DNA of 64,000 nucleotides from Planctomycetota bacterium (GTDB lineage Bacteria > Planctomycetota > UBA1135 > UBA2386). The stretch spans positions 128,001 to 192,000 of the forward strand of contig CANMWZ010000004.1 of the NCBI GenBank assembly GCA_947501605.1, given 5' to 3'. Of this stretch, positions 1-64,000 are shown piece after piece (position 1 is the stretch's first letter; every line of letters begins with the position of its first letter). Position numbers and translations under genes: made by a program. The notes under the pieces are model-generated. The model saw only the letters and a program-made list of their open reading frames with translations. It had not been told where the DNA came from and made no database searches.

Positions 1-126
1 CCACTCCGATACGCCGCCGACGACGGCAACCAGCAGCAGCGCGGCGACCGCTGGTCCAAACGGGCTCCAGGTCGCAAACGCGGTGCGCGCGCGCACGCGG
101 CGAGGGGGATGGGGCCAGTTCGACAT
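1..126 (-). CDS. 5' part of a membrane protein running off the window edge, probable paralog of 173-985
   Basis: Hand translation from ATG at 126: MSNWPHPPRRVRARTAFATWSPFGPAVAALLLVAVVGGVSEW. PPRRV plus a hydrophobic helix mirrors PPAPRRV plus TM of the neighbour. Confidence 0.6.
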   Translation of the reverse strand, partial: MSNWPHPPRRVRARTAFATWSPFGPAVAALLLVAVVGGVSEW

Positions 127-172
127 GGCGCGGATCGTGGCGAACGCAGCGTGCGGATGCGAGTGGCCGCGT

Positions 173-985
173 TCAGAGCTTCAGCAGCGCCGCGGGATCG
201 ACACGGCCGAGATCGGGACCGAAGTCGGCAGGCAGCACCAGTCGGCAGTGCTGTGGGAACCGGCGGTCGTGAAGTACGGGTACGCGCTCTGGGCTCTCGC
301 GATCGATCCGCTGCAACAACCTCGCGCCGAGCCGGCTGTGCACTCGCACCCAGTGCCGACTGGTGCGCGTTTGCGCGCGGTGGTCCTTGAAGGTGAAGCG
401 CACGGACAGACTCTCTGGCAGGCAGAATCGCACGTGGCGAACTTCGAGCACCTGCGCGACGCCGACATCGCCGTGCACCAGCACGTGTCGCAGACGCAAG
501 ACGCCCACGAGCCAGCCGAGGCCGAGCAAGAGCCCCGGGACGACCAGGAGTAGGAAGGTGTGCGTCGGATTGAACTGCGGTGCGCGCAGCTTGACGGGAG
601 CGCCCGCGATGCGGTTGAGCGTCGGTGTGCCCAGTCGGTACTCAACGGGCACTCCTTGGCCTTCTCTCCAAGTGCCGCCCGGCACGCGCGACGTGCCCGT
701 CCAGGTCTGGCCGTCGGCATAGAACTCGTAGTCGACCCGCTGGCTCGCCTCGGCGTCGGTGGCGACGGCGCGCACGACGGCAACTACCGCGGCGCGAGCG
801 CCCTGTTCCAAGCGCTCGGCTTCGACAAACACACCGCTGTTGGCCAAGAAGAACAGCCAGGTCACCACCCCGCCGTAGACGGACAAGGCAAAGGTCGCGG
901 CTGCGAGCGGCCAGCGGTAGCCGAGAACTCTGCCCCAAGACACGCGGCGCGGAGCTGGGGGGATGCGTTGGACCTCGGCGGGCAC
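173..985 (-). CDS. DUF3592-like membrane protein
   Basis: Two TM segments flank a beta-rich region (RVDYEFYADGQTWTG...GQGVPVEY), and a second similar unit follows (VRFTFKDHRAQT...VPVLHD). Confidence 0.6.
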   Translation of the reverse strand: MPAEVQRIPPAPRRVSWGRVLGYRWPLAAATFALSVYGGVVTWLFFLANSGVFVEAERLEQGARAAVVAVVRAVATDAEASQRVDYEFYADGQTWTGTSRVPGGTWREGQGVPVEYRLGTPTLNRIAGAPVKLRAPQFNPTHTFLLLVVPGLLLGLGWLVGVLRLRHVLVHGDVGVAQVLEVRHVRFCLPESLSVRFTFKDHRAQTRTSRHWVRVHSRLGARLLQRIDRESPERVPVLHDRRFPQHCRLVLPADFGPDLGRVDPAALLKL

Positions 986-1110
986 CCGGGGAGTCTACGG
1001 GCAGATCGTCGGGTTCGCAGCCGGCGGTCTCGCTCCGTAGGTCGCGAACCCGCGCTGCGCCCCCACTCCGGGTAGCGCCTGCCCGCGCCGTCCGTAGACT
1101 CCGCCAGCTC

Positions 1111-3663
1111 ATGACTCCTCTGCTGCGCACGCTGTGGCTGTTTCTGGTCCTTGCTGTCGCTCTGCCCGCGCAGGGTGTTGCGGCCGCTGGCGACCCCGCC
1201 AAGAAGGAAGCGGATCTCATCCGCACTGCTTCCGGGGTACTGACGACCTTCGCGCGCACGGCGCAGACCCACAAGGTCGCGACGCGCAGCAAGCAAGCCC
1301 TGGACCTCATCCTCTCGGTTTACGACCCCGAGAACGCCAACGCTCGCCGCGACCTCGGCTTCAAGAAGGAGAAGAGCGGGTGGGTCCCCTTGCCACCCGA
1401 GAAGCGCAAGAAGTGGCAGGACAAGGCCAACTACGAGGGGCGCTTCAAGGTCATGGACGAGTGGTACAAGACCTCGATCAAGCTGGGCCAGCTGCATCGC
1501 GAAGTCGGCCTCGCGTTCAAGACTGCCGGCAACGCCGAGAAGGCGACGTTCCATCTCGAGAAGGCGGTCTACTACAACGCCAATGATCGCGACGCCAACA
1601 TCGCGCTGGGCCTCAAGGAGGGCCCCGGGTTCTTCGGCACAGAAGCGCAGATTGCCTACGCGGCGCGCATGAAGCAGATCGAGCAGAAGGCCGTCGAGCT
1701 GGCGCGCAAACAGGACTACACGGTCACGCAGTTGCCGCTCGACCAGATGCCCGAGGAGCTGAAGACCCTGCAGCTCAGCGTGCCGGACTTCATGAAGAAG
1801 CCGAACATCGACATCTTCGGCGCGAAGTCGGCGCACTTCACGGTGTGGACGCGCGGCACGCAGGAGAATGCCGACGATGCCGTGCGGTGGGGCGAGCGCG
1901 CGCTCGACTTCGGCGTGTTCTTGCTCGGTGAGCAGAACGCCAAGAAGTTGCAGTTCGTGAAGCGTGCAGAGACGGCCTACGCGTGGCGCGGCTTCTTGTT
2001 CACCGCTCGCGAGCGCGAGGAGCTGGTGAAGGCCAATGCGAACATCTGGGCGGGAATGAAGGACTACAAGGAGGCCATGCGCTTCGCGAACACGGCGTGG
2101 AGCGCCAAGGAGGGCTTTGCCGAGGTCAAACTCGGTGGTTCGCCGAAGTCGATCCATGACACGATGATCGCCTCGGTCTTCATGTCCGGACTCTGTCAGC
2201 AGCGCAACGACGGCGTCGGCCAGGGGATCATCCATGCGGTGACGTGGTACATGAAGGCCACATCGATCGCGCGCTGGGGTGCGCTCCCGGAAGGCACGCA
2301 GGGCGAAGATGCGCTGGAGTTGCCCGAGGGCACCAACTGGTGGCTTCGCACCGTGCGGGACCAGGCCACTTCGAACCAGGACTGGGAGCTCGGCCAGATT
2401 CCGCGTGAGAAGCTGTCGCGCTTCCGCAACGACTGTCGCCTCAAAGCGTGGAGCTTCATGACCTGGGCGATCGCCGCCTATCCGGACACTTGGCTGTCGT
2501 TCTTTCTCGAGTTGCCGGATGCCGATACCAAGATCCCGACGCTCGAGGATGTCGAGGCCGTAGTGGTGAAGACGCTCGGCAAGCCATCGGCGGTGATCGA
2601 TGCCGAGTGGCGCGAATGGGCACGCGGCGACTCCGGCGTGGCCTTCGGCACCGGCTACGGCCCGCCCCAGTTGCCCGAGCGGCCGAGCGCCATCGAGCTC
2701 GCCGCGGTCGAGCGCGTCAACGAACTGCGCGCCTTCCACTGTGCCTACACTTGGGCTGAGGGCGTCGACATGCGCCAGGGTGCGCTCGGTCCGTTGAGCG
2801 TCTGCGAGCTCGACGCCGAATCGTCCTTTGCCTGCGAGGCACACGCGAGCTACGTCAACAACCACCGCGAGCTGGCGGAGATGCCTGGCCCCGAGATCCA
2901 CGAAGAGAATCCGGCACACGAGGACTTCTCCCGCCGTGGTCAGCTTGCCGGCGGCGGCAACATCGTGACCAGCAATGCCGAGCGCGGGGCCGAGTTCGCG
3001 CGCGAGACCGTCGACCTCTGGGTCGGTGTGCCGTACCACCGCTTCCCGATGCTCGAGCCCAACATCAAGCGGCTTGGCTACTCGTTCCTCACCTCGAGTG
3101 ACTTCTCGGTCGCGGTGCTCGACATGCACTCTCTGGCCGAGCCCTATGATCCGGCGACGGCGCCGCGCTTCATCCTGTGGCCGCCGCCCGACTCAACGGG
3201 CATCCCAAGCAACTTCCCGTCGCCGGAGAGCCCGAACCCGCTGGCCGACCAGCCGGAGAACGAGCAAGACGTGACCAAGTGCGGCTACCCGATCAGTCTG
3301 CAATTGCAGAGCCAGCTCGCCCTCCAGGTCGCCGATTCGAGCATCGAGCTGTTCGAATCGCGCAAGGGCGGCAAGCCGCCGACGCAGCACTTGGTCAACC
3401 AGAGCGCCGACGGTGCGATTTGGAAGGCCTGGACCGAGCGCTGCAAGCCGGAACCGGTGCCGATCTGGGTGCACACGCCCAAGGTTCCACTCAACAAGAA
3501 GCTCGACTTGCGCGATGTGATCTTCTGCTTGCCGAAGGAGGGGCTTGAGAAGAGCAAGACCTACCAGGCCCGGGTCAAGCTGCAGATCGGGACCAACGAT
3601 CCGATGGTCTTCGTGTGGGAGTTCTCCACGGGCACATCCGCACGGGATCTGACGATCAAGTAG
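1111..3663 (+). CDS. Secreted CAP (SCP/PR-1)-domain multidomain protein
   Basis: Signal peptide MTPLLRTLWLFLVLAVALPAQ. CAP motifs VNELRA...AHASYV...HEE...VDLWVGVPYHRFPML. Strong codon bias. Confidence 0.75.
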   Translation: MTPLLRTLWLFLVLAVALPAQGVAAAGDPAKKEADLIRTASGVLTTFARTAQTHKVATRSKQALDLILSVYDPENANARRDLGFKKEKSGWVPLPPEKRKKWQDKANYEGRFKVMDEWYKTSIKLGQLHREVGLAFKTAGNAEKATFHLEKAVYYNANDRDANIALGLKEGPGFFGTEAQIAYAARMKQIEQKAVELARKQDYTVTQLPLDQMPEELKTLQLSVPDFMKKPNIDIFGAKSAHFTVWTRGTQENADDAVRWGERALDFGVFLLGEQNAKKLQFVKRAETAYAWRGFLFTAREREELVKANANIWAGMKDYKEAMRFANTAWSAKEGFAEVKLGGSPKSIHDTMIASVFMSGLCQQRNDGVGQGIIHAVTWYMKATSIARWGALPEGTQGEDALELPEGTNWWLRTVRDQATSNQDWELGQIPREKLSRFRNDCRLKAWSFMTWAIAAYPDTWLSFFLELPDADTKIPTLEDVEAVVVKTLGKPSAVIDAEWREWARGDSGVAFGTGYGPPQLPERPSAIELAAVERVNELRAFHCAYTWAEGVDMRQGALGPLSVCELDAESSFACEAHASYVNNHRELAEMPGPEIHEENPAHEDFSRRGQLAGGGNIVTSNAERGAEFARETVDLWVGVPYHRFPMLEPNIKRLGYSFLTSSDFSVAVLDMHSLAEPYDPATAPRFILWPPPDSTGIPSNFPSPESPNPLADQPENEQDVTKCGYPISLQLQSQLALQVADSSIELFESRKGGKPPTQHLVNQSADGAIWKAWTERCKPEPVPIWVHTPKVPLNKKLDLRDVIFCLPKEGLEKSKTYQARVKLQIGTNDPMVFVWEFSTGTSARDLTIK

Positions 3664-3780
3664 CGGATGCTTGCAACGCGATAGAGCACGACCACAATCG
3701 GTCGCCGATTTCACGGTCGCGTGCGCACGAACGCCGCTCGCGACCGCCGTTCCGAGTCCCAACCAACGTCGAGTCAATCC

Positions 3781-4701
3781 ATGGCTTCCCGCACCGCCGA
3801 GATCCTGAGCTGGTACGAGTCCGACAACCCCGGTGTCCTCAAGAACCTCCATTGGATGATGCACACCGGCAATCTCGCCGGGACCGGCAAGTTCGTCATC
3901 CTGCCAGTCGACCAAGGCTTCGAACACGGTCCGGCGCGCTCATTCGCCAAGAACGCACCGGGCTACGACCCGCACTACCACTTTGAGCTCGCGCTCGCAG
4001 CGGGCTGCAACGCCTACGCTGCGCCGCTGGGTTTTCTCGAAGCCGGGGCACGGACCTTCGCCGGCCGCATCCCCACGATTCTCAAGCTCAACAACAGCGA
4101 CTCGCTGTTCTCGGGCAAGAACCCGATGCCGGCTCTCACCGGCTCGGTCAAGGAGGCTCTGCGCCTGGGCTGTGCGGCGATCGGATTCACCATCTATCCG
4201 GGCAGCAGCTTTCGCAACGACATGTACGGCGAGCTGCGGGCTCTGACCGAGGAGGCGAAGGCCAACGGCCTCGTCGTCGTCGTCTGGAGCTACCCGCGTG
4301 GCGAAGGTCTCAGCAAGCAAGGTGAGACGGCGATCGATGTCACGGCCTACGCGGCGCAGATTGCGGCGCAACTCGGCGCCCACATCATCAAGGTCAAGCC
4401 GCCGACCGAGCACATGGAGCAGGACGCAGCCAAGAAGGTCTACGAGGCCGAGAAGATCCCCGTCGCCACGCTGGCAGAGCGCGTGAAGCACGTGGTGCAG
4501 AGTTCCTTCGGCGGCCGCCGCATCGTCATCTTCAGCGGCGGCGAGGCCAAAGGTACCGAGGAGGTGCTGAAGGAAATCCAGGGCATCGCCGACGGTGGTG
4601 GTTTTGGTTCGATCCTCGGCCGCAACGCGTTCCAGCGACCGAAGGCCGATGCGATCAAGCTGCTGGCCGCGATCCAGGACATCTACCGCAAGGCGAAGTG
4701 A
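3781..4701 (+). CDS. fbaB: Class I fructose-bisphosphate aldolase (DhnA/FbaB type)
   Basis: ILPVDQGFEHGP, WSYPRG, AAQLGAHIIKVK, GGFGSILGRNAFQR. Confidence 0.93.
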   Translation: MASRTAEILSWYESDNPGVLKNLHWMMHTGNLAGTGKFVILPVDQGFEHGPARSFAKNAPGYDPHYHFELALAAGCNAYAAPLGFLEAGARTFAGRIPTILKLNNSDSLFSGKNPMPALTGSVKEALRLGCAAIGFTIYPGSSFRNDMYGELRALTEEAKANGLVVVVWSYPRGEGLSKQGETAIDVTAYAAQIAAQLGAHIIKVKPPTEHMEQDAAKKVYEAEKIPVATLAERVKHVVQSSFGGRRIVIFSGGEAKGTEEVLKEIQGIADGGGFGSILGRNAFQRPKADAIKLLAAIQDIYRKAK

Positions 4702-4766
4702 TGGCGCCCGGAGGCGTCCGCCGCGCGCCCTTTTCTAGTGCGCTTGGCTTTCCGTAGGCCAGGCCT

Positions 4767-5789
4767 TCAGTAGGTCTGGTACTCGAGCGAGCCGACGAGT
4801 GCTCGCACGATCTGCTGCGGCTTGCCGCCCTTGTGCAACAGTGCCGCAGTGAAGGTGTCGAGCTCCTTGTCGTTCGGCGCGCGCGCGAGGTAGCGGAGGA
4901 AGCACGCCGCCACGAAGGCGCGTTCCTCGCCGGCCGCGGTCAAGGGCAGCTTGGCCTGCGGACTGTCGAGCACGACCTTGGCGAGTACCGAGCGCAGCGG
5001 TGCCGGATCGGCCATCGCGTTCATCGCGTTGCGTAGGTTGCGCAGTTCTTCGGCGTCGGGCGCCCGTTCGAGCAAGTCGATGTACAAGCCGCGCAAGAAC
5101 TGGCGCTCGCTCTTCGGCCGCCGCCGCTGCGTCTCCTGCAGATAGGTGTCCGACTGCAGCCATTCGCCGAGCACGGGGAAGAACTCGGTGAAGTCCGCGT
5201 GCACCCGGGCGACGGTCGCATCCCCATCAACGAGCGGGGTGCCGAGCAGGCGTCGGTGCTGGCGGTCGAGCAGCGTGCGAGCAAACTCGCGATGCGCGAG
5301 TGCGATCTGCACGAGGTCACTCTGACTGCCAGCAGCGGCATCGAGGAACTTCGTCTTCTTGCCGTCGTACGCCTTCTTGCCCGCCTCGAGGATCGGCTTC
5401 ACCGCTTTGTCCTGTACCCGGTAACCGAGGCACTGCTCCAGCAAGACGGTGACGAACGTGTCATTGCCTGGGTTGCGCAGCGAGAAGCCGGTCGAGAGCA
5501 GGATCTCGGCGGTCGCGGAGCGGGCGTCGAGGTCGCCCTTCTGCAGCCGCGTCGGGATGCGATCGACGGACTCGCCACCCGGTCGAAAGCGATCGAGCAG
5601 CAAGAAGTAGTACAGCTGCTCCTCGAACCACTCGCTCTTGGCCTCGCGGCTGCCGAGCAGCCGTTTGACCAGGATCGCAACATCGAGCCCGAGGTAGCTG
5701 CGGCGCTCGGCATCGGTCGGCCCGCGTTGGAGCAGGTCGTAGCAGAGCCGCAGCAGGAGGCGGGGGGTGACTTCGCCGCGTGCGGGCAT
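4767..5789 (-). CDS. Hypothetical protein with three DUF1549/DUF1553-like helical motifs
   Basis: LRLCYDLLQRGPTDAE, FLRGLYIDLLERAPDAEEL, FVAACFLRYLARAPNDKEL. Confidence 0.6.
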   Translation of the reverse strand: MPARGEVTPRLLLRLCYDLLQRGPTDAERRSYLGLDVAILVKRLLGSREAKSEWFEEQLYYFLLLDRFRPGGESVDRIPTRLQKGDLDARSATAEILLSTGFSLRNPGNDTFVTVLLEQCLGYRVQDKAVKPILEAGKKAYDGKKTKFLDAAAGSQSDLVQIALAHREFARTLLDRQHRRLLGTPLVDGDATVARVHADFTEFFPVLGEWLQSDTYLQETQRRRPKSERQFLRGLYIDLLERAPDAEELRNLRNAMNAMADPAPLRSVLAKVVLDSPQAKLPLTAAGEERAFVAACFLRYLARAPNDKELDTFTAALLHKGGKPQQIVRALVGSLEYQTY

Positions 5790-5993
5790 CGCGGCATCCT
5801 ACCGGACGACTGCGCCACGAAGAGATCGGCAGCGCGGGCAAAGTCCGCTGGGACCAAGTCGCCGGCGAACCCACGCGCGCGCTGGCCACCGCTACGGGGC
5901 AAGGCTCGAGTTCGAACGTGCCCGTGTGGAACCAGGCACCGGCTACGGCGCGCTGGCCTCGGCGCGCCTACTGGCCGTATCGTGTCGCCTCTC

Positions 5994-6494
5994 ATGGCGA
6001 CCATCACGTTCAAAGGCAATCCCGTTCAGACCTCCGGAAACCTGCCGCAGAAGGGCCAGAAGGCACCCTCGTTTGCGCTGGTCAAGACCGATCTGTCGAC
6101 CGTCACCAACAAGGATTTGGCCGGCAAGACCATCGTGCTCAACATCTTCCCGAGCATCGACACTGGCACGTGCGCGACCTCGGTCCGCACCTTCAACAAG
6201 AGCGCCGCTGACTACCCGAACGCGGTCGTGCTGTGTGTGTCGAAGGACCTGCCTTTCGCGCACAAGCGGTTCTGCGGTGCCGAGGGCATCGACAAGGTGC
6301 ACGCGGTGAGCGCCTTCCGTGGTCCGGACTTTGGCCGCGACTACGGCCTTACGGTCGTCGACGGACCTCTGGCGGGTCTGCTCGCGCGCGCCGTCGTGGT
6401 CATCGACAGTTTGGGCAACGTCGTGCACAGCGAACTCGTGGCCGAGCTTGCGCACGAACCCAACTATGCCGCCGCGGCAGCGGCAATCCGCTGA
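5994..6494 (+). CDS. tpx: Thiol peroxidase (atypical 2-Cys peroxiredoxin)
   Basis: MATITFKGNPV, NIFPSIDTGTC, DLPFAHKRFCGAEG, EPNY. Confidence 0.95.
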   Translation: MATITFKGNPVQTSGNLPQKGQKAPSFALVKTDLSTVTNKDLAGKTIVLNIFPSIDTGTCATSVRTFNKSAADYPNAVVLCVSKDLPFAHKRFCGAEGIDKVHAVSAFRGPDFGRDYGLTVVDGPLAGLLARAVVVIDSLGNVVHSELVAELAHEPNYAAAAAAIR

Positions 6495-6502
6495 CCTTCG
6501 CG

Positions 6503-8980
6503 ATGCGAGCCGTGACCTCGCCGGAAGCGATCTCCGAGCGCAGCAGTAGTTGCGGTCGGCGTTGCCGCTCGCCGGCTGCTTCGCGGGCTCGCCGCGGAAT
6601 CGACATCGTCCGCACCGACGATGGTCCTGGCCGACCGTCGACCTGGCTCGGCTTGCTTCGCCGACTGGTCCGAAGCCCATTCTTGGCCTGCCTCGGCGCA
6701 CTGCTCTGCTGCGATCGACTCGCGGCGCAGCACGACGGGAAGAGCGCAGCGGCGGGCAGCGAACTCGACGCGCAGCGGATCACCGGACCGGAGTTCCGCG
6801 CCGCGCGCTTTGGTCCAACGCGGTGGCTCGATGGGACGCACTTCGCGACTCTCGAACGCGACGACGAACGACGCGCGTTCGAACTCGTGCGCCACGATGC
6901 CGTCACCGGCGCGCGCGAAGTGTTGATCCCAGCGCATTCGCTGCGCAAGAGCGGCTACGAGTTGCCACTGCAAGTCGAGGACTACGCGATGGCCAAGAAG
7001 GCCGGCGAATTCCTGGTCTTCACCGACAGTCAGCGGGTGTGGCGCCAGAACACGCGCGGCGAGTACTTCGTGGTGCGTCCTCTGGCGGCGCCGCAGCCTC
7101 GTCGCGTTGGCGGTTCGCTGCCGAAGTCGTCGCTGATGTTTGCGAAGTACTCGCCCGACGGCACCAAGATCGCCTTCGTCTCGGGCAATGAGATCTGGGT
7201 CCAGGACGATCTGGCGAAGGAGCCGCGGCAATTGACCACGGGCGGCTCGAGCACCGTGATTCACGGCACCTTCGACTGGGTCTACGAGGAAGAGTTCGAT
7301 TGTCGCGACGGCTTCCGCTTCAGCCCGGACGGATCGCGCATTGCCTTCTGGGAACTCGACTGCTCGGGCGTCGGCGAGTTCCTCATGATCGACAATCTTG
7401 CGGATCGCTACAGCAAGGTCGTCCCCGTGCAGTATCCCAAAGCGGGCACGAAGAACTCCGCGTGTCGCATCGGCGTGATCGACACGGCCGGCGGTGACGT
7501 GACGTGGGTGGCGGTTCCGGGTGACCCGCGTGAGACCTACCTGCCGCGCATGGAATGGCATCCAGACGGCAAGGAGCTGATGGTGCAGTGGCTACCGCGG
7601 CAACAAGACGAACTGCGCATCTATGCCGCCGATGCGACCGATGGCTCGGTGCGCCTCGTGCACACCGAGACGGACGCGGCCTGGGTCGACGTGCGCGACG
7701 ATTTCCGTTGGCTGCAAGGGGGGGGCTCGTACTTCTGGACCAGCGATCGCGACGGCTGGCGTCACGCCTACTCGCAGCCGTGGCAGAAGGGCGAGATCGA
7801 GTTGCTGACACCTGGCGACTACGACGTCAACGCGGTGCTCCACGCCGACCTCGACCAGGGCTCGCTGTACTTTGCGCGCTCGCACCGCACGACCGGGCAA
7901 CAGCTCGCAGCCCTTCTGCCCGGCGGCGTCGAGTTCGTCACGCACGAATGGCGGCAGTCGGGCAGCAAGGACCGCACGAAGTCGCCAGCGATTGCAGAGG
8001 GGTGGCACGACTACGACGTGAGTCCTGACGGTTCGCTGGCGATTCACACGCTGTCGTCGTTCGACGTGCCGCCGCGCATCGAGGTCGTGCGGCTGCCGTC
8101 GCATGAGCCGGTGCGCCAGCTCGAGGACAACGCGGCACTGCGCGCGCGCTACGACACGGTCCAGCGCGGCAAGAACGAGTTCTTCCAGGTTACGACCGCA
8201 GATGGCGTGACGATGGATGGGTGGGCGATGTACCCGCCGACGTTTGATCCGCAGCAGCTCTGGCCGGTCGTCTTCCATGTCTACGGCGAGCCCTGGTCGC
8301 AGACCGTGATGGACACGTGGGCGCTGAAGCACCACCTGTTCCATCGCTGGCTCACGCAGCAGGGCTACATCGTCATGAGCGTCGATGCGCGCGGCACTCC
8401 GGTCCCCAAGGGACGCGCGTGGCGCAAGGCGCTGCACCAGAAGATCGGCGTGCTGAGTTCGCACGACTGGGACCAAGCGGTCGAGGCGCTGTGCCTGCGG
8501 CACACCTGGATGGACCGCTCGCGCCTAGCGATCTGGGGCTGGTCGGGCGGCGGCGCGATGACGTTGAACCTGCTGTTCCGCTACCCCGAGCGCTTTGCGG
8601 CTGGCATGTCGGTGGCCCCCGTGACCGACATCGCGCTGTACGACACCATCTACCAGGGGCGCTACTGCGGGGATCCGCGCCTCGTGCCCGAGGTCTACCG
8701 CAACTGTTCGCCGATCACGTTTGCCGCACAGTTGCGAGGCGCCCTGTTGCTGGTGCATGGCACCGGCGACGACAACGTGCATTGGCAGCACAGCGAGCGG
8801 TTGTTCGACGCCCTGGTAGCTGCTGGCAAGCGATTTGAGTACCTGGCCTACCCCAATCGGACGCACGCGATCGCCGAGGGCGAAGGCACCAGGACGCATC
8901 TCTACGATAGCCTCGCCGACTTCGTGCGACGGCGGGTGGCGGCTGGACCTCGCCAGTTGCCGACCGAAGTGGGCCGCTGA
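6503..8980 (+). CDS. Dipeptidyl peptidase IV, S9B family (true start may lie further downstream)
   Basis: DWVYEEEF, YPKAGTKN, GWSGGG nucleophile, HGTGDDNVH, YPNRTH. Confidence 0.9.
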   Translation: MRAVTSPEAISERSSSCGRRCRSPAASRARRGIDIVRTDDGPGRPSTWLGLLRRLVRSPFLACLGALLCCDRLAAQHDGKSAAAGSELDAQRITGPEFRAARFGPTRWLDGTHFATLERDDERRAFELVRHDAVTGAREVLIPAHSLRKSGYELPLQVEDYAMAKKAGEFLVFTDSQRVWRQNTRGEYFVVRPLAAPQPRRVGGSLPKSSLMFAKYSPDGTKIAFVSGNEIWVQDDLAKEPRQLTTGGSSTVIHGTFDWVYEEEFDCRDGFRFSPDGSRIAFWELDCSGVGEFLMIDNLADRYSKVVPVQYPKAGTKNSACRIGVIDTAGGDVTWVAVPGDPRETYLPRMEWHPDGKELMVQWLPRQQDELRIYAADATDGSVRLVHTETDAAWVDVRDDFRWLQGGGSYFWTSDRDGWRHAYSQPWQKGEIELLTPGDYDVNAVLHADLDQGSLYFARSHRTTGQQLAALLPGGVEFVTHEWRQSGSKDRTKSPAIAEGWHDYDVSPDGSLAIHTLSSFDVPPRIEVVRLPSHEPVRQLEDNAALRARYDTVQRGKNEFFQVTTADGVTMDGWAMYPPTFDPQQLWPVVFHVYGEPWSQTVMDTWALKHHLFHRWLTQQGYIVMSVDARGTPVPKGRAWRKALHQKIGVLSSHDWDQAVEALCLRHTWMDRSRLAIWGWSGGGAMTLNLLFRYPERFAAGMSVAPVTDIALYDTIYQGRYCGDPRLVPEVYRNCSPITFAAQLRGALLLVHGTGDDNVHWQHSERLFDALVAAGKRFEYLAYPNRTHAIAEGEGTRTHLYDSLADFVRRRVAAGPRQLPTEVGR

Positions 8981-9158
8981 GCGCCGCCAGATCGGAACCG
9001 GAGCGTTGGCGGCCGGGGTGGTCGACTGCTGGCACCTCGACGACAGGACGCACCGACGGGACGCACGGGTGAGCCATTCGCCGCGGTAGTTCGGTCCCTG
9101 CCGCTGGTGGTCGACCAGCCTTAGAGGCCATCAGCCAGGGGCGCATCGGCAAGGGGCC

Positions 9159-9195
9159 AAAAAAACTGCCTCGGCGAGCACACACTCGCCGAGGC
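9159..9195 (-). terminator. Rho-independent terminator
   Basis: Perfect 11-bp stem GCCTCGGCGAG/CTCGCCGAGGC (9168-9178, 9185-9195) with a 6-nt loop, followed on the minus strand by AG and 7 U (A-run 9159-9165). Confidence 0.88.
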
Positions 9196-9239
9196 GATCC
9201 CTGCCACCGGGCTCAGGCCCCAATGCATTCATTCCACCG
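9159..9239 (-). ncRNA. Candidate sigma54-dependent small RNA (~80 nt)
   Basis: Lies between a sigma54 motif and an intrinsic terminator. Internal hairpin GGGC-CUGA-GCCC. No complete ORF in the interval. Confidence 0.55.
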
Positions 9240-9249
9240 CCCGCCACCT

Positions 9250-9265
9250 AGCGAGCGCCGTGCCA
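9250..9265 (-). promoter_or_regulatory. sigma54 (-24/-12) promoter
   Basis: Minus strand TGGCACGGCGCTCGCT versus consensus TGGCACG-N4-TTGCW: one mismatch, exact GG-N10-GC spacing. Confidence 0.7.
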
Positions 9266-9410
9266 TGGCCTCAGGAGTTTTGTGGTGGAAAATGTAAGCC
9301 TATTGCCAGAAGGCGATTGGCATGCCATTCCACATATTGCCCCCACGATCTCTAGTGCCTCCGCCGGCCGGGAACCGGCGGATTTCCGTCATCCAGGCGT
9401 CAGGCCGCCG

Positions 9411-10241
9411 TCACCCGGCTGGCGGCGGCTCGCCCGGTATTGGTTCCCCGGCGTCGCCGCGGAGTCGCTTCTTGGCTTGCTGCCAACTCGCCTCTAGCTC
9501 GTCCAAAGAGCGGGTGCGGAGGTCCGGCCCGAGTTCCTGTTCCACCGCGGCGAAACGGGCCTGGAACCGGTCGATCGTGCCGCGCAGTGCGGTCTCTGGT
9601 TCTTGCCCGAGGTGACGGGCGAGGTTGCAGATGCTGAACAGGAGGTCGCCGAGCTCGCTGCCGATCGCTTGGCGGTCGCCGCTGGCGACGGCCTCGTCGA
9701 GTTCGCGCAGCTCCTCGTCAATCTTGGCCCGGGGGCCGATCGCGTCTGGCCAGTCGAAGCCGACCCGCGCCGCCTTCTCGCCGATGCGCAGCGCCCGCAG
9801 GAGCGCTGGCATGGCGGTGGGGACGCCGCTGAGCGCCGAGGTTGCCTTGCCTTGGGCGCGCCGCTCCTCGCGCTTGGACGCTTCCCAGCCGCCGTAGGCA
9901 TGGTCGCTGCCGTGTGCTGCGCGATCGCCAAAGACGTGCGGGTGACGATGCACCAGCTTGTCAGCGGCAGCGGTCGCCACCGCGTCCAGGTCAAACGCTG
10001 CGCGCTCCTGCGCGATCTGCGCGATCATCGCGACGTTGATGAGTACGTCGCCGAGCTCGTCGCGAGCGTTGCGGTCGTCGCCCGTGCGCAGCGCGTCGAG
10101 CGCTTCGTAGGCTTCTGCCAACAGGTGCGGAGCCATCGAGGCCGTCGTCTGCTCCCGATCCCACGGACACCCATCGGGAGCGCGCAGGCGAGCCACGACG
10201 GCAGCGAGGCGGGCCACAGCAGGGAGCTCGCGGGCGTTCAT
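9411..10241 (-). CDS. mazG: Nucleoside triphosphate pyrophosphohydrolase MazG
   Basis: LRAPDGCPWDREQT, DELGD, KLVHRHPHVFG, GFDWP, ELGDLLF. Confidence 0.93.
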   Translation of the reverse strand: MNARELPAVARLAAVVARLRAPDGCPWDREQTTASMAPHLLAEAYEALDALRTGDDRNARDELGDVLINVAMIAQIAQERAAFDLDAVATAAADKLVHRHPHVFGDRAAHGSDHAYGGWEASKREERRAQGKATSALSGVPTAMPALLRALRIGEKAARVGFDWPDAIGPRAKIDEELRELDEAVASGDRQAIGSELGDLLFSICNLARHLGQEPETALRGTIDRFQARFAAVEQELGPDLRTRSLDELEASWQQAKKRLRGDAGEPIPGEPPPAG

Positions 10242-10265
10242 GGGCAGGAGGCTAGCGCGGCGATC

Positions 10266-10425
10266 GCCAAGTTCGCACTCCATGTCGCAGGCCCCGCCCG
10301 CCGTGGACGCCGTTGCGGCTCTGCCACGTGTTCGCCGCCAAGCCGTGTCGTCGCGGCGCTTGCGCACGACGCGCGGCACTGGCCGAGATGGAACCCAATC
10401 TTCGCCGTCACCAATCGAGCGACGG
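10266..10425. repeat. Interspersed ~160-bp intergenic repeat, copy A (MITE/REPIN-like)
   Basis: Collinear with 32696-32858: AGTTCGCACTC-nATGTCGC, CCGTGTCGTCGCGGCGC-TTGC, GCCGA-ATGG, CTTCG, CACCAA-TCGA. Confidence 0.65.
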
Positions 10426-10533
10426 GGCCACGGAAACGGTTGGCGCGGTCTTCGGATTGACCTATCGTGCTCGCCTTCATTCGACCCGTAGCGCCCGAGT
10501 GCCCATCGCCTGGGCGACCCAAGGACCAAGATC

Positions 10534-11133
10534 ATGGCTTTCGAACTTCCCCCGCTGCCCTACTCCAGCGACGCGCTGAGCCCGCACCTCACCGCCGAGA
10601 CGTTGTCTTTCCATCACGGCAAGCATCACAACGCCTACGTCACGAACCTCAACAACCTCGCCAAGGGGACCGAGTTCGAGACCAAGTCGCTCGAAGAGGT
10701 GATCAAGCTGACGGCGGGCAAGTCGGACAAGGCCGGCCTGTTCAACAACGCCGCGCAGATCTGGAACCACACGTTCTATTGGCACTCGATGAAGCCACAG
10801 GGCGGCGGCAAGCCGACCGGTGCGATCGCGCAGAAGATCGATGCCGACTTCGGCAGCTACGAGAAGTTCGTCGAAGCGTTCAGCCAGGCCGGTGCGACGC
10901 AGTTCGGCAGCGGCTGGGCTTGGCTCGTGCTCGACGGTGGCAAACTGAAGGTCACCAAGACGCCCAACGCCGAGACGCCGCTGTCGACGTCGGCCACTCC
11001 GCTCCTCACGATGGACGTCTGGGAGCACGCCTACTACATCGACTTCCGCAACCGGCGCCCGGACTACATCAAGGTGTTCCTCGAACACCTGGTGAACTGG
11101 GACTTCGCCAACAAGAACCTCGCCGGCAAGTGA
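10534..11133 (+). CDS. sodB: Superoxide dismutase [Fe]
   Basis: [20 protein letters not shown] (Fe-type AAQ), [16 protein letters not shown]. Confidence 0.93.
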
Positions 11134-11185
11134 GCCAGCAGAGCGGCTCGCGCGAGCGTCTTCGCCGCACGAACGGCCTGCCGAC

Positions 11186-11989
11186 TTGCGCGTGACCTCG
11201 CCAGCCTCGAACGAACGGAAGCCGCAACTGTTGTCCGGTTGCGTCATCAGCTTCCAAGAAGAGGACCGCATCGCAGACTGCGTGCGGTCCTTGTCCTTCT
11301 GCGACGAAGTCGTGGTCGTGGACAGCGGCAGCACGGATCGCACGCGCGCGATCGCCGAAGAACTCGGCGCGCGTGTCTTGGTCAACCGGCCGTTCCCGGG
11401 TCACAAGGAACAGAAGCAGTGGTGCATCGAGCAGGCTCGACACGATTGGGTCTTCTGTCTCGATGCCGACGAGCGGGCGACGCCGGAACTGCAGCAGGCG
11501 GTCCAATCGCTGCGGGATCGTGGCGAACTCAGAAGCGCGGGCTACGAGATGCCGCGCAAGAACCACTATCTCGGCCGCATCTGTCGCGCCGGTCTGTTCT
11601 GGCCCGATCGCAAGATCCGGTTGTTCGACCGCCGTCTCGCCAGGTGGGGCGGCACCAACCCTCACGATCGGGTCGAGTTGCACGGCGATGCCGCGCCAGA
11701 GCGCCTCGACGCGGCGATCGAGCACCTCAGCTACCGCGACCTGCGACACCACCTGCGCACGATCGATTCGTTTACCAGGATCGCCGCGCGCGCCATGCAA
11801 CAGGAAGGCCGACGGACCAACGTGTTCGACCTCCTGGTGCGACCGCCAAGCGTGTTCGTGAAGAGTCTCGTCATCAAGTTCGGGATTCGCGATGGCTGGC
11901 GCGGCGTCCTGATCGCCGCGCTCGCGGCGTACACGGACTGGTTGAAGTACTGGCGCCTGTTTCGCCTGCCGCGACGAGGTGCGTCGTGA
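11186..11989 (+). CDS. GT2 glycosyltransferase (WaaE/KdtX-like LPS beta-1,4-glucosyltransferase)
   Basis: EEDRIADC, VVDSGSTDRT, WVFCLDADE, WPDRKIRLF, DGWRG. Confidence 0.85.
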   Translation: MRVTSPASNERKPQLLSGCVISFQEEDRIADCVRSLSFCDEVVVVDSGSTDRTRAIAEELGARVLVNRPFPGHKEQKQWCIEQARHDWVFCLDADERATPELQQAVQSLRDRGELRSAGYEMPRKNHYLGRICRAGLFWPDRKIRLFDRRLARWGGTNPHDRVELHGDAAPERLDAAIEHLSYRDLRHHLRTIDSFTRIAARAMQQEGRRTNVFDLLVRPPSVFVKSLVIKFGIRDGWRGVLIAALAAYTDWLKYWRLFRLPRRGAS

Positions 11990-13158
11990 CGTTCGCTCGT
12001 TCGGCGCGGATCCTGCACCTGTTCGCCAACTACAAGTGGACGGGTCCGGCGGATCCTGCGATTCGTGCGGCCGCGCGCCTCCGCGAACGCGGACTCGACG
12101 TGGTGTTCGCGCAGGCAGGCTTTGTGCACCAGGGTGGCGAGCACTGGATGGCCGAACAGTTCGAGCGCTGGCGGCTGCCGGTGGTCACCGGTCTCGAACT
12201 GCGCAAGCACTTCCATGTGCGGTCCCTGCTGCGCGACACCGCGACGCTGCGAGCGATGCTCGTGCGCGATCACATCGATCTCGTCCATTGCCATCTGCCG
12301 GCGGATCATCTGCTGGCGACGCTGGCGTGCCGTCGGCTCGCGCGTCCTGTAGTCGTCGTGCGCTCGCTGTACGATCCCGACCCGCCCGCCCGCGGGCTTC
12401 GCGAACGGTTTGCCTTTGCGCGCACGCACGGCGTGATTGCTCCTACCCGCAGCGTCGGTGCGGCGTTGACGGCGCGCCATGGCCTCGATCGCGCGCAGGT
12501 GCTCGTGCAAGAGCCGGTGACCGAGCCGCGTTTGCAGGACGGTCAAGACCTGCGCCACGAATGGGGGCTCTTGCCGCATCATCGCCTCGTCGGCATCACC
12601 GCGCGGGTGCAGCCGCACCGTCGCTTCGAACTGCTCTGGGCGGTGGCAAAGCTGGTGACGACAGCGATGCCCGACGCGCGCTTCGTGCTGCTGGGTCGCG
12701 GCAACGAGCAAGACATGGCGAGCCTGGTGCTGGAACCCGTGCGCCGGCTCGGTCTCTACGAGCACGTGCTGCTGCCCGGTTACCAGAAGGCCGAGCGCTA
12801 CGACTGCGCGCTGCGCAGTCTCGATGCCTTCCTGTTCCTCGTGCCGGGCAGCGATGGGACGTGTCGCGCGGTGCGCGATGCGATGGCGTTCGCCGTTCCG
12901 GTGGTGTCGACCCAGCGTGGGATTCTGAAGGAGCTGTTCGCGGTCGGCTCGGCAAACGCGGGCGGCGTGGCCGTCGCGGAGACCGCGGAAGCACTGGCGG
13001 AGGCGCTGCTGCAGTGGCTTCGAGACGACGATTTGCGGAGCCGCGTCGCGATGGCAGCGCTGCGGCGAACACGCGACGAGATGGATCCGGTGCTCGCCGC
13101 GCACCGGCTGGAAGCGTTCTATGCGCAGTTGCTCAGCCAGCGCGAGGTTGGCAGTTGA
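11986..13158 (+). CDS. GT4 glycosyltransferase
   Basis: GTGA overlap with the upstream stop. KWTGPADPA, PGSDGTCRAVRDAMA-VPVV. Confidence 0.82.
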   Translation: MTFARSARILHLFANYKWTGPADPAIRAAARLRERGLDVVFAQAGFVHQGGEHWMAEQFERWRLPVVTGLELRKHFHVRSLLRDTATLRAMLVRDHIDLVHCHLPADHLLATLACRRLARPVVVVRSLYDPDPPARGLRERFAFARTHGVIAPTRSVGAALTARHGLDRAQVLVQEPVTEPRLQDGQDLRHEWGLLPHHRLVGITARVQPHRRFELLWAVAKLVTTAMPDARFVLLGRGNEQDMASLVLEPVRRLGLYEHVLLPGYQKAERYDCALRSLDAFLFLVPGSDGTCRAVRDAMAFAVPVVSTQRGILKELFAVGSANAGGVAVAETAEALAEALLQWLRDDDLRSRVAMAALRRTRDEMDPVLAAHRLEAFYAQLLSQREVGS

Positions 13159-14240
13159 CGGTGGCGCCCTTGGCTGCAGCCGACATTGCGGCGATCGACC
13201 ACGTCTGGCAGTGCGTGCTGGCGACGGGGCGCTTGCCCGCCGCTTCGCTTCTGGTGCGCGAACGGCTGGTGCGTCAGGTCGCCCGCATCGAGTTGCCGTC
13301 CGGCCCGGCCTTCGCCAAGGCGATGTCGTTTCCGCGCACCAAGGACAAGCTCCGCTACGCGCTGCGCGCGCTGCCGTCGACCCGCGAAGCTGCCATGCTC
13401 GCGCTGGTTCGTGGCCTCGGGCTGCCGTGCCCCGACGTGCTCGGGGTCCACGCCGCCCGCCGCGGGCTGCTGCCGTTTCGGTCGCTGCTCGTGCTGCGGG
13501 CCCTCGACGTCGGTGTCGAGCGCGGCGATGCCGTTCAGCGATTGTGCGCCCGGGCCGCGATTGCGGCGCGCCTTGCCGACCACGGTCTGCTGCACACGGA
13601 CCTGAATCCCGACAACTTCGTGCCCCTCGTCGACGGTCGCCTGGCCGTGATCGACGTGCAGTCGATGCAGCGCTCGCGGGATCGACGCCAGGCCAAGGCG
13701 GAGATGGCGGCAAGGCTGCTGGCCGAGGCCGGGGACCTGCCGCCGCTGGTCGCGCGCGAGGTGCTCGCTGCCGCGGGGCTCGTGGCGATCAACGACGAGC
13801 GTGTTCTCGCGATGGCGACGGACCTGATGGCCGCGTGGCTCCGCACCCGCGCGCGGCGCTGCTTGCAGGGTAGTACGGAGTTCGAGGTGCATCGCATCGG
13901 CCTCGTCGGCGTCGAACACCGCCACCGCGGCGACTTGCCTCCTGGTCGATGGATCGACGCTGGCCGCGATGGGCTGGTGGTCTGGCTCGGCCAGCGCGCG
14001 CTCGAGATCGTCGAACGAAGTGCCCCTGTGTTTGTCGCCTTGCGGCGATCGCGCCTGCCGCTCGGCAGGGGCTGCTCGCTATTCGTGCGGAGCAGTCTCG
14101 AAGGCAGCGCGGTGGCGGCGGCGCGAACGGCGGCGAGCACCGCCTTTGCTCGGCACCGCTGGCTGTTTGCCCGGGGCGCGCGGCCTGCGCTCGTGGAACT
14201 GCAGCGGCTGCGCCAGCTGCAGACAGAGCCGCTGCGTTAG
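13155..14240 (+). CDS. Lipopolysaccharide kinase (Kdo/WaaP/InaA-like)
   Basis: TTGA overlap. FAK, REAAML..GLPCP, HTDLNPDNF catalytic loop, LAVID. Confidence 0.7.
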   Translation: MTVAPLAAADIAAIDHVWQCVLATGRLPAASLLVRERLVRQVARIELPSGPAFAKAMSFPRTKDKLRYALRALPSTREAAMLALVRGLGLPCPDVLGVHAARRGLLPFRSLLVLRALDVGVERGDAVQRLCARAAIAARLADHGLLHTDLNPDNFVPLVDGRLAVIDVQSMQRSRDRRQAKAEMAARLLAEAGDLPPLVAREVLAAAGLVAINDERVLAMATDLMAAWLRTRARRCLQGSTEFEVHRIGLVGVEHRHRGDLPPGRWIDAGRDGLVVWLGQRALEIVERSAPVFVALRRSRLPLGRGCSLFVRSSLEGSAVAAARTAASTAFARHRWLFARGARPALVELQRLRQLQTEPLR

Positions 14241-14264
14241 CGCGATGGCGTTCGCGCGCTTCTG

Positions 14265-15356
14265 CTATCGCGATTGGCGCAATCGTGCTGCGAGGACTGC
14301 GATCTGCACCGCATTGGTCGCCGCACCCTTGCGCAATTGGTCGCCGCAGATGAGTAGCGCAAACGTGCGCGACGTGCCGTCTTGCTGCACCTCGGCCGCA
14401 GGGTCGCGACGGATCCTGCCAACCAGCACTTCGTCGCGAAAGGCGGCCTTCAGCGGCGTCGGGAAAGCGTTGTTCTTGCGGTCGTCGATGACGATCAGTC
14501 CCGGCGCCAGTTGGAGCGCGCGCCGAAGTTCGGCCTCGCTCGCCGCGCGTCGCAGAGTGACGCGCACCGACTCCGTGTGAGCTCGTAGCACCGGCACGCG
14601 AATGCAGGTCGGCGACACCCGCAGCGATGGTGCGTCCCAGATCTTGCGGGTCTCGTCGATGATCTTCTGCTCTTCGCCATTGACGCCGGTGTCGAGGCCG
14701 ACGTCGGAGTCGTGGCTGAAGAGGTTGAAGGCACACGGTTCGTGGAACAGGCGCGGGGACAAGTCCTCGCCGCGCAGCGCGCGCGCGGTCTGTTCGCGCA
14801 GTTCCTCCATCGCTGCGAGACCCTTGCCGGATACCGCCTGATAGGTCGAGACGACAATCTCCTCGATGCCAAACGCCGCGCGCAGTGGCTCGAGTGCCAT
14901 GACCAGCAGGATGGTCGAGCAATTCGGATTGGCGATGAGTCCGCGATGGCCGCGCAGCGTCGCGCCATTGACTTCGGGGACGCACAGTGGCACGCCGGCT
15001 TCGAGCCGAAACGCCGACGAGTTGTCGATCAACAAGCAGTCCGTGCCCTGCGCCAGTTGGCGAGCCGCCAGCGCCGTAGCCGCGTCGGCGCACACGATCG
15101 CAACGCCGCCGTCGACGAAGAGATCTTGCCGCAGCGCGGTCACTTCGAGCCGCGAATCGCCGTAGGACAACATCGAGCCGACCGAACGTTCGCTGCCGAC
15201 GACGACCAGCGAAGTCGCCGGCACGGCAGCGTGCTGCAAGATCGACAGCACTTCGTTCCCGACCGCCCCGGTAGCGCCGACGACGACGATGCGCTTGAAC
15301 GGACGCAGTGCCGCGCTGGTGATCAGAAGGTTGTCGCGTCGGTCAGTGGGCGTCAC
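14265..15356 (-). CDS. asd: Aspartate-semialdehyde dehydrogenase
   Basis: VVGATGAVG, IDNSSAFR, ANPNCST, STYQAVSGKG, CIRVPVLRAH, DQLRKGAATNAVQIA. Confidence 0.95.
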   Translation of the reverse strand: MTPTDRRDNLLITSAALRPFKRIVVVGATGAVGNEVLSILQHAAVPATSLVVVGSERSVGSMLSYGDSRLEVTALRQDLFVDGGVAIVCADAATALAARQLAQGTDCLLIDNSSAFRLEAGVPLCVPEVNGATLRGHRGLIANPNCSTILLVMALEPLRAAFGIEEIVVSTYQAVSGKGLAAMEELREQTARALRGEDLSPRLFHEPCAFNLFSHDSDVGLDTGVNGEEQKIIDETRKIWDAPSLRVSPTCIRVPVLRAHTESVRVTLRRAASEAELRRALQLAPGLIVIDDRKNNAFPTPLKAAFRDEVLVGRIRRDPAAEVQQDGTSRTFALLICGDQLRKGAATNAVQIAVLAARLRQSR

Positions 15357-16569
15357 GGTCGTCTCCGTCGTCGGTCTGCTCGGTCAAGCTACGTGGCAAG
15401 GGAGCTGCAGCCGCTTCAGTGTCGCCGGTCGCGGTGGCGATGGCGATCGCTTGGTCGAGATCGTCGAGCAGATCGCGGACGTCTTCGATGCCGATGCTGA
15501 GGCGCACGAGATCCAGACCGAGATCGCGATCCGTTCGCGCGGCGGTCGGGATGCTCTTGTGCGACATGCTGCACGGCAGACTGACCGAGGACTGAACGCC
15601 GCCGAAGCTGACAGCGATGCGGAACAGCCGCAGGTTCTCGACCAAGCGCTTGCTCACGCGGTCGTCGCCGGTCGTGAACGAGATCACGGCACCTGGCCCC
15701 GAGGCTTGGTTCTTGTGCACGGCCGCCGTCTTGTGGCCCGCGAGTCCCGGGAACAGCACACGCGCGATGCCGCGACGTCGCGTGAGCCATTCGGCCACGC
15801 GCTGGGCACTCTGCTGTTGACGATCGAGTCGCAACGACAGGGTCTGCACGCTGCGGAGCAGCAAGAAGGAGTCGAACGGCGACAGCGCCGTGCCCTCGGC
15901 GTTTTGCAGGAACGCCAGTTGTCGGGCTAGGTGCTCGTCACGCACCGTGACGACACCCGCAGTCAGATCGCCGTGGCCGCCGAGGTACTTGGTCGCCGAG
16001 TGCACCACGAAGTCGGCGCCGAGTCGCAGCGGTTGCTGCAAGTAGGGACTGACCGCGGTGGCATCGACGCACAGCCGGGCGCCGCGTTCGTGAGCGAGGC
16101 GCGCGAGCAGTCGCAGGTCACAGGCAAAGAGCAGCGGATTGCTCAACGACTCACAGAACACGAGCTTGGTCGCGGCTGTGATCGAGGCGGTAGCGCTCGC
16201 TGTCGTCGACAAGTCGGCGAAGCGAACGCGGATGCCGCGCGGTTCGAGCACCTTGCAGAACAGCCGCCACGAGCCGCCATACACGTCGTCATGCGCCAAC
16301 AATTCGTCGCCTGGAACGAGCAGGCGGGTGACCGCGGTGACCGCGGCGAGGCCGCTGCCGTAAGCGAGCGCGTGACCGCCGCCTTCGAGCTGCGCGAGGT
16401 GGCGTTCGAGTGCGTGGCGCGTGGGATTGCCGCTGCGCGAGTAGTCGTACTGCGAGAACTCGGTGGCCGAGTCCTGCGCGAACGTCGCAGTCTGGTAGAT
16501 CGGCACGGCGGTAGCTCGATGCGGATCGGACGTGGCGTCGATGCGCGCAATCCTGGTGCGGGTTCTCAC
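15343..16569 (-). CDS. metC: PLP trans-sulfuration enzyme, cystathionine beta-lyase-like
   Basis: [55 protein letters not shown] overlap with the upstream gene. Confidence 0.75.
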
Positions 16570-18314
16570 GACGCCAACTCCTGCAGTGAAGCGGGCGCAG
16601 GGTGCTTCTCGCGTTCCCGCCGGAGGTCGAGCAGGTCGGCGAGCACGGCCTCGGCCGTGGGCCAACGCCCCGCCCCGCGACCGCTGCAGCGGAACTCGGC
16701 GCCGTCCTGGCAACGCACGACCGCCCCGCATTGATCGGGCTGCAGGAAGCCGAGTTCGTGCGACTCGGTGAGCAGCTTCGGGTTCGTGCGCAGCGCCACG
16801 CGATCGCCGTCGCCACTGGGCTGTACCGACAGGCGCGCGACGAGTCGAATGCGCCCGCGGCCGAGGCCGGCGGCGAGCAGGTCGTGTGGGGCAGCGGCCG
16901 CCACGCCGCGAACTTCGACCGCGGATCGGTCGAACCACCGGCCGAACGCAGCGTGGGCGCACAGGCACAACTTGTCCGCGGCGTCGCTGCCGTCGAGGTC
17001 GAGGGTGGGGTCGGCCTCGGCGAGTCCCAGGGCGTAGGCAGCACGAGCCGCTTCGTCTTCCGAGAGTCCTTCGGCTCTGCGGTCGAGCACGAAGCTCGAG
17101 GTCGCGTTGAGCACGGCCGCGATGGCGACGATCGGGCCGTGCGCCCGCGCGCGAGCGATGGTCTCGAGGACCGGGACCGCGCCGCCGACGGCGGCAGCGA
17201 AGCGCAGTTCGGCCCCGGCGCGGATTGCCGTCGCGAACAGTTCCTCGCCGTGCCGCGCGAGCACAGCCTTGTTGGCGGTCACGACCGGAATGCCGCGCGA
17301 CAGCGCTTCGTGGATGCACGAGCGCGCGGGCTCGAGGCCACCGAGGAGTTCGACGACGAGGTCGCACGGTGCGGCGAGCGCTTCGTTCACGTCGGGGACG
17401 AGCAGCGACAGCGGCACGCCGGTGTCGGCGGCGCGGCGCACGTTGCGCACCGCGACCTTGGTCACGGTGAACCACTGCGGCAGGGCCTCGAGGCTCTTGT
17501 AGACGCCGAGCCCGATGCTGCCGAGACCGAGCAGGACGACGCGCAGCGGCGGCAATGGCTGCGCATCGGGCGCGCCGAGGCGCGAGGTCCTCGTGCCGAC
17601 GAGGGTCACCTCGTCGCGGTTCTCGGTCGCGACCTCGAACTCGAGGTCGTGCACTTCTGCATACCGAACTGCTTTGTGCTGCACGATGCGGCCATCGAGG
17701 GACAGGGCATCGTCGTAGCGGATGGTCAGAAACGGCCTCGCGAGCGGTCCGGGCCGTTGCGGGTCGCGTTCGTAGAGCCCGCGCACGTCTTTGACCAAGC
17801 GGCAGCGCGCCGAGAGCGCACGCGCGAGGAATAGCGCGGTGAAGTCGGAGCCGCCGCGGCCGAGCAACGTGGTGCGGCCGCTGTGGTCGAGGCCGACGAA
17901 GCCGGGGACGACGACCACGGGAACGCATTCGAGCAGCGACCGCAGCGCCGAGGCATCGACCGACTCGGGCTCGGCGTCGAGCAGGCTCGAGTGGGTGCGG
18001 AGCCGTATGCGCGCCGCGTCGGCCACTTCGCACGGCAGACCGGCGCGGTGCACCGCCAGGGCGAGCAGCGCGGCGCTGGTCTGTTCGCCGGTCGCTAGCA
18101 AGGCCGCATACGCGGACGGAAGGGGCTCGTGGTCGTAGCCGCGGGCCTGGGCCGCGAGCGCATCGGTCGTGCCGTGAAGCGCCGAGACCACGGCGACAAC
18201 GCGGTAGCCGCGGCGAACGTGGCGGTAGATCTCGTGCACGGCGCGCGCGATCGAGGTCTCGTCGCGGAGGACCGAGCCACCGAACTTCAACACCAGGATC
18301 TGGGACTCAGCCAC
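16566..18314 (-). CDS. Aspartate kinase-homoserine dehydrogenase fusion without ACT domains (MetL-like)
   Basis: VLKFGGSVL, LATGE, TTLLGRGGSDFTA, KDVRG; then LLGLGSIG, VVTANKA, VLNATS, AEADPTLDLDGSDAADK, GAGRWPTA. Confidence 0.88.
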   Translation of the reverse strand: MAESQILVLKFGGSVLRDETSIARAVHEIYRHVRRGYRVVAVVSALHGTTDALAAQARGYDHEPLPSAYAALLATGEQTSAALLALAVHRAGLPCEVADAARIRLRTHSSLLDAEPESVDASALRSLLECVPVVVVPGFVGLDHSGRTTLLGRGGSDFTALFLARALSARCRLVKDVRGLYERDPQRPGPLARPFLTIRYDDALSLDGRIVQHKAVRYAEVHDLEFEVATENRDEVTLVGTRTSRLGAPDAQPLPPLRVVLLGLGSIGLGVYKSLEALPQWFTVTKVAVRNVRRAADTGVPLSLLVPDVNEALAAPCDLVVELLGGLEPARSCIHEALSRGIPVVTANKAVLARHGEELFATAIRAGAELRFAAAVGGAVPVLETIARARAHGPIVAIAAVLNATSSFVLDRRAEGLSEDEAARAAYALGLAEADPTLDLDGSDAADKLCLCAHAAFGRWFDRSAVEVRGVAAAAPHDLLAAGLGRGRIRLVARLSVQPSGDGDRVALRTNPKLLTESHELGFLQPDQCGAVVRCQDGAEFRCSGRGAGRWPTAEAVLADLLDLRREREKHPAPASLQELAS

Positions 18315-19545
18315 GATCCACCTCCGCCGAGAGGCTCGACGCGGCATCGGATCCGGCGAACGCGCACGCGCACGCGTGTTCGAGATCCGCCTCGACATCG
18401 ACGGGATCCTCGAGCCCGACCGAGAGCCGGATCAGGCCCGGCGAGATCCCGAGGCGTTCTCGTTCGGCCAGCGGAACGTCGCCGTGCGTCATGGTCGCGG
18501 GGTGGGTGACGAGCGTCTCGACCGCGCCGAGGCTCTCGGCCAAGGTGCACAACTCGAGGGACTCGACCACGCGCCGCGCACCGTCGAATCCACCGCGAAC
18601 CTCGAACGCAACGACGTTGCCGTGAAGCGGGCCCGAACCATCGACCGAGCCGTGCTGGCGTTCGGCGAGTTCGCGCTGCGGGAACGACGCGAGTCCGGGG
18701 TAGCGAACCGACTCCGTGAACTCGCTCCGTTCGAGGAAGCGCGCGACACGCAGCGCATTCTCGCTCTGCTTCCTGGCGCGCAGCGGCAGCGTCCGCAGGC
18801 CGCGCAACGTGAGCCACGCGTCGTGCGGCGCTTGGATCGAGCCAACCGTCTTGCGCACGAAGCGCAAACGCTCGAGCAACTCTTCGTCGCGGCTGGTGAT
18901 CGCGCCGCCGATCGCACTGTTGTGCCCTTCGATCAACTTGGTGGTCGAGTAGAGGCTGACGTGGGCGCCGAGTTCGAGCGGGCGCAGGATCACCGGCGTG
19001 AGGAACGTGTTGTCGACGGCGAGCACGACCGATCGGCGCTTCGTCACCGCGGCAACGGCTGCGAGGTCGCAGAGCTGCAAGGTCGGGTTGGCGGGGGTCT
19101 CGACGAACACGAGCTTGGTCGAAGGTTCGATCGCGCGATCGAGAGCCGCGAGGTCCTTCGCGTCGACGAAGGTCGAGCGGATCCCGAGACCGGCGAGCAG
19201 TTGGCGCAGGAGGCGCACCGTGCCGCCGTAGACGACATCGGCGACGACGACATGGTCGCCGCTGCGGCACAGAGCGAGGAACAGGGCCGTCTCGGCAGCG
19301 AGTCCGGATGCGAAGCAAACCGACGGGGGCGCGTGCTCGATCGCACCGAGGGCGCGTTCGAGGGCACTAACGGTTGGATTGCTGGCCCGGGAGTAGGTGT
19401 GGCCGCGGTTCTCGCCGAGGCGCGGTTGGTGGAAGGTGGTCGACTGAACGATCGGGGGGACGATCGCACCGGTGGTGGGATCGGCCTCACCGCCGCCGCG
19501 CACCGCGCGGGTCGATTCGCCGAACTGGGGTTGCAGGTTCGCCAT
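18307..19545 (-). CDS. metB: PLP trans-sulfuration enzyme, cystathionine gamma-synthase-like
   Basis: DPTTGAIVPPIVQSTTF, YSRASNPT, ETPANP, VDNTF, STTKLIEGHN, AESLGAVETL, IRLSVGLE. Confidence 0.8.
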   Translation of the reverse strand: MANLQPQFGESTRAVRGGGEADPTTGAIVPPIVQSTTFHQPRLGENRGHTYSRASNPTVSALERALGAIEHAPPSVCFASGLAAETALFLALCRSGDHVVVADVVYGGTVRLLRQLLAGLGIRSTFVDAKDLAALDRAIEPSTKLVFVETPANPTLQLCDLAAVAAVTKRRSVVLAVDNTFLTPVILRPLELGAHVSLYSTTKLIEGHNSAIGGAITSRDEELLERLRFVRKTVGSIQAPHDAWLTLRGLRTLPLRARKQSENALRVARFLERSEFTESVRYPGLASFPQRELAERQHGSVDGSGPLHGNVVAFEVRGGFDGARRVVESLELCTLAESLGAVETLVTHPATMTHGDVPLAERERLGISPGLIRLSVGLEDPVDVEADLEHACACAFAGSDAASSLSAEVDRG

Positions 19546-19675
19546 GACGTGGGGGTTCCAGGTGCATCGCGAACTGCTGGCTGCACAGGGAACCTCGGCG
19601 ACACGGAACGACCGCGCCGTGGGCGCGGAGGTGCTCGTTTTTGCTCGTCACCACACCGACATCGGAGTGGGCTCG

Positions 19676-19779
19676 CCGCATCGTTCCCCTGGCGGGGCTG
19701 GCCTCGGCACCGCGGCCTGTAGGAACAGGCTCGGTTGCCGCCCGGGTTGCACGAAGGCTCACCGGGACTCGGGATGCGG
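19676..19779 (-). ncRNA. SAM-I-superfamily riboswitch (variant)
   Basis: P1 CCGCAUC/GAUGCGG, AUCCCGAG, P2 CCCGG/CCGGG, GGCAACC...GGUGCC, P4 CCCC/GGGG. Lies 130 nt upstream of the Met operon. Confidence 0.85.
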
Positions 19780-19848
19780 GGGCGTTTCTAGCGAGTGGGT
19801 TGGGGATGTCAAGCGCGGCGATCGCGCTACCCGCAAGGGCCGCCTCGA

Positions 19849-20460
19849 TCAACGGAGGCGGAAGTCGTGACGCTGGGTGACGGCGAAGGTGCCACTCGTC
19901 GGATCGAGCAGGAGCCACTGTGCAGCGAGGGCGATGCCGCCAGTAGCGGTGACGGGCAATGGCAGGTTGACGTGCGCGTAGCCGCGGTCGAGGCCTGTGG
20001 AGCCGATGACTGTAGGCACGGCGACGGCCGGGGCGACGAAGGCGGAGCAGCCGGTCCAACCGAACGGATCGAGGGCGATGGGGAGGGCGAGGCCGGCGTA
20101 GGAGGTATCACTGGCGAAGCCGCCGACGAGCCATCCGAGGGAGCCGGGGGAGCCGGCAGCTACTGTGATGAGGGCGTTGCCTTGGACTTGGCGCGTGCTG
20201 ATTTGAGGGAGGTCTGGGGTGGAGCTGTGGGCTATGCCGTTCGCGGGGCCCTGGCCGATGAGGTGGGTGTCGAGGGTGTGGATGGTCCCGGGCGACCTCG
20301 TGACTGTGTCAGGCCAAACGAGGACTTGATAGGGACTGCCGGCATGGGAGCCCAGGTTCACCAACGTGTTGGGATTGACGAGGTCCCCGCCGCGCGAACC
20401 ATTAGGGAATACCAGGGGATGGCGTGCGGTTCGGAAATGTGCAGGGGTGGCTACCTGGAC
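19849..20460 (-). pseudogene. Probable 3' remnant of a secreted protein with the lineage C-terminal domain
   Basis: C-terminal LPIALDPFGWTGC...VNLPLP...IALAAQWLLLDP. No signal peptide or credible start. Abuts the AT-richer islet. Confidence 0.5.
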
Positions 20461-20642
20461 CGATCGGGCTGAATGGTTTGCGGGTGTATCGGTGGAATTG
20501 GGCCCGAGTAAAGCGCAACAGGGGCCTCGCCCCTCCTTACGACGCCTGCGCAAAGCATGCCCTACAGCTCAGCTCCGTCACCGGCGAACTTTTCCTTTCA
20601 CGGCCCTTGACGCGACGTGTTGGACCTGTTTCCTTTGCCTGC

Positions 20643-20960
20643 ATGAACCTTGAACCGGTGGAGGATCCATTCACGCCGCTCCTGGATAAGTGCGATTTCA
20701 TGATAGCGAAGGGCTTCATGACGACAGCGCGACGCGACGAGCTGCTGGCCCAAGTTTCCATTCTGGAGAACGCAATGGCACAGCTAACCCAGGATCATCC
20801 AGGTGAGTTTGTAGCAGTTGCTAACGGAAAGTTCTATTTTGCAGACAGTGTCGAAGCTGTCGAAGATGAGGTCATGACGCAACAGCCATCGCACATGTTT
20901 GCTTTGGCCGGTATCTCGCCGGCAAAATACCGCTTCGACATCCCAGCTTCAGGGGGCTAG
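20643..20960 (+). CDS. DUF5678-like small protein
   Basis: LTQDHPGEFVAVANGKFYFADSVEAV resembles the L..YPGE(Y/F)VA...G family motif. Confidence 0.6.
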   Translation: MNLEPVEDPFTPLLDKCDFMIAKGFMTTARRDELLAQVSILENAMAQLTQDHPGEFVAVANGKFYFADSVEAVEDEVMTQQPSHMFALAGISPAKYRFDIPASGG

Positions 20961-20964
20961 ATTC

Positions 20965-21393
20965 ATGGCAAACGAACCAGGCGCAACACCATATCAGGGC
21001 GGAGTTCCAAGAGCCGCCGTTACGGTCACAGGTGATGCATGGCCCCCTCCTGGGCAAGGCTCGACCGTCCTCCCTGACGTCATCGTCGACTCGGGGGCCA
21101 GCGAAAGTATGCTCAGGAACGAGTCCACCGCAGGGCTCAAGCTCACAATCGTTGGCGTGGCCGTTGGGGACAAGCCAATGGGGCGCATGACTGCCCTGAA
21201 GGTAGAATTCGTGAACGGCGGATGGTCATTCAAAGCCAAGCAAGGCGCCGTCGAGGTCGCGAGAACCTGCACTCGCCCGTTTGCCCTCGGTGGCAATAAC
21301 ATGCTGGGAAACGACCAACTCGGAGAAGCCGGTTGCGGTCACGACAACCGGCCTACACAGAAGACCGGGACGATTTACGTTATGCCATCATGA
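20965..21393 (+). CDS. Retropepsin-like (clan AA) aspartic protease
   Basis: VIVDSGASESML catalytic motif and C-terminal NMLGNDQL (ILGRD-type motif). Single domain, 142 aa. Confidence 0.7.
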   Translation: MANEPGATPYQGGVPRAAVTVTGDAWPPPGQGSTVLPDVIVDSGASESMLRNESTAGLKLTIVGVAVGDKPMGRMTALKVEFVNGGWSFKAKQGAVEVARTCTRPFALGGNNMLGNDQLGEAGCGHDNRPTQKTGTIYVMPS

Positions 21394-21905
21394 CAATCAT
21401 TTCCGACAGGTTGAGCATGCTTGAGCGGCGCCTCCGCCGGACTCAAGCATGTCTTGTTGCAGTGGCTGCTGGAATTATCGCAGTTCTTGCGATGGCTGCG
21501 ATTCAAGACCCAAAGTCCATCAAGCCCGTTAGCCCCGGACCAATCAGAGCTACGAGATTCGACATTGTTGACTCTAAGGAGAGAGTTCGCGGAAGTTGGG
21601 AAATCGCCAACGACGGCGGTGAAGGCTCTCCATTGCTAACTCTTTGTGACGCCGCAAGCTCAAGTCGCATAGCGCTAAGCGTTGTTGCCGACATGCCGGT
21701 CATCACCGTAAGTGGCGCATTGAAGGATGACGGAGTCATGCGGGAGCGCATCTTGCTTTCGATCGGGCAAGATGCAAGCCCCGATATCAGGGTGTTCGAT
21801 TCCGATGGCATGCTGCGGAGTCAACTGTGCATTGGAAGTGAAGGTGCTGTCTTCCTTTTGATGGACAAGTCTGGCAAGACCGTTTTCCAGGCTCCTGTCA
21901 AGTAG
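21390..21905 (+). CDS. Membrane-anchored hypothetical protein with beta-strand repeats
   Basis: ATGA overlap. RLSMLERRLRR coil, TM helix, IRATRFDIVDSKERVR, repeated L.L.D..G..R units. Confidence 0.7.
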   Translation: MTIISDRLSMLERRLRRTQACLVAVAAGIIAVLAMAAIQDPKSIKPVSPGPIRATRFDIVDSKERVRGSWEIANDGGEGSPLLTLCDAASSSRIALSVVADMPVITVSGALKDDGVMRERILLSIGQDASPDIRVFDSDGMLRSQLCIGSEGAVFLLMDKSGKTVFQAPVK

Positions 21906-21924
21906 GAGGCCCCAAGTAGGAGGC
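21899..21924. repeat. Near-tandem 12-bp direct repeat at the islet border
   Basis: CAAGTAGGAGGC at 21899-21910 and 21913-21924. Confidence 0.8.
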
Positions 21925-22270
21925 GCGGCGCGACCCGGGCGACTCCACGGCGACACTGGTGTCAGATGCATGGGGAACTCCTGCAGCAAGGTTCCCTGTC
22001 GCGGCCGCACCGTGCAACCGCAGCTGCGGAAGGCTACGCCCGCTGCGCGTCGGACCGCAACCCCCTCGACGCGCGCCAAGTGGACGATCCGCGGCACCCA
22101 ACCGAGTTGCCACCATCCAACGCCTCATCGCAAGGCGAAGACCGCACTCGCGCCCCCTTCCCTCTCGCCCGCCACAATCCCTAGTCCTGCGCCTTGTGCC
22201 GTGCGCCTGACCGTTCCGATATCGTCCGCATGCCCACGACCCCCCGGCCCGACCTAGAAGCGCCCCGCAG

Positions 22271-23404
22271 ATGACCGACTTCGAACTCAACCGCGACTGC
22301 CGTCACGTGCACTGGGACCGCCCCTGTGCGCCGCACAAGAAGCGCGGCAAGGTCTGCGGCACCTGCGACGAGTACTCCCCGGTGCGCCACCGCGTCTTGA
22401 TGGTCAAGCTCGCTGCTACCGGCGACGTGTTGCGCACCACCAGCTTCCTCCCCGCGATTCATGCGACGTGGCCCGGTGCGCGCGTGACTTGGCTGACCAA
22501 GAAGGGCGCGGCGGGCCTGTTCGCCGGCAACCCGCTGGTCGCCGAGGTGCTCACCACCGACGACGCGATCACGGCCGCGCGCCTTGCGACCGAGGAGTTC
22601 GACGTCGTGCTCTGCCCCGATGCCGATCCCGAAGCCGCGGTGCTCGCTGCCATGGCCAAGGGCAAGGAGCGCCGTGGATTCGTGCGCACTGCCGATGGCC
22701 AGGTGAAGGCCCTGTCCGCAGGCGCCGAGCGCTGGTTCCAGATGGGGCTCTCCGACAGCCGCAAGAAGGCCAACACCCGCACCTACCAGGCCCTTGTCGC
22801 CGAAGTGCTCGGCTTCGATCCTGACTCCGTGCGCGAGCCCATTCTGGTGCCGAGTGCGCGCGACGAGCAGTCCGCGGCCGCATTCCACGCGAGCCTCGGC
22901 TTCAGCGGTCCGCTGGTTGGACTCAACACCGGAGCCGGTGGGCGTTGGGCCTACAAGCAGTGGACCAAGGCGCACCAGGAGACCTTCGTGCGCACCTGCA
23001 CGGACCAGGGGCTCGGCGTGATGCTGCTCGGTGGGCCCGAAGAAGTACAGCGGCACCAGGACCTGCTGGCGGTGAGCCAAGGCCGGCCGGTGTTTGATGC
23101 CGGCAACGACAACTCGTTCGGTCGCTTCGCCGCGCTGCTCGAACGCTGCCGCGTCGTCGTCACCAGCGATTCGCTTGCGGTGCATGTCGCGGCGGCGCGC
23201 AAAGTGCCGGCGGTGGTGTTGTTTGGCCCGACATCGGCGGCCGAGATCGAGCTGTACGGACGCGGCGAAAAGGTCGTGCCCGCGGGCCTCGACTGTCTCT
23301 GTTGCTACCTGCCGATGTGCGACAAGAAGCCGCATTGCCAGGCGCTGATTCAACCGGAACACGTGTTTCTGGCAGTGCAGCGGCAGTTGCTCCAGCGTTA
23401 CTAG
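22271..23404 (+). CDS. GT9 glycosyltransferase (heptosyltransferase-like)
   Basis: KLAATGDVLRTT, GLNTGAG..W..KQW, VVTSDSLAVHVAAA, VLFGPTS. Confidence 0.88.
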   Translation: MTDFELNRDCRHVHWDRPCAPHKKRGKVCGTCDEYSPVRHRVLMVKLAATGDVLRTTSFLPAIHATWPGARVTWLTKKGAAGLFAGNPLVAEVLTTDDAITAARLATEEFDVVLCPDADPEAAVLAAMAKGKERRGFVRTADGQVKALSAGAERWFQMGLSDSRKKANTRTYQALVAEVLGFDPDSVREPILVPSARDEQSAAAFHASLGFSGPLVGLNTGAGGRWAYKQWTKAHQETFVRTCTDQGLGVMLLGGPEEVQRHQDLLAVSQGRPVFDAGNDNSFGRFAALLERCRVVVTSDSLAVHVAAARKVPAVVLFGPTSAAEIELYGRGEKVVPAGLDCLCCYLPMCDKKPHCQALIQPEHVFLAVQRQLLQRY

Positions 23405-23431
23405 CAGTGGCGCAGGAGCCGCGACGGCGCA

Positions 23432-23462
23432 GCGGCGGGGAGGGGCGCGGTCTCCCCGCCGC
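23432..23462 (+). other. GC-rich hairpin downstream of GT9 (possible terminator, no U-tract)
   Basis: GCGGCGGGGAG-N9-CTCCCCGCCGC. Confidence 0.45.
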
Positions 23463-23623
23463 CGCATCGCGGGCGGAGCCGAGGCGCGAGCGCGGCGGTG
23501 CTCAGGGTTGGAGTCGATTCGCTCTTGCTGGACCGCCGCGCCTGGTTTGCGCGGGCTGCGACAGCGGCGCTGCCGCGGGTGCTCGCTGGACGCGCGGTGC
23601 TCGGTGCCGCAGGATGGGCGTCG

Positions 23624-24556
23624 ATGACGTTCCTTGGCCTCGATTGCGGCGGCACCAAGACGCGGACGGCGTGGTGGCCGCGCGGCGTGCATGAACTGGG
23701 CACGGGCGCTGCTGTGCAACCGGCCTCGCATGGCGTCGAGGCGGCGTCGCGGGCGCTGGTGGAACGGATCCGCACCGCCGACCCACGCAGCGAGGCCGAA
23801 GCGATCGTCGCGGCGATCGCCGGGGCGGGCGATGCGACGATCCGTTCGGAGTTGCTGCGTGCGGTGGCCGCTGCTGGCATTGCAACCAAGGTCGCAATCG
23901 TCGGCGACACTCTGGCGGCCGCTGCCGCCGTGCTCGAAACCGGCCCCGGAGCCCTGGTCTTTGCCGGCACGGGGTCCTTCGCCGTGGTGCGTGCAGTCGA
24001 CGGCACCTTGCACCGAACGGGCGGCCGCGGCCACCTGCTCGGCGACCAGGGCTCGGGCTATGACCTCGTGCGCCGAGCGGCCGCCGCGGTGGTGCTCGCC
24101 GTCGATGATCTTGGACCGCCGACCGCCTTGACCGAGGCTCTGTGCCGCGCCTTTGCGGCGCCCTCGCCATCGCGGCTTGGCGCCGTGTTGCAGCAGAAGG
24201 CGCAGGGCGAGGTCGCGGCGGCCTTGCCGATCGTCCTCGACTGCGCACTGCGTGGCGATCAAGCCGCGGGGGCCGTTCTCGAGGACGGCATGGAGATGCT
24301 GGCGATGGTCTGCAACGCTGCGGTGCGCACCGCCGATCTCGAATGGCGCGGATTGCCGGTGCACCTTGGTGGCGGCGTGCTCACGGGCAGCGACGCCCTC
24401 CGTGAATTGCTGCAAGCGCGGCTCCGAGGCTTTGGCGCCGGGCCGTTTGCGCTCGTGCCTGCCGATGCGGCGGCTCTTGGCGCCGCGCGGCTCGCGTTCG
24501 CGTGGCATCAGCGCGAACAACCGATGTGCCGATGGGTGGACGATGGCGCGCTCTGA
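23624..24556 (+). CDS. BadF/BadG-type N-acetylglucosamine/MurNAc kinase-like ATPase
   Basis: FLGLDCGGTKT, FAGTGS, GGRGHLLGDQGSGY, LGGGV. Confidence 0.85.
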   Translation: MTFLGLDCGGTKTRTAWWPRGVHELGTGAAVQPASHGVEAASRALVERIRTADPRSEAEAIVAAIAGAGDATIRSELLRAVAAAGIATKVAIVGDTLAAAAAVLETGPGALVFAGTGSFAVVRAVDGTLHRTGGRGHLLGDQGSGYDLVRRAAAAVVLAVDDLGPPTALTEALCRAFAAPSPSRLGAVLQQKAQGEVAAALPIVLDCALRGDQAAGAVLEDGMEMLAMVCNAAVRTADLEWRGLPVHLGGGVLTGSDALRELLQARLRGFGAGPFALVPADAAALGAARLAFAWHQREQPMCRWVDDGAL

Positions 24557-24971
24557 CCTCGTCCTCAGGGACGGCCGCGTTCTTGGCAAGGAACTGTTCG
24601 AGTTGTCGTTTTCGCGCGGCGGTGGCCCCGGCGGTCAGCACGTCAACAAGACCGAGACGAAGGTCGATCTTCGCCTCGACCTCGCGCGCGCCGAAGCCGT
24701 TCTGGGGCCGGACGACGTGGCCCGAATCCGGCAAGCGCTGACGTCGCGGCTCGATGCCGACGGCCATCTCGTCGTGGTCAGCAGTGAGCACCGGAGCCAG
24801 CTCGACAACATCGAAGCGGCCATGGCACGGATGCGGGCGCTGCTCGCCGGTGCCCTCGTGCGTCGGAAGTCGCGTCGCCGAACGCGGCCGACGCGCGGCA
24901 GCCAGGTGCGGCGCATGGACGAAAAGCGCCACCAGGGCGACAAGAAGCGCGGGCGCGGCAAGGTCGACTGA
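24543..24971 (+). CDS. arfB: Alternative ribosome rescue factor B
   Basis: FSRGGGPGGQHVNKTETKV, HRSQLDN, basic tail RRRTRPTRGS..RRMDEKR. Confidence 0.92.
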   Translation: MARSDLVLRDGRVLGKELFELSFSRGGGPGGQHVNKTETKVDLRLDLARAEAVLGPDDVARIRQALTSRLDADGHLVVVSSEHRSQLDNIEAAMARMRALLAGALVRRKSRRRTRPTRGSQVRRMDEKRHQGDKKRGRGKVD

Positions 24972-25068
24972 GCAGCACGCCGCCGGGACGTCCTCGTGGC
25001 GCCGGTCCGCGAATGTGCCGGTGCGACTCATCGCTGGACCCTGCGGGTGCCGATCCAGGGTCAGAGTC

Positions 25069-25911
25069 ATGTCGTCCGCATCCACCAAAGTCGATCTTCC
25101 CAGCTACGTCAGGCAGCAGTTGGATGCCAAGACGTTCGATTTGCCGATGCTCCCGGCGGTGATGACGGAAGTGCTGTCGCTGTGTCAGTCCGACACGGTC
25201 GATGCGTCGCGACTCTCACTCGTGATCCACCGCGACCCGACCCTGGCGGCCAACGTCCTGCGCGTCGCCAACTCGGTGATGTTCGCGGCACCAATGCCAT
25301 GCGGCTCGCTGCAACAAGCGGTGTCGCGGCTTGGCATGCAGCGCGTGTCCGAGATCGCGCTCGCATTGGCTGTGCGCGGCAATGTGTTCACTGCGCCTGA
25401 GTGCCAAGAGCTGCTGTCGCGGTTGTGGCGGCACGCGTTGATGGCGGCGTGGTTCTCGCGCGAGATCGCGCGGGCGCGGCGGCAGAACGTGGAAATGGCA
25501 TTCCTGTGCGGCCTGCTGCACGACGTCGGCAAGGCTGCGATCCTGACCAACATCCTGCATGCACCCGGTCGCGTCACGCTGACGGACGTCAGCGAGGTCT
25601 TGCACCAGTATCACGTCGAAGCGGGCGTACAGCTGGCGCGCACCTGGCGACTGCCCGAGATGATCGTCGAGTGCATCGAGTGTCACCATGAGCCGGCGCG
25701 CGCTTGCTACCACATGCAGCTCGCCATGACCGTGTGTCTTGGCGACGTGCTGGCGCAGTTTGCCGATTCTGCCTCCGACCACGCGAAGGCCGACGCCGAC
25801 GCCATTCGCCAGCATCCATCGCTCGCCGGGCTCAACATGTACCCCGACCAGCTCGAGGATCTATTGAAGCGCGCCAGCACGGCGCGGTCGTTCGCGGACG
25901 GCCTCGCATGA
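25069..25911 (+). CDS. Stand-alone HDOD-domain protein
   Basis: LPMLP, DPTLAANVLRVANS, QAVSRLG, GLLHDVGK, WRLPE..IECHH. Confidence 0.88.
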   Translation: MSSASTKVDLPSYVRQQLDAKTFDLPMLPAVMTEVLSLCQSDTVDASRLSLVIHRDPTLAANVLRVANSVMFAAPMPCGSLQQAVSRLGMQRVSEIALALAVRGNVFTAPECQELLSRLWRHALMAAWFSREIARARRQNVEMAFLCGLLHDVGKAAILTNILHAPGRVTLTDVSEVLHQYHVEAGVQLARTWRLPEMIVECIECHHEPARACYHMQLAMTVCLGDVLAQFADSASDHAKADADAIRQHPSLAGLNMYPDQLEDLLKRASTARSFADGLA

Positions 25912-27332
25912 GCCGGATTCCATCGGCCTGCGACATCGTTGTGATCGGCAGTGGACCGGCGGGTCAGAAGGCCGCGGTCCAGGCCGCCAAGGCTGGCCGC
26001 AGCGTCGTTCTGGTCGAACGCGACGTTGGCGTTGGCGGCAGTTGCGTGCACCACGGGACGATCCCGAGCAAGACGTTGCGCGAGACCGCGGTGTACTTGC
26101 GCGGCTTCCGGCTGCGTGCCGGCGATCATGTGCCGATCGAGATGCCGCCCGAGCTCCAGCTCACGAGCTTGATGGAGCGCAAGAACCGCGTCATCGCAGC
26201 GCACGAGTCGTTCCAGAGTCGGCAGATGCAGCGCAACGGCATCGTTCAAGTCCACGGTCGCGCCAGCTTCGTCTCGCCGACCGTGGTCGAAGTGCTGTCG
26301 GTGACTGGCGAGCGCACGCGCATCGAAGCGACGAACATCTTCATCGCGACCGGATCGCGGCCGCGCACGCCGGATGGCATCGCCATCGACCACGAGCACA
26401 TTCTCGACAGCGACTCGATCCTCAGCCTCGGGCATCTGCCAAAGTCGATGACCGTGCTCGGCGGTGGCGTGATCGCCTGCGAGTACGCGACGATCTTCGC
26501 GGCACTCGGTGTGCAGATCACGATGATCGACAAGGCCGCGCGACCGTTGTCATTCCTCGACACCGAGATCCTGGATCGCTTCGTCAGCTCGTTCGAGTGC
26601 AACGAGGGCTGCGTCTATGTCGGCTCGGCCGAGATCGAATCGGTGGCGTGGAATGGCTTCGATGCCGTGGTCACTCGACTCAAGAGCGGCTGGGAAGCGC
26701 GCTCGGACACCTTGCTCTGCGCGCTCGGTCGCGTGGCCAACGTGGATGGCCTCGACCTCGCCGCCGCCGGGCTTGCGACCAATGCACGCGGCCACATCCC
26801 GGTCGACGCGGACTGCCGTACCGCGGTGCCGCACATCTTCGCGGTCGGGGACGTGATCGGGCCGCCGTCGCTCGCATCGGCGTCGATGGAACAAGGGCGC
26901 CGCGCGATGCGCGTGGCGCTCGGACTGCCGCGGACCGAAGGCAACGACATGATTCCGGCCGGCATCTACACCGTGCCCGAGATCTCCAGCATCGGCCTCG
27001 ACGAGAAGGCCGCCACAGCTCGCGGGCTGACGGTGGTGGTCGGGCGCGCTCGCTTCGACGAACTGGCGCGCGGCCAGATCTCGGCGTGCACCGAGGGACT
27101 GTTGAAACTCGTCGTGGATGCCAACACGCAGAAGGTGCTCGGTTGTCAGATCCTGGGCGAAGGCGCCACCGAGTTGATCCACTTGGCGCAGATGGCGATG
27201 GCCGCTGGTTCGCCGGCGTCGACGTTCATCGAGACGGTCTTCAACTTTCCGACCATGGCCGAGGCCTATCGCGTGGCCGCGTTCGATGCGATGGCACAGT
27301 TGCAGCGCCGCCCGCAGCGAACCAACGGCTGA
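25908..27332 (+). CDS. sthA: Soluble pyridine nucleotide transhydrogenase
   Basis: IGSGPAGQKAAVQAAK, GGSCVHHGTIPSKTLRE, SMEQGR, FNFPTMAEAYRVAA. Confidence 0.9.
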   Translation: MSRIPSACDIVVIGSGPAGQKAAVQAAKAGRSVVLVERDVGVGGSCVHHGTIPSKTLRETAVYLRGFRLRAGDHVPIEMPPELQLTSLMERKNRVIAAHESFQSRQMQRNGIVQVHGRASFVSPTVVEVLSVTGERTRIEATNIFIATGSRPRTPDGIAIDHEHILDSDSILSLGHLPKSMTVLGGGVIACEYATIFAALGVQITMIDKAARPLSFLDTEILDRFVSSFECNEGCVYVGSAEIESVAWNGFDAVVTRLKSGWEARSDTLLCALGRVANVDGLDLAAAGLATNARGHIPVDADCRTAVPHIFAVGDVIGPPSLASASMEQGRRAMRVALGLPRTEGNDMIPAGIYTVPEISSIGLDEKAATARGLTVVVGRARFDELARGQISACTEGLLKLVVDANTQKVLGCQILGEGATELIHLAQMAMAAGSPASTFIETVFNFPTMAEAYRVAAFDAMAQLQRRPQRTNG

Positions 27333-27348
27333 GGCGCCGCCGCCGCGA

Positions 27349-28188
27349 TCACTCGCTGTCGAGTGGTGTGGGGCAAAAGAACCACAGCCCCGTGTCGCTT
27401 TGCAGCAGATCGTCGGTTGGCCGCAGCGGCATGGCGCGCAACAGCCTCTGCGGCGGCACGGCGCCGACGAGCAGCGACGACAATCCGGTTCGTTCTGGCA
27501 GGCGACCCAGTCCGAGCAAGTGGGACTGGCCGACGACGACGATGAGCAAGTGGTCTTGGTGCGCGCGCGCGGTGGCCTTGACTTCTGCAGCAATGCTGGG
27601 GTCGCGCTGCGCCAACGGCAATCGCGGCGTCGGCTCGAAGGCGCGCACCGGCGTGTTGCTGGCGCGGGCCATGCGCAGCAGCTCCCGGTAGTGCTCGCTG
27701 TCGACGTCGCCGCCGCCGAGCCACGACGCGGGCCAGCGATGTCGGACCACGGCAACCAGGCGGTCCATCGAACTCCGGCCGGCGAGGTAGTCGTCGAGGA
27801 TCGCCTGATCCTCGATGCCGACGGCCTCGAGCACGAGGCAGCACGGCGCGCCGGTGGCGAGCACGGCGCGCAGCAGTTCGCGTTGGCGCTGGTGCAGCCG
27901 TTCGTCGCGGTGGTGGTCGCCAAGCCACAGCGCGTTGTAGCTGCGCACCATGGACACGAACTCCGCTTGGCTCACACCGCGGTCGAAGCTCGTGCCCGCA
28001 TCCGTGTCGAACGCCGCCTGATACTCGCGGAGCTGGAGGTTGGCGCGACCCTGCCAGTCGACGCCCGGGCCGGTGCACGATGCGACTCCCAGCAGGGTGA
28101 GCCCCAAGGCGGCGGTCCATGCCGCGCGCGGCCGCCGATCGGGTCGCAAAAACGCGCTGGTGTGTCGTGGCCGGGGCAGAACTAGCAT
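27349..28188 (-). CDS. ChaN/PhuW-like lipoprotein
   Basis: Lipobox LGVASC. LWLGDHH, LVLEAV..EDQ..LDDYLAG, RD, VVVGQSHL. Confidence 0.65.
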   Translation of the reverse strand: MLVLPRPRHTSAFLRPDRRPRAAWTAALGLTLLGVASCTGPGVDWQGRANLQLREYQAAFDTDAGTSFDRGVSQAEFVSMVRSYNALWLGDHHRDERLHQRQRELLRAVLATGAPCCLVLEAVGIEDQAILDDYLAGRSSMDRLVAVVRHRWPASWLGGGDVDSEHYRELLRMARASNTPVRAFEPTPRLPLAQRDPSIAAEVKATARAHQDHLLIVVVGQSHLLGLGRLPERTGLSSLLVGAVPPQRLLRAMPLRPTDDLLQSDTGLWFFCPTPLDSE

Positions 28189-28256
28189 GACGACACACTA
28201 CCCATGAGGAACTTCCGCACCATCTCGTCGCACCCTCGGAACGACGGAGCCCGTCG

Positions 28257-29033
28257 ATGACTCGATCTCTGCATGGCAAACGCATTGTCGTCACCGGCGG
28301 TGGCAGCGGCATCGGTGCTGGAATCGCCGAGGTGCTCGGCGAGCACGGTGCCGTCCTGGCTCTACTCGGCCGGCGCAAGGACGCGCTCGACGCGGTCGCC
28401 GCGCGCCTTGCGGCGAAGGGCGTGCGGGTCTCGACGTTTACGGCTGACGTCACCGACCGAGCCGCCACCGAGGCCGCAATCGATGCCGCCGCCAGGGCGA
28501 TGTCGGGCCTCGACGGCGTCGTCAACAACGCCGGCGTCGGCGGGCCCAATGGCTGCGCGCTGCCGGGGCCTGATCGCTTCGACGAGATCATGCGCACCAA
28601 CGTCGATGGCGTGTTCCACAGCTCGCGGGCGGCCTGCAAGCACTTGATCGACGGCGGCCGCATCGTCTCGATCAGCTCGGTGCTGGGTCGCTTCGGCGTG
28701 CCGGGTTACACCGCCTACTGCGCCAGCAAGCATGCGGTCATCGGCATGATGAAGGCGCTGGCACTCGAACTCGCCCCGCGCCGCATCACCGTCAACACCA
28801 TCTGTCCAGGTTGGGTCGATACCGGCATGGCCAAGCAGGGGATGGAGTTGTTGGCGCAGACCATGGGTACTTCCTTCGAGCAGGCGCGCACGGCAGCGCT
28901 GTCGGCTGTGCCACTCGGTCGCATCCTGCAGCCGCGCGAGGTGGGCGAACTCACCGCCTGGCTTTGCAGCGACGCGGCGAGCGGGATGACGGGCCAAGCG
29001 ATCACGCACGACGGCGGCCAGGTCATGTGGTGA
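28257..29033 (+). CDS. SDR-family oxidoreductase
   Basis: TGGGSGIG, NNAG, YCASK, ICPGWVDT. Confidence 0.92.
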   Translation: MTRSLHGKRIVVTGGGSGIGAGIAEVLGEHGAVLALLGRRKDALDAVAARLAAKGVRVSTFTADVTDRAATEAAIDAAARAMSGLDGVVNNAGVGGPNGCALPGPDRFDEIMRTNVDGVFHSSRAACKHLIDGGRIVSISSVLGRFGVPGYTAYCASKHAVIGMMKALALELAPRRITVNTICPGWVDTGMAKQGMELLAQTMGTSFEQARTAALSAVPLGRILQPREVGELTAWLCSDAASGMTGQAITHDGGQVMW

Positions 29034-29114
29034 CCGCCGTCGCGTGCGAGAGAGTCGGCCGCGCCAGCATCTCTGTTGGCCGGGCCAGCGCGGCCTGGCC
29101 CGCGGCCGTCGTTC

Positions 29115-30311
29115 TCAGTGACCGGTGACGACGATCTGCTGCACTTCGGTCAGCGCGAACCCGGTTGGGTCGGCGGCGCACGTCCAGAAGGCCTGGGCGT
29201 AGACCGGGCCGATGCCTGGCGGCAGGAAGTTCAGGGGCAGGCCCCAGCCGGCATTGCCGAGCCCGTCGGTGAAGGCGAAGAACGTCTGGATCGTCGGCGA
29301 GCCGAGGAAGAGGCCCAGACCGCAGCCACTGAAGTTGATGACCGGCAAGGCCGGGTTGTAGATGTTGTCGAACGCCATCAGCGTCGGCGTGAACGGCGGG
29401 GCGTTGCCAAGCAACAGCCCAAAGCCACCTTGGCCGCTGGCCATGGGGGCACGCACGGACCAGCGCGGAATGAACGCGCCACAGTTGCACGACGTCGGCT
29501 GGTTCTTGGCCGGGCGGGGCAGGAAGGCGAGTCCCGTTGGGAACGCAGTGGCGGTTGGCATCGGCAACGCCGCGGCAAAGGTGACGTCGATGGCTAGAGG
29601 ACCAGCGATCACGTAGATGCCGCGCACGCCGGCGGCGTTGGGCATGGCGGTCTTGTCGATCGCGACGTCGCCGGCAATGCCGGGGAGGATCATCGGGCCG
29701 ACCGGCGGTGCCACGGGGAAACCGCCGAGCGCGAACTGGTAGACCATTCCAGGGGCATCGACCGCGAGCAACGTGCCGGTGATCGAGTCATAGTCGAGAC
29801 CGGTCAGTGGGCCGGTGGGGAAGGCGAGGCCGAACGGGGGCACGACGACGGGCGTTCCGGGTACAGGCGTGACGCCGAGGATGAGGCCAGCGGGGCCGCA
29901 CAGGAACATCACGTTCGCAATCGGATTGAGAGCGATGCCGGTCACCGCACCGCCAATCGCCGCGAGCACCGCTGGGGCGATCACAAACGGCGGGATGGCG
30001 GGCCCAGCCAGCGGGAAGCTCGGCGACGGCATCGAGGCGAGGATGTTGCCGTTGCAGTACCAGATCTGGTTGGTGAGGCCGTTGTAGGTGGCATCGCCCG
30101 GTGGCACGAGGGCCACGCCGAACGGCGGCAGCGGCAACGCGATGGGGTAAATGGGCGCCGGGGGCACCGGGCCAAACACCATGATCGAGGGCAGTTGCAC
30201 CTCGGTCATGGTGCCCGTGCCGCCGGGGGCCGGGTCGTAGCAAACCAAGTGCTGCGCGAAGAGGGGCGCGCTGCACGCGAACAGCGCCAGGGTGAGTGGG
30301 AGGGAACGCAT
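29115..30311 (-). CDS. Secreted Pro-rich beta-propeller-like protein with lineage C-terminal domain
   Basis: Signal peptide MRSLPLTLALFACSAPLFAQ. Blade-like TGIALNP and TGLDYDS. C-terminal SGC...G.A.W.LP...VYAQAF. Confidence 0.7.
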   Translation of the reverse strand: MRSLPLTLALFACSAPLFAQHLVCYDPAPGGTGTMTEVQLPSIMVFGPVPPAPIYPIALPLPPFGVALVPPGDATYNGLTNQIWYCNGNILASMPSPSFPLAGPAIPPFVIAPAVLAAIGGAVTGIALNPIANVMFLCGPAGLILGVTPVPGTPVVVPPFGLAFPTGPLTGLDYDSITGTLLAVDAPGMVYQFALGGFPVAPPVGPMILPGIAGDVAIDKTAMPNAAGVRGIYVIAGPLAIDVTFAAALPMPTATAFPTGLAFLPRPAKNQPTSCNCGAFIPRWSVRAPMASGQGGFGLLLGNAPPFTPTLMAFDNIYNPALPVINFSGCGLGLFLGSPTIQTFFAFTDGLGNAGWGLPLNFLPPGIGPVYAQAFWTCAADPTGFALTEVQQIVVTGH

Positions 30312-30479
30312 CGATGTGCTCAAGGAAAGGGAATGGGAAGGGGGACCGCTCCGTGGAGAGCCAAACGGGTCGCCAGCGCACGCGCGGGGCGAAGATATTT
30401 TTTTGCCGCCCCTCCTGGGCGCCCACGACGCCGTCGACGACGGCGCGTGTCGGTGCTAAGCCAGGGGCTCCTTCCCACC

Positions 30480-31502
30480 GTGAACGACCGCCCCGTACCT
30501 CCTCCGGCCTTCGAGGCCGCCACCGACCAGCGGGTGCGCCGCCGCGCCGCCCAGATCTCACTGGCCGTCGCGATCCTGCTGCTGGTGGTCAAGTTCGAGG
30601 CCTTTGTGCTGACCGGCTCGACGGCGGTGCTGTCCGACGCACTGGAGTCGATCGTCAACGTGCTGGCCGCCGCGTTCGCGGTCGCCGGCCTCTGGTTCGC
30701 CGGCCTGCCAGCGGATCGCAACCATCCCTACGGCCACGGCAAGATCGAGTTCTTTGCTGCCGCGTTCGAAGGCGGGCTCATCGCCTTTGCCGCGCTGCTC
30801 ATCTTGTGGGAATCGTCCGACGCGCTGCTGCACGGCAACGAACTGCGTCAACTCGACACCGGCATCCTGCTGGTCGCCGCCGCCGGCGCGGGCAATGGGC
30901 TGCTCGGCGTGTTCTTGCTGCGCACCGGCCGACGCTACCGATCCCTGACGCTCGTTGCCGACGGACAGCATGTGTTGTCGGACTTCTGGACCAGCGTCGG
31001 CCTCGTCGTCGGACTCTTGCTGGTGCGCCTCACCGGCCTTTCGTGGATCGATCCGTTGGCAGCCATGGCGGTCGCCGTCGTGCTGTTGGTGACCGGTGCC
31101 AAGCTCGTGCGCACGGCCGCCGGCGGGCTGCTCGACGAAGAGGACCCTCAACTCGTCGAACGCGTGGTCACCATGATGGACCAGCAGTTCGGCAACGGCG
31201 TCATCCGCTTGCACCACCTGCGGGCGATCCGCGCCGGCCGCGTTCCGCATATCAGCGCGCACCTCGTGGTGCCGGAGTTCTTCACGGTCGAACGCGCCCA
31301 CGAACTTGCCGAGCGCGTCGCGGCGGCGGTGCAGAAGCAGTTGGGGGAAGGCGAATTGGTCTTCCACACCGATCCGTGCCACCGGGCCTACTGTCGGATG
31401 TGCGATGTCGAATCATGCTCGGTACGGAGGCAGGCGTTCTCGGGCCCGGTGACGCTCACCGTCGAAGAAGCCGTGACGCCCGATCGCGATGCGATGACCT
31501 GA
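30480..31502 (+). CDS. Cation diffusion facilitator family transporter (FieF-like)
   Basis: SDALESIVN, PADRNHPYGHGKIEF, HVLSD, IDP. Cys-rich tail HTDPC...C..C....C. Confidence 0.9.
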   Translation: MNDRPVPPPAFEAATDQRVRRRAAQISLAVAILLLVVKFEAFVLTGSTAVLSDALESIVNVLAAAFAVAGLWFAGLPADRNHPYGHGKIEFFAAAFEGGLIAFAALLILWESSDALLHGNELRQLDTGILLVAAAGAGNGLLGVFLLRTGRRYRSLTLVADGQHVLSDFWTSVGLVVGLLLVRLTGLSWIDPLAAMAVAVVLLVTGAKLVRTAAGGLLDEEDPQLVERVVTMMDQQFGNGVIRLHHLRAIRAGRVPHISAHLVVPEFFTVERAHELAERVAAAVQKQLGEGELVFHTDPCHRAYCRMCDVESCSVRRQAFSGPVTLTVEEAVTPDRDAMT

Positions 31503-31520
31503 GGCGGTGGGCCTCGCTCC

Positions 31521-32657
31521 TCACACTGCGGCAGCTGCCGCGTAGATCGCCAAGTGCCGCTCGACCAACTGCTCGAGCCGAAACCCCTGGTCGATGCGCA
31601 GTGGCCCGCCAGCGCCGAGTCGCTGTCGCAAGCCTTCATCGCGGTGGATGCGATCGATCGCAGCGGCCAGTGCGACGATGTCCTCTGCCGGCACCAGCAG
31701 CCCGCACTGTTCGTGTTGGACCATTTCACCGAGCCCGCCGACTTTGGAGGCAATGACCGGCCGGCCGGCTCCGAGTGCTTCGAGCGCCGCCACCCCGAGT
31801 CCCTCGGCTCGCGACGGCAACACGAACGCATCGCATGCCAACAGCAAATCGCCGGCGTCTGTTCGGCGCCCGAGGAAGCGCACGAGATCGCCGAGGCCGA
31901 GATCGCGGGCCAGTTGCTGCAGCGGCAGCAACTCCGGTCCATCGCCGCCGATCAGCAGAGCGAGGCCGTCGGTGGCGCCGCGTTGGCGCAGCGAGCCGAG
32001 GGCTCGCAGCAACACGTCGACGCCCTTGCGATGCGTCAGCACCGCCAGCACCAGCAGGGCCACCGTGTGGTCTGCGAGGCCGAGTTCGGCGCGCATGGCC
32101 GTTCGGCTCCTAGTCGTCGCGATGCGCTCGTCGTCGAGCGCTTCCCAGACGATGGCGATGCGTTCCCTCGGCACGCCGCCGGCTTGCAGGCAGTGCGCCA
32201 CGGCCGGCGAGATCGCGACGACCGCGCGGGCGGACTTCTGGTAGGCAAACCAGGTGCGGAAGCCGCGCTTCACCTTGCGGTCCATGCGGCGAGTGATGAC
32301 CACCGGGCAACGAGCGAAGTGGGCGCCGAGACTGCCGAGCCACGCGGCGCGACCGGTGTGCAGGTGCGCGATTCCCGCGGTCTGGAACACGCGCGCAAGG
32401 CGCCACGCCGACACGAGGTCGAACGAGTTGCGCATCGCGATCTCGTGGACTTCGAAGCCGCGTTCGCGGGCCAGCCGCGCCGATTCGCTGCCCTTGGGTG
32501 CTACCAGGGATTGCGCGATTCCGCGGCGCCGCAGGCCCTCCATGAGCAAGAACACTTGGACTTCGCCGCCCGAGAAGCCGTGCTCGGTGTCGACGTGCAC
32601 AATCGGGCCGCGCAGCCGCGGCGGAGTGGTGGTCGGCGTCGGCGAGGCGGTGGTCAT
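31521..32657 (-). CDS. GT4 glycosyltransferase
   Basis: HVDTEHGFSGGEVQV, PSRAEGLGVAALEA, VIASKVGG. Confidence 0.88.
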   Translation of the reverse strand: MTTASPTPTTTPPRLRGPIVHVDTEHGFSGGEVQVFLLMEGLRRRGIAQSLVAPKGSESARLARERGFEVHEIAMRNSFDLVSAWRLARVFQTAGIAHLHTGRAAWLGSLGAHFARCPVVITRRMDRKVKRGFRTWFAYQKSARAVVAISPAVAHCLQAGGVPRERIAIVWEALDDERIATTRSRTAMRAELGLADHTVALLVLAVLTHRKGVDVLLRALGSLRQRGATDGLALLIGGDGPELLPLQQLARDLGLGDLVRFLGRRTDAGDLLLACDAFVLPSRAEGLGVAALEALGAGRPVIASKVGGLGEMVQHEQCGLLVPAEDIVALAAAIDRIHRDEGLRQRLGAGGPLRIDQGFRLEQLVERHLAIYAAAAAV

Positions 32658-32695
32658 CGAGACGTGGTCGGCGCCTCTGAGCCTAGTGCGGGATT

Positions 32696-32858
32696 CACTA
32701 GTTCGCACTCAATGTCGCCGGTCCTGCCTCTCGGGTGCTGGCTTGCCGATCCGCAATGCTCCCAACTGCACCCCGTGTCGTCGCGGCGCCTTGCCCGCGA
32801 CGCCCCTGACTCGCCGATATGGCGTGCAGACTTCGGCGGCCACCAACTCGAACTGGTG
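32696..32858. repeat. Interspersed ~160-bp intergenic repeat, copy B, with terminal inverted repeats
   Basis: Ends CACTAGTTCG ... CGAACTGGTG (9/10 inverted match). Homologous to 10266-10425. Confidence 0.68.
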
Positions 32859-33002
32859 GCGCCAACGTGCCAGCGGCTGCTGCTGGTCCCGATGACCGCT
32901 GGCGGCCTCGCAGGCAGCACGGCCGTGACTTCGCCCCGCGCGCAGACCGATTGGGAACACAGATCGAAGGCGCGACCTGGCAGCCGTCGCGAGCGTGCGC
33001 GA

Positions 33003-34883
33003 TCACGCGAGGCCCCAGGCCGAGCGGTAGGCGCCGTGCGCTTGCAAGTGGTCGATCAGCGAGCAGAGCCCTGGGTGTGCGGCGAGCGTGGCGCTGTCGC
33101 CGACGACGCAGAGGTGACGGCGGGCGCGCGTCAGAGCTACGTTCAAGCGCCGTAGCTCGGCCAGGAAGCCCACCTCGCCGCGGTCGTTGCTGCGCACCAG
33201 CGACAGCACCACGGCTTCTTTCTCGCGGCCCTGCAGACCATCCACTGTGCCGATCTCGAGGCCGTGGTGGCCGCCGAGGCGATCGCGCAACAGTCGCACT
33301 TGCGCCGAGTACGGCGTGATGACGGCGATGTGGTCGCCGCGCACGCCAGCCTCGAGCAGCTGGCCCACGAGCGCGGCTACGACCGCGGCTTCGCCGGGAT
33401 TGTGGCGACTGCCATCGTCCGGCCCTTGCGTTTCGTCGAAGCCGCAGCCGGCAGTGTCGACGAACAACAGCGGCGTCTCGGTCAGTTCGGTCTGCATCAC
33501 GTCCGGCAGGTGGTGCAAGAGGTGCGCCGCCACCGCGGCGGCTGGTTGCAGGGCGCCGCCGTAAAACGTCGCCGCCGACCACGCCTGGATCTTCGCGTGC
33601 ATGCGGTACTGAGTCGTCAACATGCGGGCGACGACCGGGCCCAAGGGCGGCGCCGCCAGGCGTTCGAACAGCGTCAACGCCAAGCCGTCCGCCGCGGCAT
33701 CGGCGGATTGCACGGTTGGTGGCAACTGACAGTGGTCGCCGGCGAGCACCGCCTTCCGGCCGCGCAGCAGCGGTAGCCAGGTCGCGGCTTCCAAGGCCTG
33801 CGCGGCCTCGTCGACGACCGCGAGATCGAAGGTGCGCCCCTGCAGCAGTGGGTCACCAGCGCCGGTCGTCGTCGCCAGCACCACGTCGGCGGTATCCAGC
33901 AGCCCCTGAACGATCGCGTTCTCCAGTGTGCGTTGTTCGTTGCGCAGCTGCTTCTGCTCGGCGCGCAACTCGAAGCGTCCGCTTTTCGAGGCGCGCAGCC
34001 AGCGACGATGCACGTCGTGCAGTTGGCGGCGCACATCGCGCAGCAGCTTCTGCTCGGGTGCGTTCTGCACTTGCACCGCGAGCACGTGCTCGACGATGGC
34101 CGGGAGCACGCGGATTGGTTGGCCGATGCGCGTGATGCGGAGCCCCTTTTGGATCAGCCGCTCGGCAAGGTAGTCGACCGCGACATTGCTCGGTGCGCAC
34201 GCCAGCACCGACTCGCCGCGGGCCACGGCTTGGCGGATCACTTCGACCACCGCCGTGGTCTTGCCGGTGCCCGGTGGTCCGTGGATCAGCGCGATCTGTT
34301 CGGCCCCGAGTGCGTGCTCGACGGCGGCGCGCTGGCTCGGGTCGAGCGCTTCATCGAACGGTAGCGGCATCCGCAGGTTGGTCGCGAACTGCGCGTCGCG
34401 GCGAAGGAAGCAGGCGTCGACGAGGCGCTGGGTCTCCTTGTCGGCGGGAGCTCGCAATCGCTGCAGCGCTTCGTGCATGCGGCGGAACGTGATGTCGGGC
34501 ACGAGCCGGCGCAGGCGAACCACCGGCGGCAGCTCGAGATCGTCGGCATCGTCGATCGCAACCGTGATGCGGTCGCCGCGAACCTGAGCGATGACTCCCG
34601 ACCGCGCGTGCTCGTGTTCGCCGCCATCGACCGCGACGACGTCGCCGGGGGTGAATCGGTGCGGACCAAAGCTGCCGCCGCGACTTGGCTGCAGCACCGC
34701 GTGCAGGGCCCCGCCGAGTCCTGGCTCGAGGTCGATGACTTCGAGACGGCGCAGCAGCACGCCGGCCTGTTCCAGTTCGGCCTCACTGCGGGTCGCCAGC
34801 ATGCGCTCGACGTGAGCGAGTTCCTCGGCGCGTTCCTGACGGAGCAACTGCTGGTGGCGGGCGACAAAGGCGTCGAGGTCCAA
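33003..34883 (-). CDS. IGHMBP2/Upf1-like superfamily 1 helicase (start TTG 34883 or ATG 35021)
   Basis: HGPPGTGKT, CAPSNVAVD, DEAAQ, GDHCQLPP, QYRMH, VDGLQGREKE, RRLNVALTRAR. Confidence 0.92.
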   Translation of the reverse strand: MDLDAFVARHQQLLRQERAEELAHVERMLATRSEAELEQAGVLLRRLEVIDLEPGLGGALHAVLQPSRGGSFGPHRFTPGDVVAVDGGEHEHARSGVIAQVRGDRITVAIDDADDLELPPVVRLRRLVPDITFRRMHEALQRLRAPADKETQRLVDACFLRRDAQFATNLRMPLPFDEALDPSQRAAVEHALGAEQIALIHGPPGTGKTTAVVEVIRQAVARGESVLACAPSNVAVDYLAERLIQKGLRITRIGQPIRVLPAIVEHVLAVQVQNAPEQKLLRDVRRQLHDVHRRWLRASKSGRFELRAEQKQLRNEQRTLENAIVQGLLDTADVVLATTTGAGDPLLQGRTFDLAVVDEAAQALEAATWLPLLRGRKAVLAGDHCQLPPTVQSADAAADGLALTLFERLAAPPLGPVVARMLTTQYRMHAKIQAWSAATFYGGALQPAAAVAAHLLHHLPDVMQTELTETPLLFVDTAGCGFDETQGPDDGSRHNPGEAAVVAALVGQLLEAGVRGDHIAVITPYSAQVRLLRDRLGGHHGLEIGTVDGLQGREKEAVVLSLVRSNDRGEVGFLAELRRLNVALTRARRHLCVVGDSATLAAHPGLCSLIDHLQAHGAYRSAWGLA

Positions 34884-35108
34884 GGCAGCACCTTGGCCGC
34901 GGCGCGGGCTCAGGTCAATGCGCGTTCGGGGCGGTCGGTGCCAGGTCTGCGCCTTGCCGCCCAGGGCGGCTCGATCGTCGGGCGCGGACTGTCCCGAGGC
35001 TGCACCATGACCCAGGGTCATTGCCGAGAACGGCAGGAAGGGGGAACATCCTGCGGCCCTCGGGTAGGTCCATCTCCCTGGATCGCCCGCTCCGTCCCTG
35101 CTTCCACC

Positions 35109-36209
35109 ATGCGTTTCCTCCCTCTCGTCGGCGTCCTTGCCGCATGCAGCTTCTTGCCGGCGCAGACCGCGGCCTTCAGCACCTACGGCGCCGGCTGTTA
35201 CAGCCAGCGTGCCAGCTTCTTCGAGGTCTTTCCGACCAACGCCTTCGACCTGTCGGGGACCACGGCCAATCCGCGCGGTTATTCGATGATCAACATTGGG
35301 CAGGGCTGGCTCGTGTTGCCATTGCTCAGTGGCTGGCGCACGCCGTCGGCGGCGGCCCAAGTCGTGACGCTCCTGGATGACTCGGTCTCGCCGCCGTTGG
35401 CGTTTGGCTTCACGATGCCCTACCCGGGGGGGACGACGGACAGCGTGTGGGCCAGTTCGAACGGGTTCTGCTACCTCGCCTCGGACTCGAGCAACGGTTG
35501 CTGCAGTGGCGATGCGGCGCAGATGCTCGCAGGCGCGCCGCGCATCGCCGGCTTGTGGATGGATCTCAACCCTGCGGCCGGCGGCCAGATCACTTTGGAT
35601 CGCGACACGCAGAACGGCGGCGTTGCCTACTTGACCTACAGCGGTGTGCCCGAGTTTGGCGCCAGTGGCTCGCTGACCTTCCAGGTCGCCTTCTATTCGT
35701 TTGGCCAGATCGACGTGCTCTACGGCCCCTGCATGAACGCCGGCCACACCGCGCTCTCTGGCTGGAGCCCTGGTCGCGGCGTCGCCAGCCCCGGCGCAAT
35801 GAACCTGTCGGCCCTGCTGCAAAACGTCATCATCACCGGCCCGGACCAAGATCCGTTGGTGTTGTCGAGCACCGGGCGTCCGCGCCTTGGCACATCGATG
35901 CCCGTGGCGATCACCAACGTGCCGAACACGTCGCCGTTCGTCTGGATTGCCGTCGGTTCGACCCAGTATCCAAACGGCGTCGACCTCGGCGCCATCGGCA
36001 TGTCTGGCTGCGTGCAGTACGCGAGCTTCGAAAACGCGTTCGGGGCGCCGACCGTGGGGGCGACGGCGACGTGGCAGCTCGGGGTCCCCAACGCCACCGG
36101 GCTGATCGGTCAGCGCGCCTACCTTCAGGCACTGGCAATGGCCCCTGATCTGAACAGTCTGGGTCTGATCGTCTCCAACGCCGCGAACCTGCTGGTGGGC
36201 ACGCTCTGA
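35109..36209 (+). CDS. Secreted protein (NIDO-like N-terminal region plus lineage C-terminal domain)
   Basis: Signal peptide. FSTYGAGC, DD...FGFTMPY, SSNGF, IAGLWMDLNP. C-terminal DLGAIGMSGC...LGVPN...AYLQAL...GLIVSN. Confidence 0.72.
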   Translation: MRFLPLVGVLAACSFLPAQTAAFSTYGAGCYSQRASFFEVFPTNAFDLSGTTANPRGYSMINIGQGWLVLPLLSGWRTPSAAAQVVTLLDDSVSPPLAFGFTMPYPGGTTDSVWASSNGFCYLASDSSNGCCSGDAAQMLAGAPRIAGLWMDLNPAAGGQITLDRDTQNGGVAYLTYSGVPEFGASGSLTFQVAFYSFGQIDVLYGPCMNAGHTALSGWSPGRGVASPGAMNLSALLQNVIITGPDQDPLVLSSTGRPRLGTSMPVAITNVPNTSPFVWIAVGSTQYPNGVDLGAIGMSGCVQYASFENAFGAPTVGATATWQLGVPNATGLIGQRAYLQALAMAPDLNSLGLIVSNAANLLVGTL

Positions 36210-36258
36210 GCCGCGAGCATTCGCTGGCCGCAAAGCGATCGGGCTCCTGGCGCGGTGA

Positions 36259-36561
36259 TCAGGACGGGTCTTGGTCGATCACTTCGTAGAGACCCTGCCC
36301 GATGGCCTTCAAGCGGCCTTTCTGTTCGAGCGCCTGCCACACTTCCGGCGGGTACTGATCGGGCGGCCGCACCCCGACGATGCCCGAGCGCCCGCCCTTG
36401 CTCATCGGATCGTGGCCAAGTCGCGACTCGTCGTCGAGGCGCGTGACCTTGAGCCGCTTCTTCAGCGCCTTCATCGCGCGCTGCAGCGTCTCCTTGGTGA
36501 ACGTGCCATCGGGGTTCCGTTCGACGATGTTGGGATTGGGCTGTCCGGGTTGGTTGGTCAC
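36259..36561 (-). CDS. Small conserved basic hypothetical protein (planctomycete-type)
   Basis: LQRAMKALKKRLKVTRLDDESRLG...SGIVGVRPP.QYP..VW..L...GRLK. Good codon bias. Confidence 0.75.
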   Translation of the reverse strand: MTNQPGQPNPNIVERNPDGTFTKETLQRAMKALKKRLKVTRLDDESRLGHDPMSKGGRSGIVGVRPPDQYPPEVWQALEQKGRLKAIGQGLYEVIDQDPS

Positions 36562-36610
36562 AACTCGATCATCGCGCGTGGTCTGTCCCGTGGCTAGGCT
36601 GCGCCAACCG

Positions 36611-37579
36611 ATGGGTCGCTCGCTACCTCTCTTCTTGCCGTTGGCGGTCGCGAGTTCCGTCGCGGCGCAGACGATCGACCAGATTCGCGACGAGGTCCGG
36701 AACTTGGCTTCGGCCGAGCGCTACTCGCTCTTCGTTGCCTCGATCGGCAGTTTGCTGCGCGACGGCGAGATGACAGGCGGCAAGTTTCAGATCGACTCCG
36801 AGCCGAGTTCGGAGGTCACGCGCATCGGTCTGCCGATCCAGAAGAACTGGTTTGGTCCGAAGGACGGCGACTCGCTGCGTTTTGAAGGCACTCTGGGCTA
36901 CAGCGACCTGTCGCTTGCTGTTCCCGACATCTGGTCGGGAGCCCTCCCTGGTCAAGAGACGCGGGTGACCACTGACTTCGCGGCCTGGACCGTCGATGTC
37001 GGTATCGGTCCAAGCGTGGCTTTGGGCGGTGGCTACCTCGGCCAGGTCCTCGTGCACGGAGGCCTGGGCTACCTCTCGAACGATGCCGAGTATTCGGGGC
37101 CTGGGGCGGCGATCACCCGATCGCTCCTCGATGGCATCCTGTTCAACTGGGACGGGCTCTATGGTGTCTATGGCGCGTCGGCCGCAGTGCGCAACCTGGA
37201 CCGGCACGCTGGCTCGGCGGAAGTCCGACCGATGTTGCGCTACGACGTGCGCCAGACCGAGAGCCTCGACGTGGATGACGTGGCGCTGAATGCCAGCGAC
37301 TCGACGCAATGGATGACAGCGCGATGTGACGTGCGCGCCTCGCTCGGCGTGGATCTGGCTGGCAAGCCGCTGCACTCGCTCGCGGGCGTCGGGTATCGAC
37401 GTTGGCTCGGCAGTGCACAGCGAGAGCTCGAGTTCGTCGACTTCTATGAGGTCACAGGGGGGCTCGACTGGGATTCCGCGCCGGTGGCGGACGTGTTCGG
37501 TACGGTCCGTGTCACAGCCTCGCTGTTGCTTGGCGAGGATATCCACGGCTGGTCGGTGGGCGGCAGCGCGTCGTTCTGA
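36611..37579 (+). CDS. Solitary autotransporter-like outer-membrane beta-barrel protein
   Basis: Signal peptide, alternating amphipathic strands, C-terminal GWSVGGSASF. Confidence 0.65.
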   Translation: MGRSLPLFLPLAVASSVAAQTIDQIRDEVRNLASAERYSLFVASIGSLLRDGEMTGGKFQIDSEPSSEVTRIGLPIQKNWFGPKDGDSLRFEGTLGYSDLSLAVPDIWSGALPGQETRVTTDFAAWTVDVGIGPSVALGGGYLGQVLVHGGLGYLSNDAEYSGPGAAITRSLLDGILFNWDGLYGVYGASAAVRNLDRHAGSAEVRPMLRYDVRQTESLDVDDVALNASDSTQWMTARCDVRASLGVDLAGKPLHSLAGVGYRRWLGSAQRELEFVDFYEVTGGLDWDSAPVADVFGTVRVTASLLLGEDIHGWSVGGSASF

Positions 37580-38330
37580 AGCGCACAGACGGCGAAGGCG
37601 CGTGCCGCTACGACGGTCAGACCTTCACCGCGTTCGTCAGTGTGGTGGAGTTGTGTTGCGGAGTTGTGTGGCGGATTGACGCGCAACCAAATGCACGACA
37701 CCCACGCGGGAAGGGACCTCCGGGTCCTGTGGTGGCCTGTCGGGCTGCTATGGAAACGGCGTCGTCCGCATCAGGCGCGACCGGCCCTTTCGATCGTGAA
37801 CGAGCAACGCCAGCTTCACGTACGGGTCGCTCACGTTGCCGCTCCTCGACCTCGCCTTCGCTCCTCGGCCTCGCTCTCCGGCTTGTTGGGAAACCACTTC
37901 TAGCGCCTCCAACGGCCTCATCTCTGGCGCTTGCGCAACAGGGTCGTGCCGCCCTGCAACCGGTCTTCAGCCGGATGCTGCGAGGGCGCGCGATGCGTCA
38001 TCATCGAGCCCGCGCGAGCTCGATCCGGCATGCCCGTCGCCGTTCACACTGGGTCGCATGGACCGTCTCTACGCCTGCGGTCCAATCGTCTCTACGCCCA
38101 TTGACGAGGAGGAATCGGCAGATCAGCTACGCCTTCCTGCTAGGGCGCTATATCCCCAGTGAGTAGGAGTGCCCGATTTCTTGAGCGGGATCCGGGAATT
38201 CTTCGAGAGGGCTCAATCCCGCTCCTTGGACGCGACGATCAGGCGGCGTCGGGCGTGCGCGGCCTCGCCGCGAAATCTCGCCGAAGACAGGATGGCAAGC
38301 AGAGGACCCAGTTGGGTCATCGAGTGCGAT

Positions 38331-40700
38331 ATGAACGAGATGGACGAAGTCCTGAAGGAGTTTCTCGTCGAGAGCTACGAGAACATGGATCGCCTCGATC
38401 GCGATCTCGTGACGCTCGAGGATCGCCCCGAAGATCGTGAGACTCTCGCATCGATCTTCCGCACGATTCACACCATCAAGGGCACGTGCGGGTTCCTCGG
38501 CTTTGGCAAGCTCGAGAAAGTCACTCACGTTGGTGAGAGCCTGCTGACGCGGCTGCGCGACGGTTCGCTCAAGGTCAATGGCGAGATCACGACGGCGTTG
38601 CTGTCACTCGTCGATGCCGTGCGGTCCATGTTGACGCATCTTGAGTCCCACGGCGACGAAGGCGTGCGCGACGATTCGCAGCTGGTTCACGAACTCGTGC
38701 GTCTGAACGACGCGGTTCCGAAGGCGAAGGCCATGTCTGCGAGTGCGACGTCTCTGCCAGCAAAGTCGGCCTCCGCCGTTGCCGAGAAGGCAGAGGTCCA
38801 GATCGCATCCAAGACGGTTGTCGAGTCGGCGCCAGCGCCGGTGGCAGCATCCGACGACAGCGTTGGCGCGACCAAGGTGCTGGACGCAAGGCACATGGTC
38901 CTCGACGCCTCACCGTCAAGCCGTGACGCCAGCCATGACGGTCACGTCGACGAGCAGGAAGCGTCCCCGCCAACCCCGGCATCGCCCACGCCGACACTGG
39001 CAAAGAGTGCCGAGAAGGCGCCCGAGAAGGTGGCCGATGAGTCCAAGGTCTCGGACTCGAACGTCCGCGTCGACGTTGGTCTGCTCGACAAGTTGATGAA
39101 CTTGGTGGGCGAACTGGTCCTCGCACGCAACCAGATTCTTCAGCATGGCGCGGCGGGCGAGGACGCCGCGTTCCTGGCCACGAGCCAGCGACTCAACATC
39201 ATCACCACGGAGCTGCAGGAAGGGGTCATGAAGACCCGCATGCAGCCCATCGGTACGATCTGGGGCAAGCTCCCACGCGTCGTCCGCGATCTCGCCTTGA
39301 TGTGCGGCAAGCAAGTCCGCGTCGAGATGGAAGGCAAGAACACGGAGCTCGATCGCACCATCATTGAGGCGATCAAGGACCCGTTGACGCACATCGTCCG
39401 CAACTCAGTCGATCATGGGATCGAGAGCCCGCAGGAGCGCGTTCAGAACGGCAAGTCGGGCGAGGGCCGCCTGTTGCTGCGGGCCTACCACGAGGGCGGC
39501 CAGGTCATCATCGAGATCGCCGACGATGGCGGTGGCATCCGTCTCGACAAGGTCAAGGCGAAGGCCGTCGAGAAGGGGCTCATTACTGCGGAGCAGTCGA
39601 CCCGCATGTCCGAGCGCGAAGCGCTCAACCTGATCTTCCTGCCGGGGTTCTCGACAGCAGCCAAGGTGACGAACGTCTCCGGCCGCGGCGTCGGCATGGA
39701 CGTGGTCCGTACCAACATCGAGAAGATCGGCGGTGCCGTCGACATCTCGACTCGCGCTGGCGCGGGCACCACGCTGCGCATCAAGATCCCATTGACGCTC
39801 GCGATCATTCCCGCGCTGGTGGTCAATTGCGACGGCGAGCGCTTTGCGATCCCGCAGGTGAGTCTGCTCGAACTGCTGCGGCTCGAGATGAGCGATTCGG
39901 GCACGGGCATCGAGCACATCCGCGGCACGCCGGTGTACCGGCTGCGCGGCAACCTGCTGCCGCTCGTCTACCTGAATCGGGTGCTCGGGTTGAAGCCAAG
40001 AGAACAGGACCATGTGAACATCGTCGTTGTCCAGGCTGACGGTCGTCCCTTCGGGCTCGTGGTCGATGCGATCAACGACACGGAGGAAATCGTCGTCAAG
40101 CCACTCGGCAAGCTGCTGAAGGGACTGCAGTGCTATGCAGGTGCGACCATCATGGGTGACGGCAAGGTGGCCCTTATCCTTGATGTGATGGGGATCGCGC
40201 AGCAAGGTCGAATCGGAGGGGAAGGGCGCGATCGTCAGAGCAACAGCGCCGCGGACGGCAAACTCCCAACGGGCAACCGGCAGACGCTGCTGCTTGTTCA
40301 GGTCGGAGAAAGTCGCCGCCTCGCCGTTCCGCTCCAACTGGTTGCACGCCTCGAGGAGTTCTCTTCAGCTGCGGTGGAGTTCGCATCCGGCCAGCCGGTC
40401 GTGCAGTACCGCGACCAGATCCTGCCGCTGATCGACCTGCCGCAGATGTTTGCTTGCACGCCGGCGCTCGGCGGCGAGGAACGGCAGCTCCAGGTAATCG
40501 TCTACAACAGCGGCCAGGGTGGTGTTGGGTTCGTGGTCGACCGAATCCTCGACATCGTCGACGAGGACGTCGCTGTCAGTCGCAAAGCGCAATCGCACGG
40601 TCTGCTCGGCTCTGCCGTCATTCAGTCAAAGGTCACAGACCTTCTCGACGTGGCGAGTCTGGTCGACAGCCTGCTCACAGAAACTGGGAGCGGATCATGA
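38331..40700 (+). CDS. cheA: Chemotaxis histidine kinase CheA with two CheW domains
   Basis: IFRTIHTIKG (HPt), LMNLVGELV, RNSVDHGIE, SGRGVGMDVV, two CheW-like domains. Confidence 0.96.
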   Translation: MNEMDEVLKEFLVESYENMDRLDRDLVTLEDRPEDRETLASIFRTIHTIKGTCGFLGFGKLEKVTHVGESLLTRLRDGSLKVNGEITTALLSLVDAVRSMLTHLESHGDEGVRDDSQLVHELVRLNDAVPKAKAMSASATSLPAKSASAVAEKAEVQIASKTVVESAPAPVAASDDSVGATKVLDARHMVLDASPSSRDASHDGHVDEQEASPPTPASPTPTLAKSAEKAPEKVADESKVSDSNVRVDVGLLDKLMNLVGELVLARNQILQHGAAGEDAAFLATSQRLNIITTELQEGVMKTRMQPIGTIWGKLPRVVRDLALMCGKQVRVEMEGKNTELDRTIIEAIKDPLTHIVRNSVDHGIESPQERVQNGKSGEGRLLLRAYHEGGQVIIEIADDGGGIRLDKVKAKAVEKGLITAEQSTRMSEREALNLIFLPGFSTAAKVTNVSGRGVGMDVVRTNIEKIGGAVDISTRAGAGTTLRIKIPLTLAIIPALVVNCDGERFAIPQVSLLELLRLEMSDSGTGIEHIRGTPVYRLRGNLLPLVYLNRVLGLKPREQDHVNIVVVQADGRPFGLVVDAINDTEEIVVKPLGKLLKGLQCYAGATIMGDGKVALILDVMGIAQQGRIGGEGRDRQSNSAADGKLPTGNRQTLLLVQVGESRRLAVPLQLVARLEEFSSAAVEFASGQPVVQYRDQILPLIDLPQMFACTPALGGEERQLQVIVYNSGQGGVGFVVDRILDIVDEDVAVSRKAQSHGLLGSAVIQSKVTDLLDVASLVDSLLTETGSGS

Positions 40701-41158
40701 GCACTGCCACAACGGCCCAATACTGCACGTTCACGCTCGATGGCCTGTACTTCGGCGTCGACGTCCTCAAGGTGCAAGAAGTCATTCGCTACCAGGAGAT
40801 GACGCGCATCCCCGGTGCGCCACCGGTCGTGGCAGGTCTCATCAACCTTCGTGGCCAACTGGTAACGGCGCTGGATCTACGGCACCGGCTCGAACTGCCG
40901 CCGCGATCCGAGGGTCAGCTGCCCATGAATGTCGTTGTCCGCACCGACGAGGGTGCCACCAGCCTGTTGGTAGACGACATCGGTGACGTCATTGAGGTCG
41001 ACGACGCGACGCACGAGCGTCCGCCGGAGACCATCGACGCCATGACGCGGGATGTGGTTCGTGGCGTACACAAGCTCGAAGGGCGCCTACTACTGCTCTT
41101 GGATATCGAGAAGCTCATCACTTCTTCCGGAACGGGATCCGGAAAGAAGGACGCATAA
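40697..41158 (+). CDS. cheW: CheW coupling protein
   Basis: FGVDVLKVQEV, GLINLRGQ, LLVD.IGDV. Confidence 0.95.
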   Translation: MSTATTAQYCTFTLDGLYFGVDVLKVQEVIRYQEMTRIPGAPPVVAGLINLRGQLVTALDLRHRLELPPRSEGQLPMNVVVRTDEGATSLLVDDIGDVIEVDDATHERPPETIDAMTRDVVRGVHKLEGRLLLLLDIEKLITSSGTGSGKKDA

Positions 41159-41217
41159 TTCCTCAACGAACGACTCACTACCAGGACTCTGGCACCTGAC
41201 GCCAAGATAACAGACCC

Positions 41218-42627
41218 ATGATCACCACAGACTCAGTTGTCACAGCTGCCTCCGCGCGTGTTACGGACAGCCTCGAAGGCCTGAAGAGCGCGATGGAAGC
41301 GTTGCAGACCAATGTCTTGGTCGCCGATCCGGAGTTTCGGATCATCTACGCCAATCCGCGAGCCATTAGCACTCTCCGCACTCTGGCTGGTGAGATTCAG
41401 AAGAACTTCGGCGTTCGCGTCGACGACATCCTGGGCGGGTCGATCCATCGCTTTCACAAGGACCCGACTCGCATCGAGCGGATTCTCCACGACCCGCGGT
41501 CGATGCCTCATGAGGCGGCCTTCACCTTCGGCTCCGTGACGCTGTCGACGCGGATCAACCGCATTCCTGGCCAAGGCGGAACCGCCGGCTACATCGTTGC
41601 CTGGGACGACGTCTCCGAGAAGATGCGGATGGAAGCGGAGGCCAAGGCCGCGCAGGAGCGCGAGCAAACTGCGCAAAAGGACCTTCGCCACAAAGTAGAC
41701 GTGTTGCTCAACGTCGTCGATGCTGCGGCGAATGGCGACATGACCCGCGAGGTCCCAGGCCTTGGCACAGATGCAATCGGGCAATTGTCGACGGCACTCG
41801 CGCGGTTGCTCACCACGACCCGTACGAGCATTGGCCAGATGGCGCAGTCGTCGCAGGCGCTGGCAGCCTCATCCGAAGAATTGACTGCCGTGTCGCAGTC
41901 GATGGGGGCCGAGGCCGAGGAGACTTCGGCGCAGGCCAACGTAGTGTCAGCCGCCTCCGAAGAAGTGTCACGCAACGTCCAGAGTGTTGCGACCGGTACC
42001 GAGGAGATGTCCGCTTCGATTCGTGAGATCGCCAAGAGTGCCAATGAAGCGACCAAGGTCGCTGGCCAGGCGGTGAAGGTTGCCGACAGCACCAACGCTA
42101 CGATTGCCAAGCTCGGGGTCTCTAGCGCCGAGATCGGCAAAGTGATCAAGGTGATCACGTCGATTGCGCAGCAGACAAACCTCCTGGCTCTCAATGCGAC
42201 CATTGAAGCCGCACGCGCGGGTGAGGCAGGCAAGGGCTTTGCGGTTGTCGCCAACGAGGTCAAGGAGTTGGCCAAGGAGACCGCGAAGGCGACCGAGGAC
42301 ATCAGCCAGAAAATCGAGGCGATCCAGGAGGACACGCGAGGTGCCGTCGAGGCGATCGGGCGAATCGGCCAGATCATCAACGAGATCAATAGCATCCAGA
42401 ACACCATCGCGAGCGCAGTCGAAGAGCAGACGGCGACCACCAACGAGATCGGTCGCAGTGTCACCGAGGCGGCGACAGGAACGGCAGAGATTGCACACAC
42501 GATCACCGGGGTGGCTACAGCGGCGAGATCGACCACGCAGGGCTGCACCAATGTGCTGGGCGCCGCTACCGAGTTGTCCAAGATGGCGGCGGATCTCCAA
42601 AAGCTGGTGGCACGGTTCCGATACTGA
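41218..42627 (+). CDS. Soluble PAS-domain methyl-accepting chemotaxis protein
   Basis: No TM. PAS (NVLVAD...IIYAN...GGSIHRFH). IAQQTNLLALNATIEAARAGEAGKGFAVVANEVK. Confidence 0.93.
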   Translation: MITTDSVVTAASARVTDSLEGLKSAMEALQTNVLVADPEFRIIYANPRAISTLRTLAGEIQKNFGVRVDDILGGSIHRFHKDPTRIERILHDPRSMPHEAAFTFGSVTLSTRINRIPGQGGTAGYIVAWDDVSEKMRMEAEAKAAQEREQTAQKDLRHKVDVLLNVVDAAANGDMTREVPGLGTDAIGQLSTALARLLTTTRTSIGQMAQSSQALAASSEELTAVSQSMGAEAEETSAQANVVSAASEEVSRNVQSVATGTEEMSASIREIAKSANEATKVAGQAVKVADSTNATIAKLGVSSAEIGKVIKVITSIAQQTNLLALNATIEAARAGEAGKGFAVVANEVKELAKETAKATEDISQKIEAIQEDTRGAVEAIGRIGQIINEINSIQNTIASAVEEQTATTNEIGRSVTEAATGTAEIAHTITGVATAARSTTQGCTNVLGAATELSKMAADLQKLVARFRY

Positions 42628-42679
42628 GCATCGCATCAGAGCGCACACAGTGGCTCTGGTTGGCAACAAGAGAAACAAC

Positions 42680-43051
42680 ATGAAGGCACTTCTCGTGGAC
42701 GACTCTCGCGCGATGCGCATGATCCTGGCGCGGACGCTGAAGGAAATTGGTTTCGAGGTTACGGAGGCGGGCCACGGCCTCGAGGCTCTGGAGCGACTCA
42801 GGACCTCGGGGCCGTTCGATCTGGCCCTGGTGGACTGGAACATGCCAGAGATGGATGGACTCACCTTTGTGACTGCGGTGAGAACGGGACAGCTCGCCAC
42901 AGCGATGCGAATTGTCATGGTGACGACCGAGTCGGAGGCCGATCGGGTCGCCGCGGCGCTCGCGGCAGGGGCAGACGAGTATGTGACCAAGCCCTTCACC
43001 AAGGACGCGCTCACATCAAAGCTGAGCATGATTGGTTTGCTCGGGGTTTGA
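42680..43051 (+). CDS. cheY: CheY response regulator
   Basis: LLVDDS, DWNMPEMDG, MVTTE, KPF. Confidence 0.9.
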   Translation: MKALLVDDSRAMRMILARTLKEIGFEVTEAGHGLEALERLRTSGPFDLALVDWNMPEMDGLTFVTAVRTGQLATAMRIVMVTTESEADRVAAALAAGADEYVTKPFTKDALTSKLSMIGLLGV

Positions 43052-43094
43052 GAGTCGTAGCGGGTTCCGATCATCCAACTGAGGCCACGACCCC

Positions 43095-43919
43095 ATGACC
43101 ATTCAGACTGTTGATTTCGACTACGTCCGTACGGTGCTCAAGCAGCGAGCGGCGATCGTCATCGATCCCGGCAAGGAGTACCTTGTGGAAGCCCGCCTGA
43201 CTCCCATTGCGCGGGCAATGGGTTGCGACGGACTTGGCGGCCTCGTCGACAAGTTGAAGGCGGGACCCAACTCACCGCTGATGACGCGCGTCATCGAGGC
43301 GATGACCACCAACGAGACGTCGTGGTTCCGCGACATGCACCCCTTCGAAGCCTTGCGGACCAAAGTGATTCCTGAGGTTCTCGCTACGCGTGCTGCCGAG
43401 CGGACGATTCGGATGTGGTGCGGCGCCGCATCGAGTGGGCAAGAGCCGTTCACGGTCTTGATCATGCTGGCTGAGCGTTTCCCGCAGCTCAAGGATTGGA
43501 CCATCGACTTCGTCGCCACGGACCTGTCCTCCGAGATGATCGCCAAGTGCCAGAGCGGCAAATTCTCGCAGCTCGAGATGAACCGAGGCATGCCAACCCC
43601 GCTGCTGCTGAAGTACTTCGAACGCGAGGGCCTCGATTGGCGCGTGAAGCCAGAGATCCGCTCGCGGGTCACGTTCAAGACGATGAACCTGGCCACCCCG
43701 TGGCCGCAGATGCGGACGATGGACATCGTGTTCCTCCGCAACGTCATGATCTATTTCGATGTGCCGACCAAGCGGCAGATCCTGAGTGGGATCCACCGCT
43801 TGCTCAGGCCGGGTGGCTGGCTCTTCCTCGGAAGCGCGGAGTCGACACTCGGCATTCACGAGGGGTTCGAGCGCGTCGCCGAAGGCAAATCCGTCCTCTA
43901 CCGTCCTAACAGGGTCTGA
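43095..43919 (+). CDS. cheR: Chemotaxis methyltransferase CheR
   Basis: MTTNETSWFRD, WCGAASSGQEP, FLRNVMIYF. Confidence 0.95.
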   Translation: MTIQTVDFDYVRTVLKQRAAIVIDPGKEYLVEARLTPIARAMGCDGLGGLVDKLKAGPNSPLMTRVIEAMTTNETSWFRDMHPFEALRTKVIPEVLATRAAERTIRMWCGAASSGQEPFTVLIMLAERFPQLKDWTIDFVATDLSSEMIAKCQSGKFSQLEMNRGMPTPLLLKYFEREGLDWRVKPEIRSRVTFKTMNLATPWPQMRTMDIVFLRNVMIYFDVPTKRQILSGIHRLLRPGGWLFLGSAESTLGIHEGFERVAEGKSVLYRPNRV

Positions 43920-43922
43920 GCT

Positions 43923-44375
43923 ATGCAAGTCACCGACAACACTGTCAATCAAGTAGTTGCAGAAGTGTTCAGCACGATGCTCGGGATCGAAGTCATGCCC
44001 GTAGCCGCCTGCGACACGAACTTCGCCGGCACGACGATCGCTGCGTGCATTCACCTGACTGGTGCATGCACTGGTTCGATCATCGTGGAGGTTCCCGAGA
44101 TGTTTGGCCGGCGCGCAGCGGCGGCGATGTTCGGATCGGACGCAGCGGCACTCAGCGATGGCGAAGTCAAAGATGCCCTTGGCGAGGTGGCCAACATGGT
44201 CGCCGGCGCACTGCGACTGGCGCTGCCGACGCCCAACCAGATCTCGCTGCCTTCCGTCGTCGAAGGCCGCGCGCTGTCGTGGCGCGTGCCGGGCTGCACG
44301 ATGGCGTTGGAAACGTGCTTCGAGTCCGAGGGGAGTCAGATTCGCGTAAGTCTTCTCGATCGGTTGCCGAAATAG
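43923..44375 (+). CDS. cheX: CheX phosphatase
   Basis: VFSTMLG, DALGEVANMVAG (ExxN), ISLPSVV. Confidence 0.85.
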   Translation: MQVTDNTVNQVVAEVFSTMLGIEVMPVAACDTNFAGTTIAACIHLTGACTGSIIVEVPEMFGRRAAAAMFGSDAAALSDGEVKDALGEVANMVAGALRLALPTPNQISLPSVVEGRALSWRVPGCTMALETCFESEGSQIRVSLLDRLPK

Positions 44376-44386
44376 CGCCTCCGACG

Positions 44387-45475
44387 ATGCCAAAGCTCCG
44401 TGTTCTGGTTGTGGATGATGCCGTCGTCGTTCGGCGTCTCGTTTCGGATGCGCTCAATGCCGATCCGGAGCTCGAAGTCTGTGGCACCGCCAGCAACGGC
44501 AAGCTCGCATTGGACTTGTTGCTGCAACTAGCGCCCGACGCGGTGACGCTCGATGTCGAGATGCCGGAGCTGGATGGCCTCTCGACGCTGCGCGAGCTGC
44601 GCAAGAAGTGGCCGCGGTTGCCGGTGGTGATGCTGTCGGCACTGACCGAGAAGGGCGCTAGTGTGACGCTTGACTGCCTGTCCGCTGGCGCCTCGGGCTA
44701 CGTGACCAAACCAACGGGCGTCGGCAACATGGCTGCCGCCAAGGAGCAAGTGCGTTTGGAACTTGCCCCGATGCTGAAGGCTCTGTGTCAGCGCAAGAGT
44801 GCTGCCGCGGCGATGACGACTCCGCGCGTCACGGTGCCGCCGCGCTCCGTTACTCCGGCCGCTGCCCTGAAGTCCGCGGAGATCCTGGCGATTGGCGTTT
44901 CGACCGGTGGGCCCAACGCCCTTGCGGAGCTCATTCCGGCGCTCCCGGCCGACCTTGCTGTTCCAGTTGTGATCGTGCAACACATGCCGCCCGTGTTCAC
45001 GCGCCTCTTGGCCGAGCGACTGGCTGCGAAGTCGAAGCTACCAGTCACCGAGGCGATCGATGGCGAGACCCTGGTGCCGGGCCACGTCTACGTGGCGCCT
45101 GGGGATTTCCATATGGTGTTACAACGCCGAGGCACCAGCGTCTGCATCGCCATCAACCAAGAGCCGCACGAGAACTCGTGTCGTCCCGCGGTGGACCCGC
45201 TCTTCCGTTCCGTGGCCGCCATCTACGGCAAGCGCGCGCTCGGCGTCGTGCTGACCGGTATGGGGCGCGACGGCCTTCGTGGTTGCGAGATGCTGCGCGA
45301 AGCAGGGGCTCAGATCCTGGCCCAAGACGAGGAGACAAGCGTGGTGTGGGGCATGCCTGGGTTTGTCGCCCGCGCCGGTCTCGCCGACGACGTGATTCCA
45401 CTGGCGCGCGTTGCGACGGAGATTCTCCGCCGCCTCGTGGCCAAACCCATCCGACTCATCGGAGCGCAAAAATGA
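44387..45475 (+). CDS. cheB: Chemotaxis methylesterase CheB
   Basis: REC domain plus GVSTGGP, VQHMP, RPAVD, LTGMGRDG, VWGMP. Confidence 0.96.
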   Translation: MPKLRVLVVDDAVVVRRLVSDALNADPELEVCGTASNGKLALDLLLQLAPDAVTLDVEMPELDGLSTLRELRKKWPRLPVVMLSALTEKGASVTLDCLSAGASGYVTKPTGVGNMAAAKEQVRLELAPMLKALCQRKSAAAAMTTPRVTVPPRSVTPAAALKSAEILAIGVSTGGPNALAELIPALPADLAVPVVIVQHMPPVFTRLLAERLAAKSKLPVTEAIDGETLVPGHVYVAPGDFHMVLQRRGTSVCIAINQEPHENSCRPAVDPLFRSVAAIYGKRALGVVLTGMGRDGLRGCEMLREAGAQILAQDEETSVVWGMPGFVARAGLADDVIPLARVATEILRRLVAKPIRLIGAQK

Positions 45476-45954
45476 CGTTAGAGACCCTCGACCTCGGCAC
45501 CGCAGTCTCTGGTGTGTTCGAGAGCATGCTCGGCCTGCCGCTCACCGTTGCAGACGAGTTCGCCGAATCCCAAGCCGATCTGCCGTCGGTCACGGGTGTC
45601 ATCAGCATTTCAGGCGAGTGGAACGGCGCCGTGGTCGTGACCGTGCCAGAAGCGCTGGCGCGAGCAATCGCTGCTGCGATGTTTGCCATGGATGCCGATG
45701 CTCTGACCTCGGTCGAAATCAACGACGCAATCGGCGAGCTGTCGAACATGGTTGGCGGTGCAACCAAGACGATGATCGGCGGCTCCTGTTCGATCTCGCT
45801 GCCGTCCGTTACCGAGGGTGTTCGATACCGAGTCAGTATCCCTGGCGCTCGCGAGGTGGCTGCATCCCGGTTTGATTGCAACGGCGACTTGATGACGGTC
45901 ACTGTCGTTCAAGGCGCATCCAAGTCCTCCAACACCACCAGGAAACCGCTGTGA
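45472..45954 (+). CDS. cheX: CheX phosphatase (second copy)
   Basis: VFESMLG, DAIGELSNMVGG, ISLPSV. Confidence 0.85.
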   Translation: MTLETLDLGTAVSGVFESMLGLPLTVADEFAESQADLPSVTGVISISGEWNGAVVVTVPEALARAIAAAMFAMDADALTSVEINDAIGELSNMVGGATKTMIGGSCSISLPSVTEGVRYRVSIPGAREVAASRFDCNGDLMTVTVVQGASKSSNTTRKPL

Positions 45955-46313
45955 AAATCCTCATTGTCGACGATTCGAAGGCCATGCGAATGATCGTCAT
46001 GCGCCACCTGCGTCAAGCCGGATTCGGCAATCACACGCTCGAAGAGGCCGCGAACGGTGTCGAGGCGCTGAACGCCGCGACGGCGTCGCCGCCGGACCTC
46101 ATTCTCTGCGATTGGAACATGCCGGAAATGAACGGCCTCGACTTCTTGAAGGCTCTCCGCGGCAAGAAGATGAACACGCCATTCGGCTTCGTGACCACGG
46201 AGTCGAGTCCGGAGATGCGGCAGACGGCGGTAGGCGCCGGGGCTGCGTTCTTGATCGCCAAGCCGTTCACCGTCGAGACGTTCGAGACGACGCTGTCGCC
46301 CTTCCTCAAGTGA
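45951..46313 (+). CDS. cheY: CheY response regulator (second copy)
   Basis: ILIVDDSKAMR, DWNMPEMNG, FGFVTTE, KPFT. Confidence 0.9.
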   Translation: MKILIVDDSKAMRMIVMRHLRQAGFGNHTLEEAANGVEALNAATASPPDLILCDWNMPEMNGLDFLKALRGKKMNTPFGFVTTESSPEMRQTAVGAGAAFLIAKPFTVETFETTLSPFLK

Positions 46314-46332
46314 AGCGCACGGCGCCGGCCGC

Positions 46333-47871
46333 TCAGCGGCCCTGGCGTCCCCGGTAGACGAAGATCGTCTCGTCCTTGGGCCCTACCCAGATCGGAAACA
46401 CCGCGATGAGGTCCATCTCGGTGTGGATGGTCCGCTGTAGCCGGCGGTCGGGGTCCTTCTCGCGCAGTTCTGGCATCGTCAGGATCGCATACAGCGGTTG
46501 CCGGTTGGCGAGACTGCGACTGCTAACGGCAGCAAACCAATCGGGGGCACCACCGGCATTCGCCATGTCCTGGGTCTCGATGCTGATGACTTCGCGCTGC
46601 GCGTCTGCCGGAGCCGCCTTGTCGGGCGCGTAGTGCCAGCGCCGCAGGTAGAACTGCACCGTGGGTTCGTTGATGGTCAGCACCATCACCGGCCCTCCCG
46701 TGACTTCGCCTTCCACCAATGCGGCGGCTTCACTCCATTGACCGCGGTCGCCCTTCTGCACGGTGAAATAGAGATAGTCGTACGCCGCCATGTCGAGGCA
46801 GACGATCGCCGGTAGCACCAGCGCCGGCACGATCCGGCCCCAGCGCTGCGACCTGACGTAGGCGGCTTGCAGTGCGCGTCCGATGCGCACGCAGGCAACC
46901 CCACACAAGAGCAAGATCGCGGGGAGCGTGCAGATGGCGTAGCGGGCGGTCACCTTGACGAGATTGGTTCCCAGCACGGCAAGGGCCAGCAAGGGCACGA
47001 CGGCCCAGAGCGATAGGTAAAGGCTGCGGCCGCGCGGCCGTTCGGTGAGCAGGAGCCAGGCGCCGACGGCAGCAATCAACAGGAGCGACGGGCGGAAGTA
47101 GAACGCGGTCGTCTGCAACAAGTGCGCGAGGCCGGGCCCGGACTTCGACCGCACGAACTCGTGGAAGGGGGGGATGGTGCTGAGGAGCTCGACGGCACCA
47201 AGACTGAGGGCGAAGACCGCGCCCGCCAACAGCGCGCTGCGCTTGCTCGGTTCACGATTCGCGACGAAGAGGTAGGCGACCAGTGGTCCGGCGAGGAGCC
47301 CGGCTGTGGGGTGGCAAGTGATCCCGATGCACAGGGCCAGAACCGATAGGCTGAGCATCGCCACACTGCGCCGGTGCACGCCGATCCAGAAGATGCCGCC
47401 GGCAAGCAGCGCGAACAGGAAGACGAGGACGTAGCCGCGCGCGTTCTGACTCCAATAGATGTGCCACGGGTCGATCGCAAGAAAGAGCGCGGCGAGCAGT
47501 GCGGACGGGCGACCGACCAGGAACCGTCCGAGCACGGCGAGCAGCGGCACCGACAGTGCGCCAGCAACGGCGAAGGGCAGTCGCAGCAGCCCTTCCGACA
47601 GGCTTGCCGGATCGGCGACATCGAGGATCCACCGCAAGATCGCGTACGAGGTCGGGTAGTAACTGCGATTGCACGCCCAGAACACCTCGCTCGGCAGCGT
47701 CGCATCGCGCCAGCTGTGTGCTTCGTCGACCCAAAACGACCACACGTCGAGGCGCAGCAATCGCAGCCACGTGCCGAGCGCCGTGATGGCGACGAGCAGC
47801 GCCCACTGTCGGGCCGTGAACGGCGCAGACGGGTGGGCAGCGGCGACGGCATGAGGGACCGAAGCCGTCAT
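46333..47871 (-). CDS. GT-C fold (PMT/ArnT-like, GT39/GT83) membrane glycosyltransferase
   Basis: LRL......SFWVDEA, LRLPFA..G, PWHIYWSQNARGY, many TM helices. Confidence 0.82.
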   Translation of the reverse strand: MTASVPHAVAAAHPSAPFTARQWALLVAITALGTWLRLLRLDVWSFWVDEAHSWRDATLPSEVFWACNRSYYPTSYAILRWILDVADPASLSEGLLRLPFAVAGALSVPLLAVLGRFLVGRPSALLAALFLAIDPWHIYWSQNARGYVLVFLFALLAGGIFWIGVHRRSVAMLSLSVLALCIGITCHPTAGLLAGPLVAYLFVANREPSKRSALLAGAVFALSLGAVELLSTIPPFHEFVRSKSGPGLAHLLQTTAFYFRPSLLLIAAVGAWLLLTERPRGRSLYLSLWAVVPLLALAVLGTNLVKVTARYAICTLPAILLLCGVACVRIGRALQAAYVRSQRWGRIVPALVLPAIVCLDMAAYDYLYFTVQKGDRGQWSEAAALVEGEVTGGPVMVLTINEPTVQFYLRRWHYAPDKAAPADAQREVISIETQDMANAGGAPDWFAAVSSRSLANRQPLYAILTMPELREKDPDRRLQRTIHTEMDLIAVFPIWVGPKDETIFVYRGRQGR

Positions 47872-48166
47872 CGCGTGACGGGTAGCAAAGGCATGGGGGC
47901 TCTGTTGAGAATACGACACGGGTGCGCGCAGGGAACGACTCGGCCCGAACTCGCGGTCGTGACGGTCGGATCGATGCCGTGGCCGCGAGATCTCGTACTT
48001 CGGCTCCGCGCGTGCTGCCAGTAGGCTCTGCCCGAGTGACCAAACTGCGGTGCGAACGACGCGACAGGGCGGTGAGCCAGTGACGCTGCGCACGGTGGTG
48101 TGGTCTGGTCGACCCTTCGCGCCGGCGCCCGTCGGCGCGATCGTGGCGGCGCGTCGCAAGGGGCCG

Positions 48167-49561
48167 ATGCGAGTCGTCGATGACAGCGGTCTCGAGGTGC
48201 GTGTCGCCTCCGGGCGCCTGCTGTATGAGGCCTTGCGGTTGGCTTGGCAGCGCGCGGTCAACGGCGCGTTGGCCGTTGTTGCCGGCGCGCTCACGACTCG
48301 CCGGACTCCGCCGCTGCGTCGCACCGCTGGCCACGCTGCCGGTCCCGTCGTGCTGGTGGTGCCGGTGCTGCCAGACCAGAGCCACACGTTCGTGTATCGC
48401 GAAGTCCTGGCCTTGCTGCGCGCGCGGCCCGACTGGCGCTGCGTGGTGCTCGCCAAGAACGCGCTGGCGCCGCGGCACGGTGAGGCCGAGGAACTGACGG
48501 CGAAAGTGACCTTTCTGCCGCGGGCGGGCGTCACCGTCCGCGCCATCCGCGTGCTCCGTTGGCTGTGCCGCTCGCGAGGTCGGGAGCTGTTTGCGATGTA
48601 TCGGGCGCAGCCCGGCGGCTCGGTGGGGGGACTGCTCGGTCGGCGCGTTCTGCGCGAGCCGCGCGATCCCGGCAACGCCTTCGAACTGGCCGACTTACTG
48701 GCGCCGATGCGCCCGTGCCATGTACACGTCTACAGCTCGACGCATCCGACCAACGTTGCGATGGGCGCCGCGCACCTGCTGTCGCTCCCGTTCTCGATTT
48801 CGTCGTACGTCGACTTCGAGTTTGGCTATCAGCACAAGATGCTGGCGGAGAAGGTGGCGCGGGCGACCTTCTTCCGCGTGGTGACGAAGTTCTGCGCCGC
48901 GAGGCTCCTGGCAATGCCAGGACTGCCGGCACTCGACGTGAACAGCGTTCCGGTCGTCTATCTGGGTCTCGACCTTGCCAACTGGCGGCAGCGAGCTGCG
49001 CCGCAGAGACGCGGAGTGCTGCTGAGCGCCGCGCGGCTCGTGCCCAAGAAGGGGCTGCAATTCGTACCTGCCGCCCTGCGCATCCTTCGCGATCGCGGGA
49101 TCGTCTGCCGCTGGCGCGTCATTGGTGATGGGCCCGAGCGCTTTGCACTCGAAGCGGCTTGTCGCGAGCGCGGCGTCGCCGACCTCGTCGAGTTTCTCGG
49201 CGCCTTGGCCAGCAACGAAGTCCGACGAGAGCTCCTGACGGCGGACCTTGCTGTGCTGCCGTGCGTGATTGCTGCCGATGGCGAGCGGGATGGCATCCCA
49301 GTGTTTCTCAACGAAGCGATGGCGCTCGCGGTGCCAGTGGTCACGACTCCGATCTCCGGCATCCCGGAGATGGTGCGGGATGGCGAGACCGGGTTTCTGG
49401 CCCAACCAGGCGACAGCCAGAGTCTCGCGGACACGATTGCCCGCGCGTTGGCGTCTCCGGAGTTGGCCAGGACGGTTGGCGACAGTGGCCGCGCGCTCGT
49501 CCACGACATGCTCGACGTCGACGTGACCGCGGCGCAGTTGCTCGCGAGGATCGAGGCGTGA
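48167..49561 (+). CDS. GT4 glycosyltransferase (WcaL-like)
   Basis: SHTFVYREV, ARLVPKKG, DGERDGIPVFLNEAMA. Start uncertain. Confidence 0.85.
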   Translation: MRVVDDSGLEVRVASGRLLYEALRLAWQRAVNGALAVVAGALTTRRTPPLRRTAGHAAGPVVLVVPVLPDQSHTFVYREVLALLRARPDWRCVVLAKNALAPRHGEAEELTAKVTFLPRAGVTVRAIRVLRWLCRSRGRELFAMYRAQPGGSVGGLLGRRVLREPRDPGNAFELADLLAPMRPCHVHVYSSTHPTNVAMGAAHLLSLPFSISSYVDFEFGYQHKMLAEKVARATFFRVVTKFCAARLLAMPGLPALDVNSVPVVYLGLDLANWRQRAAPQRRGVLLSAARLVPKKGLQFVPAALRILRDRGIVCRWRVIGDGPERFALEAACRERGVADLVEFLGALASNEVRRELLTADLAVLPCVIAADGERDGIPVFLNEAMALAVPVVTTPISGIPEMVRDGETGFLAQPGDSQSLADTIARALASPELARTVGDSGRALVHDMLDVDVTAAQLLARIEA

Positions 49562-50652
49562 ACGCCGCGCGACAGCTGCTCTTGTGCGCGTGTTGGCCGC
49601 TGGTGTGGCTCGGTGCCCTTGCGTTCTCCTTGCTGCTCGTTTTGATCGATCTGGTCTGTTGGCCCTTCCTTCGCCTGCTGCGCCGCGTGCCTGCCGATGT
49701 GGCGCCCGCGACTCGAAACGCCTCGATCATCGTACTCAATTGGAACGGGCTGCACTTCTTGCGCGAGTTGATGCCGTCGCTGCACACCGCCGTCCAGCGC
49801 TGCCCGGGTGACCACGAGGTGATCGTCGTCGACAACGGCAGCACCGATGGATCGGCGGCTTGGCTGGAGCGGGAGCACGCCTTTGCGCGGGTCGTGTGCC
49901 TGCCCGAGAACCGGTTCTTCATCCGCGGTAACCGTGCCGGCTCCGCGATTGCCTCGCGCGACATCTTGGTGTTCCTCAACAACGACATGCGTGTCGAAGA
50001 GGACTTTCTCGTCGAACTGCTGCGACCGTTTGGTGCGGGCGACCTGTTTGCGGTGAGCGCTCGGATCGAGATGCAGGGCGAGCGCAAGGAGACCGGGTTC
50101 ACGCGCTGTTTCTTGCGCCGCGGTGAATTGCGCCTGATGCAAGAGCCCGGCGAGGCGGGCGAGCCGCGCCCGGTGTTGTGGGCCGGCGGCGGCAGCAGTG
50201 CTTTTGACCGCCGCAAGCATGATGCGATCGGCGGCTTCGAAGACCTCTACGACCCTTGCTATGTCGAAGACGTGAGCTTGTCGTATCAGGCTTGGCGCCG
50301 CGGTTGGCGCTCGGTCTACGCCCACCGCAGTGTCGTCCACCACGCCCATCGCGGAACTTCGAGCCGAGTGTTCACGCGAGCGCGGTTGGAGCGGTTGGAT
50401 TGGCGCAATCGCGAGTTGTTCTTCGTCCGCAGCGTGACGGATCCGCTGCTCGTGCTGACGCATGGCCTGTGGTTTGGCTGGAACCTCAGGAAGCGTGCAC
50501 GCTCGCTATCGCTGCCCATCGGCGATGGCGTGCTCGCGGTGCTCGCCGCGGTTCCGCGGCTGCCAGCGGCCGTCGTGGCCCGGCAGCGCGCACGGCGCCA
50601 CTACCGTCGTGGCGATCGGGACGTGCTCGGCCTCGTCACTTCGAAGCCATAG
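49558..50652 (+). CDS. GT2 glycosyltransferase with N-terminal TM segment
   Basis: IIVLNWNG, VDNGSTDGS, FLNND, YVEDV. Confidence 0.87.
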   Translation: MNAARQLLLCACWPLVWLGALAFSLLLVLIDLVCWPFLRLLRRVPADVAPATRNASIIVLNWNGLHFLRELMPSLHTAVQRCPGDHEVIVVDNGSTDGSAAWLEREHAFARVVCLPENRFFIRGNRAGSAIASRDILVFLNNDMRVEEDFLVELLRPFGAGDLFAVSARIEMQGERKETGFTRCFLRRGELRLMQEPGEAGEPRPVLWAGGGSSAFDRRKHDAIGGFEDLYDPCYVEDVSLSYQAWRRGWRSVYAHRSVVHHAHRGTSSRVFTRARLERLDWRNRELFFVRSVTDPLLVLTHGLWFGWNLRKRARSLSLPIGDGVLAVLAAVPRLPAAVVARQRARRHYRRGDRDVLGLVTSKP

Positions 50653-50740
50653 ACGTGGCTTCGGACAGCGCCAGCGGCGGCGGCCAGCCCCGACGACCTC
50701 GGGCTGCATCGCGGCCTCGCCACGGCAACTACATGCTCCG

Positions 50741-52021
50741 CTACGAGTCCGCTCCTTGCCCTTGGCTGCCGCGGCTCGGCCTCGTGCGCAGGTCCTCTTC
50801 GACAGCAGCTCGAGCGCTGCCGCTGACGGTTGCGGTCATTGCCTCGATGCAGAGCGCTCGCAAGTTCGCAATCGCCGCGGTGTGTGAGTAATGGCTCTCG
50901 ACCAAGGCCCGGGCTCGAGCCACGTAATCGCGGCGCCGGTTGCCGAGCAGGTCGCGCAGTGCGGCCACACCCTGCTCCGGGGTTTCGAATCGACGGAAGT
51001 GCACGTCGTCCTCGGCACGGAGGCCCTCGGCACCAATCCCCGAACTCGCGACGGGGACACCGAGTGCAAACGCCTCGAGGATCTTCAGTCGCGTCCCGCC
51101 CCCTGTACGGATCGGCACGTAGGTCGCGTGGCTGGTCGCATAGTGCGGCAACAGGTCGGCAACGCGACCGAGGAACGACACGCCGTCGCGACCGCGCAAG
51201 TAGTTCGTGCCGCCAACGGCATCCTCGCCGATAACGCGCAGCTGGAGACCCGGGAACGCGGCGCGCAGGACCGGCAGGTGCACTTCGACCAGTTCGACGA
51301 CGGCCTCGAGGTTCGGTGGGTAGTCGAGGCGGCCGACAAACAGCAGCCGCGGCGGTCCCTCTGGCACCGCAGTGCCGAACGGCATGCGGGTCAGATCGAC
51401 CGAGTTGGGCACCGTGGTCACGTGGGCCGTCGGGCACAGCCGCAGTGCCAGCGCCCGATCCACATCCGACACGGTGACTGCGCGCACAGCATTTCGCAGC
51501 GCGATGGACTCGACGCGCGCGATTCGTAGCGACTCCATGCGGCGCGACACGCGTTCGCCAAAGGGCCGCGCGGTGCCGTCGTTGCGGGCGAAGATCGCGG
51601 CTTCGACGTTGTGGAGGTGCAGCAACAAGCGTCTTGGCGTCTGGCGCAGCAAGGGCAGCACGTGGGAGCCATCCGCGACGACGAGGTCAAAGTCGTGCTC
51701 GCGCAGCAGCGCGCTCACGCGCGCGATCGCGGCGGGGGACCAGCGCCGAGCGAGCAGTTCGGATTGGCCGCGGACCCAACTGGCGACCTTGCGCAGTCGG
51801 CTCGGTTGCTCGACTTCGCGCCGTGGCAATTCGTGGAGTACGAGTCCGAGTTCGCTGGCGAGTCGCGCCGCATCGGCCCTGGCCTCGTCGCCTGCTACGG
51901 GCAGCGCATGATGGACCTCGCCAAGTCCCTGGAGTGCTGCCAGCAGCACGCGCGTACGAATGCTCCCGCCGTGGGTGATCGGCTCGGCGACATAGGGCGA
52001 GAGGCAGAGAATTTTCCGCAT
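50741..52021 (-). CDS. GT4 glycosyltransferase
   Basis: HGGSIR, HLHNVE, FVGRLDYPPN, GGGTRLKILEA. Confidence 0.87.
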   Translation of the reverse strand: MRKILCLSPYVAEPITHGGSIRTRVLLAALQGLGEVHHALPVAGDEARADAARLASELGLVLHELPRREVEQPSRLRKVASWVRGQSELLARRWSPAAIARVSALLREHDFDLVVADGSHVLPLLRQTPRRLLLHLHNVEAAIFARNDGTARPFGERVSRRMESLRIARVESIALRNAVRAVTVSDVDRALALRLCPTAHVTTVPNSVDLTRMPFGTAVPEGPPRLLFVGRLDYPPNLEAVVELVEVHLPVLRAAFPGLQLRVIGEDAVGGTNYLRGRDGVSFLGRVADLLPHYATSHATYVPIRTGGGTRLKILEAFALGVPVASSGIGAEGLRAEDDVHFRRFETPEQGVAALRDLLGNRRRDYVARARALVESHYSHTAAIANLRALCIEAMTATVSGSARAAVEEDLRTRPSRGSQGQGADS

Positions 52022-52109
52022 GACAGCCGGGGGCTGCTGAATACGGCGAACTGTAGACAAGGGGGCAGCGCTCGACGCAGGTCGGTCGGGGGGGCGCCAG
52101 TGCAGAAGG

Positions 52110-53105
52110 CTACCCGATGCCGCGTTCGAGGCGTTTGCCGAGCCAGCGGAAGAATGCGCCCTTCAGGCCCGGCAGGTTCGAACCTGCCTTCGCACCGAGG
52201 TATTGGCCCCAGCACTGCCAACGCACGTAGTCGCGGGTCCAGCGCAGGGCGTCGGCTTCCTGCTCCTTGCCCAAGTTCTGGCTGCGCACGAAGTCGAGGT
52301 GCTCCTTGGTGGCATGTTCGATGGCCCCGCGCACGGCTGCGCGCGTCGGAATGCCAACGAGGCCGAACAGCCCGCGCAGATTGCGATGGTCACAGAAGGT
52401 GCGCTTGCCCTCGGACCACGCCGATCGATCGTGGCTGTGCATCACGCAGGCGCCGCCTTGGTGCGCGAGGGCAAGGCCGGCGCGGATGGCGCGCATGCCA
52501 AACCAGACATCTTCGCCGAAGCGACGCGGCCCGAGCGGGAACTGTTGCCACGCGGAACGTCGGATCGCCGAGGCCACGTTGTCAAAGGCGCAGGTCATCA
52601 GTTGTTCGAAGGCCGGCAGGTCTTCGAGTCGCTTGCCCGGCGGCAACTGCTTCTTGGTGATGCCTTCGCCCCAGCCTGGCCACCCCCGGATGCGGCGATC
52701 GAGCACTGGTTGGCAGCCGCTGCGAGGCACTTGGCGGCACCACACGCCCGCAACCTGTGGGTCCGCGAAGGGCTCGACCATCCGCTGCAACCAGTCGCGG
52801 CCCATCGGCGTCGCGTCCTGGACCATGAGAACGATGATCTCGCCGGTCGTCATCGCGATGCCGCGGTCGCGCGTCGCGCCGTGGTCGAACTCACGCTTGT
52901 CGATCGGGGCAACGCGAAAGCCGCTGCGCTCGAGCCGCGCTACGGTCCCGTCGCCGGAGCCGCTGTCGATGGCGAGCAACTCGTCAAAGCGCACGCCGTC
53001 AAGTTGATCGAGGCCCGCCAGCACATCGTCGAGCAACGGGCCGGCGTTGTAGGTCGGAATGACGAGCGAGATGCGCACAGTGTTGGATGTTGCCGGGGCG
53101 CGCAC
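52110..53105 (-). CDS. GT2 glycosyltransferase (rhamnosyltransferase-like)
   Basis: VIPTYNAG, IDSGSGD, FDHGATR, MVQDA, FGED, HSH. Confidence 0.85.
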   Translation of the reverse strand: MRAPATSNTVRISLVIPTYNAGPLLDDVLAGLDQLDGVRFDELLAIDSGSGDGTVARLERSGFRVAPIDKREFDHGATRDRGIAMTTGEIIVLMVQDATPMGRDWLQRMVEPFADPQVAGVWCRQVPRSGCQPVLDRRIRGWPGWGEGITKKQLPPGKRLEDLPAFEQLMTCAFDNVASAIRRSAWQQFPLGPRRFGEDVWFGMRAIRAGLALAHQGGACVMHSHDRSAWSEGKRTFCDHRNLRGLFGLVGIPTRAAVRGAIEHATKEHLDFVRSQNLGKEQEADALRWTRDYVRWQCWGQYLGAKAGSNLPGLKGAFFRWLGKRLERGIG

Positions 53106-53111
53106 CGCGGC

Positions 53112-53175
53112 GCCAGCCGCACAGTGCCAGCCGTAGAGTGCCAGCCGTAGAGTGCCAGCCGTAGAGTTCCAGCCG
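53112..53175. repeat. 14-bp tandem repeat (~4.5 copies)
   Basis: GCCAGCCGTAGAGT, three perfect copies (53126-53167) flanked by degenerate copies. Confidence 0.92.
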
Positions 53176-53186
53176 CTCGGCGCTGG

Positions 53187-53990
53187 CTACGCCGCCGCCA
53201 ACTTGGCGGCGATGTCGTAGAGCTGCTCCCAGTTGGTCACGAACGCAGCGACCGGTGGCGCGACCTTGGTCGACCCGATCCACACAGCCTCGATCGCTGG
53301 CAGGGACAAGAACTCGAAGACGCGGCCGAACGCGCCGATGCCCTTCGCCTCGATGTCGCGCTCGTAGGAGACATCGAGCATCGGGTGGGTCCACTTCAGT
53401 CGATCGAGCTGGGCTCGAACCGTGACGCAGTCGCGGCAGTAGACCTCGAACTCGTCAGCCGGGATGGTGAAGGGGCCCTCGGGGTGCTCGATGCTTGCTG
53501 GGGTCTTGAAGAACGAGTGCCAGACGCCGGACCGCATCGCGCGGACGAGAGATGCGTACTGCGCGACCAGGTCGTCGCGGTGGACCCGGATGAGGGCAAC
53601 CTCGCGCAGGCTCTCGTTCTCCTGCATGGCATCGACCAACTGCCGTGCCTCGAGTGCCGAGCCGAGCGCGACCTTGAGGCCGTTGGCGAGCACGCGATCC
53701 GACTTGGGGTGGGCCTTCGTGCCGCCATATCCCATCAATTTGGGGTCGCCTTCAGCACCCGGAATCAGGCTCAACGCATCGATCAGCAAGCCCATGCCAT
53801 GCTCCCGTTCCCAATCGTTCTGGCCGCTCACCGTGAACGCCCCGATGCCGCGGGTGAAGAAGGGGTCGACGCGAATCTCGTCCATGGCCGTCCGGACGTC
53901 GGGATGACCCTGCAGCGCCTGGAGCGTGACCGTGGTGCCGCTCCTGGCCATGCCAACGATCACAAAGCGCTTTCTAGAAGGTGTTTGCAT
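53187..53990 (-). CDS. Sulfotransferase (Stf0-like)
   Basis: FVIVGMARSGTT (PAPS loop), HP, R.DLVAQYAS, VSYE. Confidence 0.75.
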   Translation of the reverse strand: MQTPSRKRFVIVGMARSGTTVTLQALQGHPDVRTAMDEIRVDPFFTRGIGAFTVSGQNDWEREHGMGLLIDALSLIPGAEGDPKLMGYGGTKAHPKSDRVLANGLKVALGSALEARQLVDAMQENESLREVALIRVHRDDLVAQYASLVRAMRSGVWHSFFKTPASIEHPEGPFTIPADEFEVYCRDCVTVRAQLDRLKWTHPMLDVSYERDIEAKGIGAFGRVFEFLSLPAIEAVWIGSTKVAPPVAAFVTNWEQLYDIAAKLAAA

Positions 53991-54289
53991 GTGGCTCTTG
54001 CCAGCGCGCGAGGCTGCCTCGCCTACGGTCGTCTTGGGCAGGCGACTACAAAACAACCCTACTCAAGAACGGCGACCCGGGAGGTCCGAAAAATGTAGTC
54101 GCGCCGCATTTGGGACGCGGCGGATCGCAAGGCACCGGCGGGAGTGCCGGTTCCGCTAGCCCGCTGGCTGGAAGAGTTTCTGCGCGCCCCTTAGGCGACG
54201 GCCGCAGGGTGAGCCGATAACCTCCCGCCCAGCCCACTCCTGTTGGCGATCCTTCCGCACCCTGCCCCCTTGGCACGCCTCTCCTTCTG

Positions 54290-57200
54290 ATGAACCCGGC
54301 CGAGTTGCCTCCGAGCGACCTCCCCATGGACCGCGGTGCCTTGGCGGCCACGCGGCGCCATCTTGGCCTCCCGGCGTCGCCGAGCGCGGAGCCCAGCGGG
54401 GAATCCAGTGAGGAAGCACGCCCGGTGTGCACCGCACCTGGTGCCGTCCTCGTGGTCGATGCCGACGGCGCCCTAAGAGCCTGCGAGTTTGGCTCCGCGA
54501 CGCTGGCCGATGGTCCAAGTGCAGGTGGCCGCGACTTGGACTGGAGTGCGGTGTGGCAGGGTGCCCCGCTGCGCCGATTGCGGGTGGCGCTCACGAACGG
54601 GACCCTGCCGGGCTGGCATTGCGGCGGTTGCATCCGTTCGTGCCGTGCCGAAGGGATCCACCCGCAGTTGCCGCTGTTGCGCGAGTATGGCGCAGTGGCG
54701 GCGAGCACTGGCAAGGGTGGGCCGCATCACCTCATGGTCCGGGTGCCGAGCGGACCTCTGGCAGCCGGGGTCGACGTGCTGGTCGCGTCGCTGTTGCCGC
54801 GGCTGCAGAAGCTCACGCTGATTGCCGACGAACTGGTCGCGAACGGTGGCCTTGCCGAACTGATGGCGCGGTTGCGTTCGCTGTCGCCGCGACCTGCGGT
54901 GGTGCTTCGGATTGCGGCGGTCGGGGATGCCGACGCCGCGATCGACCTGCTAGTTGGCACCGGCATTACCGAGATCGAGATCGAGCTCTCATCGGGCGCG
55001 TTCGCGGAACTCGAGACAGCGAGAGTTGTGGCCCAGTCGCTGGGTGCCGCTCTGCGCGCGCGCTTTGTGCCGACGCCCGCCGCCTGGTTCGAACTCGAGG
55101 ACGCTGCACTCCGCTGCGCAGTCGAGCCGGTGGTCCCGCTGGAGCTGCGACTCGAGGATGGCTCGGGATCAGTGCCGTTGGCGACCGTTGCGGTCGAGGA
55201 TTTGGCGTTCGTGCGCGCCTGCATCGCCACGACCTGGGATCGCCTCGGCGTCGAAGCGCGACCGCGGTCCTTGGGCGAACGGGCGTTCTCCGACCTGTTG
55301 GCACGGCTCCGTGGACTGCTGCAGCAACAGGCTGCGGCCGCCCTCGTCGAGCACGCGCCGGCAGCGATGGCCGCGGTCGCGCTGCCGCCTCTCCATCACT
55401 CCTGGTGCTCTTCGCCAGCGCGGCGCGATGACTGGATGCGCACTGTGCTCGGTCAGGGCGACCACAGCGTCGTGCGCGCTTGGCTCCAGCAGCAGCTCGC
55501 TAGCGACGATGCGCGCGCGCGGCTCGTCGACACCGATTGGCTCCGTCTGTTGACCCAGCGCGTCGCCGCGGAAGTGCGAATGCCGCAGGCGCTCGAGGCG
55601 TTGCGCAGTCTCTACGCCGATTCCAAGCAACGTACGGCGCTGGTCGCAGCCGATGCCGCCTTCGCGGAGCGGACCCCGTTGGCGGCGTTTGGCGGGCCTT
55701 GGGCGGTGCGACTCGGGCTCGGACGGCTGAAGGCGCGCAAGCGACCCTTCGCGATCCCCAAGGCCAACCCCGCGGTCGCGGGCTCCCCCGACGTCACGGT
55801 GTTGATCCCGTCGTATCGCCACGAGGACTATGTAGTCGACGCGATTCGCAGCGTGCTCGCGCAGCGGGGGGGTGGCGTGCAGGTGCTGGTGGTGGTGGTG
55901 GACGACTGCTCACCCGACGGCACCGTGCAAAACGCTCGCTCGGTCAAGGATCCGCGCGTCACCGTCTCGGTCAATGAAGAGAACCTTGGTCTCGGCAACT
56001 CGGTGCTGCGCGCGCTCGAACGGGTCACGACACCGTTCGTAGCGATCTTGAACTCCGACGACGTGTTCCATCCAGATCGCATCGCGCGGTGCCGCGCCGT
56101 CCTGTTGGCGAACGCGTCGGTGCAGCTCGTGACAACGGGACTGGCGCTGATCGACCACGATGGCACGGAGATCACGACGGCGAACGCGAGTCTCGTACTC
56201 GATGGTCAGCAGGTCTACGACTGGGTCCATTGGTACAGGGGTGTGACCCCACCAGCCGACCTGCCGCCCGACCAGGTGTTTGCGCGCCTTTTGGAGAGCA
56301 ACTTTCTCGCGACCAGCAGCAACCTCGTAGTGCGGACCGAGTGGTTGCGGCAGCAGAGCGAGTCGTTGCGGAGCTTGAAGTACTGCCTCGACTGGCAGCT
56401 ATTCCTGGAGGCGGCCCTCGAAGGCGCGCTGCATCATCTGCCGGAGCCGCTTGCGGGCTATCGACTGCACGCGACCAACACCGTTTGGTTTCGCGAAGGG
56501 CGCCGCTGGTCGTACTACCTAGAGGTCAATCGCGTCGCCTCGACGGCGCTGCAGCGTTTTGCCGCGACGGGGCGGGCGGATGACGAGAAGGGCGTGATGC
56601 GCGTCCTCGATGCGATCGAAGCGCACCTCAGCCGGAATCGCGAGACCGACGGCTACGCCATGCTGTTGAACTCCGCGGTCGACTCGTTGCGGCTCGACGG
56701 GCTCGCGGCGGCCTCTGCAGCGGTGCAGCAGCGAATCCAGAACCTCAACCGCGCGGCGGAGGAAGTCAGGGTCGCTTGCGATCGTGCGCGAGCCGAGCCT
56801 GCCGGCGGCGTCGATCGGCACCAGGCGCTGCGAATCCTCCTCGGCGATCTTGCTGCCGAGCAAGCCCGTAGCGAGCACGACCTGCGGCAAGGGTTGCAGG
56901 GCTACTGCGATGCCCTCGAGGGGCGGCTGCGCGAGTGCTGGGACGGACGTCATCAGGTCGAGAACGAGAAGTCGATGGCGCTAGGTCGTGTCGCCGATCT
57001 CGATCGTCGAACTGCCGAACTGACGCAGCAGGTAGCGCGAATCCCCGAGTTGGACCGCCAGTCGGAGTTGTTGCGAATGGACAGTTCGGCGCTGCGCACC
57101 GACAACGACGCGCTGCGGACCGACAACGCCGCCGTGCGCAGCGATCGAGAGGCGGCTCGTGTCGAAGTGGAGCGCGGGCGCCAGGACCTAGCGATCGCGC

Positions 57201-59023
57201 TTTCCGAGCGGCACGCGATCCTGAACCAAGTCGAAGTGGTCCGTCGCGACTTGGACGCGGTGCAAGCCGAGCGCGAGCTCGTGGGCCGCGAGCTGGCTGC
57301 GGCAACGGCCGAGCGCGAGCGCTTCCGCCGCGAGTCTGAGGACGCGCGAGCGGATGGTGCTCGCCTGCGCGACGAACTTGGGTTGGCCAGAAACGTCCGT
57401 GATCACTACGCGCACCAACTGCAGGTGGCGGCGGCAGACCTGGAGCGCGAACTCGCAAGGTTGCGCGAACTCGAGAGCGCAGCGGCAGAAGTCCGTGAGT
57501 TGACCGAGGCGAAGCGGGAGCTGCTACGCACCGGCGCCGCGCTGCAGAGCACCATCACTTCGCTGCGCGACGAACTGTCGAAACTGGGCACGAGCCGCGA
57601 GTTCCGCAGCGGCAACTTCCTCTGGAACAAGCTGCCGTTGGGCTACATGTCCCGCCGCGGCAAGAAGTGGTACCGGCGAATGCTAGATGCCAAGAATCGC
57701 GGCCTGATGTGGCTGTCGCGCCTGTTCGGCCGGAGCAAGTCGACTACGGGCACTGCCGTAGTGGCGGCTTGCTGGCAATGGCCCATCTACTCCCACACCT
57801 TCGTCTATCAGGAGATGTTGGGCCTCACGCACATGGGGCTCGATCTCAAGCTCTTCCTGTGGGAGCAAGGCGACCTGGGGCAATTGCACAAGGCCTTCGA
57901 CTACCTGAAGGACCACAACGTGCAGTTGCAACCGGTGTGGGAGATTCATCTCCGCGATCGCGACCACTTCGAGAAGACCAAGCCGGGTCGACTGCGCGCC
58001 TTCCTGGAGAAAGTGGCGAAGGCCACGGGCCGCACCGTCGACGACCTCGAGAAGGAACCGATCGTCCTGCAGGGCTGCACGTTTGCTCGGATGGCCGAGA
58101 TGTCTGGGGCCAACTACCTGCACAGCTACTTCTTCTATGACCAGTCGTTCATGGTCATGCAAGCGGCCTTCCTGCTCGACATCCCGCGCGGGGTTTCGTG
58201 CTACGCCGATCACATGCTCGACGACTATCCGTGGAAGCTCGTGCCCCTGCAAGTCGAGCTGTCGAGCGTCGTCGTCGCCACCAGTGCGCGCATCAAGCGC
58301 GAGCTCTCGGCCAAGTCGAATGGCAAGTACGACGACAAGATCATCGTCAAGCCAAACGGCGTCGATGGCGCGCGCTTCCCGGCCGTGGCCCGGACGCCGC
58401 GCCAGCAAGGCGAGCCGTTCCATGTCGTCTCGATCTCGCGCATCGAGCCCAAGAAGGGGCTGACGCATCTCGTGGAGGCTGTTGCCGAGCTCAAGAAGCG
58501 CGGCAAGATCGTGGTCGCCCACGTCATCGGCTCGAAGGATTTGCACAGCAAGGGAAGTGCTGACTACGCCGAGCAGTTCGACCGTCTCATCCGGGACCTC
58601 GGCCTCGGCGACCAGATCGTTCAGCACGGTATGGTGAAGCAGGAGGACATGGCACCGATCCTGAAGCAGTGCCGCGCGTTCGTGGCGCCCTATGTCGAAC
58701 TCGGCTCCGGCGACAAGGACGGCATCCCGACGGCGATGCTCGAAGGGCTCGCATCCGGATTGCCGGTCATCACCACCAACTCGGGTTCGATCCTCGAAGT
58801 CGTCGACGATGGCGTCGAGGGCCTCGTCGTACCCCAGCGCAACAGTGTCGCGTTTGCAGAGGCGCTGGAGAAGCTCATCGGCGACCCTCTCCTGGAGCAG
58901 CGCATGTCCACCGCTGCGCGGGCGCGCTTCGATCGTGAGTTCGACATCCGAGTCACCGAGAAGCGTCTGCACGAGCGAGTTTCGCGGCTGCTGGCGCAGG
59001 CTCGGAAGAGCAAGAAGCGCTGA
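54290..59023 (+). CDS. Giant multidomain glycosyltransferase: SPASM-like + degenerate helical/barrel region + GT2 + coiled coil + GT4
   Basis: CTAP...DG...AC...VWQG..LR.LR...CGGC; VLIPSYRH..DDCSPD..LNSDD; heptad-rich linker; SRIEPKKG..GDKDGIP.AMLE. Confidence 0.85.
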   Translation: MNPAELPPSDLPMDRGALAATRRHLGLPASPSAEPSGESSEEARPVCTAPGAVLVVDADGALRACEFGSATLADGPSAGGRDLDWSAVWQGAPLRRLRVALTNGTLPGWHCGGCIRSCRAEGIHPQLPLLREYGAVAASTGKGGPHHLMVRVPSGPLAAGVDVLVASLLPRLQKLTLIADELVANGGLAELMARLRSLSPRPAVVLRIAAVGDADAAIDLLVGTGITEIEIELSSGAFAELETARVVAQSLGAALRARFVPTPAAWFELEDAALRCAVEPVVPLELRLEDGSGSVPLATVAVEDLAFVRACIATTWDRLGVEARPRSLGERAFSDLLARLRGLLQQQAAAALVEHAPAAMAAVALPPLHHSWCSSPARRDDWMRTVLGQGDHSVVRAWLQQQLASDDARARLVDTDWLRLLTQRVAAEVRMPQALEALRSLYADSKQRTALVAADAAFAERTPLAAFGGPWAVRLGLGRLKARKRPFAIPKANPAVAGSPDVTVLIPSYRHEDYVVDAIRSVLAQRGGGVQVLVVVVDDCSPDGTVQNARSVKDPRVTVSVNEENLGLGNSVLRALERVTTPFVAILNSDDVFHPDRIARCRAVLLANASVQLVTTGLALIDHDGTEITTANASLVLDGQQVYDWVHWYRGVTPPADLPPDQVFARLLESNFLATSSNLVVRTEWLRQQSESLRSLKYCLDWQLFLEAALEGALHHLPEPLAGYRLHATNTVWFREGRRWSYYLEVNRVASTALQRFAATGRADDEKGVMRVLDAIEAHLSRNRETDGYAMLLNSAVDSLRLDGLAAASAAVQQRIQNLNRAAEEVRVACDRARAEPAGGVDRHQALRILLGDLAAEQARSEHDLRQGLQGYCDALEGRLRECWDGRHQVENEKSMALGRVADLDRRTAELTQQVARIPELDRQSELLRMDSSALRTDNDALRTDNAAVRSDREAARVEVERGRQDLAIALSERHAILNQVEVVRRDLDAVQAERELVGRELAAATAERERFRRESEDARADGARLRDELGLARNVRDHYAHQLQVAAADLERELARLRELESAAAEVRELTEAKRELLRTGAALQSTITSLRDELSKLGTSREFRSGNFLWNKLPLGYMSRRGKKWYRRMLDAKNRGLMWLSRLFGRSKSTTGTAVVAACWQWPIYSHTFVYQEMLGLTHMGLDLKLFLWEQGDLGQLHKAFDYLKDHNVQLQPVWEIHLRDRDHFEKTKPGRLRAFLEKVAKATGRTVDDLEKEPIVLQGCTFARMAEMSGANYLHSYFFYDQSFMVMQAAFLLDIPRGVSCYADHMLDDYPWKLVPLQVELSSVVVATSARIKRELSAKSNGKYDDKIIVKPNGVDGARFPAVARTPRQQGEPFHVVSISRIEPKKGLTHLVEAVAELKKRGKIVVAHVIGSKDLHSKGSADYAEQFDRLIRDLGLGDQIVQHGMVKQEDMAPILKQCRAFVAPYVELGSGDKDGIPTAMLEGLASGLPVITTNSGSILEVVDDGVEGLVVPQRNSVAFAEALEKLIGDPLLEQRMSTAARARFDREFDIRVTEKRLHERVSRLLAQARKSKKR

Positions 59024-59028
59024 CGCGC

Positions 59029-60303
59029 ATGCGCCTCTGCTACGTCATCCACCAGTTCTTTCCTGATTGCCACTCGGGCACCGAACAGTACTGCCTCTGG
59101 CTGGCACAAGAGGCCGCGCGGCGCGGGGACGAGGTCACGGTGCTGTCGCTGCATTGGGATCACGATCGCGACTGGCCGCCGATCGAGTTGATCGAGCAGC
59201 CGTACGACGGCGTGCGCGTCGTGCGTCTCAAGCACTGGCGTCGGATCAACCCCAACGACGTGTTGCGCGACTACGAGAATCGCCACCTGGAAGGCTGGTT
59301 CCGTGCGGTGCTCGACGAGGTGCGCCCGGATGCGGTGCACTTCTTTCATCTGCGCCAACTCGGCTCGAACCTCATCCCGGTGGCGCGGGCTGCTGGGGCC
59401 AGGACCATCGTCAGTCTCACCGACTTCTGGTTTCTGTGTCCGCGATTTACGTTGCTGCGCGGCGATGGTTCGTTGTGCCAAGGGCCGCCGGACGAAGGTG
59501 CTGGCTGCGTTTCCTGCATGTATCCGGAGCTTCTGAAGGCACTGCCAGACGCAACGCCGGCCGCGCTGACCGACTCGGAGGGGGCGCGCTTGCGGGCGCT
59601 GCTCGACCGCAAGGCCGTGCAATTGCGCAATCTCGCCGGCGCCGATGCCGTGTTCGCGCCGTCGCAGTTCTTGCTCGAGACCTTCGTGCAGAATGGGTTC
59701 CCCCGCGAGCGGATCGCGCTGGTTCCGTACGGACTCGCGCCGGATCGGATTGTGGCGCAGGTCGTGCGGCGTCCGCGGTCGCCGTTGCGGTTGTCGTTCT
59801 GTGGTGTGCTGTCGCCGTGGAAGGCGCCGCACTTGCTGATCGAGGCGGTGCGCACGACCACGGCTGACGTCGTACTTCGCATCCATGGGCGCGTCGACGA
59901 ACCGTCGTTTCGTAGCTACATCGACGAACTGCAGCGGCATGCAGCGAGCGATCCACGCATCTGCTTCGCCGGGCCATACGCCCACGTGGATGCTGGCCAG
60001 GTGTTCGCCGATACCGATGTCCTCGTCGTCCCCAGCACGTGGTACGAGAACACGCCGTTCGTCGTGCTCGAGGCGTTCGCCGCGGGCGTCCCGGTGATTG
60101 CCTCCGATCTCGGTGGCCTCAGCGAAGTGGTGCTCGATGGCCAGAACGGGCTGCTGTTCACTGCCGGTTCAGTCGGATCGCTGCGAGCGGCGATCGAGCG
60201 GTTGGCTGGCGATGCGGCGCTGTACGCGAAGTTGTCACCGCGCGCGACGGCGACGGTTGCCGCCGGCTACTCGCGGTTCCGCAGCGCCTACGCGCGCGGC
60301 TGA
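59029..60303 (+). CDS. GT4 glycosyltransferase
   Basis: HQFFP..SGTE, LTDFWFLCPR, PSTWYENTPFVVLEA. Confidence 0.88.
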   Translation: MRLCYVIHQFFPDCHSGTEQYCLWLAQEAARRGDEVTVLSLHWDHDRDWPPIELIEQPYDGVRVVRLKHWRRINPNDVLRDYENRHLEGWFRAVLDEVRPDAVHFFHLRQLGSNLIPVARAAGARTIVSLTDFWFLCPRFTLLRGDGSLCQGPPDEGAGCVSCMYPELLKALPDATPAALTDSEGARLRALLDRKAVQLRNLAGADAVFAPSQFLLETFVQNGFPRERIALVPYGLAPDRIVAQVVRRPRSPLRLSFCGVLSPWKAPHLLIEAVRTTTADVVLRIHGRVDEPSFRSYIDELQRHAASDPRICFAGPYAHVDAGQVFADTDVLVVPSTWYENTPFVVLEAFAAGVPVIASDLGGLSEVVLDGQNGLLFTAGSVGSLRAAIERLAGDAALYAKLSPRATATVAAGYSRFRSAYARG

Positions 60304-60312
60304 GCGCGACCG

Positions 60313-61689
60313 CTAGCCGTTGAAGAGCTTCTTGAACCGTTGGAGCACGCCGCCGGGCACAGCGGACAGTTGCTGCTCGAGCTGCGCAATGCGATGGCGC
60401 AGTGCGTCCATCTCGGGATCCTTCTGCCTGCTGGCTTGCTCGGTGCGCTGCAGGCGTTGTCCGCTCGATTCGGTGGCCATGGGGCGACCGTCCAGAATGC
60501 CCTGGTAGAGGTCGACGCTTCGCTGCGCGATCGCGACGTCGGTGAGGCGCTTCTCGACTTCTTGGCGCGCGGCTTCACCACAGCGCTGGCGCAGAGGGTC
60601 ATCCTCGATCATTCGCTGCAACGCCTGGATGAACGACGCCGGGTCGCCGTTGTTGGCTAGCAGGCCCGTGCGCTCGTGCTCGATGAGCTCTGGCATGCCG
60701 CCGCAGTCGGACGACACGATGGCTCGGCCCGCGGTCATGGCTTCGATGCAAGAGTAGGGACAGTTCTCCCACAGGCTCGGGATCAGAAAGATCGAGCTCT
60801 GCTTCAGCAGGGCGCGCACTTCTGGGAGCGCCAACTGGCCCAGATAGAAGAACCGGTTCTGCAGTCGGTGTGCCTTCACCCACGGCAGGATCTGCTTCTC
60901 CATGAACCCGAACAGGTCGCGGCCCGCAAACACGAAGGCGATGTCGGAGTACTTGGCGAGCGTCGCCTCGACCATCCGTTGGACGATGTGGATGCCCTTC
61001 CGTTCTTCCATGCGGTTGGCGAAGAAGATGATCTTCTTGTCGCGCGGCAGGGCGAACTTGGTGAACACATCGATGCCCTCGTCGCGGTCGAACAGCGGCA
61101 CGTCGATGCCGTTCTGGATCACATGGATCGGATCCTTTTCGTGCATCTTCGCCGTGACCTCGTCGGCGAGGAACCTGCTGCAGGACGTCAGCACCGCGGC
61201 TTGGTTGATGGCGAGTTGCTCGGCAAAAGCGGTCAACACCCGGTCCGTCTTGGGGGTGTCGTAGATGTTCATGATCAGCCGCGCAGGCGAGTGGAAGCGC
61301 ACGGCGGTCGGGATCGTGAGCATTGTGCTCGACACCATCGCGTCGGCGCCGCACTCGGGGGCCTCGACAAAGTCGAACGGCTTCTTGCTGTGGGCCTTCT
61401 GCAGTACTTCGTAGGCGTCGGCGCCGGTCGTCACCCGGTTCTGGAACCACCACGCACGCGCCTTGCGCGCGTTGTCGAGAAGGGCGTTGATGCTGCCTTC
61501 GCGCTTGATGCGTGTGACTTTGACACCCTCGTGTTCGCTGTGGTGGATGCCAGGCTTGGTCGAGCCGGCGAACACGTGCACGTCGTGGCCGAGCTTGGCA
61601 AGCGCCCGCGCCTGGTAGAAGGCGTAGGTGCCGATCCCGCCGAAGCCGGTTTCTGGCGGATACTCGTAGGACAGGATCGCGATGCGCAT
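60313..61689 (-). CDS. GT4 glycosyltransferase
   Basis: SYEYPPETGFGGIGTY, RMEERKG, PSLWENCPYSCIEAM. Confidence 0.88.
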   Translation of the reverse strand: MRIAILSYEYPPETGFGGIGTYAFYQARALAKLGHDVHVFAGSTKPGIHHSEHEGVKVTRIKREGSINALLDNARKARAWWFQNRVTTGADAYEVLQKAHSKKPFDFVEAPECGADAMVSSTMLTIPTAVRFHSPARLIMNIYDTPKTDRVLTAFAEQLAINQAAVLTSCSRFLADEVTAKMHEKDPIHVIQNGIDVPLFDRDEGIDVFTKFALPRDKKIIFFANRMEERKGIHIVQRMVEATLAKYSDIAFVFAGRDLFGFMEKQILPWVKAHRLQNRFFYLGQLALPEVRALLKQSSIFLIPSLWENCPYSCIEAMTAGRAIVSSDCGGMPELIEHERTGLLANNGDPASFIQALQRMIEDDPLRQRCGEAARQEVEKRLTDVAIAQRSVDLYQGILDGRPMATESSGQRLQRTEQASRQKDPEMDALRHRIAQLEQQLSAVPGGVLQRFKKLFNG

Positions 61690-61739
61690 CGTGGGGGAGG
61701 AGTGCGGTCGTGGTCGATCGGGCTTCGTAGCGCCGGCCG

Positions 61740-62758
61740 TCAGGGCGTTGTCGGTAGCGATTGTTGCCAGCGCCACGCATCCTGCATGCACTGGTCGAGT
61801 GTGCGCGTGGCCTTCCACCCGAGCATGGTGGCGGCCTTCTCGGTGTCGGCGTAGGCGGCAATCACGTCGCCTGGCCGGCGCGGCGCGAACTCGTAGGCGA
61901 GTTTCGTGCCGGTGGCTCGTTCGAAGGCGTGGATCACCTCGAGCACGGTCGAACCCGTGCCGGTGCCGAGATTGAACACTTCGAGCGGCTCCTGCGACTT
62001 GCCCTGCATCAAGCGCTCCATGGCGGCGATGTGCGCTTGGCTCAAGTCGACAACGTGAATGTAGTCGCGGATGCAGGTGCCGTCGCGCGTCGGATAGTCG
62101 CGGCCGAAGACCTTCAGGGCGCCGCGAAGGCCGAGCGCACTCTGCGTGATGAACGGCACGAGGTTCTGCGGCACGCCTAGTGGCAGTTCACCGATCTTGG
62201 CCGAAGGGTGCGCCCCGATGGGGTTGAAGTAGCGCAGGGCGATGGCGCGGAAGCCGTGCGCCTTGGCGCCGTCGCGAAGGATCTCCTCGCCGATCTGCTT
62301 GGTGTTGCCGTACGGCGACTCGGCGGGCTTGATCTCGGCTTCCTCGCGGATCGGCAGCTGGTCCGCCTGGCCGTAGACCGTGCACGACGAGCTGAAGATG
62401 AAGGCGCACGCAGGGTTGGCCTTCACGTAGTCGAGCAGGTTGAGCAGCGAGCCGAGGTTGTTGCGGTAGTACTCGAGCGGCTTCTGCACCGATTCGCCGA
62501 CGGCCTTGTGCGCCGCGAAGTGGATGATGCCATCGAACTTCGGCTGCTGCGCGAGGAAGGCGCGGCACGCTGTCGGGTCGGCGAGATCGACATGGACCCA
62601 ATCCGGCTTCTTGCCAGCGATCGCCGTGATGCCGTCGAGCACTTCCTTGCGGGTGTTGGCCAGATTGTCCGCTGCGGTGCAGTGGTAGCCTCGTGCCAGC
62701 AGCTCGACGGAGGTGTGCGAACCGATGAAGCCCAGACCGCCGGTGACGAGGACGCGTT

Positions 62759-62762
<4 letters not shown>
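61740..62762 (-). CDS. galE: UDP-glucose 4-epimerase
   Basis: [46 protein letters not shown]. Confidence 0.95.
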
Positions 62763-63745
<983 letters not shown>

Positions 63746-64000
63746 GACGGTCTTGGTGCGTTCTCGGGTCGCGTTGCGAGGCAGCGTCGCCGCGCGTCGT
63801 TCGAGGCTACCACGAGGCGGAGAACCCGAAGCGGACGGGTTCGGAGAGCCCAAAGGGGCGACGCGGAGAGTTGTGCAAGGCACCGTTCGGAACGGCCGAT
63901 CGGCGCGGAGATGGTGGCGATCCCGAGGAAGTCGGGCAAGGCTCAGCACGAGAATGCGACCCTGCACGCGCTTCGTGCGGGCCGCATTCCAGGTCGCGGC

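Follow-up and report, generated by a model that had tools for sequence, protein, structure and literature searches.

The window under study is a stretch of 64,000 nt from the genome of an uncultured Planctomycetota bacterium, which is present in freshwater-sediment samples. On its minus strand, the gap between mazG and a convergent peptidase gene holds what appears to be a small RNA (sRNA) gene with its own promoter and terminator. The features of the region are the following:

9411..10241, minus strand: mazG (nucleotide pyrophosphohydrolase; PF03819, E 1.9e-31), upstream of the RNA and in the same direction
9387..9413, minus strand: probable enhancer made up of three TGACG (YGWCR) sites (9413, 9402, 9391; 11-bp period)
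9275..9330, no strand assigned: AT-rich spacer between enhancer and promoter box, a possible IHF/HU bending site
9250..9265, minus strand: sigma-54 -24/-12 promoter box, TGGCACGGCGCTCGCT
9159..9239, minus strand: small RNA gene of about 81 nt (model R1, 71.1 bits)
9228..9238, minus strand: arm 1, a purine-rich conserved 5' segment, GGUGGAAUG here and GGUGGAAAG in 47 of 59 copies
9202..9227, minus strand: hairpin 1, variable in sequence
9198..9205, minus strand: arm 2, GGCAGGGA, kept more widely than any other motif
9159..9195, minus strand: intrinsic terminator, a GC-rich hairpin (9195-9168) followed by U7 (9165-9159)
6662..8980, plus strand: S9/DPP-IV-type peptidase (PF00930, PF00326), convergent and downstream, start uncertain

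On the other side of mazG, and divergent from it, lies an Fe/Mn superoxide dismutase gene (10534-11133, plus strand), which occupies the same place in several relatives.

The promoter box (9265-9250) is situated 146 nt behind the mazG stop codon. Counting from the GC of the -12 element places the start of transcription (+1) at 9239, or at the G at 9238. By itself such a motif is within chance expectation, at least one match to TGGCAC-N5-TYGCW being present in 23 of 100 shuffles of the window; we consider the box real because it is conserved, not because of the motif alone. It was found in all 17 distinct copies of the locus that were collected independently of the promoter. In 16 of these it lies 25-27 nt before the start of the RNA model and in the 17th, a diverged copy, slightly further up. 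Within a larger set of 59 distinct copies, gathered with a promoter-anchored pattern, the conserved GUGG begins at +3 in 37 copies and between +1 and +5 in every one. Conservation thus begins where transcription is predicted to start, and not from the mazG stop onwards. These results bear out the original prediction, which had placed a -24/-12 element here with a start near 9239, and had accepted that loss of the motif in relatives, or lack of rpoN, would count against it. The genome carries two rpoN copies, encoding two sigma-54 paralogs (L001, L002). It further encodes three proteins of the IHF/HU family and 18 sigma-54 activator domains of full length. From the layout of the promoter and established knowledge of promoters of this type, we infer that the RNA is controlled by sigma-54 and an activator.

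When 60 relatives were searched at the DNA level, 11 genomes gave intergenic matches at 71-85% identity, the adjoining mazG matches being at about 67-78%. With a covariance model built from the RNA alone (33 sequences), the RNA was detected in 39 of 42 family genomes; two of 108 genomes of other families matched weakly, in both cases with no promoter box (G038, G087). A second draw of genomes gave 14 of 14 within the family and five weak matches among 106 others. As for the three family misses, one contig ends inside mazG (G105), one genome has no mazG match (G035) and one has mazG with no box behind it (G032). The order to which these genomes belong is, we take it, the OM190/UBA1135 group. 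Scanning assembled contigs with a sequence pattern yielded 58 stretches, of which 24, having box and terminator, were kept; these are titled Planctomycetota or 'Brocadiaceae' MAGs, one being labelled CL500-15. The remaining 34 were rejected by eye as chance matches lacking the -12 box and terminator (the six that were scored reached at most 16 bits). Nine matches in viral contigs scored at most 16.2 bits.

Comparison of the mazG-S9 peptidase interval among relatives, a check proposed from the outset, showed promoter box, RNA and terminator to be conserved jointly, as one unit. The suspected novelty also held: Rfam gave no credible match for the window stretch, for 10 loci of this short form or for seven loci of the long form described below. 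We are highly confident that the sRNA family is real and new, in the sense of being absent from Rfam; motif collections outside Rfam could hold it. Literature searches, as far as the accessible records go, turned up no study of a Planctomycetota sRNA, and the accessible part of a sigma-54 regulon survey covering the phylum mentions sRNAs 0 times (PMC12316311).

The anatomy of the RNA could be derived from the aligned copies. Arm 1 has a mean unpaired probability of 0.68 (57 copies); in one position it separates the present genus from the others (AUG/AAG). Cells of helices 1 and 2, in hairpin 1, are paired in 82.5% and 95.4% of cases. Across the whole structure, 93.7% of cells are paired, against 75.3% in shuffled alignments (none of 500 shuffles reaches the observed value), and 18 of 20 pairs undergo changes on both sides, namely 13 of 13 in the terminator and 5 of 7 in hairpin 1, with slid controls at 40-51%; the alignment behind these figures was fitted to the model and leans towards it, comprises related sequences and includes three short spurious rows. 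An RNA of about 80 nt ending in a stem plus U7 had been anticipated, and the RNA predicted here agrees with this, the stem consisting of 12 pairs, one of them G-U (fold z = -2.63). Also in agreement with expectation, no complete reading frame lies within the RNA. The sole AUG (9232) runs to a stop beyond the terminator, and the spacing of the two arms is spread over the three frames (18, 8 and 9 of 35 copies), so that no reading frame or peptide is kept. This comparison shows the RNA to be non-coding.

In most copies the RNA has the orientation of mazG and lies 166-329 nt behind it, and the terminator may therefore also end mazG transcripts. Others lie 1-2.8 kb away or elsewhere in the genome. 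At one locus a two-gene pair, resembling by eye a Doc/Fic toxin and an AbrB-type antitoxin, is interposed between mazG and the RNA (L064:2807-3453). Copies at 1-2.8 kb from mazG, and those situated on a different contig, all retain box, array and fixed spacing. Five cases have tandem copies, every one of which is equipped with a box and an array of its own (G024, G031, G036, G090, L101); the second copies, although located after a terminator, retain box, array and spacing as well, those of G031 and G090 with altered arms. Relocated and tandem copies having promoters of their own, the unit is independent of mazG, as the idea of a free-standing sRNA gene required.

These same observations weigh on the simplest rival explanation, that the hairpin is the mazG terminator only and the box a silent or chance motif in the mazG 3' UTR. 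The co-directional position behind mazG would fit, as would the fact that no other U-tailed terminator occurs between mazG and the RNA. So would one RNA contig. Parts of the region are represented in six RNA runs, which come from three studies; the data are assembled contigs from four runs, which carry no end or strand information and in which absence of cover elsewhere has no evidential weight. Contigs from runs X1 and X4 cover the gene. Run X1 covers all bins, and DNA carry-over is therefore possible; in X4 a single isolated contig of 255 nt (9134-9388) spans the intergenic stretch, is longer than the predicted RNA of about 80 nt and extends past its predicted start. Run X6 has no contig over the RNA, and a contig of X3 (8942-9176) stops inside the hairpin. 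Nevertheless, the retention of box, array and spacing away from mazG and in tandem copies placed after a terminator, together with the onset of conservation at +1 instead of at the mazG stop, makes this explanation very improbable.

Two hairpins and a terminator shortly after a promoter are also reminiscent of an attenuator, which raised the prospect that the element acts in cis on the downstream gene, as a riboswitch or attenuator leader, or encodes a leader peptide for it. We consider this scarcely credible because the gene downstream is not constant and in many cases is convergent: here it is the S9 peptidase, which follows the RNA in only two of the loci that were clustered, and one recurring convergent family is found in 27 loci. 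No conserved co-directional downstream gene was seen among the loci; moreover, Rfam gave no match and no reading frame is kept.

Upstream of the box, the sites bound by the activator had originally been sought in a palindrome and in repeats of TATTGCC. Both exist in the window, as TGGCATGCCA (9327-9318) and as two GGCAATA/TATTGCC copies, yet each occurs in only one of 35 copies of the locus, and neither is upheld as the enhancer. The AT-rich patch fared better: A+T content is 0.42-0.57 between -70 and -20, compared to about 0.28 further up, a peak conserved in 35 copies. The IHF-like element said to lie within it did not stand as a conserved feature, the strict IHF consensus occurring in 0 of 35; the window has TAAGCCTATTG in this patch (plus strand, 9295-9305). 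The enhancer is probably an array of YGWCR sites with an 11-bp period, outside the region originally described, the first site (9413) overlapping the mazG stop codon. Clusters of such sites lie 110-180 bp before the box, in either orientation. Pairs spaced 11, 22 or 33 bp apart occur in 55 of 59 copies. Their mean number is 3.7, as against 0.07 for stretches drawn at random from the genome. Although these copies served to derive the motif, it recurs in places outside the defining set.

Of 1224 box-like sites genome-wide, the two with the best arrays are the promoter of this RNA and a site on another contig (G000:C79:1236). The latter belongs to another sigma-54 promoter (G000:C79:1068-1511; L102), which likewise has the 11-bp YGWCR array and is directed towards a 61-62-aa membrane protein without Pfam match that precedes a ThrE-type exporter. 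Promoter and array are kept in five of five genomes of the genus. Weak homologs of the protein in other genera precede a different gene and have no clear array-plus-box arrangement; an ESM Atlas search with the 62-aa protein gave nothing above 0.9. When the enhancer-plus-box pattern was run on 81 family genomes, it retrieved the RNA promoters and otherwise mostly coding-region noise, as judged from 40 of the 64 rows listed. No array was found beside an activator gene.

From these elements we envisage that one of the approximately 18 sigma-54 activators would bind the 11-bp YGWCR array, that the DNA would bend at the AT-rich spacer and that the sigma-54 polymerase would then make an RNA of about 80 nt ending at the hairpin. 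We hold this part of the scheme to be very probable.

A related but longer arrangement is found in the sister family (f7). Behind mazG, the array is present in all 11 genomes, with 3-8 sites each. The box is full in nine and imperfect in one (G049); the remaining contig ends too early. A long form of the RNA was recognized in 10 of the 11, measuring about 180-190 nt in the nine that were aligned. Its 5' end is CACAACGGUGGGA in seven of these nine. Compared with the short form it has two hairpins, of which the second carries UCAGGC as an invariant loop, and arm 2 is present as well. The 3' part is a nearly invariant module ending in UGGCAGGGAA, after which comes the terminator. The exact pattern of this module was met in five contigs, all titled Planctomycetota. 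Covariation is seen in its helices (86.9% paired, compared with 72.0% in shuffles, none of 500 being as high), the structure having been derived from the same nine sequences. GGGA motifs recur 13-15 nt apart, three in seven of the aligned copies and two in the other two, and arm 1 is predicted to be largely paired (unpaired probability 0.02-0.57). Model R1 scored all ten f7 loci weakly, at 10.8-19.5 bits and partly by way of the terminator, and none of eight other loci; it aligned the 5' arm of the short form to the middle motif of the long one. Nothing similar was seen behind mazG in 13 loci of seven other families, one of them truncated. We infer that short and long forms are homologous from the position, array, box and both arms that they have in common. 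The comparison of the two amounts to a natural deletion experiment pointing to the working core.

Two further sigma-54 RNA candidates were noticed in the genome. On the minus strand, at G000:C57:13318 and 12857 (L290), two almost identical units follow each other in tandem at a distance of 461 bp. Both have a perfect sigma-54 box, then about 180 nt forming long hairpins, and a U-tract, with no credible Rfam match; they are a candidate for another sRNA family. Their terminator loop and the loop of the long form have UCAGGCGA in common. The second candidate sRNA, in an intergenic gap at G000:C16:28623 (minus strand; L103), comprises a sigma-54 box and a single long hairpin of about 100 nt ending in U6, also with no credible Rfam match.

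The long form invites the thought that the RNA has another job altogether, as precursor of a processed shorter RNA, as sponge for another sRNA or as scaffold, with the 80-nt form a minimal remnant. Its two extra covarying hairpins and invariant loop would be accounted for, and the accessible text on the myxobacterial sRNA Pxr describes processing from a long to a short form (PMC5568312). However, neither arm pairs strongly with the C57 or C16 candidates and the sequence is not that of a known housekeeping RNA; we deem this reading improbable.

As to how the RNA might act, the G/A-rich 5' arm, perhaps together with arm 2, would pair with the C-rich translation-start regions typical of the lineage, and pairing would lower translation of a few mRNAs, differing between genera, without Hfq. 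Given the RNA, we regard this mode of action as evenly poised between right and wrong; the whole chain, an independent trans-acting sRNA gene driven by sigma-54 and working through base pairing, stands marginally lower. Start regions of the lineage have a C content of 0.33-0.53 between -8 and -1. Precedents are Pxr, a sigma-54-driven RNA with tandem paralogs and no Hfq (accessible text of PMC5568312), and the two-seed sRNA GibS (accessible text of PMC11697453). Neither Hfq nor LSm (PF17209, PF01423) was found in this genome, which is 91% complete. The notion that the unpaired 5' region could serve as a seed is plausible, the segment being mostly unpaired and conserved, but the searches for a target gave none.

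In these searches, complements of either arm were not enriched before start codons, and the best duplexes across all called start regions were no better than those of shuffled arms (8 shuffles per query). Gene starts came from a home-made caller, so some of them will be wrong. A two-arm pattern before AUG occurred in 5 of 36 family genomes versus 6 of 24 others, and inspection by eye of the matches listed for CTTTCCACC before ATG revealed no gene recurring across genera. Individual candidates were likewise discarded. Perfect two-arm sites at window 35095-35108, right before an ATG, and at G000:C9:80181 are absent from the orthologs examined (three close orthologs and 18 homologs). A candidate site before the HU gene is absent, by eye, from 49 other orthologs, and an arm-2-like site at the start of mazG, where it coincides in part with a probable -10 box, is not conserved either, being seen at 11 of 69 starts. 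Equally negative tests would be expected if the targets were few or imperfect.

Some features of the scanned regions deserve mention in their own right. The product of the gene at window 35109-36209 (plus strand) is secreted, has no Pfam match and is one of a large set of paralogs, with about 30-38 matches per genome in five relatives. Leaders of HU genes (L297-L346) have a hairpin with GGGCGGTTGGGC kept in many family genomes, followed in five by GTGGCAA. Of all words preceding start codons, those with the strongest enrichment (TAGACT, TAGGCT, TAGCAT, TATCGT) resemble -10 boxes a few bases before the ATG, and -10-like words near the ATG also occur in many mazG orthologs, including the one in the window (10241). 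Leaderless transcription may be common in the lineage.

Lack of a conserved mRNA target is also what one would expect if the RNA, with the same gene and control, were a decoy whose repeated GG(G)A(A) motifs titrate a protein that binds RNA, in the manner of CsrB/RsmY but with a different protein; the two RRM proteins encoded in the genome would be candidates. The two arms are alike, the long form repeats GGGA at regular distance, the model matches the short 5' arm to its middle motif, and tandem duplications would raise the dose. On the other hand, CsrA was found in none of 61 genomes, and a search of the present genome, 91% complete, did not reveal RapZ; the GGA motifs, two in the short form and 3-4 in the long, lie outside hairpin loops, unlike those of CsrB-type RNAs; same-strand motifs are not enriched in mRNA leaders; and single copies break a GGA (G003, G009, G136). 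We rate the decoy as a possibility, somewhat against the odds. A fuller version seems rather doubtful to us. Here the RNA would be the decoy arm of an undescribed post-transcriptional system, operating in a lineage in which searches revealed neither CsrA nor Hfq; a sigma-54-activated scaffold of GG(G)AA repeats would titrate an RNA-binding protein, and its 80-nt form would be a minimised descendant of a four-motif ancestor of about 185 nt that survives in the sister family. Between pairing and decoy we slightly favour pairing because of the size of the RNA, its unpaired conserved 5' end, the C-rich start regions and the paralogs with changed arms.

Whichever way it acts, the RNA, which almost all genomes of this widespread, uncultured family have retained, offers a handle on a signalling pathway in the family, to which the defined enhancer and the second co-regulated promoter add value, and on sRNA action where Hfq and CsrA were not found.

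Box spacing, rpoN and activators, conserved upstream sites, terminator and non-coding body place the gene in the class of sigma-54 sRNAs. CsrB, RsmY and RsmZ are protein-sequestering RNAs with repeated GGA motifs, carried in hairpin loops in the CsrB type. A partial likeness is seen in the GGA-containing motifs of the RNA described here, CAGGGA among them, but these number only 2-4 and lie outside loops, and CsrA was found in none of the 61 genomes searched. Qrr1-5 of Vibrio are short sRNAs, sometimes multicopy, transcribed from sigma-54 promoters under an enhancer-binding protein, and need Hfq. Ours is similarly short and sigma-54-promoted and differs in the apparent lack of Hfq in its genome, of an Rfam match and of a known target. 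GlmY of Enterobacteriaceae (sigma-54, GlrR, IHF) has several activator sites, an AT-rich bending region and a -24/-12 box, as here; the GlrR site is TGTC-N10-GACA (accessible text of PMC3045617), in contrast to single YGWCR sites every 11 bp in either orientation, and RapZ, the ligand of GlmY, was not found in this genome. The one- or two-seed sRNAs GibS and FopS of Bacteroides, bound by the RRM protein RbpB (accessible text of PMC11697453), have other promoters and sequences; this genome also carries RRM genes. The closest system in kind is Pxr. Pxr lies behind the activator gene nla19 and conserves its stem-loops, whereas the present RNA lies behind mazG, has no Rfam match, varies its stems and keeps its single-stranded arms. 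In the accessible texts (PMC5568312; PMC5684412), Pxr combines a sigma-54 promoter, an intergenic position, stem-loops leading to a terminator, a lineage-restricted distribution, tandem diverged paralogs and a host devoid of Hfq, and in all these respects the two are alike.
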